Positions 1 through 64,000 of a DNA stretch of 64,000 bases are shown one piece after another (position 1 is the stretch's first letter; each line of letters starts with the position of its first letter). The position numbers were made by a program, and so were the translations under genes. Source of the stretch: Vitrella brassicaformis CCMP3155 (taxonomy: Eukaryota; Protista; Chromerida); assembly GCA_001179505.1 (NCBI GenBank), contig CDMY01000395.1, positions 332,119-396,118 of the forward strand. Direction: 5' to 3'. The notes beneath the pieces were generated by a model. That model was not told the origin of the DNA. It did not search any database and saw nothing but the letters and a program-made list of their open reading frames with translations.

Positions 1-178
1 CAGGCGCCCCCCCTCTCGCTCTCTACCCCCCTCTCTTCTCTCAGAGTGGCCCCGCCCCGAGGATCAAAGGGATCTTCAGCCCCTCTGGCACGACCTCAGA
101 CTCCCTAGTAGACACACATACACACACAGAATCATACACTCACTCACAGTGCTGGCTGTGTCGGTGTGGGTCTCGCGT

Positions 179-2709
179 CTACCAGACGTAGGTGAACTTG
201 CCGACGGTGATGGAGTACAGAAATAGCCTGTCGCCCAGGTCGTCGATGAAGTCAAAGCCCAGTCCAAAGTCCTCCGTTTCGACCTCCGCAGATCCCTGTG
301 GGATGCCGTCGCCGCCCACACCGGCGCCCACTTGGACGTACGTGACGCCCAGGACGCCGAAGCCGACCTGGATGAACACCTCTGTGTTGGCTGGATCGGG
401 GAAGTCGCCTAGAACACACGCACGCACGCGCACACGCAAACGGGACAGAGCCAGGTGGATAGACCAGACGACTCGTCCATTCCTTACCATTGAGAACCAA
501 CTGGTATCCGTCGCCCCAGTTCCCTGCAGACCACGGATACTCACATGTGTCGGGTTTCTGGGTGCGTGGCGCATCCCCTACCCTGGAAGTCAGTCTCTCT
601 CTCGTCGAAGTCCCGCAGCACGGAGAATTGATATCCCAGAACGCCGACGCTGACGGCGTATTCGGTGTCCTGAACATCTTGCCCCACTGCCACCGCCACC
701 GACTTGTAGCCCGCAAACACCTCCGTGGCAAGCTCCTCATCGTCATCTGTCGTCGGGTCATCGAAGTCGTTGAAGTCGTGCCTTCGGGTGGACGATGAGA
801 GGACGGATCGAGTATGAAGTGCATGAGAATTGTTAGTGTCTGCTGATGTCTGACCTGACGGCGACCTCGGTGTTCCTGACTTTGACGCGCTGCCCGTAGT
901 CTCTGTCCAGGATGTCGACGTTGGTGCCCGTCTCAACGCCCCTCGCCACCACCTCGACCGCTGTCTGACGGTCGTCGGCGTCTTGGTCAACCTGATCGAG
1001 GAAACAGACGACACCAAGGGATGATGAATGGCCTCTCTCCTTACCTCCCCCCGTCCATCGATGTGTTTTTCTACTTACTCGGACACTGTATGCCCCGTAC
1101 GCGACGCCCGCCCCCGCCTCGGCGTCACTCTCGTCCGACGAATACGAGATCGCGAACTTGCCCACTCCCGCATTCACGCTGACCTCCCGCTCCTTCTTGC
1201 CGACCCCCACGCCGACGAATGCCAAATCGTTGCCGACCTGCACTGCAGTGTCGCCGCCGGCCTCGATGTCTCTCCCCCATTGAACGCTCCAGTTGTCGTA
1301 GACAATCTCGTTGGACACCTCGGTGATGAGGGTCTGAGTGCCGGCACGTGCCCATGGGTTCTGCGCCACGGTTCCGAGAGCAGTAGGGAGAAGACCTTGG
1401 CCTTCCACCTCCCCGCTGGTCGGCAGCGACGTGACGACTGCGGGCTTCTGTACTGCTCCCGCGTCTGTGTCATTCCATGTCTGTAGCCTCCTCCTTCTCT
1501 TGAGGGCGGTCTTGCTGAAGCGGCATTGCTCATCCACGGAAGTCTTCTGGGCGAAGGCCGTCATCATGCACTGGACCTTGATGCTGTCATGGCCGTGGAG
1601 AGACATCGGCTTCATCGAGAAGACGATCCTGCCGGGGTCTTGCACGCGCACACGGAAGTCCAGCTCGTCGCTGACAGGGCAGCCATTGACGACCAGATGG
1701 TGGACGCAGGCAGGGTCGGTGCTCTGATAGCCTTCGGGACAGAGGGCGTCACACAGCATGGGCCAGGGGTGGAAATCGCTCCCGACGACGCTCGACTCAA
1801 ACACAAAGGAGCTGACACATACACACACACAAAGAGTCACGCTGCCAAATGGAAGTTGTGTGAAGGATTGCAGACCCTCACGCTTACTCGTCGTCGTTGG
1901 GGATGTGGATCGTCATATTCTCGCCTGCCAAAAGGCCGCTGGAGAGCATGTGCCCCTGGGCTACAGCCTTCATCTCGGTGGCCAGCGTTTTGTTGCCGTC
2001 GAAGGCAATCAGCGCCTGTGTGCTGCTCTCCCACCTGGCCGTTGGGTGGCACTGACCGGTCTCCTTGTGGCACGCACAAGTGACGACGGCATTGTTACTC
2101 GCACCATACACGCGGAGCACCTGCACACAAACGACAGACACAGGCAATCGCAGGTAGGTCATTTCCACAAACTACAGGCAGGCTGTTCTCACTCACGTTC
2201 GTGTGGTAGACATATCGGTCGCTTTCGCTTGTCGCCATCCCGCACTTCCCCGGCCAAGCAGAGAAGTCCACAGATGCGATCAGTGCATGCGCAGGGGAGA
2301 AGAAGTCCTCAGCAAAGGTGGCGCCACAATCGGGGTCAGCAGTGCTGTTGCGGAAGCCCCCTCGCCGGGCGCCTGAGAGAGCCGGGTCGCTCGCGACGGC
2401 CACAGCGGCGGTCATGCGCTTGTCGGTGCACCAGGCGACGGGAGGGAATCCCTTGGGAACACCCTTTTTCTTCAGCCAGTCAGAAACAGACCACTTCTCC
2501 GTTTTGCCTTTCCCCGCCTCCTTCTCGGCTGCCGTCGGTTGTCGCCCATCAGGATGTGCAGAAGCAGCCTCCACAGCCCCCTTGTCGAGCCGCCGCGCTC
2601 CTGTTGCCGTTGCTGGAGGAGACTCGTCGTTTCCTCGGTCGCTGTATGCGTAGCTTCGGGCGTGGACGGAGATGAGCAGCGACACGGCGACGAAGGGCAG
2701 ATAGTGCAT
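179..2709 (-). CDS. Secreted protein: signal peptide + ZP (zona pellucida)-like module + furin-type site + beta-strand-rich acidic C-terminal domain; 7 exons
   Basis: Signal peptide MHYLPFVAVSLLISVHA. Phase-compatible GT-AG exons (2709-2197, 2120-1888, 1811-1079, then four smaller ones) end at FTYVW-stop. ZP-like Cys motifs VAWCTDKRMT, DPDCG, GKCGM, VVTCAC, LCDA, VVNGCP, KVQC, EQC are followed by KRRRR. Confidence 0.8.
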
Positions 2710-3188
2710 GACATTGACGGTGAGTGAGGGGCCGAAAAGGGGCGGGGATGGCAGATGTGTACGGGATCGACGCTCCTCAAGAGTTTACCTTTGGCCAAGA
2801 TTTTGCTGAGTTGTCCCGGCGTAGCGAAAAGAATTAAGACAATAGGGGGTGCGCGAAGCGTCAAGACTGGAATAATGTGTTGCGCGTTCAGTGCGTTCAT
2901 CACCATGGCCATAAAAGCCCGACACGGAGAAAGGACGTGTGTTGTCACTGCAAGAGCCAAAACGGTGCAGTACACACTCCCCCCACTCCCTCCTTCCTTC
3001 CCCCTTGATCACAATGACTGACTACCCCCATTTCATTCAAAAAGCCTTCCTTATTCCACACAAAAACAACACAGGGACCAAGACACTTACATGAATCAGA
3101 GATGCAAACGAGACCAGGACATAAACCGCCAACTAGAAAAGGCAGGCCGACGGACGTCCCATTGTATGTCTGTCAGACTCTGTCTGCA

Positions 3189-5099
3189 TTACAGCTCCGC
3201 CTTGGTGGGCTTGTCTTTTGTGGTGGTGCCGCCCTTGCTGAGGCGATCGAGGGCAGAGAAGGCGAGATATGGATGGAGGGCGGCTGAAACAAACAACACA
3301 GAATGGAATTTCATGCACCGACCTGAAGTGCTCACATTGCCCACTGACCTCCGATGTCCAGCACTCGCTCGTCGAGGGCGAACTCGGGATTGTGGACAGA
3401 CACCGAAGTAGACGGCTGGCCATAAATGCCCTTGCCGTCACTGCACACGCTCATGGATACACACAGCACACCATAGGAATCATCCTGTGGACGTCCCCTG
3501 CGCACTCACGCGTGTCCCAGCAGCACGAACAGGGCAGGGACGGCCTCGGTGAAGAAAGAGAAATCCTGCACTCATCGAATCCATGGATCGATGTGAAACC
3601 ACCGGGGATGGCTGGTGGCCGTCTGTGCGTCTGTGTGTGTGTGCGCCCCTCCCTCCCAACCTCTCCGCCCATCGTGGGAGGGACCTCAGTGACAGACAGG
3701 GGGAAGTCCAGGAGGCCGGCAGGCAGCGAATCGCTGGCCTCGGACATCACCTGGCAGGCACACACACAGCAAGTGCACGAAGTGTCTGTCAGTGTGTCGT
3801 CACGCATCCCATCCTTTGTGTCCTGTCCTACCTCAGTGAACATGGTCCACATGTCGTTATCGTTGAGGGTGGGCGGCGCAAAGTCCTTGAGGTACGTCAC
3901 TGCATCAAGATGTTTTAACACACCATTACGCACGGATGAGATGGTCTCTGTGGGGCTGTGTGTGTGCACGAGGTGTACGAGGTCACCTGTCGCATTGAGG
4001 CGGTTTGCCTGAGCGATCGACTCGGACATCGACCGTATCCGCTCACGCAGCTCCAGGACAGCCGCCGATGAAAGCGTGCGGAATGTGCCTGCGTGTGTGG
4101 AAAAGATGGAGGGCCACACGGTCATGTGCAGTGTGTGCGCTGCGCTGGGGGTGGGGGCGGGGGCGATGTGCAGAGACGCACCTTTGAGCATAGCCCAGTC
4201 AGGAATGACGTTGTTGGCATCTGAATCTGTCTGCACACACACACACACGCAATGATGGAGACCCCTCCCCTCAGCTGTGTGGATGTCGCCTACACGCAGG
4301 ACGGTGACCGACACCACTTTAGACTCTATGGGGTCCGTATCTCGCGACACCAGGGTCTGCAGTGCCAGTGCCAGCTGAGCAGCCCCTGGGACGGGGTCAA
4401 TCGCCAAGTGAGGCATCGCAGCGTGGCCGCCAACCCCTTGCAGCTTGATATCAAAGCTGCCATCAACACGCAACAGAAATGATGAATGAACGATCTACCG
4501 CAGCAGTTGTGTGCTGTGTGTGTGACGCTACAAGTCTCCGGCAGCCAGGAGGGGGCCCCCACGGCCACCCAACGTGCCAGTGGGAAGCTTGGGCCACACG
4601 TGGAAGCCGAAGATCTGCTGCACAGGTGGGTACTGCGTCAAGACGCCCTGTGTGCGTATTGATTGACAAACACACAATCCGCACAGACATTCAGGGAAAC
4701 CTTATGCGGTGGGTGAGCGTCGGCACACCTCTTCTCGCATCATCAGTGCCCCAGGGCCGCCCTCCTCTGCACCCACCCACCCACACACACACACAAGCAA
4801 GACACATTCGCAAAGACGTGTTGGTGGATATGCACTGCACCGATCCAGTCCCTCACCTGCAGGCTGAAAGATCAACCTAATCGTGCCCTACAACGAGACA
4901 GGCAGACAGACAGGGAGAGAGTGTCTGTCGTATCGACCTGATGTCTAGCTTGCGCCTTTGCGGACCTGAATGTCCTTCTCCCTCTCTTTGAGGAGCTTGG
5001 CTGCTGCGAGCAGCATCGTCGTGTGGGCGTCGTGGCCACACGCGTGCCTGACAGACACGGACAGACAGACAGACAGACAGGCAGACGGACGGACGGACG

Positions 5100-5136
<37 letters not shown>

Positions 5137-5892
5137 CGGCCACTGCTTGTGGTGCTGTGACCGTCCGTCCGTGGCGACCTACATTCGGCCAGGGTGAGTC
5201 GACTTGAAGTCTGATCGATGCACACAAGCAAGCAAGCAATGGATCAATGGGTGAACATATGCGCGCGCCGTGCACACAAACCGAGATCGGTTTCCTCCTG
5301 TATCGGCAGCCCGTCAATGTCGGCTGCAGGAAGGAAAATACATAAGCGCACCAGGTCCATCCATCCATCCATCGAGTTTACCTCGGAGAGCGACGCACGG
5401 CGGCTTCCCAGTGCCCAGGTCAGCCACCACCCCTGCAGTGGCCACACGGCACGGCACAGGGCGCCATGTACGTCTGTCTGTCCGTATGCCCCCCATCGAC
5501 ACTCCAGCACTGCTCAACACCCACCCCACTGACCCACCCACCTGTGCCTCCCGGCGGTCCGTCCGGCCCAGCGTTGGCATTCTTGCCCCACCCAGTCGTG
5601 TATTTGACGCCGATCTGCACACACAGATCAGTGGCCGACGGCAATTAATGTGTGTGGGCACTCATGCGATGCGATGAGTGACCTCGTCGAGCGTCTGCTG
5701 GATGAATTGTGACGTCTTGAACTCCCGGAAGAACAGCTCCGGGATCTGGTGGAGATGCCGCCGCTTGCTTGAGGTCCAGGCATGGATGTCTTTTGCCTCG
5801 CTGATCAGATCTGCGAAGGGCACTGCCGAGGCACGATGGCTTAGGAGCACCGAGGAAGACAGCAGGACGAGAAGCCGCGAAGATGGAGTCAT
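3189..5892 (-). CDS. M20 family amidohydrolase (IAA-amino acid hydrolase ILR1/ILL-like), signal peptide and C-terminal KAEL
   Basis: Motifs [56 protein letters not shown]|[15 protein letters not shown]. The last exon reads ...[11 protein letters not shown] (3191-3189). Multi-exon. Confidence 0.92.
5051..5136 (+). repeat. Compound (GACA)n/(GACG)n intronic microsatellite
   Basis: Directly visible tandem tetranucleotides; representative of many intronic microsatellites in the window. Confidence 0.95.
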
Positions 5893-6149
5893 TGCGAAGG
5901 CACAATCTTGGAGATGAGAAGAAGGAGCAGCGTTTCCAGGCGGAACAGGCAGCGGTTTCAGGGAGCGCCCAGGCCGTCTGCGAGCTAAGCTAGAGTGAAA
6001 GTGATTCATCAATTCACAGCATGCAATGCACACACGCGCCACACACGTACGTCCCATGACGTAACATGACAAAATCTCAAAATCCCACCCCCTGCCCCGT
6101 GCAAATGAGCCCCATCCACTCATCTGATCTCCATCCATCTCCATCCTTG

Positions 6150-7412
6150 TCATCTGGCTGTCTTGACCCTCTCCAGCAGCTCTATCCACTGGTCCACCAC
6201 ATCAGGCGTGCCGTACCATCTGAACCCAGGAATCTTAATGCTCGGACCCAGAGAGGGCACGAACCCCGAGTGCTTGACGTCCTCCAGAACCATCGTCGAA
6301 GAGCCGGGCAGGAGTGCAGTGGACTGCGGCACCACCCCATCGCCCGTCGTGTCGCCCTCTCCACACAAAGCCAGGTAGCTGGCGTACGCCAGAAGCCCCT
6401 CCAGCCCTCCCTCACCCAGGCCGCCCTTGACAGACGCGCCAACCACAGAGTTGTAGTTAATGTGGTCAGAGTGGAAGGCCCCTGGATAGTTGTCGGCGAT
6501 GTAGGTGAGCAGGCCTCTTGTCTGATCGAACTGCGCGAAAGGTGAGTCGGCCGGGGGCGGGTTGTGGGGCGTGCCGAGGGTCGTCAGAGAGGTGAAGAGA
6601 GACGCCCGCTCGTCGTCGTCGTACTCCTCTGCGAGGAAGGCGCGGACGATCCAACCTGCCGACAGACAGACAGGCAGACAGACAAGCAGATGGAGAGAGA
6701 TGGCTCAGTGATTGCGCTACTTACCGCCGATAGAGTGTCCCACAAGGTGCATCCTCTGCTCTGGGTGGGCCTCCCGAACGCTCGTCACACTTCGACGCAG
6801 CGCACGGTAGTAAAACTGGAGAACCTGCCCGGCCAGAAAGACACATCACACATGCTCCAGTGTGGGCGCATGACCATCACCGGCGGCTGCACACTCACTC
6901 ACCTTGCTGGGTTCCAGCTTGCCCTGCCAGTAAGCAAGAGTCAGGGACGATGGGATGAGCTCCAGCCAGTCGAGCCTCTTCAGATCGACGGCATATGCGG
7001 GGTAGCCTCGCGCATTCAGCTCAGATATCATATCGAGATAGTCCTCTGAGATGCCAAGCTGGGCGGGGCATATGAGCACAGGACTCTTCGGCTCCTCGGC
7101 AGCAGTGGCAAAAGCAGAGGGGCCGGAGAACGCACCTGAGAGGGCAAACATCACACAGATCCTCTTCTGCCCGACTGGTGGGTGATTCATGTGTGTGTGC
7201 GTGCGTGTGCGTGTGTGCGGCAGCTCACGTTGTAGCACATCAAGATGCATTCGTGAAAGATCCCTGGAGCGCCTGCATCCATCGCGCTGTCTGCATGACG
7301 CCGATGAAAGAAAGCCACCATCCCGCCTTCTTGTCAGCTTCTCCCAGCTGGCTGAGGCCGCCGCGTCCAAGAGAAATGACGCCGCGCAGAGGAACAAAGC
7401 AGCCACTCGCAT
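6150..7412 (-). CDS. Alpha/beta hydrolase (PGAP1-like/lipase-like), probably plastid-targeted
   Basis: Spliced exons give SPVLICPAQLG, nucleophile elbow HLVGHSIGGW, LTTLGTPH, GDGVVP and VKHS. The N-terminus MRVAALFLCAASFLLDAAA is a signal peptide followed by an Arg/Ser-rich stretch. Confidence 0.85.
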
Positions 7413-9150
7413 CTTCGGGTTGAAACGGCTTAACACATCCATACTTGGTGGTTCGAAAAGCCGTTCAGATGTGTCACCTTTTAAGCTCGCAATGACGATC
7501 CCGCGCCGCTCGTTCGTTCGTTCGTTAACCTCACGGGGACCTTGCCCCCCGGCCCCCCGAAGGGATACGCAAGAACGAGTCTGTGTGATGCAGTCCTGTC
7601 CACCCACCCACCCACCCCTATGGTCCACCACAAAATGAAACCTGCATAGGGATGGGCACAAAATGGCACTGGCACCGGCCGACATGCAGATGACAACAAA
7701 GGGCACAGGTGACGAACACTTCCCCTGGCTACATACACAAGAACGAGCGATATCGCCCGACAGCATGAAGCCCTGGCAAGTGTACAGAAGCCAGAGGAAG
7801 GAAGCGAAACATGGAAGCCCACTGAGCCATCAAACGCAATTACCAACAATCAGGTGAACACACCACCATGTACACGCGAGACCCATGTGCAAGGAAGGCA
7901 GGAAGACAACAGAAGGAGAGAAAGAAGGATGACCAAACAGGCCATAACACCCTACAACATGCAGACCGACGATGCCTAAGGTGCATTCCTACCCTCCTAC
8001 CTTGGTCGCTGTGGTGAGCTCGCTAGAAAGGCTCTGTCAGAAGCCCAATCTGCTTATACATCCGCACACTCAGGTCAATAGGCAGCTAACAGCCACACAT
8101 AGAGGGAGGCCTGACTGGACTTAGATAGAAAGATAGATGGCAGACAGAGGAAGCCCCGCCTCATCGATAGACATCCAGATAGACATGAGGCCCTGACATG
8201 CAATGACATACTTGTGGACTCACTGGCAAGGCGACGGTCTATAAAGAAAACGCCGCCCTTTGGCGCGGGCGATATGCCACTTGGGATGGATACCAGGCAG
8301 AGAGACCACACGAATGACATCCATGGCCAGTTGCTTCACACCACCACTCGTAGACATACGAAAGGCAGGTAGAAGTCAGGGGAAGCAAGGTAGACAACAG
8401 ATAAAGGCCAGAAGGGTCTCATACGAGATAGATACAGCCCGTACGTAGACGACATAGCATAAAAAACGGTTGACACATGCACCAAAGCATACGCCCTCGA
8501 ATCCCCGCAGAAACACCATTGCAGCATCACCAGGGCGGTTGCACCGGTTCAGCACACTCTGACGAAGGGGGACGAGGGGGAAAGCGCGTGTCCCAAAGGC
8601 AGGAAGGCTGATGACGCTGACGGCGACTCCATCCAGCAGATGCAGGAGCAGTTCTCGTCACGTTGGTCAGTTGAGAGAAGGCGCCAGCATGCGGATCTTC
8701 AGCCGAAGACCAGGAAGCGGCACGAGAGGAAATGGGAGGGCGTGCCGAGAGAGGGGAGGGACGCCATGAGATGAGTATGATACGCTGACTGATGAGATAG
8801 CTGCCGAGACGGACGGCACAATGGGGGGAGGTCAGAAAGCTGACCACCACCAGATGGGCACAGCCGAAGACCGGACAAAGATCAACGTGACCCTCAGAGG
8901 GAGGAGAGGCCGATGGCAGCCTCAGCCAAAAAGAAACGAGGCTGAGGATGCGGAAAAATGAGCAGGAAGCCAATTGGGACTGCGAGCTGGGCGGCTCGGA
9001 GTCGGAGATCTGCAGCTTTGAGGCCAGCTGGCGTTGAGGCAAGAGAATCGTTGAAGATCTTGGCATCACTCAACTGACGAAACAGCCGCCCTGATTCGAT
9101 TCGTGCTTTTTCCTGATGGATTCGGAGCGGCCTGCAGGATACGGACATAT

Positions 9151-12100
9151 ATGACCATCCTGCCATTATGCCTCCAGCTGCTATTGATCACGTGCCAAAT
9201 CAGCACCGCCTTCATCTATCCATCGCGGCCCCTCAAGCGGACACTGGCAGCCCCTCTACACAGCCATGCGGTCGTGCAGCGCACTCTGCGGCAGCCCTCT
9301 CGACACACATCGCCTCCGCCAACAGACAGGGACAGCCGTCATCTCGTCACCAACCAGCGAATCGACGATGCTCAGACAACCGGGGAAATCATCCAAATCG
9401 TCCAGCAAGAAGGCGGTCCGTCACCTCTGCGGACGCCACTACTCGTGAGGGCCCTCCAACGAGCGGCCTGTCTGGAAGGCAGCATGAATGGAGTGTCGTG
9501 TTTGGTCCGCGAGGCTGTCGAGCGGGCGACAAATGGGGCCTTTTTGCCTTCACAAGTCGCCAAGCTCATGTGGGTGATTGCGCGATGGTGCCGACACAAC
9601 GACGCGGGGGAGGAGCTTTGGAGCGCGTTGCTGACGTTCATGGATTTGGGTGACGGCAACTGGCGGGGGAAGGATTTGACTCTCGCGCTGTACAGTCTGG
9701 CGAAGAGGCGAGAGGGCGACTTTGAGCTGATATCGATGCTGCAGGATCGGCTGATGGACAGCCAGCTGACCGGGAGGGACGTGCCGATGGTCATGTGGTC
9801 ACTCGGTACACTGCAGCGGCAGTTCTCGTCTTCTGTGGGCATCTTGCCCTCTCTAGTGGAGATCCTTCTCGCTTCCGCCTGCCGTCGCGTCAACGACATG
9901 ACCACACAGGGCGTTGGCAACTGCCTGTGGGCATCAGCTGAGCTGCTCGCGGACCCTTCTCGCCCTCCCCCCGCCCTCGTTGCCTTCATGCAGCTGGCGG
10001 TGGAGCGCCTGAGTGCGGAAGAGGCCCTTAAGGACGGGGACATTGTGCAAGCTCTGTGGTCGACCGCGAGGATGCTCTATATTATGATGGGAGAGGGCAA
10101 TGAAGGTTTATCTGCTGTGCATAAGGCGCTGAATGGACTGGTTGAGAAGTGGAGTGGGCGGCTGGTGGGTCGGCTCAGGGCGGGGAAGATCCACAAGGAG
10201 GCCTACCTCGTGCAGCTGCTCATGTTTTGCGCTATCCGACGTACGCACGCACCATGGCACGGCACCACACAGAACCGGCATAGTGCAGTGAGTGCATGAT
10301 TGTGTCATCGTCTGTCTGTCCTGTGTTTGTCTGATCAGGTCTGAACGCGGAACATGACCCCCTTCCGCGGGCGTTGGTCAATCGCCTTGTGGACCCACGC
10401 CCATTGGCTCCTTTCGGTTCCTTCAAGGATGACAGCATGAGATACACACTGGCTGCGATGGCCCAGATGAACGTGTCGCGACCTGAGGCCATCAATGCAA
10501 CTGTACAGGTGAGATGAGATGAGATGCGGCGGCAGATAGACAGACAGACAGATCGATCACGAGAACAGATGGAGAAAAGGAAAGACTCATTTGCCTGTCT
10601 TGATGCATCCCTTCAGGTGCTGTCTTCGTCGCTGTCCACTCTGTCTCCGCGCACCCTCGCCCTTTGCCCATGGGCCCTGGCCACACTCGCCGGCAACATG
10701 ACACCACCCTCAGCACACGTGAACGACGGCATCGACGCGCTCATGCAAGACATCTCTCAGCGGATCCTTTCCAGTGTGGATGAGATGAACGAGGTGATGG
10801 TTGGCTCGCCGCGGCTGCTGTTTCTGTGCGCATGGGGGCTGGCCAAGAGGGGAGCGATGGATGCAGCGACACGAGAGCTGATGGCGGGGTGGGGGCGAAG
10901 GGCCTGGAGGAGATTCAACCAAGAGGTGCGCCACTGGGATGCTGCCATCCAGCAATTTAATGGATCGACAGGGCTTGTGTATGTCTGTCTGTTGTGTCTA
11001 CGCAGGAGCTGTCGACATTCGTTTGGGCGCTCGCAAAAGGGAAGGGGAACGGCGGATCGCCTAATGTGGATGCGTTGATGCATGAGGTCACGCAGACGAT
11101 ATATAAACGATATGGACCACTCTTTCTTCTGTGTGACCACTTATGTCTGTCATTGCGCATCTGCAGGTGTGTGCCGAGCTTCCCCTTGTCCTTCCACACA
11201 TGACGGCCCGGTCCATTGCGAAGCTTCTGTGGTCGCTCTCCCGGCTGGACGCCCTCCACCCCCCGCCCCTCCTCGGCGCCTTCACATCCATTCTCCACCC
11301 CTCCCTCCCCACCCTCTCCCCACACACACTCGCCGCCATTGTCTCGTCCATCGGCTTCATGCTCAACCACAGAGGACGGCAGACCGAGCAAAACAGAGAC
11401 GCGGTGCGGGCCTTCCTCAGGGACGTCCTCGCTGAGTGTCTGCACCGGCCCGCCGCGTTTTCCAGCCGCGAGTTGGCGACGGTTGGGTGGGGGATGGTCA
11501 CTTGTGGGTATGGGATCAGGGAGGGGTGGGAGGCTTATCTGTGGGCGGCTCGTCAGCGGATCGAGGATCGACGACAGCGCATGGATGCAGGAGTGAGTAG
11601 TCGGGGACAGACAGACACACAAGGGAGGGCGGGTGGATGGACAGCAATTGAAATTGATGCTCATGGGCTTTCTTTGTTGTGCTGCTGCCCGCCCTTTCAG
11701 AGTTGTTCAGTGGTTGCCTGGGTCTTGGCGCGATCGAGTCACCACCACTTCACTGCCGATGCCGCCATGCAACAAGACATCAGGAGCTGTCGTGAGAGGC
11801 TGGTGGAGCGCCTCGAGAGCGAGACCGATGATTGGTTCGCGAGCCTCGGGCCCAGCGACGTCAGCGTGCTCACTGCCAGCATCTTGACAGACGACATACC
11901 GATCCCGCCGTCCACCATCTCTCGTCTGGTCCGCCAAGCGAGCCGCCATCTGCCGGTGACGCCCTCCCCGCTACTGTGCCCATCTCTGCTGGCCCTCTGC
12001 TCCCTCGCCCAGGCAGACGAGCCCACCCTGCCGCCCGCCATCGCCGCAGAGCTGAAAGGCTTCACTCGCGACGCTGCCGCTCGGCTGCTGGCCGATCACG

Positions 12101-12384
12101 GCTTGCGTCCGCCGTCTGTGGATGAGAGGACTCTTGCCGATCGCATTGCGGCCATCGCTGACCGATGGATGCCGTGCTTGTTGCTGGCGTCTGCCTGCCT
12201 GGCGGAGAGTGGCTGGGGGGGCGAGAAGGACGAGAGGTGTGTGGTGCTGGTGGGCGAGAGGGTGCTGAGGATGCTCGTGAGTGGAGAGACCAGGGTGACG
12301 CGACAAGACCTGGCCGCCATACGGCTCGCGGCACAGCTGCTGGGCAGGGGGCAGAGTGTGCAGGAAGAAGAGCACACGACTTGA
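9151..12384 (+). CDS. Octotricopeptide (OPR)/HPR-like helical-repeat RNA-binding protein with bipartite plastid leader
   Basis: Leader MTILPLCLQLLLITCQISTAF + basic stretch. Repeated helices QVAKLMWVIAR, KDLTLALYSLAK, RDVPMVMWSLGTL, QGVGNCLWASAEL, QELSTFVWALAK, RSIAKLLWSLSRL, RELATVGWGMV. Multi-exon; stop at 12384. Confidence 0.8.
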
Positions 12385-12969
12385 TGGTGGGTGAGGAACT
12401 TGTTCGTTGCGGTGCCCTCAAGGGTTGGCATGGTGTGTGCAGAGAGAGAGGAGAAACATGGAGGGGTGATGCAGCTTCTCGCGTCGCACTGTCATTGGTC
12501 TGCGTGAGAGGCCGTGTGGCGGGCGCCAGATCGCCGCTCCCTCTCAACCGGACGATGCTGCACAAGAGACCCACGCCAGCACTGATGGCTGCAATGTGTG
12601 TGCATGACGCAAATTGGCTTGCGCCATTGCTGGGTGGGTGCATCACGCTGTGGCTCGCCTCGTGTGTCGTGTGGCCCAGAAACATTGAAAGGACGGTGTG
12701 ATGAATGGGTGTGACATACAGGCAGAGACATGCGACCTCCCAAGTTGTCTTGTTTCCAATTCCATGGCGCAAGCAAGACTTCTCGAAGTTTCGTCCACCA
12801 TGCGCACTCATTCGCACACACTACAGGCACCTCGTACAGCCCTTCTTTCAACACACGTGTAGCCTGCCAGCGCGCGCTTGCACACGATCCATCCAACACA
12901 TATAAGACACATAACTATATACGCGCCTCGTCACGCCATCATGATGTGTCTCGCTCTCACCTTCATGGT

Positions 12970-14972
12970 CTAATGCGCCTGACCATCGAGCACGATGGCC
13001 GCGATAGGACCGAGGACGCGACGGGCTTTGGCGGCCGTCAGGGGGAACCACTGGGCGAAGGGGGCATCCTGAGGGACACCCGCTGCTGGCGCCTCGCTGG
13101 TGCGAATGATGACGTGCACTGCACGCAGACAACAGCAGAAGAGCGGATCAGACAAGACGACGGCATGATGATGTGCTGTGAATGTGTATGAGTACCGTCC
13201 TGGTTGTTGCCTGGGTAAATGCCAAAGAGAATCCATGCGATGAACGGGTCGTTGGATGAAGTCAGCACATGCTCCTGCCCACACCACCCACTGGCCGCCT
13301 CGGCTGCCGTCACGTCTGAGCATCCGGCGAGGGGCGTGTGCGGCGATTGGGTCATGATGCGATCGAGGTGGCCACCCCGCACACGCCTGACAGACACATC
13401 AATAGCGCACCACATAGCGATTTGCCCTCTCATTGCATGCCGTCCATCCACTCACCGGTCAACCACCACTACTGGCGAGTGGGAGAAGCCGCCCACAGCC
13501 AACATCCGATGAGCCAGCATCAGGCCCTTCAGCAGGGAACTCGCCGATGCGTCAACGGGCCCGACGCCACCTGTCGCCCAGCCCACAACAGGCTGCCACG
13601 TAATGTGGTGGCGGACTGGCGGATCGTGCGGCTTGGCGTGGTGCGTGTAGGGGTTGCTGGGAGAAGGGATGGACGGGGCGGTTGGGGAGGGGGAGGGGCG
13701 GGTTGATGGTGATGGTGAAGCTGGGCTTGTTGCGGATGGCGCGAATCTCGTTGTTGTTGTGGCGGAACAGCTCGAGTGTGCCGTCTTGCTGGCCGGTGGG
13801 GCGGAGGAAGACGACACGGCGGCCGACGATCATCCACTGCGCACAGAAACGGGGCAACGCCAAGAAATCCTGCACCCAACACACACACATCCAGCAGCTC
13901 ACCGATTGCCTCTTCTGTGTGTCGTGCTTACCGCCTTGGTGGCGTGTGTCTGCAGGTCCGTAGCACCCACAGTGACCGGCAGCTGGCAATAGCCGCACTG
14001 CTCGGCGACTCTGAGTGTGTCGCCCACCTCCCGCCAGCCGCCCTCGCCCCCCTCCTCTACCACCCACATGGCCTTCATCACATCGCCGTGGCTCAGCTGA
14101 TCGTCGAACTGCACCACACCGCCCACCCCCGCCCGCTCGATGGCCGCCTTCGGCAGTCGAAGGCGGCGGACGATCGGCCGGAGGGCATTTCTGATGGGTC
14201 GGGCTGTCGATTTGAGGTGGGCGACGGCGGTGAGGTCAGACAGTGCGATGACGATGCTCATGGGGTCGGGAGGGATGTCAGAGAGGTGCAGCCGTCGCGC
14301 CTGATGACACACACAAAAAAGGACATACACACATAGCACATGAGAGGTGCACACCACATCAGTGTGGGCCTTGTGTTTGTGCCTGCCTGTGGTCACTCCC
14401 CCACTCACCTGTGTGCGGCGATGTCTTGTGAGTGCGATGGTCGAGTTGATGGTCTCTGCCAACTCGGCCAGCAGGTCGGACACAGCAGCAAACTGGCGAC
14501 TCACCTTGGCCACCATCTGACGAATGAATCAACACGACGAGAGCAACGCCAAGCAAAGGAGACTCCACAGACACACAGAGGGCTCTGTGGTGTGTGGTGT
14601 GTTTGGCAGCCTGCCCCACCAGTGGTGCCATCGAAGCTGCGGTGTCCATCTGGAGAAGTTGGTCGATGCAGCTGTTGACCTGCACACCACACACACACAC
14701 ACACACACACACAAGCAAGCAGCCGATGAGCTTTGGGTGCACTGCATGGAATGGACGAGTCGGTATGTGTGTTGGTCAGCTGATACCTGAGCCTGCTTCA
14801 GCCGATAGCCTTGTACCTGCGGCAGCAGCTGCGCCCGTATCACTGCGCTCATCTGCACCAAACCGAATGACAAACCACACACAGACAGCACAAGTGATTC
14901 ACGTCATGATGTAGGGATTTGCCTGGCCTCAGCTCCCTCTTCTCTCACCTGGGCGGCGGCACTGGCAGCCAT
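12970..14972 (-). pseudogene. F-box-like lineage-specific gene, copy 1, with +1 frameshift (or assembly error) near 13650
   Basis: Multi-exon model MAASAAAQ|MSAVIR...|...LHLSDIPPDPMSIVIALSDLTAVAHLKSTARPIR (F-box-like)...DGQAH-stop. Aligns with 42294-44297 with synonymous third-position changes. There is one extra base in the G-run at 13650-13653. Confidence 0.7.
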
Positions 14973-15151
14973 CGTGCAGCCAAGCTATGGATCGGAGTGC
15001 TGTTTTGTGGCTTCAACGGGCTCTGCACCCCTCTGTCGTCGCCATGCTACATTCTCTTAGCTCCTTTACTCGCGCGATAAACATTGCGAGTCTCGGAGCT
15101 TAAGCTCGCAGGCTTCCCTTCTCGGGACTCCCCTTCATTAATCCGGACGAG

Positions 15152-16804
15152 ATGCTGCTGCAGCTGGCGTGGTTGCTCCTCAACTCGTTGATATCCCTGG
15201 TCCACGCCCGTCGTCGTGACCCGGCATTCATCGCACGACCAAGATCCCGTCAACTTCCCTTCAGCAGAACCGCTCATCGACATGCGCTTCATCAAACGAG
15301 GAGAAGACAGCTTCCGAGCGGCGTACTGATGGCAACACTGACGCAGCAGCCGGCAGTGAAGAACGTCTATGAGATGACGATGGACGGCTGGAATCTCTGG
15401 ATGAAGGAGAGGGGCCATCCTGCATATCGAGCCAAGCAGATCTGGCAGCATCTCTACGAGAGGAGGGCTGGCTCCTTCGACGCAATGACCAACCTACCCA
15501 AGACGATGAGGGACGACCTCAAGGCCTCTCTCACCTTTGGAGATCTCATGGTGGCTGACGAGCGTGTCAGCCGTGACGGTACGCTGAAGCGGGCGTACGT
15601 TCTGCGGGATGGGCAAGTCATCGAGTCGGTGCTGATGCCCTACAAGGATGGCCGGAGGACGGCTTGCATATCCAGCCAGGCTGGATGCGCCATGGGCTGC
15701 GTCTTTTGCGCCACAGGTAGGTCGGGTACTAAAGCATTGGTTGCTGCACGGACCCACACAGTGTCTGTCTGTCTGTCTGTCTGTCTGTATGTATGTATGT
15801 ATGTATGTATGTCTCCATGTCTGTTGCAGGTCAGATGGGCTTTGCCCGCCAACTGTCGAGCGCTGAGATCGTTGAGCAGGCCCTCATCTTCGCGAGGGAG
15901 CTTCACCAGCGAGGCGAGCGGCTGTCCAATGTGGTGCTGATGGGGATGGGCGAGCCGCTGGCAAACTATGACAACGCCATGGAAGCCGTCGAGAGGATCA
16001 ACCAGTAAGCATGGCAGCACGACAGGGTGTCGAAAAATACGGCTGGCCGTGTGTGCGGGTGTGTGTGTGCGTGTGTGGTGTTTGTGCAGTGATCTGGGGG
16101 TCGGCATGCGTCACATCACAGTCAGCACGGTCGGCCTCCCCGAGCGCATCAAACAAATCGCCGACGAAGGCAGACAGGTCGGTCGGCGCACAGAGAGAGA
16201 CGAAGGCATCTCTGCCCACCCATTGTGTTGACCTCCCGATGCTGCGTCTAGGTGACGCTGGCTGTGAGTCTGCATGCCGCGTCTGATCAGCAGCGATCTG
16301 CTCTCATCCCCATCAACAAGAAGCACCCAATACAGCAAGTCATGCAGGTCAGTGACCACGGGCAGGTCTACAGAACAGACAGAGGACACCTGTTGGTCTG
16401 GTGTGGTGGCATTCGACTATGTGTGCTGTCCACAGGCGTGTGTGTACTACTGTGGGAAGACCGGCCGGCGCATATCGTTCGAGTGGGCCTTAATAGCCGG
16501 CGAGACCGACACGCCTCAGCAGGCCGACCAGCTCGGCAGGCTGCTGAGCAGGGCCATGCGGCAAGGCCTCATCGGCCATGTCAACCTCATCCCAGTCAAC
16601 CCCACCGAGGGCTACGACGGCCGGCCATCTTCCCCCCTTGCCGTATCGTCCTTCATCGACACGCTCAAGAGGCACGGCGTCGGGGCGACAGCGAGGCTGA
16701 GACGGGGGATCGACATAGAGGGGGGCTGTGGCCAGCTGAAGGCGGAGACGATCAAGAGGCAGCAGAAGGAGAGTCAGAGAGGCACGGTGGAGGTGGCAGC
16801 TTGA
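15152..16804 (+). CDS. rlmN: Dual-specificity RNA methyltransferase RlmN (radical SAM), bipartite plastid leader
   Basis: [38 protein letters not shown] (CxxxCxxC), [48 protein letters not shown]; 5 exons. Confidence 0.96.
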
Positions 16805-17222
16805 TGTATGTGTAGATCGTGCGTGGGGCATCCATCAGATGCGGCCTTGGTGTCGTGTCTGTGTGGGGGGTTATATCATGTCGTGAGTAAATTGGATGTG
16901 GGTGGGATTGGTGTTGATCTGATCATCTTGAAGCGCTTCTCTCCTCACCACTCACTTCTTGTGGCTTACTGTCGGTGGTCAACTGATTCCCCGGTGTGAA
17001 TGACCGTGTTTGCAGTGCGTGGGATATAGATAGTAGGCCGGGCGATGGTAATCCTTCCGTGAAGTGGTGGGACATGTGGACGGCCATTGATGAGAAAGCG
17101 TTGTCAGTGAAGGAACAAACAGGACACCGAGTAAGTGTGTCACATATACACGACTGGTCAACCACCTTACAGACACAACAGACACGCCCAGACAGATACC
17201 GAAACACACAGAACCGCCTCCA

Positions 17223-19459
17223 TCACGCTGGGTTCGACCATCGTGTCACACGGACACCAATCGCGCCTGCCTTGTGTCCCCTTCCCGCACGACTACCCCC
17301 ATTATCCCACAGCGACCTCTGCCTCTTCAGGAAACTCAGCTCCTCAAGTATCGTCCTCTCCGGCCCATCTTCATAGCCCTCGTGTGTGTGTCTCCGGACA
17401 CACTGACCCCCATTTCTTCGTCCATCGAGCTGCCCAAAAATATGTCTCCGAAGCTGCCTGTGCTGCCTTATCAGCCGCCTCACCCACTTCGGCTGCTCTT
17501 CCTCCTCAGTGGACACAGGCGACGAAGCTCGTGGGGGGCAGGGCGTCGTGTTGGGGCTCGGCGGGGGGTTCGCCATCGCGCCCCTCTTGCCGGGCGTCAG
17601 GGGCACATACGGCCCCGCCACAAAGGCAGCACTCCCACTGCCAGTTTCGCTCTCCTCTGGTTGGTGGTGTGTCGGGGCTGCTGGTTTGGGAGAGCTGCAA
17701 GGTGAGGGCTCGGTGACGGACGGCGCCTGAGATAGAGCGTCGTCTTCGCGCGACACGATTGTCTGCTTCGATGCCCGGAAGCGGGAGGTGGCCGCAGTGA
17801 GCAGATGGACTCGCCTGAATATCCTTGAGATGGGCGTGACTAGAGGGGTGAGAGAGGGAGCCTGTGGGCTGGCAGGAGAGCCGCTTGCCGCTTGGGGCGT
17901 GGCGCCATCGCCATCGTTGGAGTCCTCTTTTTTCTCCACAGCAAATGTCACACGAGAGTGCGGCTTAGCTGAGGTGCCATCGATGTCTCTTGGTAAGTTA
18001 TCCCCCACGCCGCGAGCCCGATCAGCGATCTCCTGTTTTCTCTTCTCCTCGGTGTCAAGCCGCTCTTCCAATGGTATGTGGGGCGCGCCGATGTCCCATC
18101 CCGACGGGCGGGCAAAGACACGCGCCGGCAGGAAGCAAGCGAACTGAGACGGCAGAGGGAAGTTGCTCTCGTCCCTCCGAGGCTGCAAGGCTTTCCGTAG
18201 ACCAGCGGGATGTATTTCTCCCCGTTCCAGCTTCTTGGTGACTCTCAAGAGCCATGTAGTGTTGACGGGCCGAGTGGCTGGTCTCAGGCGAGCGAGACGG
18301 TAACCAACATCGGCGATCGAGAATGGGGGAGAGGACGACTCGGCGTAAGACTCGTTGTCGATAGCCATTCGACCCTTTTGGTCTTCTTCCCTTCTCTCGT
18401 CGGCACCAGGTTCTTCAAGCGCTACTTGCAGGCCTTCAGGCGGCTCCAGAGTCGGCCTGTCCACAGTGCTGATTGGAGGTTGATGCTGCTCCTTGTCGTC
18501 AGGCAATCGTGGCGTCTCCATCTGCGTTACAAACACGCTGCCCAAAGTCTCGTCTATCTGCCCTTCGGCAGCAGGTACGCCGGCTTCCAAAGCAGGCAAT
18601 GGTCTTTCCTTTTCTCCGGCTTCTTGTGGATGTTCCCCTCCCTCGGTCCCTGCCGCTGCCACCGCTGCTGGTGATGGTGATGATGGTGGCGGCGGCGGTG
18701 CTGTGTCTTTCACGATTGCCGTCTCGTCTTCTTGCTGGAACTCCTGGGCTTGCACCACTACTCGCCGCTCCCTCCGTTTCTCAAAGTAACGGGTACCCCT
18801 GACCGGCAAGCGCACGTTGAAGGCAGGAAGCGGCTGTTCTTGGGAGAGGCCGGGAGGAATTGGCTGTGACACCCTCGGTATCCTGGCTGGCGGCCGTGGT
18901 GGTCGCGGTGTGTCCTCTGGAATGGGCGAGGGGGACGATGATGATCCCTGGCGAGAGAGCACGTTGCAACGGTGGCTCACCACGCCAGTCGGAATGTCAT
19001 CAGCGAAACGTCTGCAACGAACCGACAAATGAATTGATCAGTAGGACTGCAAAGTACCTGTCCGTCGGACAGTACCTCGTGGTCTTTGGACTGGGTGCTG
19101 TCCCCGGCCGCCTTGCAGTAATCCTGCCCCCGCCCTGCAAATGAGCGCCAGTCAGAGCCTCGTCTCCCCTCGGAGTCCTCGACAAGCCTCGCCGAGTTTG
19201 CCCTCGAGTGGGCACACGTGAAGAGATCGGGGGCGACGAGGAGGGGATAGTGGAAGGCGTGTCGCGGCAACGGGGGCTTGTGAAGCCCTCCATGTGAGAC
19301 CGCCCGACGTGCAGCAGGCCACGAGAGGGAGTGTCTGAGACAGACAGGCGAGACGCAAATGAGACACGCCTGCCCGTGATGGCTTTCCCTTACCTCGCTC
19401 ACGCTGTGGCGTGGTTCTGCTTTTCAGTCTGCACAGCAGCCCTCCACCAACAGCCATGG
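17223..19459 (-). CDS. Hypothetical low-complexity (Pro/Ser/Glu-rich) protein
   Basis: An 1.8-kb ORF (17223-19028) free of microsatellites, plus probable small upstream exons from MAVGGGLLC (about 19459). No domain recognised; 5' exon phases are uncertain. Confidence 0.55.
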
Positions 19460-19759
19460 CAAGCCGCGAACCGGCCTGAGGCCGCGCGTCGTGGCTGAGC
19501 GTCGGATCACGCTTCCGCACAAGCCGCCGTCTTCGTGTGGGTGGACTCGGCCCTGGGCGAGTGAGCTTTGTCAGCGGAAGGCTGGGAATCACCCCTTCGA
19601 ATGTGGCCCTTTTCATTTGCACTGTTTGCAATGCTGTTCTCGCGCCTTGTCTGCGAGCTTTAACTTCGCAAGGGACGAAGCTTGCGAACGCTGTAGTTTG
19701 AAGGCTGTCATCTTTCGCTCTGTGTCGCTGACCTGAGCGCAGCGCGCTGATGTGAGCAG

Positions 19760-22635
19760 ATGGAGGACATCTTGGACTCAATCGGTGAGCCAAAGGCAGA
19801 CGCACCGCAGGCAGGGATTGGACTGCTCACGGCGTTGTGCCTGTGCTTGTGTGTCACAATTATAGGCTCATACGGGGTCTTTCAGAAGAGAATATCGTGG
19901 TTCATCGACTTCCCCTCCTGGCTGCTGGTCGGTGCCCAGACCATCTCTTTGGTCTTCCTGACGGAAGAGCCAAACAGGTTCTGCAACAACCCCACAGACG
20001 CTCCCGGAGGCTGCAAGCACGGCGAGCTGTTGAAGACGACTGATTGCTCTCACGAGTTCAAGTCGGACACTACTTACACGGATTATTGGCGAAAGGAGAA
20101 GAAGCCAAGCCCTTCTGGAATGAGTGATTGTCGTGTGTGTGTGTGTGTGTGTGTTCGGCAGGTATGACCCCGGCCGTTCGTCCATCGTGTCTGAGTGGGG
20201 TCTGGGCTACTGCAGCAAGGGTCTCTTCGACGCGCAGTTCGCTTCCTCGTGTTTCTTCTTCGGATTCCTTGTGGGCGTGTTCGGCATCGGCTACCTCGCC
20301 GACCACCTGGGCAGAAAAACCGCCTACGTCATCTCGCTCATCTTCATCCAGGTGTGTGGCGTCGGCAGCGCTTTCGCCCCTTCGTTCGTGGCGTTTGTGT
20401 GGCTGAGGTCCGGCACTGGTGTGGGGGTGGGGGGGCTCGGCCTGGCCATCTGGATCCTCAACACCGAGGTGGTTCGCTCTGACAAGCGGCCTTTGATCAC
20501 CATCTTGGCGCACTCCCACTTCGCTATTGGTGGCTGCGTGGTGGCCGTCATGAGCTACCTCATTACGTCTTGGCGGTGGCTGACTCTCGCCATCGCTCTG
20601 CCCGGCTTCGCTCTTGTCTTCTGGCTGCTCGCGCCGGTCTTCGTCGAGTCACCGAGGTGGGCAGTGGCCAAGAAGGAGTACAAGAGGGCCTATGACGCCC
20701 TCCGCACGATAGCCGATATCAACGGCACCACAGTGCCTCCACATATCTCCCCCGCCTCCCTGCCCTCGCTGGTCAACGGCGAGAGCAACAGCGGCAACGA
20801 CAACGGCACGCCCACCACCAGCAGTACTAGGCGAACGTCGTCCGTCGACTCGTCCACAACGCCCCCAGACTCCTTCTGGGACCTGCTGACGATGCCGCCC
20901 GTGGCCGACCGGCTCTATGTCATGGTGCTCTTGTGGTTCAGCACCTCACTCGCATACTACGGGCTCTCTCTCAACGCGGGAAATCTGGGCCCCACGAGTC
21001 AGGTGACAACTTTTATCAACGGTGCGCTGGAGGTACCGGCGATAGCATTTGGCGTGTGGGCGACCGACTGGCGGAGGTGTGGGGGGAGGAAAGGGGTGGT
21101 CAACGGGACGCTCATCATCGGGGGGCTGCTGTGCCTGCTGTGTGTGGTGCTGGAGAGTGGGGGCTGGGCCATGGTTATCGTCGCTGTGGCGGGAAGGTGC
21201 GCTGACGGACACACAGACAGACGTGTGGGGCCTGTGATGCTATGCAGGCCAATATGTGTGGCATTGGTTGGTGTTTACTACTATTCAGGTTTTTCGTTGC
21301 CATGACGTTTGTGGATCTTTATCTGTATGGCTCTGAGCTGTTCCCCTCGTCGCGTAAGCAACTCATTTCCATCCACTGTGCGTGCATGGATGGTGCTCTC
21401 TGCTCTCTGCTTCGCCCTTGTTGCTGGCAGTGAGGAGCTCAGCAGTCGGGATGATGAGCATGGCCGCGCGAGTCGGAGGTCAGCACATGCATCATTTAAG
21501 CACACACACACACACACACACGCACATTCTCTGTGCTGTGTGTGCTGATCCCTCAGGCATTGCGGCCCCCCAGGTCGTCTCTCTCGGCGTGGCGTCTCCG
21601 GCCATGCCGAATTTTATCTTTGGCATGTCGTCAACGGTTGCTGGTCTGGCTGGTGCTGTTGGGCTGCCCGACACGCTGGGAAAACCCTTCTATGACACTC
21701 TCAAGGACATGCACAAGGACATGACACGCGACAACACAGACGGCCTCACACAGGTAGGGTGGGTCGTGGGTCTCACGGGGGGCGCCCCATCCGCCGGAAG
21801 ATGTGTCTGTGCTGGTGGTAATATCTATCGGCTGTTTTTCTCGGCCGTGGTGTTTGTGTGATTGGTCGCGCAGGGCATCTTTCAGTCGTGTCTTTCGCGC
21901 ATCTGCTGCTGTGCGTCTCTGCGGCCCTACCGCCACCTCACCCCCGAGGCAGAAGACAGTGTGGTGGAGATGACGATAGTCCAGGACGATGACAATAGTG
22001 GCACGGCAGTCGACGCCCTGCACGCCGATGACACCGACTTGACCTCCCGCCCGTCGTTCCCCTTCTATCGCCACCTCTCGCCCCAGCTGCCGCCCGACAG
22101 CAACCGCACTATGCGAGTCATCGGCCGCTGTAGTGAGGTCGACAACGTGTCCCCACCAGCGGCCGGTGGGCGAGGGGAGGCCGCCATTATCGGGGCTGAC
22201 GGCATGATGGACAGGCAAGACAGGACGATGAACGGGCATCATGACGATGACAGCGACCCCGACGACCGTGACGGCGAAGATGTCATGCGGCAATATGAGC
22301 GTCGGAAGGTCGAGGCGGCCCGGCGCATACACATGATCGGGGATTCGAGTGCGGCATTGGGCGGCGGCAGCGGACACAAACCGAGGCCCCACCACTCCCA
22401 CTCGCACCATGATCACCATCACCATCGCAGGCCGATCACCGGCGATGAAAGCTGCGGCAGCGACAGCACCCGCCCGACACGCAACCCGATTAAACGCACT
22501 GAGGACGACAGCAGCCGCGGCGCCGAAGTGGACCCCGGTGTGGATGGTGACGAAGAGGATAACACTGAGGACGAAGGCACCGATGACGACGAACCCACCG
22601 ACAGGCAGATGGGGCAGAGGAGACAGCATAAGTAA
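19760..22635 (+). CDS. MFS transporter, SLC22/organic-cation (sugar porter-like) type with long acidic/His-rich C-tail
   Basis: SSIVSEWGL, GYLADHLGRK, FVESPRW, WFSTSLAYYGLSLN, ELFPS.LRSSAVG..S..ARVGGIAAPQV, LPDTLGKP; multiple TM segments. Confidence 0.93.
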
Positions 22636-23571
22636 GGTGCTCTGGAGGGATTTTTCTCGTGTGTGTCGCGGGTCGGATGTTTGTTCATGGGTCAGATAGT
22701 GGCTGAGTGTCGTGTCAGTCATCTGTTTTTTGCGGCTTTGTGTGCATGTGCGTGTGCGAGAGAGAATGTGAGCCAACTGCAGCATTTCAGTGTATGTGTG
22801 TGTGTGGACATTCATTCGTTCCCGTCCGCCATCAATTCGGTGTGTTGATATATATGTATCGGTCTGTCCAGCTCCCTCCCTCCCTAGATGGGATGGAGGC
22901 ATCCACCAGCCCAGCATGTTTGTTGCATGAATGCAATGCGCAACGATCGCCAGGGTCTTCAACCGAACCACCACAAGCACAGGTGTCCCTGCAGTTGTGG
23001 CGGTTCCTTCCTGCCCCCGACCATGACGGACGTCACACCTTCATCCGCACAACACACCGGCTGGCTATGAAGCCGTGCCTCACTTGCATCGCATCGATCA
23101 ACGGCACGCACACGTTCACCTTAAGCTATCCTCCATCTGATCAGTGCACCTCTCAGCTCCCGTCAGGTGCGCTATCTCAGGCCTTCACCCCAGGGACACC
23201 ACACACAGACCTGATGATGCGTATGGCGAGCCACAGGCGAAGGCAAAAGCAGCACACACCGACAGAGAGGAGGCAAGCAGCAGCCATCTGTCGCGACGCC
23301 GACTCAAACCAAAAATCCACCCCAACACCACACCCCCGCCAGCAGCCATTCATCCACTTATCACACGCATAAACAGCCAGCCAGCCAGTCACCATGTGTC
23401 TAAACCACCCCCCTCCCTCCCACCACCGCCCTCCCCCTCCCCCCCTCGCTTAAAACGCCTCTGGTTATGTCAGCCGGGGGCTTGACCTCTCGCCTGCCAT
23501 GCCAACCCATAAAAATCATGCAGCCACTCACCCGTCAACTGTGTGTGTGTGGAGTTGAAGTAGGGTACACT

Positions 23572-24418
23572 CTACGCTGTCGCCGACTTCTGCTGGGGGT
23601 AGCACACGGGATGGTACTCACTGTTGGGCACTGACGACAGAAAGAGAGAGAACGCATCACACGCATCGGATCACGTCACATCACATCAGATCAGAGAAAG
23701 ACCACATGTGGCTTTCTGTCTGTCTGTCTGTCTGTCTTTGCGGGTGGGGTCAGTGGGTGGATGGGTTGCTCACTTTTGGTCCTGTGGGAGAATTTGCCGT
23801 CCATGCAGTTCATCAGAGGCACACTGAGGGTCTGGCCTACCAGCTTGTGGGTTTGGTCCTCCGACATCTCGTCATAGCTGACAAAACAGCCACCACCCAC
23901 ACAGACGATTAACACCCCCACACAGTGAGGGAGTGACACTGAGTGAGGTGTGCGTGCGTCTTGTCTTGTCTGTCCTGACGGCGGGCGGCTTACATGCACA
24001 TGGCGCATGTGACGTCCCTCTCGTTGCTGTCCTTGCACTCGACCTTGAAGGACAGATCGGTGGTCCCACCACTCGCAGCAGCCGCCTGGCCCACCATATT
24101 CTCCAGCATCTGCACACACACCACACACACACACACCACACACACACACGACCACCCACACGCGCACACAGATCTGCCGCACCGGAGCCAAAAGAGACAC
24201 GACGGCCCATGTGGACAGCCATATGTCACCTGCTGCATGCCCTCCTCGTACATCTTCTTGTCAGCGGCCGGGATGAAGAATGAGGGTGTCGGCGTGTCCG
24301 GCGCGTCCTTGCCGCTGCTCTTGATCTGGCACTTGGCCACCGACGTCCGCCGGAGCGTCAGGGCTGATGACGTGCACGCGAGCACAAAGCACACGGCGAG
24401 GGCAACGAGGCACTTCAT
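23572..24418 (-). CDS. Small secreted protein (about 160 aa, 6 Cys in mature part), 4 exons
   Basis: Signal peptide MKCLVALAVCFVLACTSSA. Phase-consistent exons ...MQQ|MLEN...CAMC|IYDE...RTK|MPNSEYHPVCYPQQKSATA-stop. Confidence 0.8.
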
Positions 24419-24551
24419 TCTGGCAGACGGGGATGAGCTGAAGGCGAAGATCACGAGAATCCCGAGACGCTTTTGAGATCGCAAGCAGCAGCAGCGGTTT
24501 CAGGAAGCACCCTAGCAGCAGCGGCGGGAGCACCCGAGAGTCAGTTCCAGG

Positions 24552-25671
24552 ATGGCTCCTGGAGGCGCCCTGCCCAAGAGATACGTCATTCCACAGGAGC
24601 CCGATGTTTGTGCCATCTGCTGTGATCTCCTCACGAGCCACGGAGGGACAAAGTGTGACATCGCCCGCTTCAAGTGCAACCACTACTTCTGCTGGCAGGT
24701 AGCTAGGCAGCCTGAGGAGGCAGGCAGAAAATGACAGGGAGCTTGCTGAGCGACATGTACGGTTGTATGTGTTTGCAGTGTCTCAAGGGCGAAGCGCAGG
24801 CGTTCTTTCAGGAGAACGGCAGCCATTCTCGCGGCACCATGTACCAGGGCGGACGTATGATGCTGTTGCAGTGCCCCACATGCCGACAGGTAGTCGAGAA
24901 AGACGGCCGCCAGACGCACTCCAATCGAACGTGCACTGGACTGGTTGGCTGTTTGTCTGTCTGTCTGCCTGTATCTCCGTGTGCAGCCTGTCAAACTGGT
25001 CGAGCGGATCCAGAGGCCGTCAGCCTCCTTCACCCCACAGCCCGATCGATTCGGCGGGCCACTGCGGGATGTGACGGTCAAGGATGCCGACGGCGAGGCC
25101 ACATGGGTGGCGAGCTACTACGCGCCTCGGGCTCTCAAGGACGGCTGTGTGGACGTCCGCGACTCCATGACCGAATCGGAGGCCAGGATGGCCATCTTCA
25201 TGCTGCAGGCGTCGAGTCAGGTGACTCGCAAATCACTGCCTGAGGCCTGGAGCCGCCTGCGGGTGACCACCGGACGGGCCAGGCGGCATTCAAGGCATTC
25301 ATGTGGGACTGGGAGGCCGAGTGGACCCGGGCGACTGTGAGAATCAACAACGCCAACATGGACGCCCACCAGGAGCATCTCAACCGCCTCACCGGGCGGG
25401 GCAACGGGTGAGTGAAATGGTGACAGACAAGAGTGAACGGCCGAGAGAGAAGTGGATATGCCTGTTTCCCCGCTGTACCTGCACTGCAGGTCTGGCCCCT
25501 CGTTCACTGTTGGCAATTTCGTTTGGGTGGCTGGGCTGCCCGACCACGAACTGAATGGACTGGAGGGCACTGTGGTGGCCGTCCTCCCGCCCAACACACG
25601 CGACAACAGGACGGACGTAACCGGGTTAGACGGACAGCACACGTGAGAGGGATACAGGGAATCTGTACTCA

Positions 25672-25709
<38 letters not shown>

Positions 25710-25880
25710 TGTGTGTCTGTGTGGTGTGCGTGTAGTTATCAAGTAGCGCTGGACATTGGCCCCACGCTGGCCGCGCGGGGCGAGAATCTCCGCCTCATCA
25801 ACAAGATGACCGATGAAGAGCTCCTCAGCTTCGCCATCGCGAGCCTGGGAGGCCCCGGACTGCCCATGGCGCCTCGGTGA
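24552..25880 (+). CDS. RING-finger protein (C3HC4-like) with C-terminal small beta (SH3/KOW-like) segment; putative E3 ligase
   Basis: CAICC...KCNHYFCWQ|CLKG...QCPTCRQ across exons 1-2. Later exons FTVGNFVWVAGLPDHELNGLEGTVV and YQVALDIGPTLAARGENL; stop at 25880. Confidence 0.8.
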
Positions 25881-26453
25881 CCGCCAGGGCGGGCATGCAG
25901 CTGCAGCAGTCGCGATCCATGGAGTAGGCACCGCGCGAAAGGCAGTGATACGTATGGATCATGTATAGGTGGATCTATGTGTATCTGTCTGTCTACATAC
26001 GTACGTCTATGTATGAGTTTATGTCTTCGGTCTCTATTCTCGCTGTCGTTTTGTGATATCATCCTATCATCCACTTGCTGGGTTCTTCCAATGACTAGAT
26101 GAGGCGCGGACCATGTGTGTGTGTGCGTGTAATGGGATGAATGAGTAGATCGACTTCAATCAGACAATTCAATCAATGATATATATGTCACCCAGCTCTG
26201 TGCTTCTTCACATGACTCGCCGAGTCAAAAGGTTCATTTGCAAGACGAGCACACTTCCCGATGCACGGCCAGGCATGTAGCTGTGGCCTCTGTTCAGGAT
26301 GAAAAAAGGATGTGAAGGATGCCGATCACATAATGTTTGTATGAGACACGACGATGCATGTATCCCTGCCGTCCTCCGTTGCGTGCGTCTAAGTGTCTCG
26401 ATGTCTCGATGTCTCCACTTAAGCTGAGCTTCGCGTCTTGTCATGTTTGCGGC

Positions 26454-27395
26454 TCATTCCTCAGGTGGAGGCCTGTACTCTGCAAGCAGAATCATTGACA
26501 AAAAGAATCATGGCAGTTACTTGATTTGAATTCACCAAAAGAGCTTACTCGGATGGCCAGGGAAGTACACTTTGAAGTCCTCCTCTGGCAGATCCTTGTA
26601 AAAGCTGAATTTCTCGCCGGCGGTGCCAACGGCGCCAGGCCAGGAGGCAAAGAGGGGCTCCTGGTGCTCTGTTTGCTGTGCAGCAGGCAAGTCCTTCTGA
26701 GGCCTCCGTTTCTGGAGCTCAGCTTTGACCACAATCGTCTGCAAAGAGGAACAGCAGAGGGTGTCTGGAACAATTCGGTGCACGGTTTACTTGCAATTGC
26801 CTGCCTCACCATGCCGGGTGCGAGGCAGTACATCCCAAGGCTCGTCCTCCAGCTGAACACTTTCAGTGTCCCTTCGATGCACACCAGGCTGAGAAGGTCC
26901 TTCTCTATCAGGCTCTTCGAGTCGTGGCACTCGCCAGTACCTGTCACGTCAAAGGGGCCGGTCTCTAGTAGCAACCCTTCGCTGGCCGCAGCCAAACGGT
27001 CCCCGTGTTTGAGTTTTGTCTGATAAACAATGCATGTCTCTGAGGTGCTGCACGAGGAGCCTAGCTTCGATGACCATCGGTAGCCCGTCATGTGATAGTC
27101 AGGGCGAGCAGCTGGTAAACTGGTAAAAGAGTCTTCAGGTACTGACGGATCCTGGACAAACACAAACCTACCTGGAAGCTCGATTTCCTGTGTGTTTCTC
27201 TCCTTCGCACCTTGAACATCACTTTGCACTTCTTTGACGCGACGCTTTGCTGTTGCTGATCCATGTGGAATTGCAGCGTCGTGCTGAATGCTCCAGCTGC
27301 AATGCGGTGCACTCACGGAAAGATACACCGTCCATCCACGTCATGAACGACTTACTTGCGAGAGGAAGGAGGAGGACAAGGAGCGTGGGGGCCAT
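26454..27395 (-). CDS. Hypothetical secreted protein, 5 exons
   Basis: MAPTLLVLLLPLA|TGAFS...MFK|DPSVPE...PGM|TIVVK...GHP|KYRPPPEE-stop; all junctions are GT-AG and phase-compatible. Confidence 0.7.
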
Positions 27396-27998
27396 GAGAG
27401 CGGTGGTCATGGACGGACAATCAATACGGCCTCTTCTACGAGAAAAAACTGAAAAAATCACTCAGTCGCATGACTGCCGTCTCAAGGCCCTCTGAGACTC
27501 CGCCCCCCAGTGGGGTGGGCCCCCACTGGGCCCCCACCCCACATCGCGCATAATCCTTGACTGATTGCCGTTCTCATCAATGAATTCCATCCTCTTGCTC
27601 TGCGCGTCGCTATGCGCCTTTCCCCTTACCGCGCGTCGCCCGTCTGCCATCAAAAGATTCCACTACGTCGCGCACCAGGCGGCGACTGTAGGTCCCGCAG
27701 CAGACTCCTGTTCGAACAAATTCCCCTTCAGACGGTCAGCCTTGCCTGCTGCAGGGACCGACCATGCCGAAACGATGCGCCAGAGTCGACAGCCGACACA
27801 GACAATAGAGTCGATGGCCGAAGTTGGCTGCATTTTGGTGTCTATCTTGCTGATGCTGCTGGTGGCATCTCAGGCGGCGGCACTACTGAGACACTGGCAG
27901 GGACACGGCAAGACCCACCCTTCATGGTAAGCGATGGAAAGGCGATGTATGTTACATAGACGTATGGAAGTTATGCACAGGCCACATTGAATGGACGG

Positions 27999-28420
27999 TC
28001 AAGAAGTCGCAGTCTGAATGTCTGACCCACTCTTTCTCTCGTAAGTGTTGCAATACGGAGAGCGAGACAAAACGCCGATAGACTCTTTACCGCAGGTTCG
28101 TGTCGTCAGTGTATTCATCTTGTTGTCTGAGAGCCAAACCAAGTCAAGTTCGTATATTCCAAGACGACAGACATAGTTCTTCTGGTTCATCTCAAGAACA
28201 CTGCACGCAGTTTGCTCAAAGACGCACAAGGCGCATTGCTCGTCTGACACGGCCGCTATGAAAAACAGACACTCATCTGAACTCATGTGTATTCACGGAA
28301 AGTAGCTAACACTCAGTCGGTTAGAAGTAGCACTACACAAGCAGCTGGGTCTACTATATACTTGCACATGGATGAAATTGGTTTAACTACGGTCTCGAAA
28401 TGAGCGCTAAGTATTTCTAC
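27999..28420 (-). CDS. Cys-rich exon set of unclear affiliation (separate small gene or tail of the upstream membrane protein)
   Basis: Exon AVSDEQCALCVFEQTACS...TRTC is flanked by ag/gt; terminal DIQTATS-stop. The 5' end is not resolved. Confidence 0.3.
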
Positions 28421-28429
28421 TGACAGAAA

Positions 28430-31400
28430 CTGCACTGCGAAAAACAGAAGAAGTACAGTGACTAGCAAGTCTGTTCCGATGCCTTTGAGGCGACCTCGTC
28501 CTCCTGCAGTCCACAACCAGACATCGATTCGCAGTCTGATTCAAGCATGTGCCAACAGTCTACCTCTCCTCGAAATCGGCGTTCGTATTCTTGAACATTT
28601 CCAGCAGCTGCTGTGCTTGAATGTCTCTCTCGGGAAGAATGCGCAGGACGGAGATGGCATCGATGACTTCTCTTCTCAGCCAAGGGAAGAGACGGTAGTG
28701 AGCAAACAAACAAGCCAAAACCAGAAGAGACCATGCAAGCGCCCCCAGGATCCACAGCTGCATTGAAGTGCAGACAAAGACACAATACACTATGTGCAAT
28801 CAAGTGTGGTTTGTCACTTATTTACTTTCGTCTCATGTGCGAGGAGGTCCGCATCAGCCTCCTACACGAAGAAACATGGAGAAGCTGGTCAATCCCACGG
28901 ATGCTTACTCTCTCACCTCCATGAAGAGGTCTTCAAACTTCTCAAAACCTAAATGGATTACATGGAGATGAATAAACACTCCCGACTCTCAGCTTTGTCT
29001 CACCCCCCGAAAGGTCGTAATGCAAGCTGTTTTCCAAAAACCTACACCACATATCAAGATGACGAGAGCCGAGTCATACTCGGAAATCGCACGCCTCTCT
29101 TGCTTACCAGTAGTCAGGCGGCTCGTTTGCCGTCATTCGATTCATCACTGGAAGGGTGCCATTCGCCTCATTGCCAGCTATCTCCAATCGCCGAGTATGA
29201 GCAGTCACCGCGTAGTATGATGGCGGTGTACCGTTCCCATGCAGCCAGTTTCGATGAAAGCGCTCGGCCTCTTCGAACCTGAAAAGTGCACAAATATACG
29301 CCGGCAATCCGCAATCAATGCGGCTAGTCAGGCTCGGCTCGGCGCTTCGCGCCTCGCCTCCGCAGACAGGCCAGGTGATCAGTGCCTTGTATAGTCCCTG
29401 CTCCATCAAGTCAGAGAAAGGATATGGGTGGACTCTGTTTGAGCACGTTCCCTCCTGCAGGACAGGAAAGAAACGAATCGTCATAGAAGGCGCGCGAGCC
29501 CGTCAGTCACTCAATGAACCGACCGATTTAGGCAGGAGACAAGAAGGAAAATAGAGCAATCTGAGACAGTACGAGTGCCATTAGATAAGGAGCATTCTCT
29601 ATGTCGGCACAATCACTGTCTCTCACTTTTTCCGTGCTGAGAAACGACGATCCACGGGCTCTTCAGCCATGTCCTGATGGTACAGAAGACTGCCCAGCTC
29701 ACTCCTTGCCTCGTGAATGTCATGCTGAAAGGTAAGCCATACATCAACAGAGACGACAGAGAAAACAGAGAGAACGGCCGCTGATGCGTGCAGCTGATGA
29801 AAGACATGCCTCGATTTCCGCAGCAAAGCCTCCGCCCGAAGAATCTCTTCTGTTCGCCGATCGCCAAGGAAATAGATCTTTCTCCACCAAGTGCAGAGCG
29901 ACAACCCCGGCTTGACGGAGCCTGCACAGAACACGGCAGATGATCAGGATGAGTTGACGCTCATCTCAGCGGCACGCACCTAAACTCAACCATCGTAGCC
30001 TAAGAAGAGACACGGACAGCTAATGTTACATCCTGAGGGGAAGCAGATGGTAGTGTTCTGCCTCACCTTGACCACCTCGTCGGTCAGGTTGTGCGACATT
30101 GTCATCAGCACGGCCTGCAGGAGACCCACGATGGGAACAAGCTTGTCATGGAGATAATAAAGCGCATGCACGCCGACCATGAATGTGTATGTGAAGACGC
30201 TGTAAGCCAGGATGCTTCCCATGAAGAAAAAGAGAGTCCTCGAAAAACGCCCTCTTATGCACACGTTAAGCCATCGGATGATGTTTGGCGGCTCTCTGAG
30301 CGGAACGGCAATGAGACAGCAGTGAGTGACTGTGAAGCACATTTCTACCTGAGCCAGCGATGTCTGACTTTGAAGAGAAGCCATCTCCGATGACATGTGA
30401 ACCAGCCTTTGTTCCGATCGATTCCGCTGCTGTCGATGGATCCGCGATGTGATCCATGCCGCCTGTCGGCCCTGTCGCAGTGATGTATTGAGAAAATATC
30501 ACATTCGTTGGTTCAATACCGCTTCTTTCTCTTTACGAGCTGGCTTGGTTGGGGCCGAATTTCCTGGACTCCTCCCCAGCAGTCATTGGAGCAGTAGCAT
30601 CTCCGCCCTTTTTCAAGCTGCTGTCGCTCGCACGCCGTTGCTAACCAGAGAGGGGACCAGCAATGTGTTCATCGAAGAAAGAACTAGTACTTTCGCATTG
30701 CGTACTTTCTTTGTTGCCTCGCTTCTTTTCTGCAGCAACTCAAAAGCTCTTTGTCTTTCGCTTTCATGTCGTTATCCTGAACTCCTTTACGCTCGAGGGG
30801 CGGATTGGCATCACTCGCAGCACTGATGGCAAAGCAACAAAACGCAGAGTCGCCTGCGAATAGAAACGAAAAGTGGCGGGAGCGCTAACTTCTGTTGTGG
30901 CTGGTGCTGCTGTCTTGTCCCAATGTCCTTGCTGCCATCAGCTGGCTGCAAGTATATCAGAGTCGTATTCGTTCCTTCTGGATGCTTCGAATTGATATTT
31001 CTGCTTACTGCTTCCAGTTTGAGAATTGCCGAAACCGTCTGCTCTGACACGTGATTCCACTGCTGCTCGTCTGCCAGTCCATCCATGTCATTTTGGTGGT
31101 CCTCAATGTGCAAGTGGGCACCACGTGGGCCGCTCTCAGAAATGTCAACTGTGTAATCCGTCCGATCCGTCCGATACGTGGGCGTCTTATGCAGTGTCCC
31201 TCCTTTTGGCGACTTCACAGCCTCCATCTTCCCCGAGCTGTCGCTGTCTCCGCCGTCTGCCTTGGAGGTAACACAATCGATCTGCACCACGAGCTCTCCT
31301 GTCTTCTGACGGACGAGACCGTGTTTTGAGACCATCGAGTTGCCGCTCGCGTCATGCAGAGAACCTTTGCGTCGCAGAAGAGCTGAGACATGCACCCAAC

Positions 31401-34400
31401 ATAATGGGTAAGCTGTGGCTGCGGCCCCGATAGACCTGACCTGGGTCTCGGTGCTGCTTACCGAGGGCGTGCAATGCTCGCTTGTCTAGTGGCAGGCTTG
31501 ATGGCACTTCAGACTTCTCCGTCGGATTTTCGCTCTCGGCCATTTCACTTTCACGTTTCGCCAAGAGGCCCTCCTTTCGAGTTTACCTGTGGCCCAACGC
31601 CACATGCACAGTGGATCCACACATTTGTAAAAAGTGTACGCTCGATGTGTGTGTATTAAAGTGTACGCTCGATGTCCTCAAGATTGATCATTGACAGTGG
31701 GATGATAATCTTCCCATCTTCGGATATCTGAGGCGAGGACTGCACAGATTTGTTGTTCGGAGGAAGGGGCCTCTCAATGACTTGTCGTAGGCGCGATCGT
31801 CCAAGGCACCAGAAGAGCCTTGATGCAAAATAGATCGCGGCTGCAAGGCCGGCGAAATGACTCGTACATGTGGGTGGGCGCCTTTTGATTTGTCCGCCGG
31901 GGCAGTGGAGGCATCTCGATCACCTTTGCCATGGCTGGCGGTGAGCAGCGGTGGAGTGCCAGTGGATTTGAGGGCGGGCTTGGCGGGCGATCGACCTTTC
32001 TCTGTCTTCAGCTGGTCTCTCGCTTCATCTTCTTCCTCCTCGATATCGAAGCCGTCCTTCTGAAGGGACACCCTGCTTCCCCACTTTGAGAGGACAGGCT
32101 TTTTCTGCCTGCAGAAAGACTGGAGACATTGATGGCGATAGATATACTGCTGTTTCTCACTCGTCGGCCTTTTCGCTGTGTCTATGCGTGGCGGCATGCG
32201 GGTCGACAGCTGTGTCGACCAAGCAAATGCCCCGTCGCGTCTCCCTTCCGAAACGCTTCCGCAGTCTCAGCTTCTGCACAAGAATAAACACCACGTCGTC
32301 TTCCACTCTTGGAGGCTCGAATCGTACTTGTCTGTGGGTTAGCTTGAAGGCAATGTGCAAAGCAAGGCCGACATCGCTTAGCATATCAAACTCGCCGGCT
32401 CCCTTTTGGACCATGCGCAGGATCACTGATCCAGCGACAGGATGCACACGTCTTTAGTTGTCAGAGGAGATGGGTCTTGACTTACCAAAGCATGAGGTGA
32501 TGTTGACGCTAAGGGTCACGATGATGCATGCCAAGATGACCATCTCTGATTCTGATCAAACGCACAAGACACGAGAACCAGACGATCGATAGCGATGTCC
32601 CGGACCCCTCCCTCACCCTCGACGATGTGCCAAATGTGGTCGAGTTCGAGCTGAATGGCAGATTGGCACATCACATAGTCCGGCGCAACGCGCGTGTGTG
32701 GCTCTCACCTCGATAATGTGCACGCCAACCTCTCCTCCGTCACCTATACAGTTTTGCAACACCAGCTTGAAATTCGGCGACTCAATTGCTGCCCTCTCGT
32801 CAATGATCTCGCGGATCGCTTGCAGATACTCCGCTACTTGAAATTTAAGCGTCTAGTAATGAGGGAGGGTATGATGCAAACAGGAGATGGAGGGACATGA
32901 AGTTGTGAGCATGTTGTCACCGTCACCGTGCTTCTTGCATGAGCCCGTCGACAATGTCTCACCTTAAAATACGTCACCCCGTTGTCATTGAAGAATGTTG
33001 TCCGAATCGTCGGCTCTCGGTAGAATCTCTGGACCTCATCCATGTTCTCTTGGATGGATTTGTCAACAATAAAGCTGACAACGTCACCACACAGACAGAG
33101 CGTGTCCAAAACAGAGGTAGCTATTGATTTCTTTTACCAGATCCGCCTACTTCGAGGCATGATTGATCTCTTTGACGAACTTGTCCATGGTTTGCAGCTG
33201 TTTTGTGATGCGCATTTCGTTGTGTGTGCTTGCGAGACTGCGTCTCTCATCGGTAAGGTTGCGAGAGTAGATCTGGACTGATGTGATTGCATTGCAGACC
33301 TCGGTCCTGAAAGACGATGCGACATCACATGTGCTCAAGACCAGCTCCCCTTGTGTTCTGTACCAATCATTGATGAGCACCCGATTGTAATGGAGGTCGT
33401 GCATTTTCTGCGGGCAGGCACACAACGCATAAGTCACAGAAGGTCTGAAAGCCACTCGTGTTAGTACTTGCGTGGTGTATTCCATCTCATTTTTCTGCAC
33501 CTGAGGACATACCCACACACACGACGAGAACGCATATATACCGATACTCTGCATGATGGGTTGCAGTGTGCCAGCGAGGCGAGAAGGCCAACGTACAAAG
33601 TGCGTCACAATGCCCATGACCACCATAATGGCCAGCCCTGAGAGAGAAGAGACACGAGGTCCAGCATATCGACAACTCGACCTTGAGCTCTTGCTGTGAG
33701 CATGCCGTACAGACCAATGATTGCAACAGCCTCCGTCAGATGGAGTCTCCTCTTTTTGCTCAACTCGATTATCTTAATGTGTTCCTCCTTGCTGCTTCCT
33801 GTGCACAGATCCGATCACACGAGCAACATCGATCCCCCGTTTGTGTGAGCGTTCGATATCTTGCCTCCTTCATTTGCCCCATATCCAGCCCCGCCGCCGC
33901 TGTTGCTGCTGCTCTCAAGGGTCGGGTCCTGAGAGAGAATGGCAGATGACTGGTCATCGGCCTCCGCTTGGAGCAACAACAACTCGGCCCTGGTCGTGTG
34001 GAGGAAGATGCGCCAAGCGATTGCTTACCCGGCCCCTGTGGATACATTGCTCACCTGGATTCATCATTATAGAGCTGCCGCACAAAGTTCGCGAACAGCT
34101 CGAGTGCCTAGTCACACAACCGAGGAAGGTGAAGACACACAAACGATCGGCTCGCCATGAGTGCCGTCATCTCCTCTGTCCGTCTCTACGTCTTTGCTGC
34201 GTGGAAAGCGGCGCAAGAGGTTGACGTAGCTGTGATGTGCATTCGACACAGCTTCAAGGGCCTGTCTTCGACAGAGGCAGGCCAGGTGGATCGATCCATC
34301 AGGAGCTCGTGTCTCACCTCGCGTAACATCGCTGCCCTCTGTCTTGTTGGCTTTGCCGAGGCCATCTTGCTTTCTGTCGCCAGAGCACGCCAGAACCTGG

Positions 34401-37140
34401 CCATCTTCTTTAATGCCTGCATGTGATTCATCTTGGCGGCACGTGACCACTTCTGGTATGTCTGCATACAGAGAAGAGGACATGGACAACAGACTGACAT
34501 ATCAGGAAGCGTGGTGCACCATTATATCGATGAGGTTCGTCTTTTTTCCTCCCCCTCCGCCAAGCAATTCCATCTGTCGCGCTGTCTCAATGTCCTTGTG
34601 AAGCTGAAGCACCATGAAGAAAAGCAGAGATCAGTAATACGAAGAAGACAACAGGTTCCGCACAAGGAAGCCTCCTCTCTCTACCTGGTAGAGGATGTAG
34701 TTGATGTATAGGTGCCACTTGGACGCGTGTGAATGTGACAGCTTTATGTACTTGTAGCACAGGAAGGTTTCGTCACTGAACAAGGGCAAGACGGTGGCAA
34801 GCAGCATCAGTCGACGCAAGCATCTGATGCCCTTACAAGAAGTAGCGATTTACGAGAGCCAGCCACTGGAATGAAAACACACATACGAGGCAGGCATCAA
34901 CGAGTAATTTCTTTGTCCGTTTCTTACCATGTATGTGTAGGCTGTGAAGTTGGTGGACTGCAGAATGGCCAGGATAGTCTCCATCATGACTCCCCTACAG
35001 AGAGACAAGTGTGATGCGCATTGCACGTATACGTGACACGCACTATCGTCCTGCGCATGACTTGCTTTTGTCACCTATTTCGCCAGCGCCTTCTCTTTGT
35101 CTGAATACAAGAACCTGAAGGGACACCAAAGCACACACGTGTGTGAGGGGACGGATTGTGCAGGTGACGGACCATTCGTCGCGAAAAAGGCGCAACACCA
35201 ATTCGAGATCGGTCTCCCATATCACGCTCGATCGCAGCTGTGCAAGCCTGGCGAATAAAGTCAGGACATGTATGTGCGACTGGACACAGCCCGCGACTCT
35301 TTGTCGACTCACCCACCTGTACGAGTTCATCCGGTCTCGTACCAAGTCCGCTGGATCCCTTTCCTTGGGCTCCGTTCGAGCCCCGAGGATCCGTCTGTTG
35401 GCGATGACCGTGCTGGTCACGGTGGGTCGTCGTGTGAGAGAGCCCGCCGGCACTGTGGCCTCATCAGCAACGGGCATTTCCATGATGGCCAGACGACTGG
35501 CCACCCGCTCGTGTGTCCTGTTCGCCAGGCTGTCACTGTCATCGCTCTTGGCGTCGGCCGCTCTGATCAAGAAACCAGCCAGCAACTGAGTGAGAGCTGC
35601 AGTACCCTTCCCCCCCCAACCCCACTCACTTTTCGTTAGGGGCCTCTCCTGTTTCTTCCGTTAAAATCGACATTATTGCAGAGTTGTATTCTTCTGAATG
35701 CACGGCTGAGAGTGCGTGCATCTCGGCGATCACCATGTCCTTCAACCGGTTCTTGCGCACTAAGGCGAGCCATGCCCCCAGCGGCAACACAAATAGACAC
35801 CCGCCGAGGATTAACAGGTCCTGACAGACACATAGAGAGAAAGCCAGAGACGTTCTGTGCATCGTGTCGTAAAAAATAAACTCTGCTTACGTCGACTCCA
35901 CGTATTCCCCTTATCAGCTTGAAGATACTGATGGCGAGAAGGATGGCTAGGATACCGTTCCTCATTCTGTTGGCTGCGTCGTGGAAGAACGGGGCCTGCG
36001 TGAAGAACAGGAGAGTGACGTAGCCCAGCGCTATTAAATTGACGGCAGAACAGTAGATGGCGAGGCCATTTGAGGACACAGCCACGATGAAGGTGACATT
36101 GATCAGGGTCTTTGTCGCGGTGTACCTGCACCGACACACAAAGACCCATCAGCTCGATTTCTGCACCGACCGCCGCCGCGATCACTACCGACCAGAATTC
36201 GGCTCTTCCATGTGCCTGCACTGTCAAATCCGTCGAAAAGGGTTTGAAATTGTTGTAAAGCAGAGCTGTCACCAAACCGAGAGGCACCTGAGACACAGTT
36301 CGAAAGAGAAATCAAATGAAGGCGCCGCGGAGCCCCACACACCCCTCAAACCATACCAGGAAGCAGAGTGCTCCAATGGAAGGAAAGAGCATGACGATGT
36401 GAAACGCTTCCCAACATGCAAAGTCCGAGTCAGTCAGGCGATCGCGCATCAGCGGGCACGAAAAGAGCGACATCAGCACAGCCACGGATGAAGAGAAAAA
36501 GGTCGTCACAAAGCTGACAGGGGAAACCAGGAGGAACGTGCCTCACAGGTGATTGAATAATTTAGTACCTTCGGACGAATCCGCGCAATAGGATGATCGG
36601 TGTGATCAAGTGGACCTGAACAAACCAGGTGCGTAATACTCCAATGGTGGATGGCACAGATGGCACGAATTCTCACCTCCTTGGACTTGAAGGTTTGAGC
36701 AACTATCGCCACGACGCCGGCCGTCAAAAGAATGAGAGTACACAGCAGACCGACCACAACGAAGTATTGCACCTTTTCATGGCCTACACAGACAACATAG
36801 AGACGCAGACCACCAGTTGACGAGCCTGGGCACAGAATTACCCGCAAGTATCTCGAATGGCGACGTGAACAGTCCCAGGAGACACCCCGCATCGTATAGA
36901 TCCCATTTGTCGCACTCGAGCGCCTCGTTAAGCGGCAGCAGCAGCGGAACCAGCTGGAGCAGGTCCAGCACGAACACCACCGCTGTCATGACATACTGGG
37001 CCAACGGCACACGCAAACCTACAATAAAAGACAAAAACAGCGGTGCCACCATTGCAGCCCTTCTTGACGTAAGAAGCCAAGCCACCTGTGCCCACGATGA
37101 TCGTTTCCTCAGGCTTCTCGTTGGTGGATGAATCCATGAC
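28430..37140 (-). CDS. Large multi-exon polytopic membrane protein, TmcB/TmcC (tiny macrocysts)-like; could be split into two genes near 31550-31690
   Basis: N-terminal cluster of TM exons (35600-37100). Helical region RAAKMNHMQALKKMARFWRAL ... AHHSYVNLLRRFPRSKD|ALELFANFVRQLYNDE resembles the TmcB TPR-like pattern. Further TM clusters; terminal TM LWILGALAW...FPWLRREVIDAISVLRILP. Confidence 0.55.
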
Positions 37141-37524
37141 GTAGAGCACCCCTGCAGGCAGGCAGGCAGGCAGGCCAGGAAGAGAATGGGGTGCCGGGAG
37201 GTCTGAGCGCGCCTTTGCAGCCGCCTACCAAAAAGGGCTTCCTGTCATGGCTGATAGCCAATCAGATCCTTCGGGCCCGACCCCGAAACGTCCGTCATCG
37301 ACGGATGCTACAGCCACAAAAGACTTGAAGAGGCCACAAAAACTACTACCACAAGCCCCGCGCCGAAACAAAGCTCTACAGAGTCACGGCTTCCGCTAAG
37401 CTCTACGAGTCACGGCCGGACCAAGAGGTGCAAGCGGCCCGATCGTCGCGCGCTAAGCTTGCAGAGGAGGGGGGGGCGGGTGGGGGCCGCCTTCGCCAGG
37501 TCGGTCGCGGGGGCTGTCGCTGCA

Positions 37525-37961
37525 ATGACTGACGTCAACCACGAACGCATCTTCTGCGCCGAGCAGATAAACGTCCCACAGGAACTGCCCCTCGTGCTTA
37601 AGGAGTTCACGAAAGAGGTCAGCGGGCGGCAAAAACGACAATGATTGACTCGTGAACTATTTCACCGTATTTGCCTGCCCAGATCATCAGAAGGAACCCC
37701 GTGGAGAGCGAAAAGGGTGCGCAAGACGGCAGAATGTCTCTCTACTGACGGTTTGGTGTCTGTCTCACTGTCTGTGTGTGTCCGTCGCCAATATGAAGAT
37801 GTTGAGCTGGCGAAGCAGAAAATCTATGAGTGGGCAGCTGAGTACTTCAGGAAGAAGGCAAATGGTAAGCCTCCCGCCCACGCAAGAAGAGACGGATGAC
37901 ACGCATGCGACCATGGTCCTTTCTCGCGTATGCAGATCAGAGCAAAGAGTTGAAGAACTGA
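37525..37961 (+). CDS. Small RIIa dimerisation/docking-domain protein (ROPN1L/RSP11-like, probably flagellar)
   Basis: 4 exons: MTDVNHERIFCAEQINVPQELPLVLKEFTKE|IIRRNPVESEK|DVELAKQKIYEWAAEYFRKKAN|DQSKELKN-stop. Confidence 0.85.
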
Positions 37962-38187
37962 TCACCTGCTGCCTCTGCGTGATGTCTGCCGCGCAACCGA
38001 CATGAATGTTTGACAATTACCTGAATAATCCATCCCCACGGCACGGCACGAGCCATGCAGCTGAGCTACACACCAACAGGGTCGAGCCATTCACAGGACA
38101 GCTGTCATACATACAGCCATATCGACCAACAGAAAAACACAAACACAGCACTGCCTGCCCTACTACCCGTCCCCCCACTCCTCTCCT

Positions 38188-40522
38188 CTAGCACTGGTCG
38201 TCATCTGAGTCCTCCTCCGTGCCGTCTCTGTCCTCGATGACCACCGCTTTGGTGCTCTGCGCCGTGGAGCTGTCTCCCAGCGGATGTAGGTGCAGCTTCC
38301 CTGAGCTTGTGAGTTCGTTGGTCAGGCGCCGGTCCAGACAGAGGTCGGTCCGCCAGTGCAGCTTGAGCACTCGCAGTAAGGCACGCAGCACGGCCTTGGT
38401 CTCCTCGGGGTTCTTGATCCACACTGTTGTGGCACAACTCCTGCATAGACGAAGACCCAACACACACAACATCATCAAATCGGCCGCTGGCTCGGTGAGT
38501 TGTGTGTGTGTGTGTGCGTGTGCGTACCTCGTGGCTCTGTCATTGCCCGTGTTCAGGAACTGGTCTCCCACATGCAGGCACTCGTGTGGCTTGAGATCGA
38601 GGTAGTGCTGCAGACCCAAGACGCCCACGAACTTGTTCCCGACATCCACCCAGCTGTCATTGCCTCCGTTGAAGGCACAAAACGGCACAGTCAGGCCTGA
38701 CACACACTCCACACAGACACACGCCTATGAACATGTTTGCAGGCACGCGAGTGTGAGGGCTGACCGGCTTGTCTGATGGCGTCTTTGATGCGCAGCACTA
38801 CTTCGTCCAGAATCTCGCGGCGCAGGCCACCTGCACCCGAACCTTCCGGCACCAGATGACGACCTGCATCAATCACATCAGCGCACGGGAGGCCGACGTT
38901 TCTGGCTATGTGGCTGCCTTGGATCTCCGTACCTTCGTATCCCCCAGGTACGATGCCAACAGCCTTCTCCTTTCGGATGAGCTTGACGCGCAACTTGAGG
39001 TCTTTCATCGCATCCTCCATGGTGCTCTGATAACAGACAGAAAAAGACACACGGCACTGCGGAGCTAGGTATGCCTGGACCCCTCATGGCTGTGCTGCCC
39101 GCGCGTGCCTGTGCTAGGTCCAGCAGAGTTTTGCACTGGGCTTCGTCGAATCGGAAGCCCGGCTGGAGGGGCTTCCACTCGTCCTCAAACACAGGGCTCA
39201 AGTGGTAGTCATCAGAGCCGTTGCACCTGACACAGACACCAGCAGCAGCAGCAGCAGCAGAACAACACGACACGGCACTCACCACATGACGTGACACATG
39301 CCATCTAGCTAGCTGTCCACACACTCACCGGAACAGGAAGTTGCACTCGGCCCCGAGGACGAAGAACCTGGATACGACGTGGGGCTTAATCTTCTGCTGA
39401 CGAAAGAAGTCCAGCAGACCTCTTATCCGGCCTTCGTACTTCTCGTGGTCATAACCGTAACCTACGCGTGACACTATGATCCACACAATCACACAGATGG
39501 CGTTGGTCATTTGTGTGTGCTGTGCGAAGTGGACCTGCTGCAGTGACGAGGGCAATGTTGACGTTGCTCTTGAGGAGCTGGGTGAGAAAGGAGGCCAGCT
39601 TCACTACACACACACACACATACACACATGGCCATCAAGGTGAGATGTGTGTGTGTGTGTATGGGAGCTGAGCTTCGTGCCTTACTTACCGTCATTGAAG
39701 AACTGTCCATCCGAGTAGAGCGTCTCGTCGCCATCAAATGTGATCAGACGCACACTGTCGCGCAGCGCCAACACCTACACGCGCCCGCGAGTGCATACAC
39801 ACCACACACCAAGAGTGAGTGGATGGGGCTGAAACGACTATGCACTGCACTGCCTTGATTTGTTTCGTGACTGACCTGCGCCACATTCAGTATGTGTCGG
39901 ACCTCATCAGTGGACGGGCCAACGAACTGGCGGGACGTCATGCAGTACTTGCTGTCATAGATGTCAAACGCCTGCGCCCATCCGCCCATCCATCCATCCA
40001 TCCATCCATTTATGCGCCCATCGTGCAAACAGCGGACGCACCTTGACGAGGGGCAGTGGCGTGAAGAAGTCAGCTACGCCCCTGCACAGCTGGGCCAGCC
40101 TGGTTTGGGCCCTCTGGTCTTCAGGAGCGGCACGGTAGTCATCTGACAACCAACAGTCAGACAGACGAGCACACAGCAATGAATGAACTGTTGAACCCAC
40201 CGGCTTTGTCCGCGATGATTCAGTGACTCACCGATGAGGTTTTGGAAGCACTGGAATGTGTATCTTGACTGCTGCGTCCGCTCATCTTTGGTCGTATTGA
40301 TGAGGAACACGTTATGCAGCGCACCTCGAATGGCCTCAACCAAGCTACTGCAGGCAGAAAGGCGGCGCACAGGCAGAGAAACACACCGGGGCTTCAAGTT
40401 CTTGACGTATTGTTCGCTCCATGTGTGCTGACTCACTCGGTTTGGAGTCCTCTGTCTGCGGTGTTGATTGGGTCGGGGCCGGTAAGGGAAGGAAGAGAGG
40501 CACTGCTCACTGACAAAGCCAT
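38188..40522 (-). CDS. ISN1: IMP-specific 5'-nucleotidase (HAD superfamily, ISN1 family)
   Basis: FFTPLPL, EVRHILNVAQ, HAD motif LITFDGDETLY, IALVTAA, AFNGGNDSWVDVGNK, LHVGDQFLNTGND, VWIKNPEET; multi-exon from MALSVSS (40522). Confidence 0.93.
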
Positions 40523-40664
40523 GAGATGAGATCAAAACGAAAAAACTGCTGCTTCTTTCTCGGGCGGAGAGAGTTAGGATTGAACACAACACGGATGCAA
40601 GCATGCATGGTTCACTATACAGTGGGAGGCCAACGAACTTCTCCAGCTCATACACGTGTGTCAT

Positions 40665-41979
40665 TCATGCATAGTCCAAAGAGTCCCAGTCAAAGGATGC
40701 CGGGAAGGCACGCTCAGGAGGAATCACAACTAGCATCACACTCCTTGCCTGTTCGAAGCACAGACGCACACGCGACCCAGGCAAATCCCAATACACACGG
40801 CCCTCATCCCTCTCTCTTGCATCCTGGGCCTCCACCAGTGCTGACAGCCACCTCTCTGCCTCAGACAAAGGCAGGCGGCACATGACTGTCGGGTCTTCAC
40901 TCAGCGGCTCGGCGAGAGGGGCCGGACTGAGATAGGGATTGCCTCCGATGCACAGAACGACCGGCTCGCGGGCCTCTTCTCCATCATTGGCTGCGTCTAT
41001 CCATTGCTGACAAAGACCCTGAAGAAATACGGTGACACGCGAACACTTAGCCTTCCCTGTCTGTGCTGTGCGCATAGCTGCTCACTTGAACGAGTGTGTG
41101 GGCCTCTCCAGCAGTCGAGCACCGCAGAGCCACCACACGGCCCTCACGAATGTCCGCAGTGACGTCGCCGACCAAGTCGATTGTCGCTTTGTCGATCATG
41201 ACGATGGGCGAAACGCTGCGGCGGTCGTGACATATGCCGGCCACAGAAAGAGCAGCCACAAAGGTGTCGGGACTCGGCAGGATCTCAAGCCTGCAGCCAT
41301 TGTCGTCTTCTGTGAGAGTCTGTGTGATCGATGCCACGCACTGAGCCAGCCGGCCTTCTTGTTGCCCAACTCCAAGAGACTCGTTTCCACAGTAGAGCAG
41401 GAACACCGACACACGGCGGCCGTCAGAACTCGTCGCCTCCTCCAGCACCGCCTCGAGAGAGAGCCGATCGGCCACAGTCTCTCCACCCTCAAGGCGCACC
41501 AGCTCGGCTTCCCTCCCATCTTCATCACATAAGAAGGCCAACACAGTCTTCTGAGTCGTCCCCCGCATCGCAGCTCCCAGCAGGCGACCCACAGACGGTG
41601 GGCAGCGCAGACAAAGAGTGTTGCCGCCCTCCTCGAACGTATCTCCGACGACGATGACGTGTGAGGCCTCGAGCAGCTGCAGAGCCCGGAGCGACACATC
41701 AGCGGCGTGGCTCAGCTCATCGGGGCACACATAGAGGTGCAGCAGACGGCAGGGGCCAGACGACGGTGCTTGCAGAGAGCTCCCCCGACGCTTCTTGCCC
41801 CTCTTGGCAGACATCGTGGGGTGCCATCTTCCCCGCAATGAAGCCGGACGGTTGCGAATGGTAGGCGAGACGAATGCAGCAGCTGTAGAGCCTGTCCGCA
41901 GCGGCAGAAGCGTCATGGCTGAGGAGGGCGAAGGCGTTTGCCGCCCGGTGAGTGCCAGCACGAAGATCTTCCATTGCAT
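40665..41979 (-). CDS. Divergent RsmI-like tetrapyrrole-methylase-fold protein with bipartite plastid leader; 2 exons
   Basis: LYVCPDELSHAADVSLRALQLLEASHVIVVGDT resembles the RsmI N-terminus; EILPSPDTFVAALSVAGI resembles VVPIPGPSA..AALS.SG; leader contains AAAFV. Confidence 0.6.
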
Positions 41980-42293
41980 CCGGCGTCAGACTTCCGTCGT
42001 GCCGCTTCTGGTCATCAAGCTGATCTCCATCAATCACGACCGAGCAGTTTCACGCAACGCCCTAGGCCCAACTTAACACACCTCTGGTGGTATGCACAGT
42101 AGCAGATATGAGATGCACACACCACCAGACACGCAGCCCGCCCTGCCGCCCGCCCGCCCGCCAGACAGTCAGTCAGTCAGCTACTTCTGTGGGGTTCCTT
42201 GGCGCCAGTCAGCCTGCAGAACACACTCAACACCCACACAATCCGTACCACCAGGTACTCTCTGCATCATCGGGGTGGTTCCCCACCCCGTAC

Positions 42294-44012
42294 CTAAGGC
42301 GCCTGGCCGTCGAGCACGATGGGTGCGATGGGACCGAGGATGCGACGGACTTTGGCGGCAGTCAGGGGGAATCGCTGGGCGAAGGGGGCGTCATGAGGGA
42401 CACCTGCTGCTGGGGCCTCGCTGGTTGTGATGATGACGTGCACTGCATGCAGACAACAGGAGAGCAGATGATTAGACGACACGACAGCATGAGGATGTGT
42501 TGTCAACGTGAATGCGTACCGTCCTGGTTGTCAGCTGGGAGAAGGACAAAGGAAATGTATGCGATGAACGGGTCGGCGGCCGTCATCAGCACATGCGACC
42601 GCGCACAGGTCCCACTGGCCGCCTCAAATGCCGTCACGTCTGAGCACTCGTCAAGGGCCGTGTGTGGTGATCGAGTCATGATGCGGTCGAGGTGGCCCCC
42701 ACGCACACGACTGACAGACACATCAATAACGCACCACCTAGCCATTTGCCCTCTCATTAGCTGCCGTCCATCCACTCACCGGTCCACCACTACCGTTGGC
42801 GAGTGGTTGAAGCCGCCCACAGCCAACACCTGGTGACTAGCAGCAGATGCTTCAGCATGGAACTCGCCGATGCGTCAACGGGCCCATTGTTGACACCAAC
42901 TGTCGCCCAGCCCACACCGTTCTGCCACTGAATGTTGTGGCGGACGGGCGGGTCGTGTGGCTTGGCGTGGTGGGTGAAGGGGTGCTGCGAGAAGGGATGG
43001 ACGGGGCGGTTGGGCTGGGGGAGGGGCGGGTTGATCGTGATGATGAAGCCGGGCTGATTGCGGATGATCCGGAGCTCGTTGTTGTGGCGAAACAGCTCGA
43101 GTGTGCCGTCTTGCTGGCCAGTGGGGCGGCGAAAGGCCACACGCCGGCCGACGAGCATCCACTGGGCACAGAAACGGGGCAGCGCCAAGAAGTCCTGAAT
43201 GAAGACCACACACTCCAACATCCAGCAGCTCGCCTATTGCCTCTTCTGTGTGTCGTGTCTACCGCCTTGGTGGCGTGTGTCGGCAGGTCTCCAGCAGTCA
43301 TAGTGACCGGCAGCTGGCAATAGCCGCAGTGCTCCGAGAGTCTCAGTGTGTCGGCCACCTCCCGCCAGCCGCCCTCGCCCCCCTCCTCCACCACCCACAT
43401 GGCCTTCATCACATCGCCGTGGCTCAGCTGATCGTCGAACTGCACCACACCACTCAGCCCCACCCGCTCGATGGCCTTCGGCAGCCGAAGGCGGCGGACG
43501 ATCGGCCGGAGGGCATTTTTGATGGGTCGGGCTGTCGACTTGAGGTGGGCGACGGCGGTAAGGTCAGACAGCTCCAGGATGACGCTCATGGGGTTGGCGG
43601 GAATGTCAGTCAGGTGCAACCGTCGCGCTTGATGACACACAGACAGAAGGACATGCACACAACACAGCACATAAGAGGTGCACACCACATCAGTGTGGGT
43701 CTTGTGTTTGTGCCTGCCTGTGGTCACTCCCCCACTCACATGTGTGCGGCGATGTCTTGTGAGTGCGATGGTCGAGTTGATGGTCTCTGCCAACTCGGCC
43801 AGCACGTTCGACACAGCAGCAAATTGACGACTCACCTTGGCCACCATCTGACGAATGAATCAACACGACGAGAGCAACGCCAAGCAAAGGAGACTCCACA
43901 GACACACAGAGGGCCTTGTGGTGTGTGGTGTGCTTGGCAGCCTGCCGCACTAGTGGTGCCATCGAAGCAGCGGTGTCCATCTGCAGAAGTTGGTCGATGC
44001 AGCTGTTGACCT

Positions 44013-44044
<32 letters not shown>

Positions 44045-44297
44045 AGCAGCCGATGAGCTTTGGATGCACTGCATGGAATGGACGAGTCGGTTGTGTGTTG
44101 GTCAGCTGATACCTGAGCCTGCTTCGTCCGATAGCCTTCCACCTGGGGCAGCAGCTGCGCCCGTATCACCGCGCTCATCTGCACCAAACCGAATGACAAA
44201 CCACACACAGACAGCACAAGTGATTCACGTCATGATGTAGGGATTTGCCTGGCCTGCAGCTCCCTCTTCTCACCTGGGCGGCGGCACTGGCAGCCAT
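42294..44297 (-). pseudogene. F-box-like lineage-specific gene, copy 2, with -1 frameshift near 42836
   Basis: Same exon structure as 12970-14972 (LHLTDIPANPMSVILELSDLTAVAHLKSTARPIK). It is one base shorter than copy 1 at ctagtcacc (minus strand), which shifts the frame before LAVGGF. Confidence 0.7.
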
Positions 44298-44591
44298 CGT
44301 GCGACCAAGTCGCGAAAGCTATGGATCGGAGTGCTGTCTTGCGGCTTCAACGGGCTCTTCACGCCATGATACACTCTGTGAAAGAGAGCTCAAAAGCTCG
44401 CAGTTGAGCTCGCAAGGCAGGGGAGAGGAAAGGAAGGAAGGAGGGCCCTCCCGAGCCATTCTGGTGTTTCTGATACAGCACTGTCGTTCAACTGCAACAA
44501 TAACGTCTTCAGGTGACCCAGATTCAACAAGCCACCGGGGATTGGCATGGCAGCACGCTATGTCCGTCGTGTTTCGTGTCTGGTCCATCAG

Positions 44592-45620
44592 ATGAATGAG
44601 TCGCCAAGTGCGAGTGAGGAGTCGCTGTCGCTCATGGGCATGATGTGGCGAGCGGTGCGGAGCATAGCCATCGCGTTTGCGCAGGAGCTGGCGGTCGAGA
44701 GCATCTGCCAGGCCGTCTGCCGATGCATGCCCTCGCTGCCCAGAAGCCACAAGGGACAAATCAAACGGATGCTCCACGCGGTGAGTGGGTGACACAGCGA
44801 CACACACACAACATAAGAAGGAAGAGTGTGCCACCACTCCCCCACCGCTTCTTGTGTGTGTGTGTGTGTGTGTTTGATGCAGGTGTTGAATTCCATCGGT
44901 CGCGGCCACCGTCGTCAGGCGTGGCGTTCGCTCCGCAGCATCGCACTGCTCGTCCAGCCGCACGTTGAGACCGTCGAGAACGCCGAGATTCTCGCCATAC
45001 TTATACAGCTCCTGCCGTCCGACTTCGTCGAGCCCCCCATGCCAGACGACGCCGCAGCCAGTAGTGCGCCGTCGAGCAGCAGCAGCAGCGGTGTCCACTG
45101 CTCGCCCTCAGCTTCATCTTCATCAGCAGCGTGGATCGAGAACCCTTCTGCCAGCTACGGGTACAATCCCGACCACTCAGCGAGGCGGGACGACGTCCAC
45201 CATGACGCCACACACGCCCATGCGTCGCCATCAGCCACATCTGCCCTCGACCAGCGGCTGACGAACCGGTACGGCATCACGGCGTCTTCGGTGAGAGCCC
45301 TTCCAGCGAGGCGGAAGCGGGCCCTGCTGAGTGCGTTGGACAGCCAGCTGGGCGAGAACCTGCCGGCGGTGGAGCCCATCAGCTGCCCCATCACGCTCGA
45401 CGAGCTGTTCGACCCCGCCACCAAACACGTCAAGAACGATGTGGTGGTGATATTTGAGGACGACCAGGCCAGGGGCGGCACGCACTGCTACTTTTTCAAG
45501 GGCGAGGCGCTGCTCGAGTGGTTCAACGAGGGCACGGCAAACACCGCCATCAACCCACTCACACGCAGCGAGATACTCGCGTCCAACTTCTGCAGACTCT
45601 CCGGCACACCACGGAATTGA
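44592..45620 (+). CDS. Protein with C-terminal U-box/RING-like (NleG-like) domain; 2 exons
   Basis: C-terminus ISCPITLDELFDP...HCYFFKGEALLEWF...INPLTRSEILAS, lacking a full Zn-ligand set; intron 44780-44882. Confidence 0.7.
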
Positions 45621-46246
45621 AAGACATATCACGGAGAGGGAGGGAGGGAGGGAGGGGGGGCCGGCTGTTGCTGCTGGTGGGTTGGGGGGCGGGGGGTGAT
45701 GTGTACACAGAGGGCATTTTTCGTGCTTCCGAGATGGAGCGCTAGACTTCCTTATGTGGGGCGTGCGTGGTGATGTGCTAATTCGTCTTGATGTGGGCAG
45801 GGCTGCTCGGAGGGCGCTGTTTCTCCTCGTGCAGCATATCACGTTTGGGATGTGTCGGCTGAGACGCATTCAAACGAGATGTGCTGATTGGAGGGGCAAC
45901 AGCGTCTTTCAGACGCCCTGCAGACCATGAGCCTTGGCGAGCATCTCAGTGACCTGACTGACGAGCCCGTGTCAATGGATAGTCGGACTTCGTCTGTTTT
46001 GCTGAATCGAGTGCGTGTGTGTTGCAGGCAGAACTAACGACGCATTCGAGCAAGAAATGAGTCAGTCCCTGATTCAAGCAAAGCAGTCCAAACCGCCACC
46101 CACATACCACTGTCTGGCTTACACAACACAACATAACACACGATGGATGGAATGGGAGCATCCACGCCACGCACGAGTGTCCACACACACATGCATAGCA
46201 GAGGCAAGGCAAGGCAAGGCAAGGTAAGGCATCTATCTAAGTGTGC

Positions 46247-49200
46247 TCATCTAACACCATCATAGTATGACCTTCTAGGCGGGCCGCCCCCTCTCCCTCC
46301 CCGCCCCCCTCGGCCCCTCCCCCACTCACGGGGACCTAGACCATCATCGTAGCTAAATGGAGGAGCTCTGGGAGGCTGCATGGGCCCATCCATCCCACCA
46401 TCCATCTGCATCATCGGTGGTCGCTGGCCGACAGCCTGGGCCAGCCCAAGCCCAGGGATCATGGCGGGGTTGGGTGCGGGGCGACTCGGCGATCCTGAAG
46501 AATGATTGTCGTGGCTGTCGGGAGGCGGCGGTGGAGGTGGGGGCGGGACAGAACGCCCTGGCAGGTCCCACCCACGTTGCTGCGGCGGCCGCCAGGGCCT
46601 GTCAATTGGCGACTCACCCTTTGGTCCTTCGTGCCACGGAGCTGGCGTTGGTCCTTCGTGCCATGGGGCTGGCCGAGGGCCGCGGGGGTACTCCCTCCCG
46701 TCTCTCATGGGCGGGCTATGCATGCCTGGTCCTCTCATGTCGTCAGGGGGCGGGGGAGGGGGAGGCCGCATGCGGGGCGACCATACACGACCTCTGCCGG
46801 GCCGGAAGGTGAGCGACGGAGGGGGAGGAGGGCCTCTGAGTTGAGTGACAAAGGCAAAACGCCAATCAGTAAGACACTCATGATCATTTGTTCTTGTCTG
46901 TCTGTGTCCTTCCTGCCTTACCCGTGCATTAGACTGTCGTCGTGTGGACGCGGGTAGCGCGACTCCATGATCGCCTCACGCAGGGGCGGATATCCCCCAC
47001 CAGCGTCCATATGCGGCTCGACACCGCGCCTCTGCGGCTCGAATCGCAGCAGTGCCTCGTTCGGTGGGTGATGGTAAGGGCCCGGCACTGCAGGTGGTGT
47101 GTGGGAGATGGAAGGGGCGGGAGGCGGCATTGGTGGCTGCACGTTCGCCTGTGCGCCTTGTGTGACCAGCGTCAGCAGCGCCGTGGCGAGCTCTGGCGGT
47201 ACGTTGAGGGGCAGAGAGGGGTCCAGACCGACACTCGTTGCCAAAGGAGATGGGGGTGGTGGTGGCTGTGTCGCTCCGATGACTGTGGGTATGGGGCTGG
47301 GCTGGCTCGCTGATGGTTGGGGTGCAGCGGGGCCATCGGTCCATTGGCGTTTGCGGCGGCGTGACGCGCCGCCCTCTTTGTCCTTCTTGCCGTTGTCAGC
47401 AGGAGCCCCTGAGCCGTTCCCTGACATCATTGCAATGGCAGCACACACACAATGGGCGTGGGTGGAGGGAGGGGCCCAGCCATGCCCGCTCTCTTCCTCA
47501 CCTGTCGTGGCGCCCGTGTCAGGTCCGTCGGCTGTCGCGGCCCCTCCTGCTGTTGCTGTTGCTGCCTCTATGCCGAGCATTTCGTCGGCCACCAGCGGTG
47601 GGATCTTGCCGCTCGTCATCAGCATGTACATCTCCATCAGCTGCCCGTCCAGCACCTCCTTGGGCGCGCGATCGGTCGGGGGGTCGGGGGGCTTCGGCAG
47701 AAGCGACGACTTGCTCGTGTCGTCCTCCCTCTTGCTCTCGTCGGCGGTGGCCGCCTTCGCCTTGTCAGGCGAGCCGTCTCGTTTGCTGACCGCGGCTTTG
47801 GTGGGCGAGGTGGCCATGTCCACCATGCCGCCGCCGTAAGCTCCATCATCCGCTCCGAAGCCCATGGTGATGTCGTCACTCTTCTGCGATGGGAGCCGCT
47901 CCAGCTGCCTCTGGTGGCTATTGGGCGCGTCCTGCTGGGCTGCCTCACCGTTCTTGTCGTCTTGTGGCGTGTGTGCTGGGGCCAGTGGAGCGTCGGCCTC
48001 TGGTGCTAGTGCTGGTATGGCGGATGGGGCCTCCTTGGTTGCTGCTGCTGCTGCTGCTGCTGAAGGGGTGTCAGCTGATGGGGCCTTGTCGGCGCCGTTT
48101 TGGTCGTCCTCGATGGGGACGCTGCCGCACACCACCAAATGCGCCTTCAGGTGACTACGGAGACACACACACACACACACAGACACAATGCAGGGCAAGA
48201 ATGTCGTGTGTGTCCTCCCTCATGTGTGCTGCTCCCTCCTGTCCGGCACGGCTTGGGGCTTGGCTTACTGTTGGACGTCTCCGATTTTGAGTGAGTGGCA
48301 GTGGAATAGCTGCTCCAGCTGCTCGTCGGCGCCGCACAGCACGACCTGATGGCAGACGAACGACGACACACATAAAGAGATATATTGCAGAGATCGCGGC
48401 GTGGCGGCAAGGTCTTACGTTTGGATGTCCCGGCATCATGAGGTTCTTGCTCTGGCAGTGATCGCGGAAACGCTGCAGACACGAGAGAGACAGACACAAG
48501 CATGGAACAAGGGCAGACGACGAGATGAGATGCGTGTGCTGTGCGCTCAAGATTCCCACCTTGAGTATGACGTCTAGTATGCCCCCCTCTATGCCCAAGA
48601 TGGCCTGCACCTCATCTGACAACCTGACACAACCAACATGCAGCGCACACACACACACACACACACCGCCATGACAAACAGACACCTATGGCCGTTTCCC
48701 CCCTCGCGGATCCGTTCACTCACTTGTAGACGGCCTGGTGGCCGGGAGGGACGGTGACGGTCTTGGACTTCCGCTGCTTGGCCTTGCTCTTGGCCTTCAG
48801 GCTCACGCCTGCTGCCAATGCGCCCCTCCCAGGGGAGCCCGTCACCGACCCCTCAGACGAGCCCGCACCAATCACAGCTGAGGAAGACTGACCACCGCCC
48901 GTCTGGCACAGACACACACACACACACACACACATGTAAGTATCTCTGCTGTGCTTTGCGTGCGGTGGTGGATTGGGTGCACGGCATAGGATGCTCACCC
49001 CAGAGTCGCTGGCGAGCAGTCTCTTGGCTGTCTGCAGGTCGGTGCTCTTCTGCTGCAGGCCCTCCTTGACGGCCAGCAGGAAGGCATCGGTGGGCAGACC
49101 CGCACTCACCGCCTTGGCCGACAACGCCGTCACCCAGCCGCGCAACTCGCTCTCCAGGAACGGCTACATCCAAGCAACGTAGGAGCATTCTCACATGGCG

Positions 49201-50679
49201 TCTCTCTCTCTCTCTCTCCTTCTTACTTGGTTGGACACTTGTGTGATTCGAACGGGCTGCGTCGAGTCGTTGACGCGTATCTCGATGAAAAAGGCCACTG
49301 TGGACTCGTCGACGCGATACGGGGGAGACTCCGCCAGACCTGAAGCAGTCAGGCCACCACTCAAGTGACAGGACTGAGAAGAGCCGCATATTCCGCCGGC
49401 CTACTAACCTGTGATTTCGGCGATTTCGAATGTGTTGACGTTGGTGCCGGGCTTGGGGGGGCCACTCACCACACGAGCTAGAGCTGCAGGCAGACACACA
49501 CACACACACACACACAAATGCAAGATTGGCCCCTCCTTGGGGCTTCCCTCCCTGCTCACCTCCTGTGGTGCACTGGCGAGCCGTGACCACAGGCAGCTGC
49601 AGGAACCTGAGAAGCACCATCCCATTATCCAAGGCACACACACAGAGGCACCATGCACCACCAAGCCTAGCCTGTTCTGTCTTCCCGTTTCCCTCCCATT
49701 TGCGTCCCCCTCACCCACCTAGTCAGGTCGGCTCGCGAGAGTCTGAGCTCCTCGATGAAACCCAGCCCAAAAGGCAGACTCTCGGCTGCAGCCCCTTCGC
49801 CGCCGCCTACGGCAGTCGGCTGCTGTCCGCCCCCCTGCTGCTTGACCGCCATGCTCTGCTGAAAGACGCTCTGCAGGGCCCGCTGCATCTCGTCTGCACT
49901 CATCATCTCGCAGATCGCCGCACCGGTGTCATTGTCGACGGGCGACCACCTCGGCTCCTCCCTACTGCCGTCTCTATCTCTAACAACGCCATGGCGGCCA
50001 TGCCGCTCCCTCTCCCTGTCCCTCTCTCTGGGCGGTCGGTCCCTCTCCCTCTCTCTGTCCCGATCTCGAGACCGATCTCGGTCTCGCACCCACTCTCTGT
50101 CTCGCAGGTCCCTGTCACGGCTGCGGCTCCTGCGGCTCCTCGCGTCACGCTCACTCCAACGCCTATCACGCCCTCGTGGGCTGAACCGCTGCCGGTCTCG
50201 GCCACGGTCACGGCCTCGGTCCCTGTCACGGTCACGGAACGGCGGCCGGTCGTCCCTCCTGTCGCAGAAGCGCTCACGTGAGCCCGATGAACGCATTGGC
50301 TCGCGGAGGTCACGATCACGGTCGTTGGGTCGATCTGGCGGCGAGGGGTATGGCTGTGGTGGGGGCTGTTGCTGTGGCTGTGATGGAGCCTCCGGCTGCT
50401 CGGGGGCCGATGACGCAGCTGCGGATGAAGACGCCACCTAAACACAAAGAGGAGAGGAGGAGAGGCACAGGCAAGAGTCTTCTTCTTGAATGCGGTGCGT
50501 CTTGTGTGTCCCTACCGACCTGTGCTTGTTGCGACATGGCTGCCGTTCCCTGTGGAAGTGGCGGTGGCGGTGGCGGGGGAGGCGGTGTGGGCTTGACAGC
50601 AGCTGGCTGGGGAGAGACCGATACGCCAGTGGCCACCCTACCAGCTGGGGTCGGCGTCGTACCAGTAGGCTTGCGTTTC

Positions 50680-50711
<32 letters not shown>

Positions 50712-51600
50712 GCACATGCACTCGAAACGACGAGCTCTCTCTGTCTGACTGACTTCTTGGGTATGGGTCTGATGGACAGTTGGTCCCTGCGGCTGCCGCC
50801 CTCATCATCGGCCTCATCTCGGCTGGACGACCCCGCCGCGCTCGCGCCCCTGGCGTATCGGGCGGTGGGTGATGGGTCCACTGACGGAGATACCGCGGCC
50901 ATCTCAAACAACTGCACACACACACACACACACACACGCAAGCCAGATGGAGGTGTGTGCGTCGCGTCCATCGATGGTAGCCAGCGTTCAGCGCACCATC
51001 CGGTCGAGGTCTTCGTCCTCCTCCAGTGCTGCACACCACACGCACCGCATCCAAGGCACACACACAACGAGAGAGAGGTGACAGGTGTCCATGCAACTAT
51101 CCTTCTCCCTCTCTCCCTCTCCCTCTCTCCCTCCCTGCGTTGTGAGCTTACCCTGGAAGTTGTGGCTTTGCCATATGGTCGAGTGCTGTGTGTGGTCGGC
51201 TGCCACCTCCCCTCCTGCCGCCATGGTGGGGTCTGCACCGCTGGGCACGTTGCCGAAGTCCATCCCGCCGGCGAAGGGATCGTCCAGGGGCGGGAAGAAA
51301 AACGAGTCGGTGCCATTTGGGTGGTGGTGGGCATCTGGCAGGCCCGGCAGGTTGAGGCCCGTGTCGAACCCATCACTGGGAGGGTGCATCTGTGTCGACA
51401 AACACACACAGAGAGAGGGAGAGGGAGAGGGAGCGTGATCCAAGCATGTGCGTTCAGCATGAGTGTGTGTGGCTTACGTGTGAGGGCATCAGCGGCCCGT
51501 CGTCTGGGCACAGCTCCCGCAGCACGGCGGCATCTTCATCGTCCAGCGCGCTGTCGGGAGGCGCCTCGTTCTGTGTCGTTGGATCCATCTCGGAATCCAT
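46247..51600 (-). CDS. Nuclear protein with Arg/Asp(RD/RE/RS)-rich region, Plus3 domain, SWIB/MDM2 domain and Pro/RGG-rich tail; many exons
   Basis: Plus3: IEELRLSRADLT|RFLQLP..|..FEIAEITG|LAESPPYRV...VRITQVSNQ|PFLESELRGW. SWIB: LSDEVQAILG..VILK|RFRDHCQSKNLMMPGHPN|VVLCGADEQLEQLF...|HLKAHL. Confidence 0.85.
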
Positions 51601-52579
51601 CTCGGACGAAGCGCCAGCAGATGAAACAGCCACGAGCTCTCGCACACGATGCGCAAGGGAGAAAAGACGAGCAGAGGCCTGGGTGCTGTGGGGTTATAGG
51701 GTAGGGTATCGTACCCTAAACCCTGCGGTGGCGGGCATGGAGGTAGCAGTGATTGGTATCGTCTGTGGTTGCATGAGGCCAGGTGAGAGCTGCAGCGAGG
51801 CAAACAGACACCCTCGACCGCATTCTGCATTGCAGATCTGGTGGACTGGCACGGGTCGCCACATGCTCTCACTCTCATTCGCAGTCATCGTCGGAGGTAC
51901 GTGAGCAGTAACCCCACACGGACACACACACACACACACACGGGCAGGCAGGCAGAGAGACAGGCAGGGTGGAGGGAGGGAGGGAGCCCATCCACCCATC
52001 CACCCACATCCTCACACATCCATAGCCATTTGTATGTCTCTCTCTGTGTGTGTGTGTCTGTCAGCGTGACGCCAGCTCTGCACACGCCGTAGGCATGGCC
52101 GAGGCCGAGCAGCCGGAGGGTACACCATGCCCACAGTGCGAGAGCCGACCAACCCAGTGACCGCCCTGAGCAGTACTTTAATCTCATGTCTTGTCCATGT
52201 GTCTACTAGTTGTTTTCCCCAGCTGTGACTGCAGGTGCGATGTTCATTAGTGTAGGGTGCGTCGGTTGAGGTGCCTATGTGTGGTTCCCAATCGGCATCC
52301 TTATCTGACTCGCACGGCCCCCTCATCTCATGAAATTTGATCTGTGGCATCAGTCGGAAGAAGTCTCACACATCGACATGACGAACACACTTGAATGGCA
52401 CAGTCTTTGAGATATGAGAGCCCGCTCTGTGTGTGTCTGTGTGCCGACGTCTCGTCACTGCGGATAGTCTTCCCAGCGTCGAGGGACCCACGAGGAGGGC
52501 TTCTCTGCAGGCAGCCACGCACCCTTGGGGGGCTTGCCATCGGCCGTGTACCACTGGTAGCTGCAGAATGAAGACCATG

Positions 52580-53829
52580 TCAGACATAAAAGGAGCGATA
52601 TCGACGCTGCATTCTTTTTTGTGATGCGGCAGCTGACCTGGCCCTCCATCTTCCGGCGAACTGGTGGATGAGGAAGATGTCTGGATGATGGCAGTCCTGG
52701 GTTGCATTCGAGTGGTCTTGGAGGGGGGCGAAGCGGTTGATACCGAAGATGGAGACATCACCGGCACGATGGTCCCCGCCAGCCATGACGGTCTCCTTTG
52801 ACAGCCCCCTCTTTGTCATGTAATTGGTGACAGCCCGGCTGTATACGGCTGGGCCAGTGATCTCCACCGCATCCGCAGATGAGGGAGACGCCTTCATCTC
52901 TTTCACCTTCTCGCAGATGAGCCCGATCGTCGAGGACAGAATGGGATGTTTTGGAGCAAAGGCAAAGGCCCATCCCGTGAACTGAAGCTGAGATGTCTCC
53001 GGCCTGATGATCTCCGCACCCACAAGGCCTGAACAAAGGCGCCGAGACACGCATGCACATGCATAGACACACACCGAGACACGTGTTTCCTTTGAATCAT
53101 CGGGTCTTGTTAACCTCTGGATGAGTGTTTCTGCGCTTCGTCCCACTCCTCTATCGGCCTGCGGCAATCCACGTCAGTGTCGAGAAAGAGCCCTTCCCTC
53201 TCATATATTATGAGATACGAAAAGACATCCTGGATGCCCAGCAAAAAGAGAGAGACCACTCGGTGATTCGAAAGCATTTTGGTGCGTGCCAGCTCTCTGA
53301 AGGAGGCATAGAAGGCTCACCTTCTTCTCAACACTGTTCTTGAAGTACTTCCATATATCGACAACACCTGGATATGTCTCCTTAATGTACTTATCCGCTC
53401 CCCAGCGTCATACAGGTGAAAGACCCACCCTGGGTTCATCCGTTTGCACTTGTCGATGTTCTTCTTCTCCCATTGAGGCATGACTTGCTTGTTCTCGGTC
53501 GTCATGAAGACTTGTCTAGGAATCGCCGGTGAAGTCTCTGCAGAGCCGCCGCCTTGGGGCTTGTCGGCCGCCATGATCCGAAGGGTCTCCTCAGCTCCAC
53601 AAAGCTGGTTGTCGGGCTGCAGTGATCTCAGAGTGGCACGTCTGCCTGCAGAGCGAGAATTGCTCGAATCGACAAGCGTAGGACGTCAGTGCAAGCCTCT
53701 TTCAGATGTGTTGATTGGCTTACGGAGTGTCTTGATGCTGACGAAGTCGACAATTTCGGGGTGCCATGAAAGAGACCTGGCCACAGCGGCAAGCGCCAGC
53801 GATGCGATTGCGAAGGAGAATCGGATCAT
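52580..53829 (-). pseudogene. GT32 (DXD, OCH1/SUR1-like) glycosyltransferase with one apparent -1 frameshift near 53395
   Basis: Signal/anchor MIRFSFAIASLALAAVA; IPRQVFMT, MNPGWVFHLYD, then shifted DKYIKETYP; YLIIY..EGLFLDTDVDCRRP; WAFAFAPKHPIL, ITGPAVYS, IHQFAGRW. Confidence 0.75.
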
Positions 53830-54355
53830 GTGCGTCGAGAAGGGCAGTCGAGAATTTCTTTCGCGAGCCAACCAGTCTCGGATCGTCTCTTTTTTTCTTT
53901 TTCCCGACCGGTGCATTTCTTTTCAGGCGCAGCAAGTGTGCAGCGGTTGTTCCTCGCTCCTGCCTCTACACATCAATGCTCTCACCAACTTGATGGCGCA
54001 GCTCACCAGTGCCAGAGCTCTCATCATCCGCTGGCGGCAACTGCTGCGCAATGGAACAGCCGCAGACGTTGCCTAGGCGTGGCAAGCGCTAGGACAGCGC
54101 ACTGGCCGTGGCTTCCTCAAGCTGGCAGCGGTGATAATAGCGGCGAGCTGCGGGCTGCCGCTATACGGCAAGAAGGGCAAGACCCCTGGGCAAGACCAGT
54201 CTAAGGCGCAGGCCTGCCAGTGTAAGGCGAGAACGGGACCACCTACACGAAGGATTTAAGTTTGCTGTCTGTGATTAGCTGAATCTGACAATACTGTAGC
54301 TGTCCTTTTGGCGACAATACTAGTATACTGAACATACTCGGACATTCCGACGACG

Positions 54356-57300
54356 ATGGACGACGGCGACTGCAAGAGATTCCTCCGTGACGTCTATGCC
54401 TGTAAGGAAGACGAAAAGGCAGCAGACGGGCATGAATGCACCCGGACTGTCACTATTGTGCTCTGTACGTCGCCTGCAGTCATCGACAACAGGCCGCGAG
54501 GCAAGCTGAACGCCGTCATCCAGGATGTTCTCGAGGACCGTGCCCTCTACAAAGGTAGATAATTAGTCAATCTGACGAGCTCTTCTATCAGCAAGAATTA
54601 GTGGTGTGTGTCTGTTGCGGTGTGTCCGTAGAACGCATGGAGAAGTACAAGAAGGAGAGGCACCTGCACCGGGACTATGAAGTAAAGCTCATCAGACAGC
54701 ATGTAGGCAGCCCTTTAGGAAAGCATCATCACCATGAACACCATAGCACCCGTGTGTTCCATCTGCAGAAGGAGACCGAGAAGGAGCTCCTCGTCGTGCA
54801 GGTATCACTTCACTCACTCGGGAGCACAGTCGTCGGGAACACAGTCGACGGACCATCTGTCCATAAATGTATTGGGTTTTCTGCTGTCGGTGTGATTGAT
54901 TGGCTGTTGCAGGCAGAGTACACCAAGCTACACGCCGACCACCAGCGCCTCAGCCAGAAGGTGTGCACATCTGCACGACACGACACACATTTGTACAGTA
55001 TGTGCTCAGCTCGCAAAGAAAATTCAGTCCCGCCCGCACAACACACACAACACACCAGAGTGTGTGTCAGATAGTGCAACAGCAGCACCAGCAGCAGCAG
55101 GCAGCAGCAGCAGCACACCATCATCCCATGGCGCAGCGGTACCCGCAGCGGCATCCAGGCGCCGCAGGGAGGGGATGGGCACCAGGGGGGCACCTGCGGG
55201 ACATCCTCGTGCTGAGGCAGACGGGCGATTGGTCGGCAATGGTTCGCACCGTCTACAATTGTCAGTAACATGCAAAAGGGCGGGCGGAACGCATCATCAA
55301 TTCTGCATCGTGGTGAACTCTCTATCTGTCTGTCTGCCATTCACTGTTCGTTCTGTGTGTCTCTTGCAGACCTCGACACGAGCCATCGCATGAAGATGGG
55401 CAGCGAGATATGCTCGGTCCTACAGGAGCGCAGCTTCTACCATGGTAATTAAGACCTCCCTCCCTCCCACTAATAGAGCTGACGAGCAACGACACAATGG
55501 TTGCCTGCCTGTGTCCTGCAAACTGTGTGTGTTGATAGAACGCACTCTGTGGTACAAGAAGGACGGCTTGGCCGTCCGGGACACGCTCCGCAAGCTCAAG
55601 AGGGAGCACGTAAGCAGAGCAGCCACCTTTGCACAAGCAGAGCGCTGTCACGATGAATGAACTGGTCCATGGGCTCTCTCCTCCTGCTGGTGTCCGTGTG
55701 CGCAGAAGGCCCTAGTGGAGAAGGCGGAGCTGCTGCAGGTGAGGGGAGGGAACACAGGCACCACACACGGCCACCNNNNNNNNNNNNNNNNNNNNNNNNN
55801 NNNNNNNNNNNNNNNNNNNNNNNNNNNNNNNNNNNNNNNNNNNNNNNNNNNNNNNNNNNNNNNNNNNNNNNNNNNNNNNNNNNNNNNNNNNNNNNNNNNN
55901 NNNNNNNNNNNNNNNNNNNNNNNNNNNNNNNNNNNNNNNNNNNNNNNNNNNNNNNNNNNNNNNNNNNNNNNNNNNNNNNNNNNNNNNNNNNNNNNNNNNN
56001 NNNNNNNNNNNNNNNNNNNNNNNNNNNNNNNNNNNNNNNNNNNNNNNNNNNNNNNNNNNNNNNNNNNNNNNNNNNTCTGCACGACAGACACCATCGGCAC
56101 ACACTTGTACTGTATGTGCTCATGGTGCCTCTCTGTGGAATGTCTCTTTGTTGCAGTACGACGACCTCAATGACGACTTCCAGGAGCTTCTTCGGTCGTC
56201 GGTGGGTGCCAACACGTCATGGATGCTGGCAGACAGGCATAGTGAAACTGACGCACTTGTCTGTCTGTGTGTTATGTTGCTGTGTGCAGAGGGACATGTG
56301 CGATGAGATTGACGAGCTGAAGGAGAAGGTGGCTGAGCTGCAGGTAGGGACATTACGTCCTTGCATGCTCTCACGACACACGTGAATGAACCGACAGTCA
56401 TCCATCTGCTCAATGTATTTTGGCGTGTGTGTGTGTCGTTGTGATGTTCAGGAGGGGGTCACTCCGCAGCCTAGAGTACCCCGCTGCTGCCACAGGCGGC
56501 GGATCAGAACCCCTACCACCCCGGCCAAGGAGGGCACAACGCATCATCAATTCATTGTGCAAGGGTGTCTGTCCGCCTGCCATTCACTGTTCTGTGTGCC
56601 GCCTGCAGACCTGGACAGCAGCCGTCGGGGCCACATAGGCAGCGACATCTGCGACGTCCTCGAGGAGCGCAGCTTCTACCACGGTAAGTCCTTCCTCCAC
56701 TAATAGAGCTGACGAGCAATGAGTTGCGGGCAAGATAGACGAATAGTTGCCTGCCTGTGTCCTGCAAACTGTGTCTGTTGATAGAACGCACCCTCCCCTA
56801 CAAGCAGTCGGGCATTCGCGTCCGGGACACCCACCGGAAGCTCAAGAGGGAGCATGTAAGCAGCCACGTATGCACAAGCAGAGCGCTGTCACGACGAATG
56901 AACTGGTCCATGGGCTCTCTCCTCCTGCTGGTGTCCGTTCGTGCGTGCAGAAGGCCCTAGTGGAGAAGGCGGAGCTGCTGCAGGTAGGTGGGGGGATGGA
57001 ACATATTCGCCTGCAGACCTCGACACGAGCCCTCGGATGAAGAAAGGCAGCGACATATGCTCGGTGCTCGAGGAGAGGAGCTATTACCACGGTAATTAGG
57101 ACCTCCCTTTCTCCACTAATAAAGCTGATGAGTTGCGGGCATGTTTGACAGACGAATATGGTTGCCTGCCTGTGTCCTGCAAACTGTGTGTGTTGATAGA
57201 ACGCACTCTGTGGTACAAGAAGGACGGCTTGGCCGTCCGGGACACGCTCCGCAAGCTCAAGAGGGAGCACGTAAGCAGAGCAGCCACCTTTGCACAAGCA

Positions 57301-58126
57301 GAGCGCTGTCACGATGAATGAACTGGTCCATGGGCTCTCTCCTCCTGCTGGTGTCCGTGTGCGCAGAAGGCCCTAGTGGAGAAGGCGGAGCTGCTGCAGG
57401 TGAGGGGAGGGAACACAGGCACCACACACGGCCACCACACCCATGAAAGGGTCACTGACTTGTGGGTGGTGTGGATGGATGTGACTGGCTGGTGCGGTGC
57501 AGTTTGACAAGGACACGTTGCAGCAGAAGGTGCGGTGCGCACATCTGCACGACAGACACCATCGGCACACACTTGTACTGTATGTGCTCATGGTGCCTCT
57601 CTGTGGAATGTCTCTTTGTTGCAGTACGACGACCTCAATGACGACTTCCAGGAGCTCCTTCGGTCGTCGGTGGGTGCCAACACGTCATGGATGCTGGCAG
57701 ACAGGCATAGTGAAACTGACGCACTTGTCTGTCTGTGTGTTATGTTGCCGTGTGCAGAGGGACATGTGCGATGAGATTGACGAGCTGAAGGAGAAGGTGG
57801 CTGAGCTGCAGGTAGGGGCATTACGTCCTTGCACGCTCTCACGACACTCGTGAATGCACCGACACTCATCCATCTGCTCAATGTGTTTATTGCGTGTATG
57901 TGTCGTTGTGCAGCCTATAGTACCCCATTCAGGTCAGTCAGGCAGCCATTGGACGCGAGAGGTTCAATGCAGCAGCACGGCGGCCAAGTGCATTGCATTG
58001 GATGTCTGGTGTGATGTGGTGTGGCCATGCTGATCAGTTGCTGGAGGAAGCGACGGAGGGTCATGGCGGCATCAGGGGGGCAGGCGAAGGCCAATGGAGC
58101 GGTCATCGCTACCTACATTTTATATC
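54356..58126 (+). CDS. Hypothetical coiled-coil protein built from a tandemly repeated multi-exon cassette (possibly partly pseudogenic or misassembled)
   Basis: Four copies of exons D.D...R...I..VL.ER..Y|ER...YK....RD...KL.R.H|K.....LL.Q, followed in copies 2 and 4 by YDDLNDDFQELLRS|RDMCDEIDELKEKVAELQ. Confidence 0.6.
55365..57900 (+). repeat. Near-identical direct repeat units (about 55365-56420 and 57011-57900) with a more diverged partial unit at about 56590-56990
   Basis: Exon and intron sequence are near-identical by direct comparison (e.g. gaacgcactctgtggtacaagaaggacggcttggccgtccgggacacg at about 55538 and about 57199). Confidence 0.92.
55776..56075. other. Assembly gap (300 N)
   Basis: Run of n. 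Confidence 1.
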
Positions 58127-58279
58127 CGTAAGTCAGGGTTTTCTGTTCGCGAGCGCCCTCTGGCAAGCTGGCGTTCCTTAGCGTTGCACGAATCAAGCCA
58201 CAGGAACAAATGTGCCAGTGCCACTTGAAAGGACGACTACACTGCAAGCCCCACGCAAGATGGAATCTACCTGACCACT

Positions 58280-58859
58280 GACCAGGATCACGCCAACTTA
58301 ACTACGTGGACACAGAGACCGCCAAGAGTCGCCTCACGGGAGCGTTGCAGTGAGGCCCCATCGACATATCCCCCGCACTCACGCGGCTGTTCGAGGACTC
58401 GCCCATCCTCGCCCACACCGTCAAGACCGACGAGTGCCTGCTCTCCCTGCCGCTCGACGAGGAGCGTGGCTGGGGCGTGTCGGTGTACCCTTTGCTCAAC
58501 AAAGGCATGTTCGGTGGCATGAGCCTGCAGCGGGGAATGGGTGGGGGCAAGAGGGGGGCCCAGCAGCGGAGGTGCATCTCACTTTGAGGCCCATGATACA
58601 GGTAGGTAGGATGGATACAGAATGAGAGGGCGGGGAGCGGTACGTACATACCGCCTCTCTTCTCTTGTGGCAGGCACGCGAGGTGGTGCAGCTGCGTCTG
58701 ACATCCTCAAGTTGGGGAGTGTTGGGCTAAGCCCCTGGCTTCGTCCGCAGCACTATCGCCCACCACAGCCCTCCCTCGGCCGCATCGTGCACCGGAGCGG
58801 CAGCTCAGGCTCAATGACGACATCGACATGTCGGTATCCTCATGTGAGGAACACACACA

Positions 58860-58896
<37 letters not shown>

Positions 58897-59470
58897 CCGA
58901 GCAGATTGTCCAGCGACATGTGGTGTATGTGTGTCTGTCTGCCTGCAGGTATTATCTGTTCCACTGGGAGCATCCTTTTGGCGAGGAGACTTCGAATGAG
59001 CAAGTATACACACGCACACACACGCACAGCACACAGGAACCGACATGAGCGATCCATCGGCGGTATTTTCTCTCCTTTTTGCAGCTTCTGACGATTGACC
59101 AAAGCGTTGACGAGAGGGCGGCGAGCCTCATGCGCGGCCTGCTGGCGCCGGACCCCGCAGATCGGTTCCAATCAGGTCGGACGTCAAGGAGGGCCAGACG
59201 CATCCATCCGCCCGTCCGTCCTCTCTCTGTCTCTCTGTATCTTCTTTTTCGTTCAGCCGCTGAAGCGTTGCAGCACCCTTACTTCATGGAGGACAGCACA
59301 GGGGAGCCGGCGGCGGGCGAGTTCCAACAGGTATGGGAGGAACACACAGGAACACACAACACACACGCCACATGACACGCGGCGAACGCCGGTTGGTGTT
59401 GGTGTGTGTACCAGGAGCTCGACGAGGCCCAACGGGTCATCGCTGCCTACACTTTATATCCGTTAGTGAG
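58280..59470 (+). pseudogene. Degenerate protein kinase (CMGC-like C-lobe) pseudogene
   Basis: ILKLGSVGLS (DFG lost), HYRPPQ (YRPPE-like), DDIDMS|GII, LMRGLLAPDPADRFQS|AAEALQHPYF; in-frame stop near 58347 and a frame break between subdomains VIII and IX. Confidence 0.6.
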
Positions 59471-59741
59471 TGTTTTCTCTTCACGCGCCTCCTGTGGCCT
59501 TCATTCGCGTTGAATGTGCCATTTGAAGGACAGACTGAGTGGGCATGTCGCGAAAAGTTTTCTTCTTCCGGTTGTCAGTTTAGCTCATGAAGAGCACCGT
59601 GACCGCCTCTGTTGCTTGAATTGCATTGATTCGACTCTTGGGGAGGGAAAGGGCGCGATTGACGTGAAACGCTGGAATAGCTCGCAATAGGGTCGTCCTC
59701 GTTCGGCGTTCTCTCCTCGGCGTTCTATTGGCATCCCTTGC

Positions 59742-61312
59742 GTGGCGATGTCAACAACTCAGACAACAACAACAACGGTGATGGTGACAACACAGCCAAC
59801 AGCGCCCTCGATGAACTCTCATCAGAGCAACGCCTCCCCCCTCCCCCTCCCCAAACCGTCGTCATCGCACAACGCCACCTCCCCCGACGGAGGCAGCACC
59901 TGCAGCAGCAGCGGGAGCAGCACCACCCACAAGGGGCACAACTTCATCCCGAAGAAGGCCATCCTTGGGCACAAGAGCAGCTCCTACAACCTTGGGAAGC
60001 TCCCCCCGCCGCGCAAGAGTCTCCTGACCCAGTGCATCTACCTCCTCAGCAACCTGTTTGCGACGGTCGTCACCCTGATGGCCTCGGTGATGCTGCTCTT
60101 CGCGCTATCGCACGCGGCGCACGTGCTCGAGGACGCCTCGACGTACCTGGCGGTGGTGTGCCCCGTGACGTCCTTTTTGCTCTTCTTCTCTCCGTTCGGT
60201 GTGGTCAAGACGGCCATCAGCAAGAACTCGGCTGAGGCGCTGCCCGTGAAGCTGTTTGTGGTGCAGAGTCTGGCCAACCTGCTGGCCATCGACTATGGGC
60301 TGAAGGTGCAGAACCTTCCGGTCGTCGTCACTAACACCATCGGTGAGAGGGAGGGGAGGTGACCGTGGCCGAATCATCGTGTATGTGATGTGTTTGGGAT
60401 GGCAGGTGTGTTGCTGCAAGTGACGTGGCTGTCGAGCCACCACTACATCACCAGGAGGAACTCACGATGGCACAGATTCGCACTCTCTATCGCCCTCGGT
60501 ACGATTACCCCGTCGCACCCTCACACCCTCCCCCTTTCCACCCCCGAATACACACATACATGGATGCCTGTCTGCATCTTTTCCTCTCCGCGGTTGGTTG
60601 GGTCAGGTGTGGGTGTGGTATTCTACATGTGTTCGTTTGCGGACGAGAGGATAGTCGGGGTGGGTGTGTTCGTCGCCAACTTCATGCTCTTCGGCACACC
60701 TGTGCTGCAGCTGGTGAGCAGGGAGGAGAGAGGAAAGAAGAGCCGTTACATGACGAAACACACACGAGGGTACGTCTGTGCGTCTTTCTTGTAGGGCGAG
60801 GTGTTGGCAACGCGCAAGTCCGACGGCATCCCGTTCGCCATCTCCCTTGCCATGGTCATCACCAACGCCTGCTGGAGTGTGTATGGGCTGCTCGTCGAAG
60901 ATGTTGTCCTCTGGCTGCCATCCGTTCTCGGTAGGCAGGGAAAAACCCTGCACACCACATTCCTGACATGGATGGATGGATGGATGTCAGGTTATCTGCT
61001 GTCGGTGTTCCAGCTGCTGATCATAGCGTGGTGTCACTCGTACCTCCCGTTCGACATCACGTTCCTTGCTCTCGTCTTCCCATCGCCAAAGGACACAAGC
61101 GGCGACAAGACACCCAAACAAGTGCTCGTGAAGGCACTGCCGCCGGTACGTTCCACACACGGTCACCCAGCACACAGCCGGGCAGGCTTCCTCTCCTTGT
61201 CTCTCTCTCTCTCTCTCTCTGTGTGTGTGAGTGTGTGTGTGTGTGTGGTGTTCAGGCTACCATGCTGAAGCGCTTTGCTGAGCACGAGAGGGATCAGGTC
61301 AACGAGCCATGA
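59742..61312 (+). CDS. SWEET (MtN3/saliva) sugar transporter with Ser/Thr-rich N-extension
   Basis: Two MtN3 repeats: FLLFFSPFGVVKTAISKNSAEALP..YGL...VVVTNTIG and MLFGTPVLQL|GEVLATRKSDGIPFAISL...CWSVYGLLVEDVVLWLPSVLG. Confidence 0.93.
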
Positions 61313-61674
61313 TGGGGGCAAGGATGGATGGAGGGAGGGAGGGGCGGCACGGCTGGAAGCCCACATGCACTTCGTTCATTCATTCATCCACTCGTTCATT
61401 TGTTCTAATGTACATATCATCATATCGACCCACAAGCAGACAGACAGACACACAAGATGGCAATGTGAGATTCCACTAGATGCGACTGTCCCTTGGCTTT
61501 TTTCCTGCTTTGCTGTATAGGCGAGAGAGGGAGGGAGAGAGAGGGAGAGAGAGAGATGGCATACGACTGCTTTTTCACTATCATGATGACCACTACCTAT
61601 GGATGGCTCCATCCCTGTGTGTGTGTGTGTGTATTTGGATGGGCACAGAGACAGAGACAGGGGGGGGGGGGGGG

Positions 61675-61974
61675 NNNNNNNNNNNNNNNNNNNNNNNNNN
61701 NNNNNNNNNNNNNNNNNNNNNNNNNNNNNNNNNNNNNNNNNNNNNNNNNNNNNNNNNNNNNNNNNNNNNNNNNNNNNNNNNNNNNNNNNNNNNNNNNNNN
61801 NNNNNNNNNNNNNNNNNNNNNNNNNNNNNNNNNNNNNNNNNNNNNNNNNNNNNNNNNNNNNNNNNNNNNNNNNNNNNNNNNNNNNNNNNNNNNNNNNNNN
61901 NNNNNNNNNNNNNNNNNNNNNNNNNNNNNNNNNNNNNNNNNNNNNNNNNNNNNNNNNNNNNNNNNNNNNNNNNN
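61675..61974. other. Assembly gap (300 N) next to a G homopolymer
   Basis: Run of n preceded by about 15 G. Confidence 1.
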
Positions 61975-62249
61975 GGGGGTCGAGTGCGTATGTGTGTGCG
62001 TGTTTTGGCCACCAAAGGGTGCGGCCGCCGATCGATCGACATGGTGGATGGATGGATGGATGACGCCCCGCCTATGAGAACTACATAGACAGATGTTTTC
62101 GATGTGTCTGTGTCTGTGTGTATCTAATGGTGTGTGTGTGTGTGTGTTTTGACCCTCATGTGCGCGTGGTGAGAGGACGCGACCAATCATCCGCCACGGA
62201 ACGAATGGTCAACCGTTATTTCTCTCACACGAACGTACACACACACACA

Positions 62250-63750
62250 CAGGGAATCCACCTTCGATACACGTACGCACACACAACACCTTCAGAGGTC
62301 CGTCTGCTAATGGGCGTGTTCCCTTGCGCTGATGGTGGCGGGTGCGGGTGCGTCTCCGGCGGTGAGGTCGTGGAACACCTTGAGCACCGCATGACATAAC
62401 TCGCCCTGACACACACAACACACAATGCATCCATACACACCAAAACACACACTCCTCGGCTCACTCTCACCGACCGCGTCGTAGTTTGTGTCTTGTGCGA
62501 ATGGCTCCACAGCTCCTCCCAGGCTGGCACACATGATGCCGTATGAGTCCGATGCGACCCCAGACTGAAACACAGGAACGCACGAAAGCACCAACAGATG
62601 GATGGCTGTGTGCTGATGGATGGAGGTACCTACCTCTATGGCCGGCTGGCATGTGTTGCGCCATGTCTTGACCAGCTCGACACCTGACAGAATGGCACAG
62701 CACAACGCAGCGGTGGGGAGTCACATATACGTTGGAGAGGGGCCACTTACCGACAACCCCCTTGTCCCTGAGCATACTGGCGAAGGATAGACACTGTCAA
62801 GAGAGAGCGGTGCACTCAGGGATAGACCTTTCCCTCTCTGTGTCTGTCTCTCTCGGTGTGTCGCCGACCGTGTCGTAGCCCTTCGGCCTGGCCCTCTTAT
62901 TGATATCGACAGCGGCAGCACCCAACCCCACCACCTCTGATTTGCTATCCTTTACTCCGCCTGCAGAAAAAGGAAAGTCAGCCGCCTTTATCCATTCTCC
63001 TCTCTCTGCTGGATGCTCTCCCCACCCCTGTTTCTCGAAGCCATCAGATCCATCTCTGTCGGCGCCTCCCTGTCGCCAGTATCAGCTGCAGTGCCCCCTC
63101 CCTTGTCTTTCGTATCGTCAATGACCTCGTCCCACTCTGTGTCGGTCGTGTCAACGGCGATAGAGGGAGGAGCCCGGGCACGAGTAATGTGCTGCTGCTG
63201 CTGCTGCTGCTGCTGAGGGCGGCTGGCCGCCGTGGCATGTGCAGCACTGAAAGCGGACACGCACATCAGTTTTTTCCTTCCATGTTCCTTCCCACTTCTC
63301 CCACTTGTTCGTTGCGGTTTCTTTGGTGTGGACGGTATCGTCATACGGCGCCGCCCTCTGCAGTGAGGAGTCGAACTGGTCCACACCCAGTGCAGGTGCC
63401 CTCTCGTGGGCCTCCTGGTGCTGTCTGTTGCTGCCATGGCCATGGCGGTGGGTGTGGCCGTGCCGCTTGTGCTGGCCCTTCTTGAGCTGCAGCAGACCCG
63501 TGGGAGCGTCTTGCTGCCTGGCCGACACCTCACAGAGGGCACATGATGCCGTCAACACGAGAAGCTGCAAAGAGGGAACACGCACGAGATGGATGGATAA
63601 AAGTTCCTCCTTGCACCAGCATGAATGGCGTGATGGCAAGGCCACCGCATCCGCCGCTTCTTTGCCCCTCCCTGGCCATTTTGTGCCCTCAAAAGCGATT
63701 TCCAGCTCCCGTTCTAAGCTCGCAAGGGGCTTGCCCGCAGCGACATTCAC
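62250..63750 (-). CDS. Hypothetical multi-exon protein (poly-Q, acidic stretch); model unresolved
   Basis: Exon-like blocks flanked by ag/gt (GVELVKTWRNTCQPAIE; SGVASDSYGIMCAS...; QQQQQQQHITR...EWDEVIDD). Start and stop not established. Confidence 0.35.
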
Positions 63751-64000
63751 AGATCTTGAAAATGGCCGTCGACATCAGTCACACTCGGGTGAGAGGAGAG
63801 GAGCCTGCAGGCCAAGCAATGCATGAGCAAAGTGTCAGAAGTGCAAGTCGGTCCAGGGTTTAGGGTCTAGGGTTCATAGACCGACGATCCACTGATCTGT
63901 GAGACAGGACGGCTGTTGAGTCTGTCCGTTCCATGAGACAGGCCATGGCGGACAGGACGTCAGACAGGATGGACTGACGCATACTACATGTCCTACGTGG

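Follow-up and report, generated by a model that had tools for sequence, protein, structure and literature searches.

A predicted zona pellucida module joined to a large beta domain in a protein of the alga Vitrella brassicaformis

The closest described counterparts of the protein reported here are found among animal zona pellucida (ZP) proteins. Uromodulin (UMOD, Tamm-Horsfall) possesses a ZP module with eight cysteines, a basic cleavage site that follows the eighth of them (C8) by a few residues, an external hydrophobic patch (EHP) and a GPI anchor. The egg-coat proteins ZP3 and ZP1 follow the same precursor logic, with the module followed by a furin-type site. Endoglin and betaglycan, in contrast, are TGF-beta co-receptors with a transmembrane helix and without a functional cleavage-site/EHP system; their ZP modules do not polymerise, and the ZP fold need not imply filaments. 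According to a 2026 review, the canonical ZP module is a metazoan synapomorphy, and choanoflagellates have only incomplete 'ZP-like' domains (PMC13361971). Our full-text literature search yielded no description of a ZP module in Vitrella, Apicomplexa or Cryptosporidium, and a looser search combining Chromera, dinoflagellate, gregarine or alveolate with 'zona pellucida domain' gave none among the matches listed. The protein described below does carry the name 'ZP domain-containing protein' in UniRef (P0019), presumably derived from a profile other than Pfam (PROSITE). The ZP label is thus already known from the database, and the Vitrella locus is an architecture-specific case and not a first sighting.

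Vitrella brassicaformis is an alga and a relative of malaria parasites. The window analysed (the whole 64,000-nucleotide stretch of contig CDMY01000395.1) contains, at its beginning, a minus-strand gene with a coding sequence at 44..2709, composed of eight exons (2709-2197, 2120-1888, 1811-1079, 991-855, 781-582, 523-488, 408-183 and 104-44) and followed by a stop codon at 43-41. All seven introns are of the GT..AG type, every joint is present in spliced transcript contigs (runs X5 and X6), and the introns are retained in genomic contigs (X1). The transcript reaches at least position 2748 at its 5' side and extends past position 1 at its 3' side. The spliced product has 713 amino acids and is 100% identical to the V. 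brassicaformis CCMP3155 protein P0019. A first-pass annotation of this DNA had proposed a ZP module spliced from three exons at 1487-2436, which corresponds to residues A92..R357. The three exons stand, as the joints over introns 1 and 2 (2196-2121 and 1887-1812, GT..AG) were both seen in the X5/X6 contigs and leave the cysteine pattern unbroken, but the gene does not end there: it has eight exons and encodes 356 residues beyond KRRRR. This is a real, conserved and well-expressed Vitrella gene; the 17 related representative proteins found by phmmer speak for a conserved gene rather than a chance pattern. Tandem paralogues were not found within the window, where tblastn matched the ZP gene alone.

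From its N-terminus, the precursor would consist of a signal peptide, a charged spacer, a complete ZP module, the KRRRR site, a disordered spacer (KPAV...GEVEGQ), a 24-strand beta domain and a tail. As had been proposed, the N-terminal segment MHYLPFVAVSLLISVHA (aa 1-17, 2659..2709, minus strand) is signal-peptide-like, with a hydrophobic h-region, and is separated from the ZP module by a charged, acidic, low-complexity spacer; plastid targeting was judged unlikely in view of this acidic post-signal spacer. The predicted ZP-N domain (aa ~90-192, 2058..2442, minus strand, split by the intron 2121-2196) was delimited by VIA-align, Atlas features and cysteine spacing, the interdomain linker (aa 193-218, 1980..2057, minus strand) by alignments A1 and A3 and the pLDDT profile, and the predicted ZP-C domain (aa ~219-352, 1502..1979, minus strand, split by the intron 1812-1887) by structural matches and the alignment of the family profile to uromodulin. 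All motifs listed by the first-pass annotation are present, in the order that it gave, in the minus-strand translation: VAWCTDKRMTAAVAV (aa 91-105), DPDCG (aa 125-129), VDFSAWPGKCGM (aa 147-158), RYVYHTN and VLRV joined across intron 1 (aa 165-175), VVTCAC (aa 183-188), LLAGENMTIHI (aa 234-244), LCDALCP (aa 268-274), HHLVVNGCPVSDE (aa 286-298), GRIVFSMKPMSL (aa 309-320), SIKVQC (aa 325-330), EQC (aa 343-345) and KRRRRLQ (aa 353-359). The linker contains a family-invariant C195 and a conserved motif C-x-P-T-A-x-W-E, and continues as a stretch of low confidence (A1, A3; pLDDT).

The eight canonical cysteines show the canonical order and spacing and are kept across the family (A1, A3). In ZP-N these are C94 (C1), C128 (C2), C156 (C3) and C186 (C4), spaced 34/28/30, with an extra C188; in ZP-C they are C269 (C5), C293 within NGCP (C6), C330 (C7) and C345 (C8), spaced 24/37/15. 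C5, C6 and C7 are aligned to uromodulin cysteines in the family HMM alignment, and C1 and C4 are placed in agreement with the ranges of the VIA superposition. The spacing is comparable to that in uromodulin; however, the two additional pairs, C188/C195 and C273/C284, are unlike the Ca-Cb pair of UMOD. Both C273 and C284 are missing from the relative P0014, which is weakly consistent with their being paired. If the protein behaves as uromodulin and ZP3 do, the module would be oxidised to six disulfides.

The region aa ~90-352 was modelled with AlphaFold2 from an alveolate-only alignment of just 12 sequences, without templates, and was predicted to form two Ig-like beta-sandwich domains (pLDDT 78.3, pTM 0.75). 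Foldseek searches of the PDB with this model returned ZP modules (uromodulin, ZP3/ZP1, endoglin and GP2 among them) as all 26 best matches, with E-values from 2.7e-9 to 4e-3. The first non-ZP matches appeared at E 9e-3 or weaker with a probability of <0.35, approximately six orders of magnitude behind the best ZP match. The chain alignments comprised ~260-297 columns and spanned ZP-N and ZP-C in order. Uromodulin (6zya, 6tqk, 4wrn) was the best two-domain match (E 2.7e-9, 12-15% identity), ZP3/ZP1 matched over the whole module (3nk3/3nk4, 8bqu, 8rki; E 7e-8 to 2e-6; for 8bqu_A, VIA Z 9.8 over 216 residues), and endoglin (5hzv) and the ZP-C of betaglycan (3qw9, 4ajv) matched at fold level (E 1.3e-5, Z 5.9-8.2). 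In Swiss-Prot, 30 of the 30 matches listed were ZP proteins of vertebrate, coral or C. elegans origin, and the shape search of the ESM Atlas gave PF00100 in 10 of 10 rows. When the domains were aligned separately with VIA-align, model residues 3-107 were placed onto uromodulin 329-431 with Z 8.8 (ZP-N), and ZP-C reached Z 5.6-6.5 against ZP3, betaglycan, ZP2 and GP2 and Z 9.2 (rmsd 3.2 A, 112 residues) against 28yj_A; Ig-Fc domains scored Z 5.1 or less, compared with 8.8 for ZP-N and 6.2-9.2 for ZP-C. The TM-score of the whole module in the PDB matches is low (~0.3) because domain orientation differs, and rises to ~0.58-0.60 per domain. Altogether, the prediction of two Ig-like domains and the significant, ZP-specific structural matches are what the first-pass annotation had anticipated, and the model supports a complete ZP module composed of ZP-N, linker and ZP-C.

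At the level of sequence, a Pfam scan covering the ZP models PF00100, PF23344, CUT_N/C and VERL_C detected no ZP family at E<=10 in the whole protein, in the translations of six exons or in the ZP module when excised, and none at E<=1 in nine relatives or in the 21 sequences that make up family alignment A4; no other informative family was found in any of these scans either. The match to PF00100 that had been expected was therefore not obtained, no curated Pfam ZP profile matching the protein. Since Pfam ZP profiles detect 0 of the 21 family sequences scanned, the likeness to animal ZP modules, with which identity is only 9-18% in the Foldseek PDB and Swiss-Prot matches, lies mainly at the level of the predicted fold. 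An HMM built from the family and run against 177,635 PDB sequences had uromodulin as its sole match (E 0.055), aligned on C5...GCP...FS...C7; in the same sequence set a ZP-N-only profile matched nothing and a ZP-C-only profile gave E 0.33, weaker than the whole-module profile. In addition, a structure-free search with language-model (Atlas) features assigned ZP-N at 0.93 with 183 shared features, and ZP-C at 0.83, with ZP in all of the best ten matches.

The polybasic furin-type stretch KRRRR (aa 353-357, 1487..1501, minus strand), already proposed as the end of the module, lies eight residues after C8 (C345), the canonical distance, and is a predicted cleavage site; five Vitrella paralogues (P0019, P0020, P0021, P0018 and P0001) conserve the motif [KR]RRRL. 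A candidate EHP region, AVQKPAVVTSLPTSGEVEGQ (aa 368-387, 1397..1456, minus strand), was recognised by paralogue conservation: Vitrella paralogues share the segment KPAV...GE[VI]EGQ, which lies 15-35 residues past KRRRR here and ~50-70 residues downstream in some of them. The EHP suggested earlier after the cleavage site is a candidate only, as the longer AlphaFold2 model shows aa 357-409 as disordered (pLDDT <50), with no strand packed against ZP-C. The first strand of ZP-C (aa 224-230), with the invariant G227 and G237, is a plausible internal hydrophobic patch (IHP). Hydropathy revealed no transmembrane helix, the top KD-19 window (1.59) coinciding with a predicted beta-hairpin at aa 628-646. 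A GPI signal was considered and rejected, as typical ones are longer than the C-terminal IPLILGAGPL, which is part of a conserved motif.

Where a transmembrane or GPI anchor would be, the protein instead has a predicted C-terminal domain of 24 beta-strands (aa 413-693; 183..1321, minus strand, with the last codon completed at 104), recognised by AlphaFold2 and strand analysis, and a conserved tail ESEVVPEGLKIPLILGAGPL (aa 694-713; 44..103, minus strand), which is encoded by exon 8 after the intron 105-182 (joint 104/183 in X5/X6). The strands are amphipathic, of ~8 residues each, and connected by alternating 2-residue and 4-residue turns; pLDDT is mostly 80-92, and the composition is very acidic (20% D+E). 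Within the family, conservation is highest in this domain, with phmmer matches down to E 1e-185, and the tail motif W-E-S-x-V-V-P-D-N-L-x-I-P-L-I-L-G is conserved family-wide. The structural matches of the domain include outer-membrane barrels of 22-26 strands at Z 9.6-11.5, although flat single-layer sheets score similarly. Like the predicted domain, the barrels MtrB (6r2q), LptD (5iv8) and PapC/FimD (2vqi/3ohn) are long antiparallel, amphipathic meanders of ~24 strands; the matches span ~235-255 residues at an rmsd of 6.7-10 A with no sequence-family match, and the Vitrella domain differs in being very acidic and in having very short turns on both sides. It should be noted that no Omp85 or porin family was matched by Pfam in any member, and that Atlas features reached at most 0.69.

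Compared with uromodulin, the Vitrella protein lacks upstream EGF or D8C domains, and where uromodulin has its EHP and GPI anchor it carries a disordered spacer, a 24-strand beta domain of ~280 aa and the conserved tail. In contrast to ZP3/ZP1, it has neither the ZP3-specific subdomain of ZP-C nor a transmembrane helix, and it belongs to a unicellular alga with no egg coat; unlike endoglin and betaglycan, it has a canonical polybasic site. The ZP-like domains of the choanoflagellate Salpingoeca rosetta (PMC13361971), compared here by description only, are likewise non-animal and resemble ZP, whereas the alveolate protein seems to combine ZP-N and ZP-C with the full set of eight cysteines.

Relatives of the protein were sought among protists, as the first-pass annotation had suggested, and a family was found in chrompodellids and early-branching apicomplexans. 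Exhaustive phmmer searches identified the 17 related proteins as cluster representatives, eight of them at E<=1e-10; a word-indexed homology search with exon 3 gave no match, and the same kind of search with a 16-sequence family alignment no additional members. The members come from Vitrella (at least seven paralogues), Piridium, Alphamonas, Rhytidocystis, two species of Selenidium and further gregarine-type transcriptomes. The tree is congruent with taxonomy, with a chrompodellid clade (support 89/91) apart from a gregarine/Rhytidocystis clade (98/99). Two AlphaFold-DB cluster representatives, A0A023B6M6 and A0A1J4ME39, have the whole architecture in common with the Vitrella protein (E 1.6e-31 and 2.9e-21). 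The family would already have existed in the ancestor shared by chrompodellids and apicomplexans, and would have expanded to at least seven copies in Vitrella.

We consider it probable that the gene encodes a secreted ZP-module protein that is cleaved at KRRRR and assembles into filaments of a wall or coat. If the analogy to uromodulin and ZP3 applies, the protein would enter the secretory pathway, and its C-terminal part would keep the precursor polymerisation-incompetent and possibly membrane-associated; a subtilisin- or kexin-like protease would cut at KRRRR, and the released modules would form head-to-tail filaments of an extracellular (coccoid, sporangial or cyst) coat or wall. The wall- or coat-building role itself is inferred purely from this analogy. 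A true ZP fold might also serve, without polymerising, in a surface receptor or adhesin joined to the beta domain, the polybasic stretch being unused or subject to other processing. Endoglin and betaglycan are among the structural matches, the EHP strand is absent from the model, the polybasic site is missing or displaced in P0003, P0002, P0006 and P0014, and it is the C-terminal domain that is best conserved. We nevertheless regard this as rather unlikely: the best matches are polymerising proteins (uromodulin, ZP3/ZP1 and GP2), the spacing between C8 and KRRRR is canonical, five paralogues conserve the site, and the linker motif C-x-PTA-x-WE is invariant, as would be expected if the linker were structural as in uromodulin filaments.

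The remaining explanations question the homology or the origin of the gene. The absence of a curated ZP profile match, the identity of 9-18% to animal ZP modules, the shallow alignment behind the model and the Ig-Fc matches to the first domain (Z ~5) would all suit a lineage-specific pair of cysteine-rich Ig-like sandwiches, resembling ZP by convergence or through bias of the structure predictor. Such a pair seems improbable in view of the two domains matching ZP-N and ZP-C in the order expected, with other Ig-like folds far behind by E-value, of eight canonically spaced cysteines with a GCP motif and a furin-type site after them, of uromodulin as the only PDB sequence matched by the family profile, at the canonical ZP-C motif, and of ZP-N being recovered at 0.93 by a search that uses no structure. 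Still less credit, as a very improbable reading, is given to an organellar (plastid or mitochondrial outer-membrane) beta-barrel of the Omp85/usher/LptD kind whose N-terminal domains merely resemble ZP. It would explain why the C-terminal domain matches MtrB (Z 11.5), LptD (10.0) and PapC (9.9) best, why VDAC, Tom40 and SAM-complex chains also match, and why one AlphaFold-DB relative was automatically named 'Bacterial surface antigen (D15) domain-containing protein'. However, no member matches an Omp85/porin Pfam model, single-layer sheets (OspA, CPAP G-box and MORN) match almost equally well, the N-terminus resembles a simple signal peptide with an acidic charged spacer rather than a transit peptide, and a cysteine-rich module with N-glycosylation sequons is suited to the secretory pathway. 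The isolation of Vitrella from coral and the presence of a coral ZP protein among the Swiss-Prot structural matches could suggest that the sequence is a contaminant of animal origin, or that an animal such as the coral host passed the gene on recently by horizontal transfer. This is scarcely credible, as the family spans chrompodellids and early-branching apicomplexans: Vitrella has at least seven genomic paralogues, relatives occur in at least six other myzozoan taxa on a taxon-congruent tree, and animal ZP proteins share only 9-18% identity with the Vitrella protein. Furthermore, the gene has seven short host-type introns, the feature from which contamination had been doubted at the outset, its transcripts are spliced, and it lies on a ~396 kb contig with ordinary genes alongside.

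In the broadest form of the argument, the ZP polymerisation module would not be an animal invention: it would have existed complete, with ZP-N, ZP-C and a convertase site, in the apicomplexan/chrompodellid ancestor, through inheritance from a far older eukaryote or ancient holozoan exchange, coupled to a new 24-strand barrel-like propeptide that replaces the TM/GPI anchor, and, once cleaved, would build a filamentous matrix in the sporangial walls of algae and in the cyst or oocyst coats of parasites. We put this forward tentatively, as possible rather than probable. If true, it would place the origin of the ZP extracellular polymerisation device far outside animals, or would imply an ancient inter-kingdom transfer. 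The large beta domain standing instead of a membrane anchor offers a natural variant for testing how ZP precursors avoid polymerising, and the protein would become a candidate structural component of walls and coats that are poorly understood in chromerids, gregarines and possibly Cryptosporidium.

Three-frame reading resolved a single gene on the minus strand from window position 2709 to 44, with exons 1 to 3 at 2709–2197, 2120–1888 and 1811–1079 and two intervening GT..AG introns of 76 nt apiece. These three exons join all motifs listed in the first-pass annotation, RYVYHTN/VLRV spanning intron 1, and the RNA check proposed there was carried out: on comparison of public sequencing runs with window 1–3300, both joints were present in spliced transcript contigs of runs X5 and X6, and the genomic contigs of runs X1 and X4 were collinear with the window. 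The same X5 and X6 contigs contained five further joints (1078–992, 854–782, 581–524, 487–409 and 182–105), reading CT..AC on the plus strand, i.e. GT..AG in the sense of the gene, which therefore consists of eight exons. Splicing of the seventh intron (window 105–182, GT..AG), removed in the transcript contigs, deletes an apparent stop behind ...TYVW and adds 20 residues (exon 8); the true C-terminus is ...TYVW-ESEVVPEGLKIPLILGAGPL, with the stop at 43–41, and the last residue of the protein is thus not aromatic. The spliced conceptual product is identical, letter for letter, to the 713-aa database protein P0019 from Vitrella, an alveolate of the Colpodellida clade, named ‘unnamed protein product [Vitrella brassicaformis CCMP3155]’ at its source and ‘ZP domain-containing protein’ in UniRef, where the ZP label is thus already in place.

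Several features of the locus may be recorded here. One X5 transcript contig (record 14) runs about 600 nt past window position 1; what lies outside the window is therefore either the 3′ UTR or an adjacent transcript fused to it during assembly. Introns 7 (110–131) and 2 (1815–1835) contain (CA)n/(TG)n microsatellites, at which the short-read genomic contigs of X1 and X4 break or cross-match, leaving loose ends. The upstream neighbour (3454–4473, minus strand), an ordinary housekeeping-type gene of several exons, encodes a peptidase M20 dimerisation domain (PF07687, E 1.3e-4). The GC content falls to 0.48–0.52 at window positions 28000–34000 and 60000–62000, the remainder of the window averaging about 0.59.

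In the profile check suggested by the first-pass annotation, Pfam matched no ZP family to the individual exons, to the full-length protein, to the module alone or to the relatives scanned. The first-pass reading of a ZP-N plus ZP-C module is nevertheless supported by predicted structure, language-model features and a family HMM, three lines that mutually agree. An AlphaFold2 model of aa 86–362, template-free and built from an alignment (A3) of 12 alveolate sequences only, comprised the two all-beta domains expected (pLDDT 78.3, pTM 0.75). In Foldseek searches against the PDB, the best 26 matches were all ZP modules (E 2.7e-9 to 4e-3, probability 1.00; approximately 260–297 columns per chain alignment), including uromodulin filaments and precursor, ZP3, the ZP3/ZP1 filament and endoglin and, further down, GP2 and betaglycan ZP-C; the first non-ZP folds, staphylococcal MSCRAMMs and IgE-Fc, appeared from E 9e-3 with probability <0.35. 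All 30 matches listed among Swiss-Prot models were ZP proteins (mammals, a coral and C. elegans), and PF00100 clusters occupied all ten listed in an ESM-Atlas shape search. With VIA-align, model residues 3–107 superposed on ZP-N of uromodulin (329–431) with Z 8.8, against Z ≤5.1 for Ig-Fc domains, and residues ~134–271 on ZP-C of ZP3, betaglycan, ZP2 and GP2 with Z 5.6–6.5; in the wide search the latter region matched 28yj_A (Z 9.2, rmsd 3.2 Å over 112 residues). Whole-module TM-scores stayed low (~0.3), since the two domains are oriented differently to one another; a difference of this kind also separates the precursors of animal ZP proteins from their filaments. Structure-free language-model features assigned aa 86–210 to ZP-N/CUT_N clusters (0.93, above the tool's stated lead threshold; 183 shared features) and exon 3, which contains the bulk of ZP-C, to ZP-C clusters (0.83, a lead only; best 10 all ZP). 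The family HMM had one match among 177,635 distinct PDB sequences, a uromodulin chain (E 0.055), with C269...NGC293P...FS...C330 aligned on the canonical ZP-C C...GCP...FS...C. We consider it highly probable that the module has the ZP fold.

Eight of the 12 module cysteines, C94, C128, C156, C186 and C269, C293, C330, C345, are spaced 34/28/30 and 24/37/15, which appears close to the canonical pattern (31/23/36 and 21/39/16 in uromodulin), and their assignment is consistent with both superposition ranges and the HMM alignment. The remaining four would form two extra predicted bridges, C188–C195 and C273–C284; C273 and C284 are missing together in one Selenidium sequence. The linker (window 1980–2057) contains the family-invariant C195 and the motif C-x-P-T-A-x-W-E, is better conserved than most of ZP-N, and this invariance fits a structural role.

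Homologues were sought exhaustively using phmmer with exon 3, yielding 17 representative proteins. At least seven are Vitrella paralogues (P0019, P0001, P0018, P0020, P0003, P0031 and P0023); others derive from Piridium sociabile, Alphamonas edax, Rhytidocystis pertsovi, Selenidium pygospionis and S. serpulae, and the family also occurs in several more transcriptome sets and environmental contigs. In a maximum-likelihood tree built on the C-terminal domain, the chrompodellid sequences (89/91) and those of gregarines and Rhytidocystis (98/99) fell into two separate clades, and the Vitrella copies represented an expansion specific to that lineage. The entire ZP plus beta-domain architecture recurs in two AlphaFold-DB cluster representatives, A0A023B6M6 (E 1.6e-31) and A0A1J4ME39 (E 2.9e-21; given the automatic name ‘Bacterial surface antigen (D15) domain-containing protein’), which, judging by accession ranges, we take to be from Gregarina and Cryptosporidium. 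Neither contamination with animal DNA nor a recent transfer from animals is tenable, because identity to animal ZP modules is only 9–18%, the introns are of host type, as had been argued from the sequence alone, and the gene lies on a ~396-kb contig beside the M20-type peptidase gene.

The best-conserved part of the family is aa 413–696 (window 183–1321, minus strand, exons 3–7), a domain of ~280 aa predicted to form 24 amphipathic strands of about eight residues (pLDDT mostly 80–92), with strictly alternating 2- and 4-residue turns. Each strand has one hydrophobic face, and acidic residues are highly abundant (20% D+E). In structural searches the domain best matched outer-membrane barrels of 22–26 strands (MtrB, Z 11.5; LptD, 10.0; PapC/FimD, 9.6–9.9; also TonB-dependent receptors), with scores almost as high for flat single-layer sheets (OspA variants, CPAP G-box, MORN); Pfam and language-model feature searches of family members matched no sequence family. 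Some relatives, e.g. P0007, P0011 and P0023, have the beta domain without a detected ZP module. The tail motif W-E-S-x-V-V-P-D-N-L-x-I-P-L-I-L-G (window 44–103, minus strand, exon 8), disordered in the model, is common to Vitrella, Selenidium, Rhytidocystis and Alphamonas. Hydropathy revealed neither a TM helix nor a convincing GPI signal in the protein.

The gene is thus expressed and encodes a precursor of secreted type, in which a ZP-fold module is followed by a canonical basic site and by a large, conserved domain at the C-terminus. The furin-type site noticed earlier, KRRRR, is present eight residues past C8, and five paralogues from Vitrella conserve it in the form [KR]RRRL; the same five retain the segment KPAV...GE[VI]EGQ, in which the candidate external hydrophobic patch of the first-pass annotation lies, and in a longer model aa 357–409, which include this region, were disordered, with no strand docked on ZP-C. 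By analogy with uromodulin and ZP3, the precursor would fold and oxidise in the secretory pathway, be kept inactive by its C-terminal part and then be cut at KRRRR, and the freed modules would polymerise, by way of the linker and the ZP-N/ZP-C interfaces, to form the matrix of a wall or coat. We put forward this cleavage and polymerisation only tentatively, at somewhat less than even odds; the main rival is a non-polymerising surface protein with a ZP fold.

According to a 2026 review, the canonical ZP module is a metazoan synapomorphy and choanoflagellate cases are incomplete (PMC13361971). No relevant paper emerged when the literature was searched for ZP terms together with Vitrella, Apicomplexa or Cryptosporidium, and a looser search (ZP with Chromera, dinoflagellate, gregarine or alveolate) gave no paper containing the ZP term among the best 15 matches. 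We therefore read the Vitrella protein as a non-animal case of the ZP module with an architecture of its own, the predicted 24-strand beta domain standing in place of the usual TM or GPI anchor.
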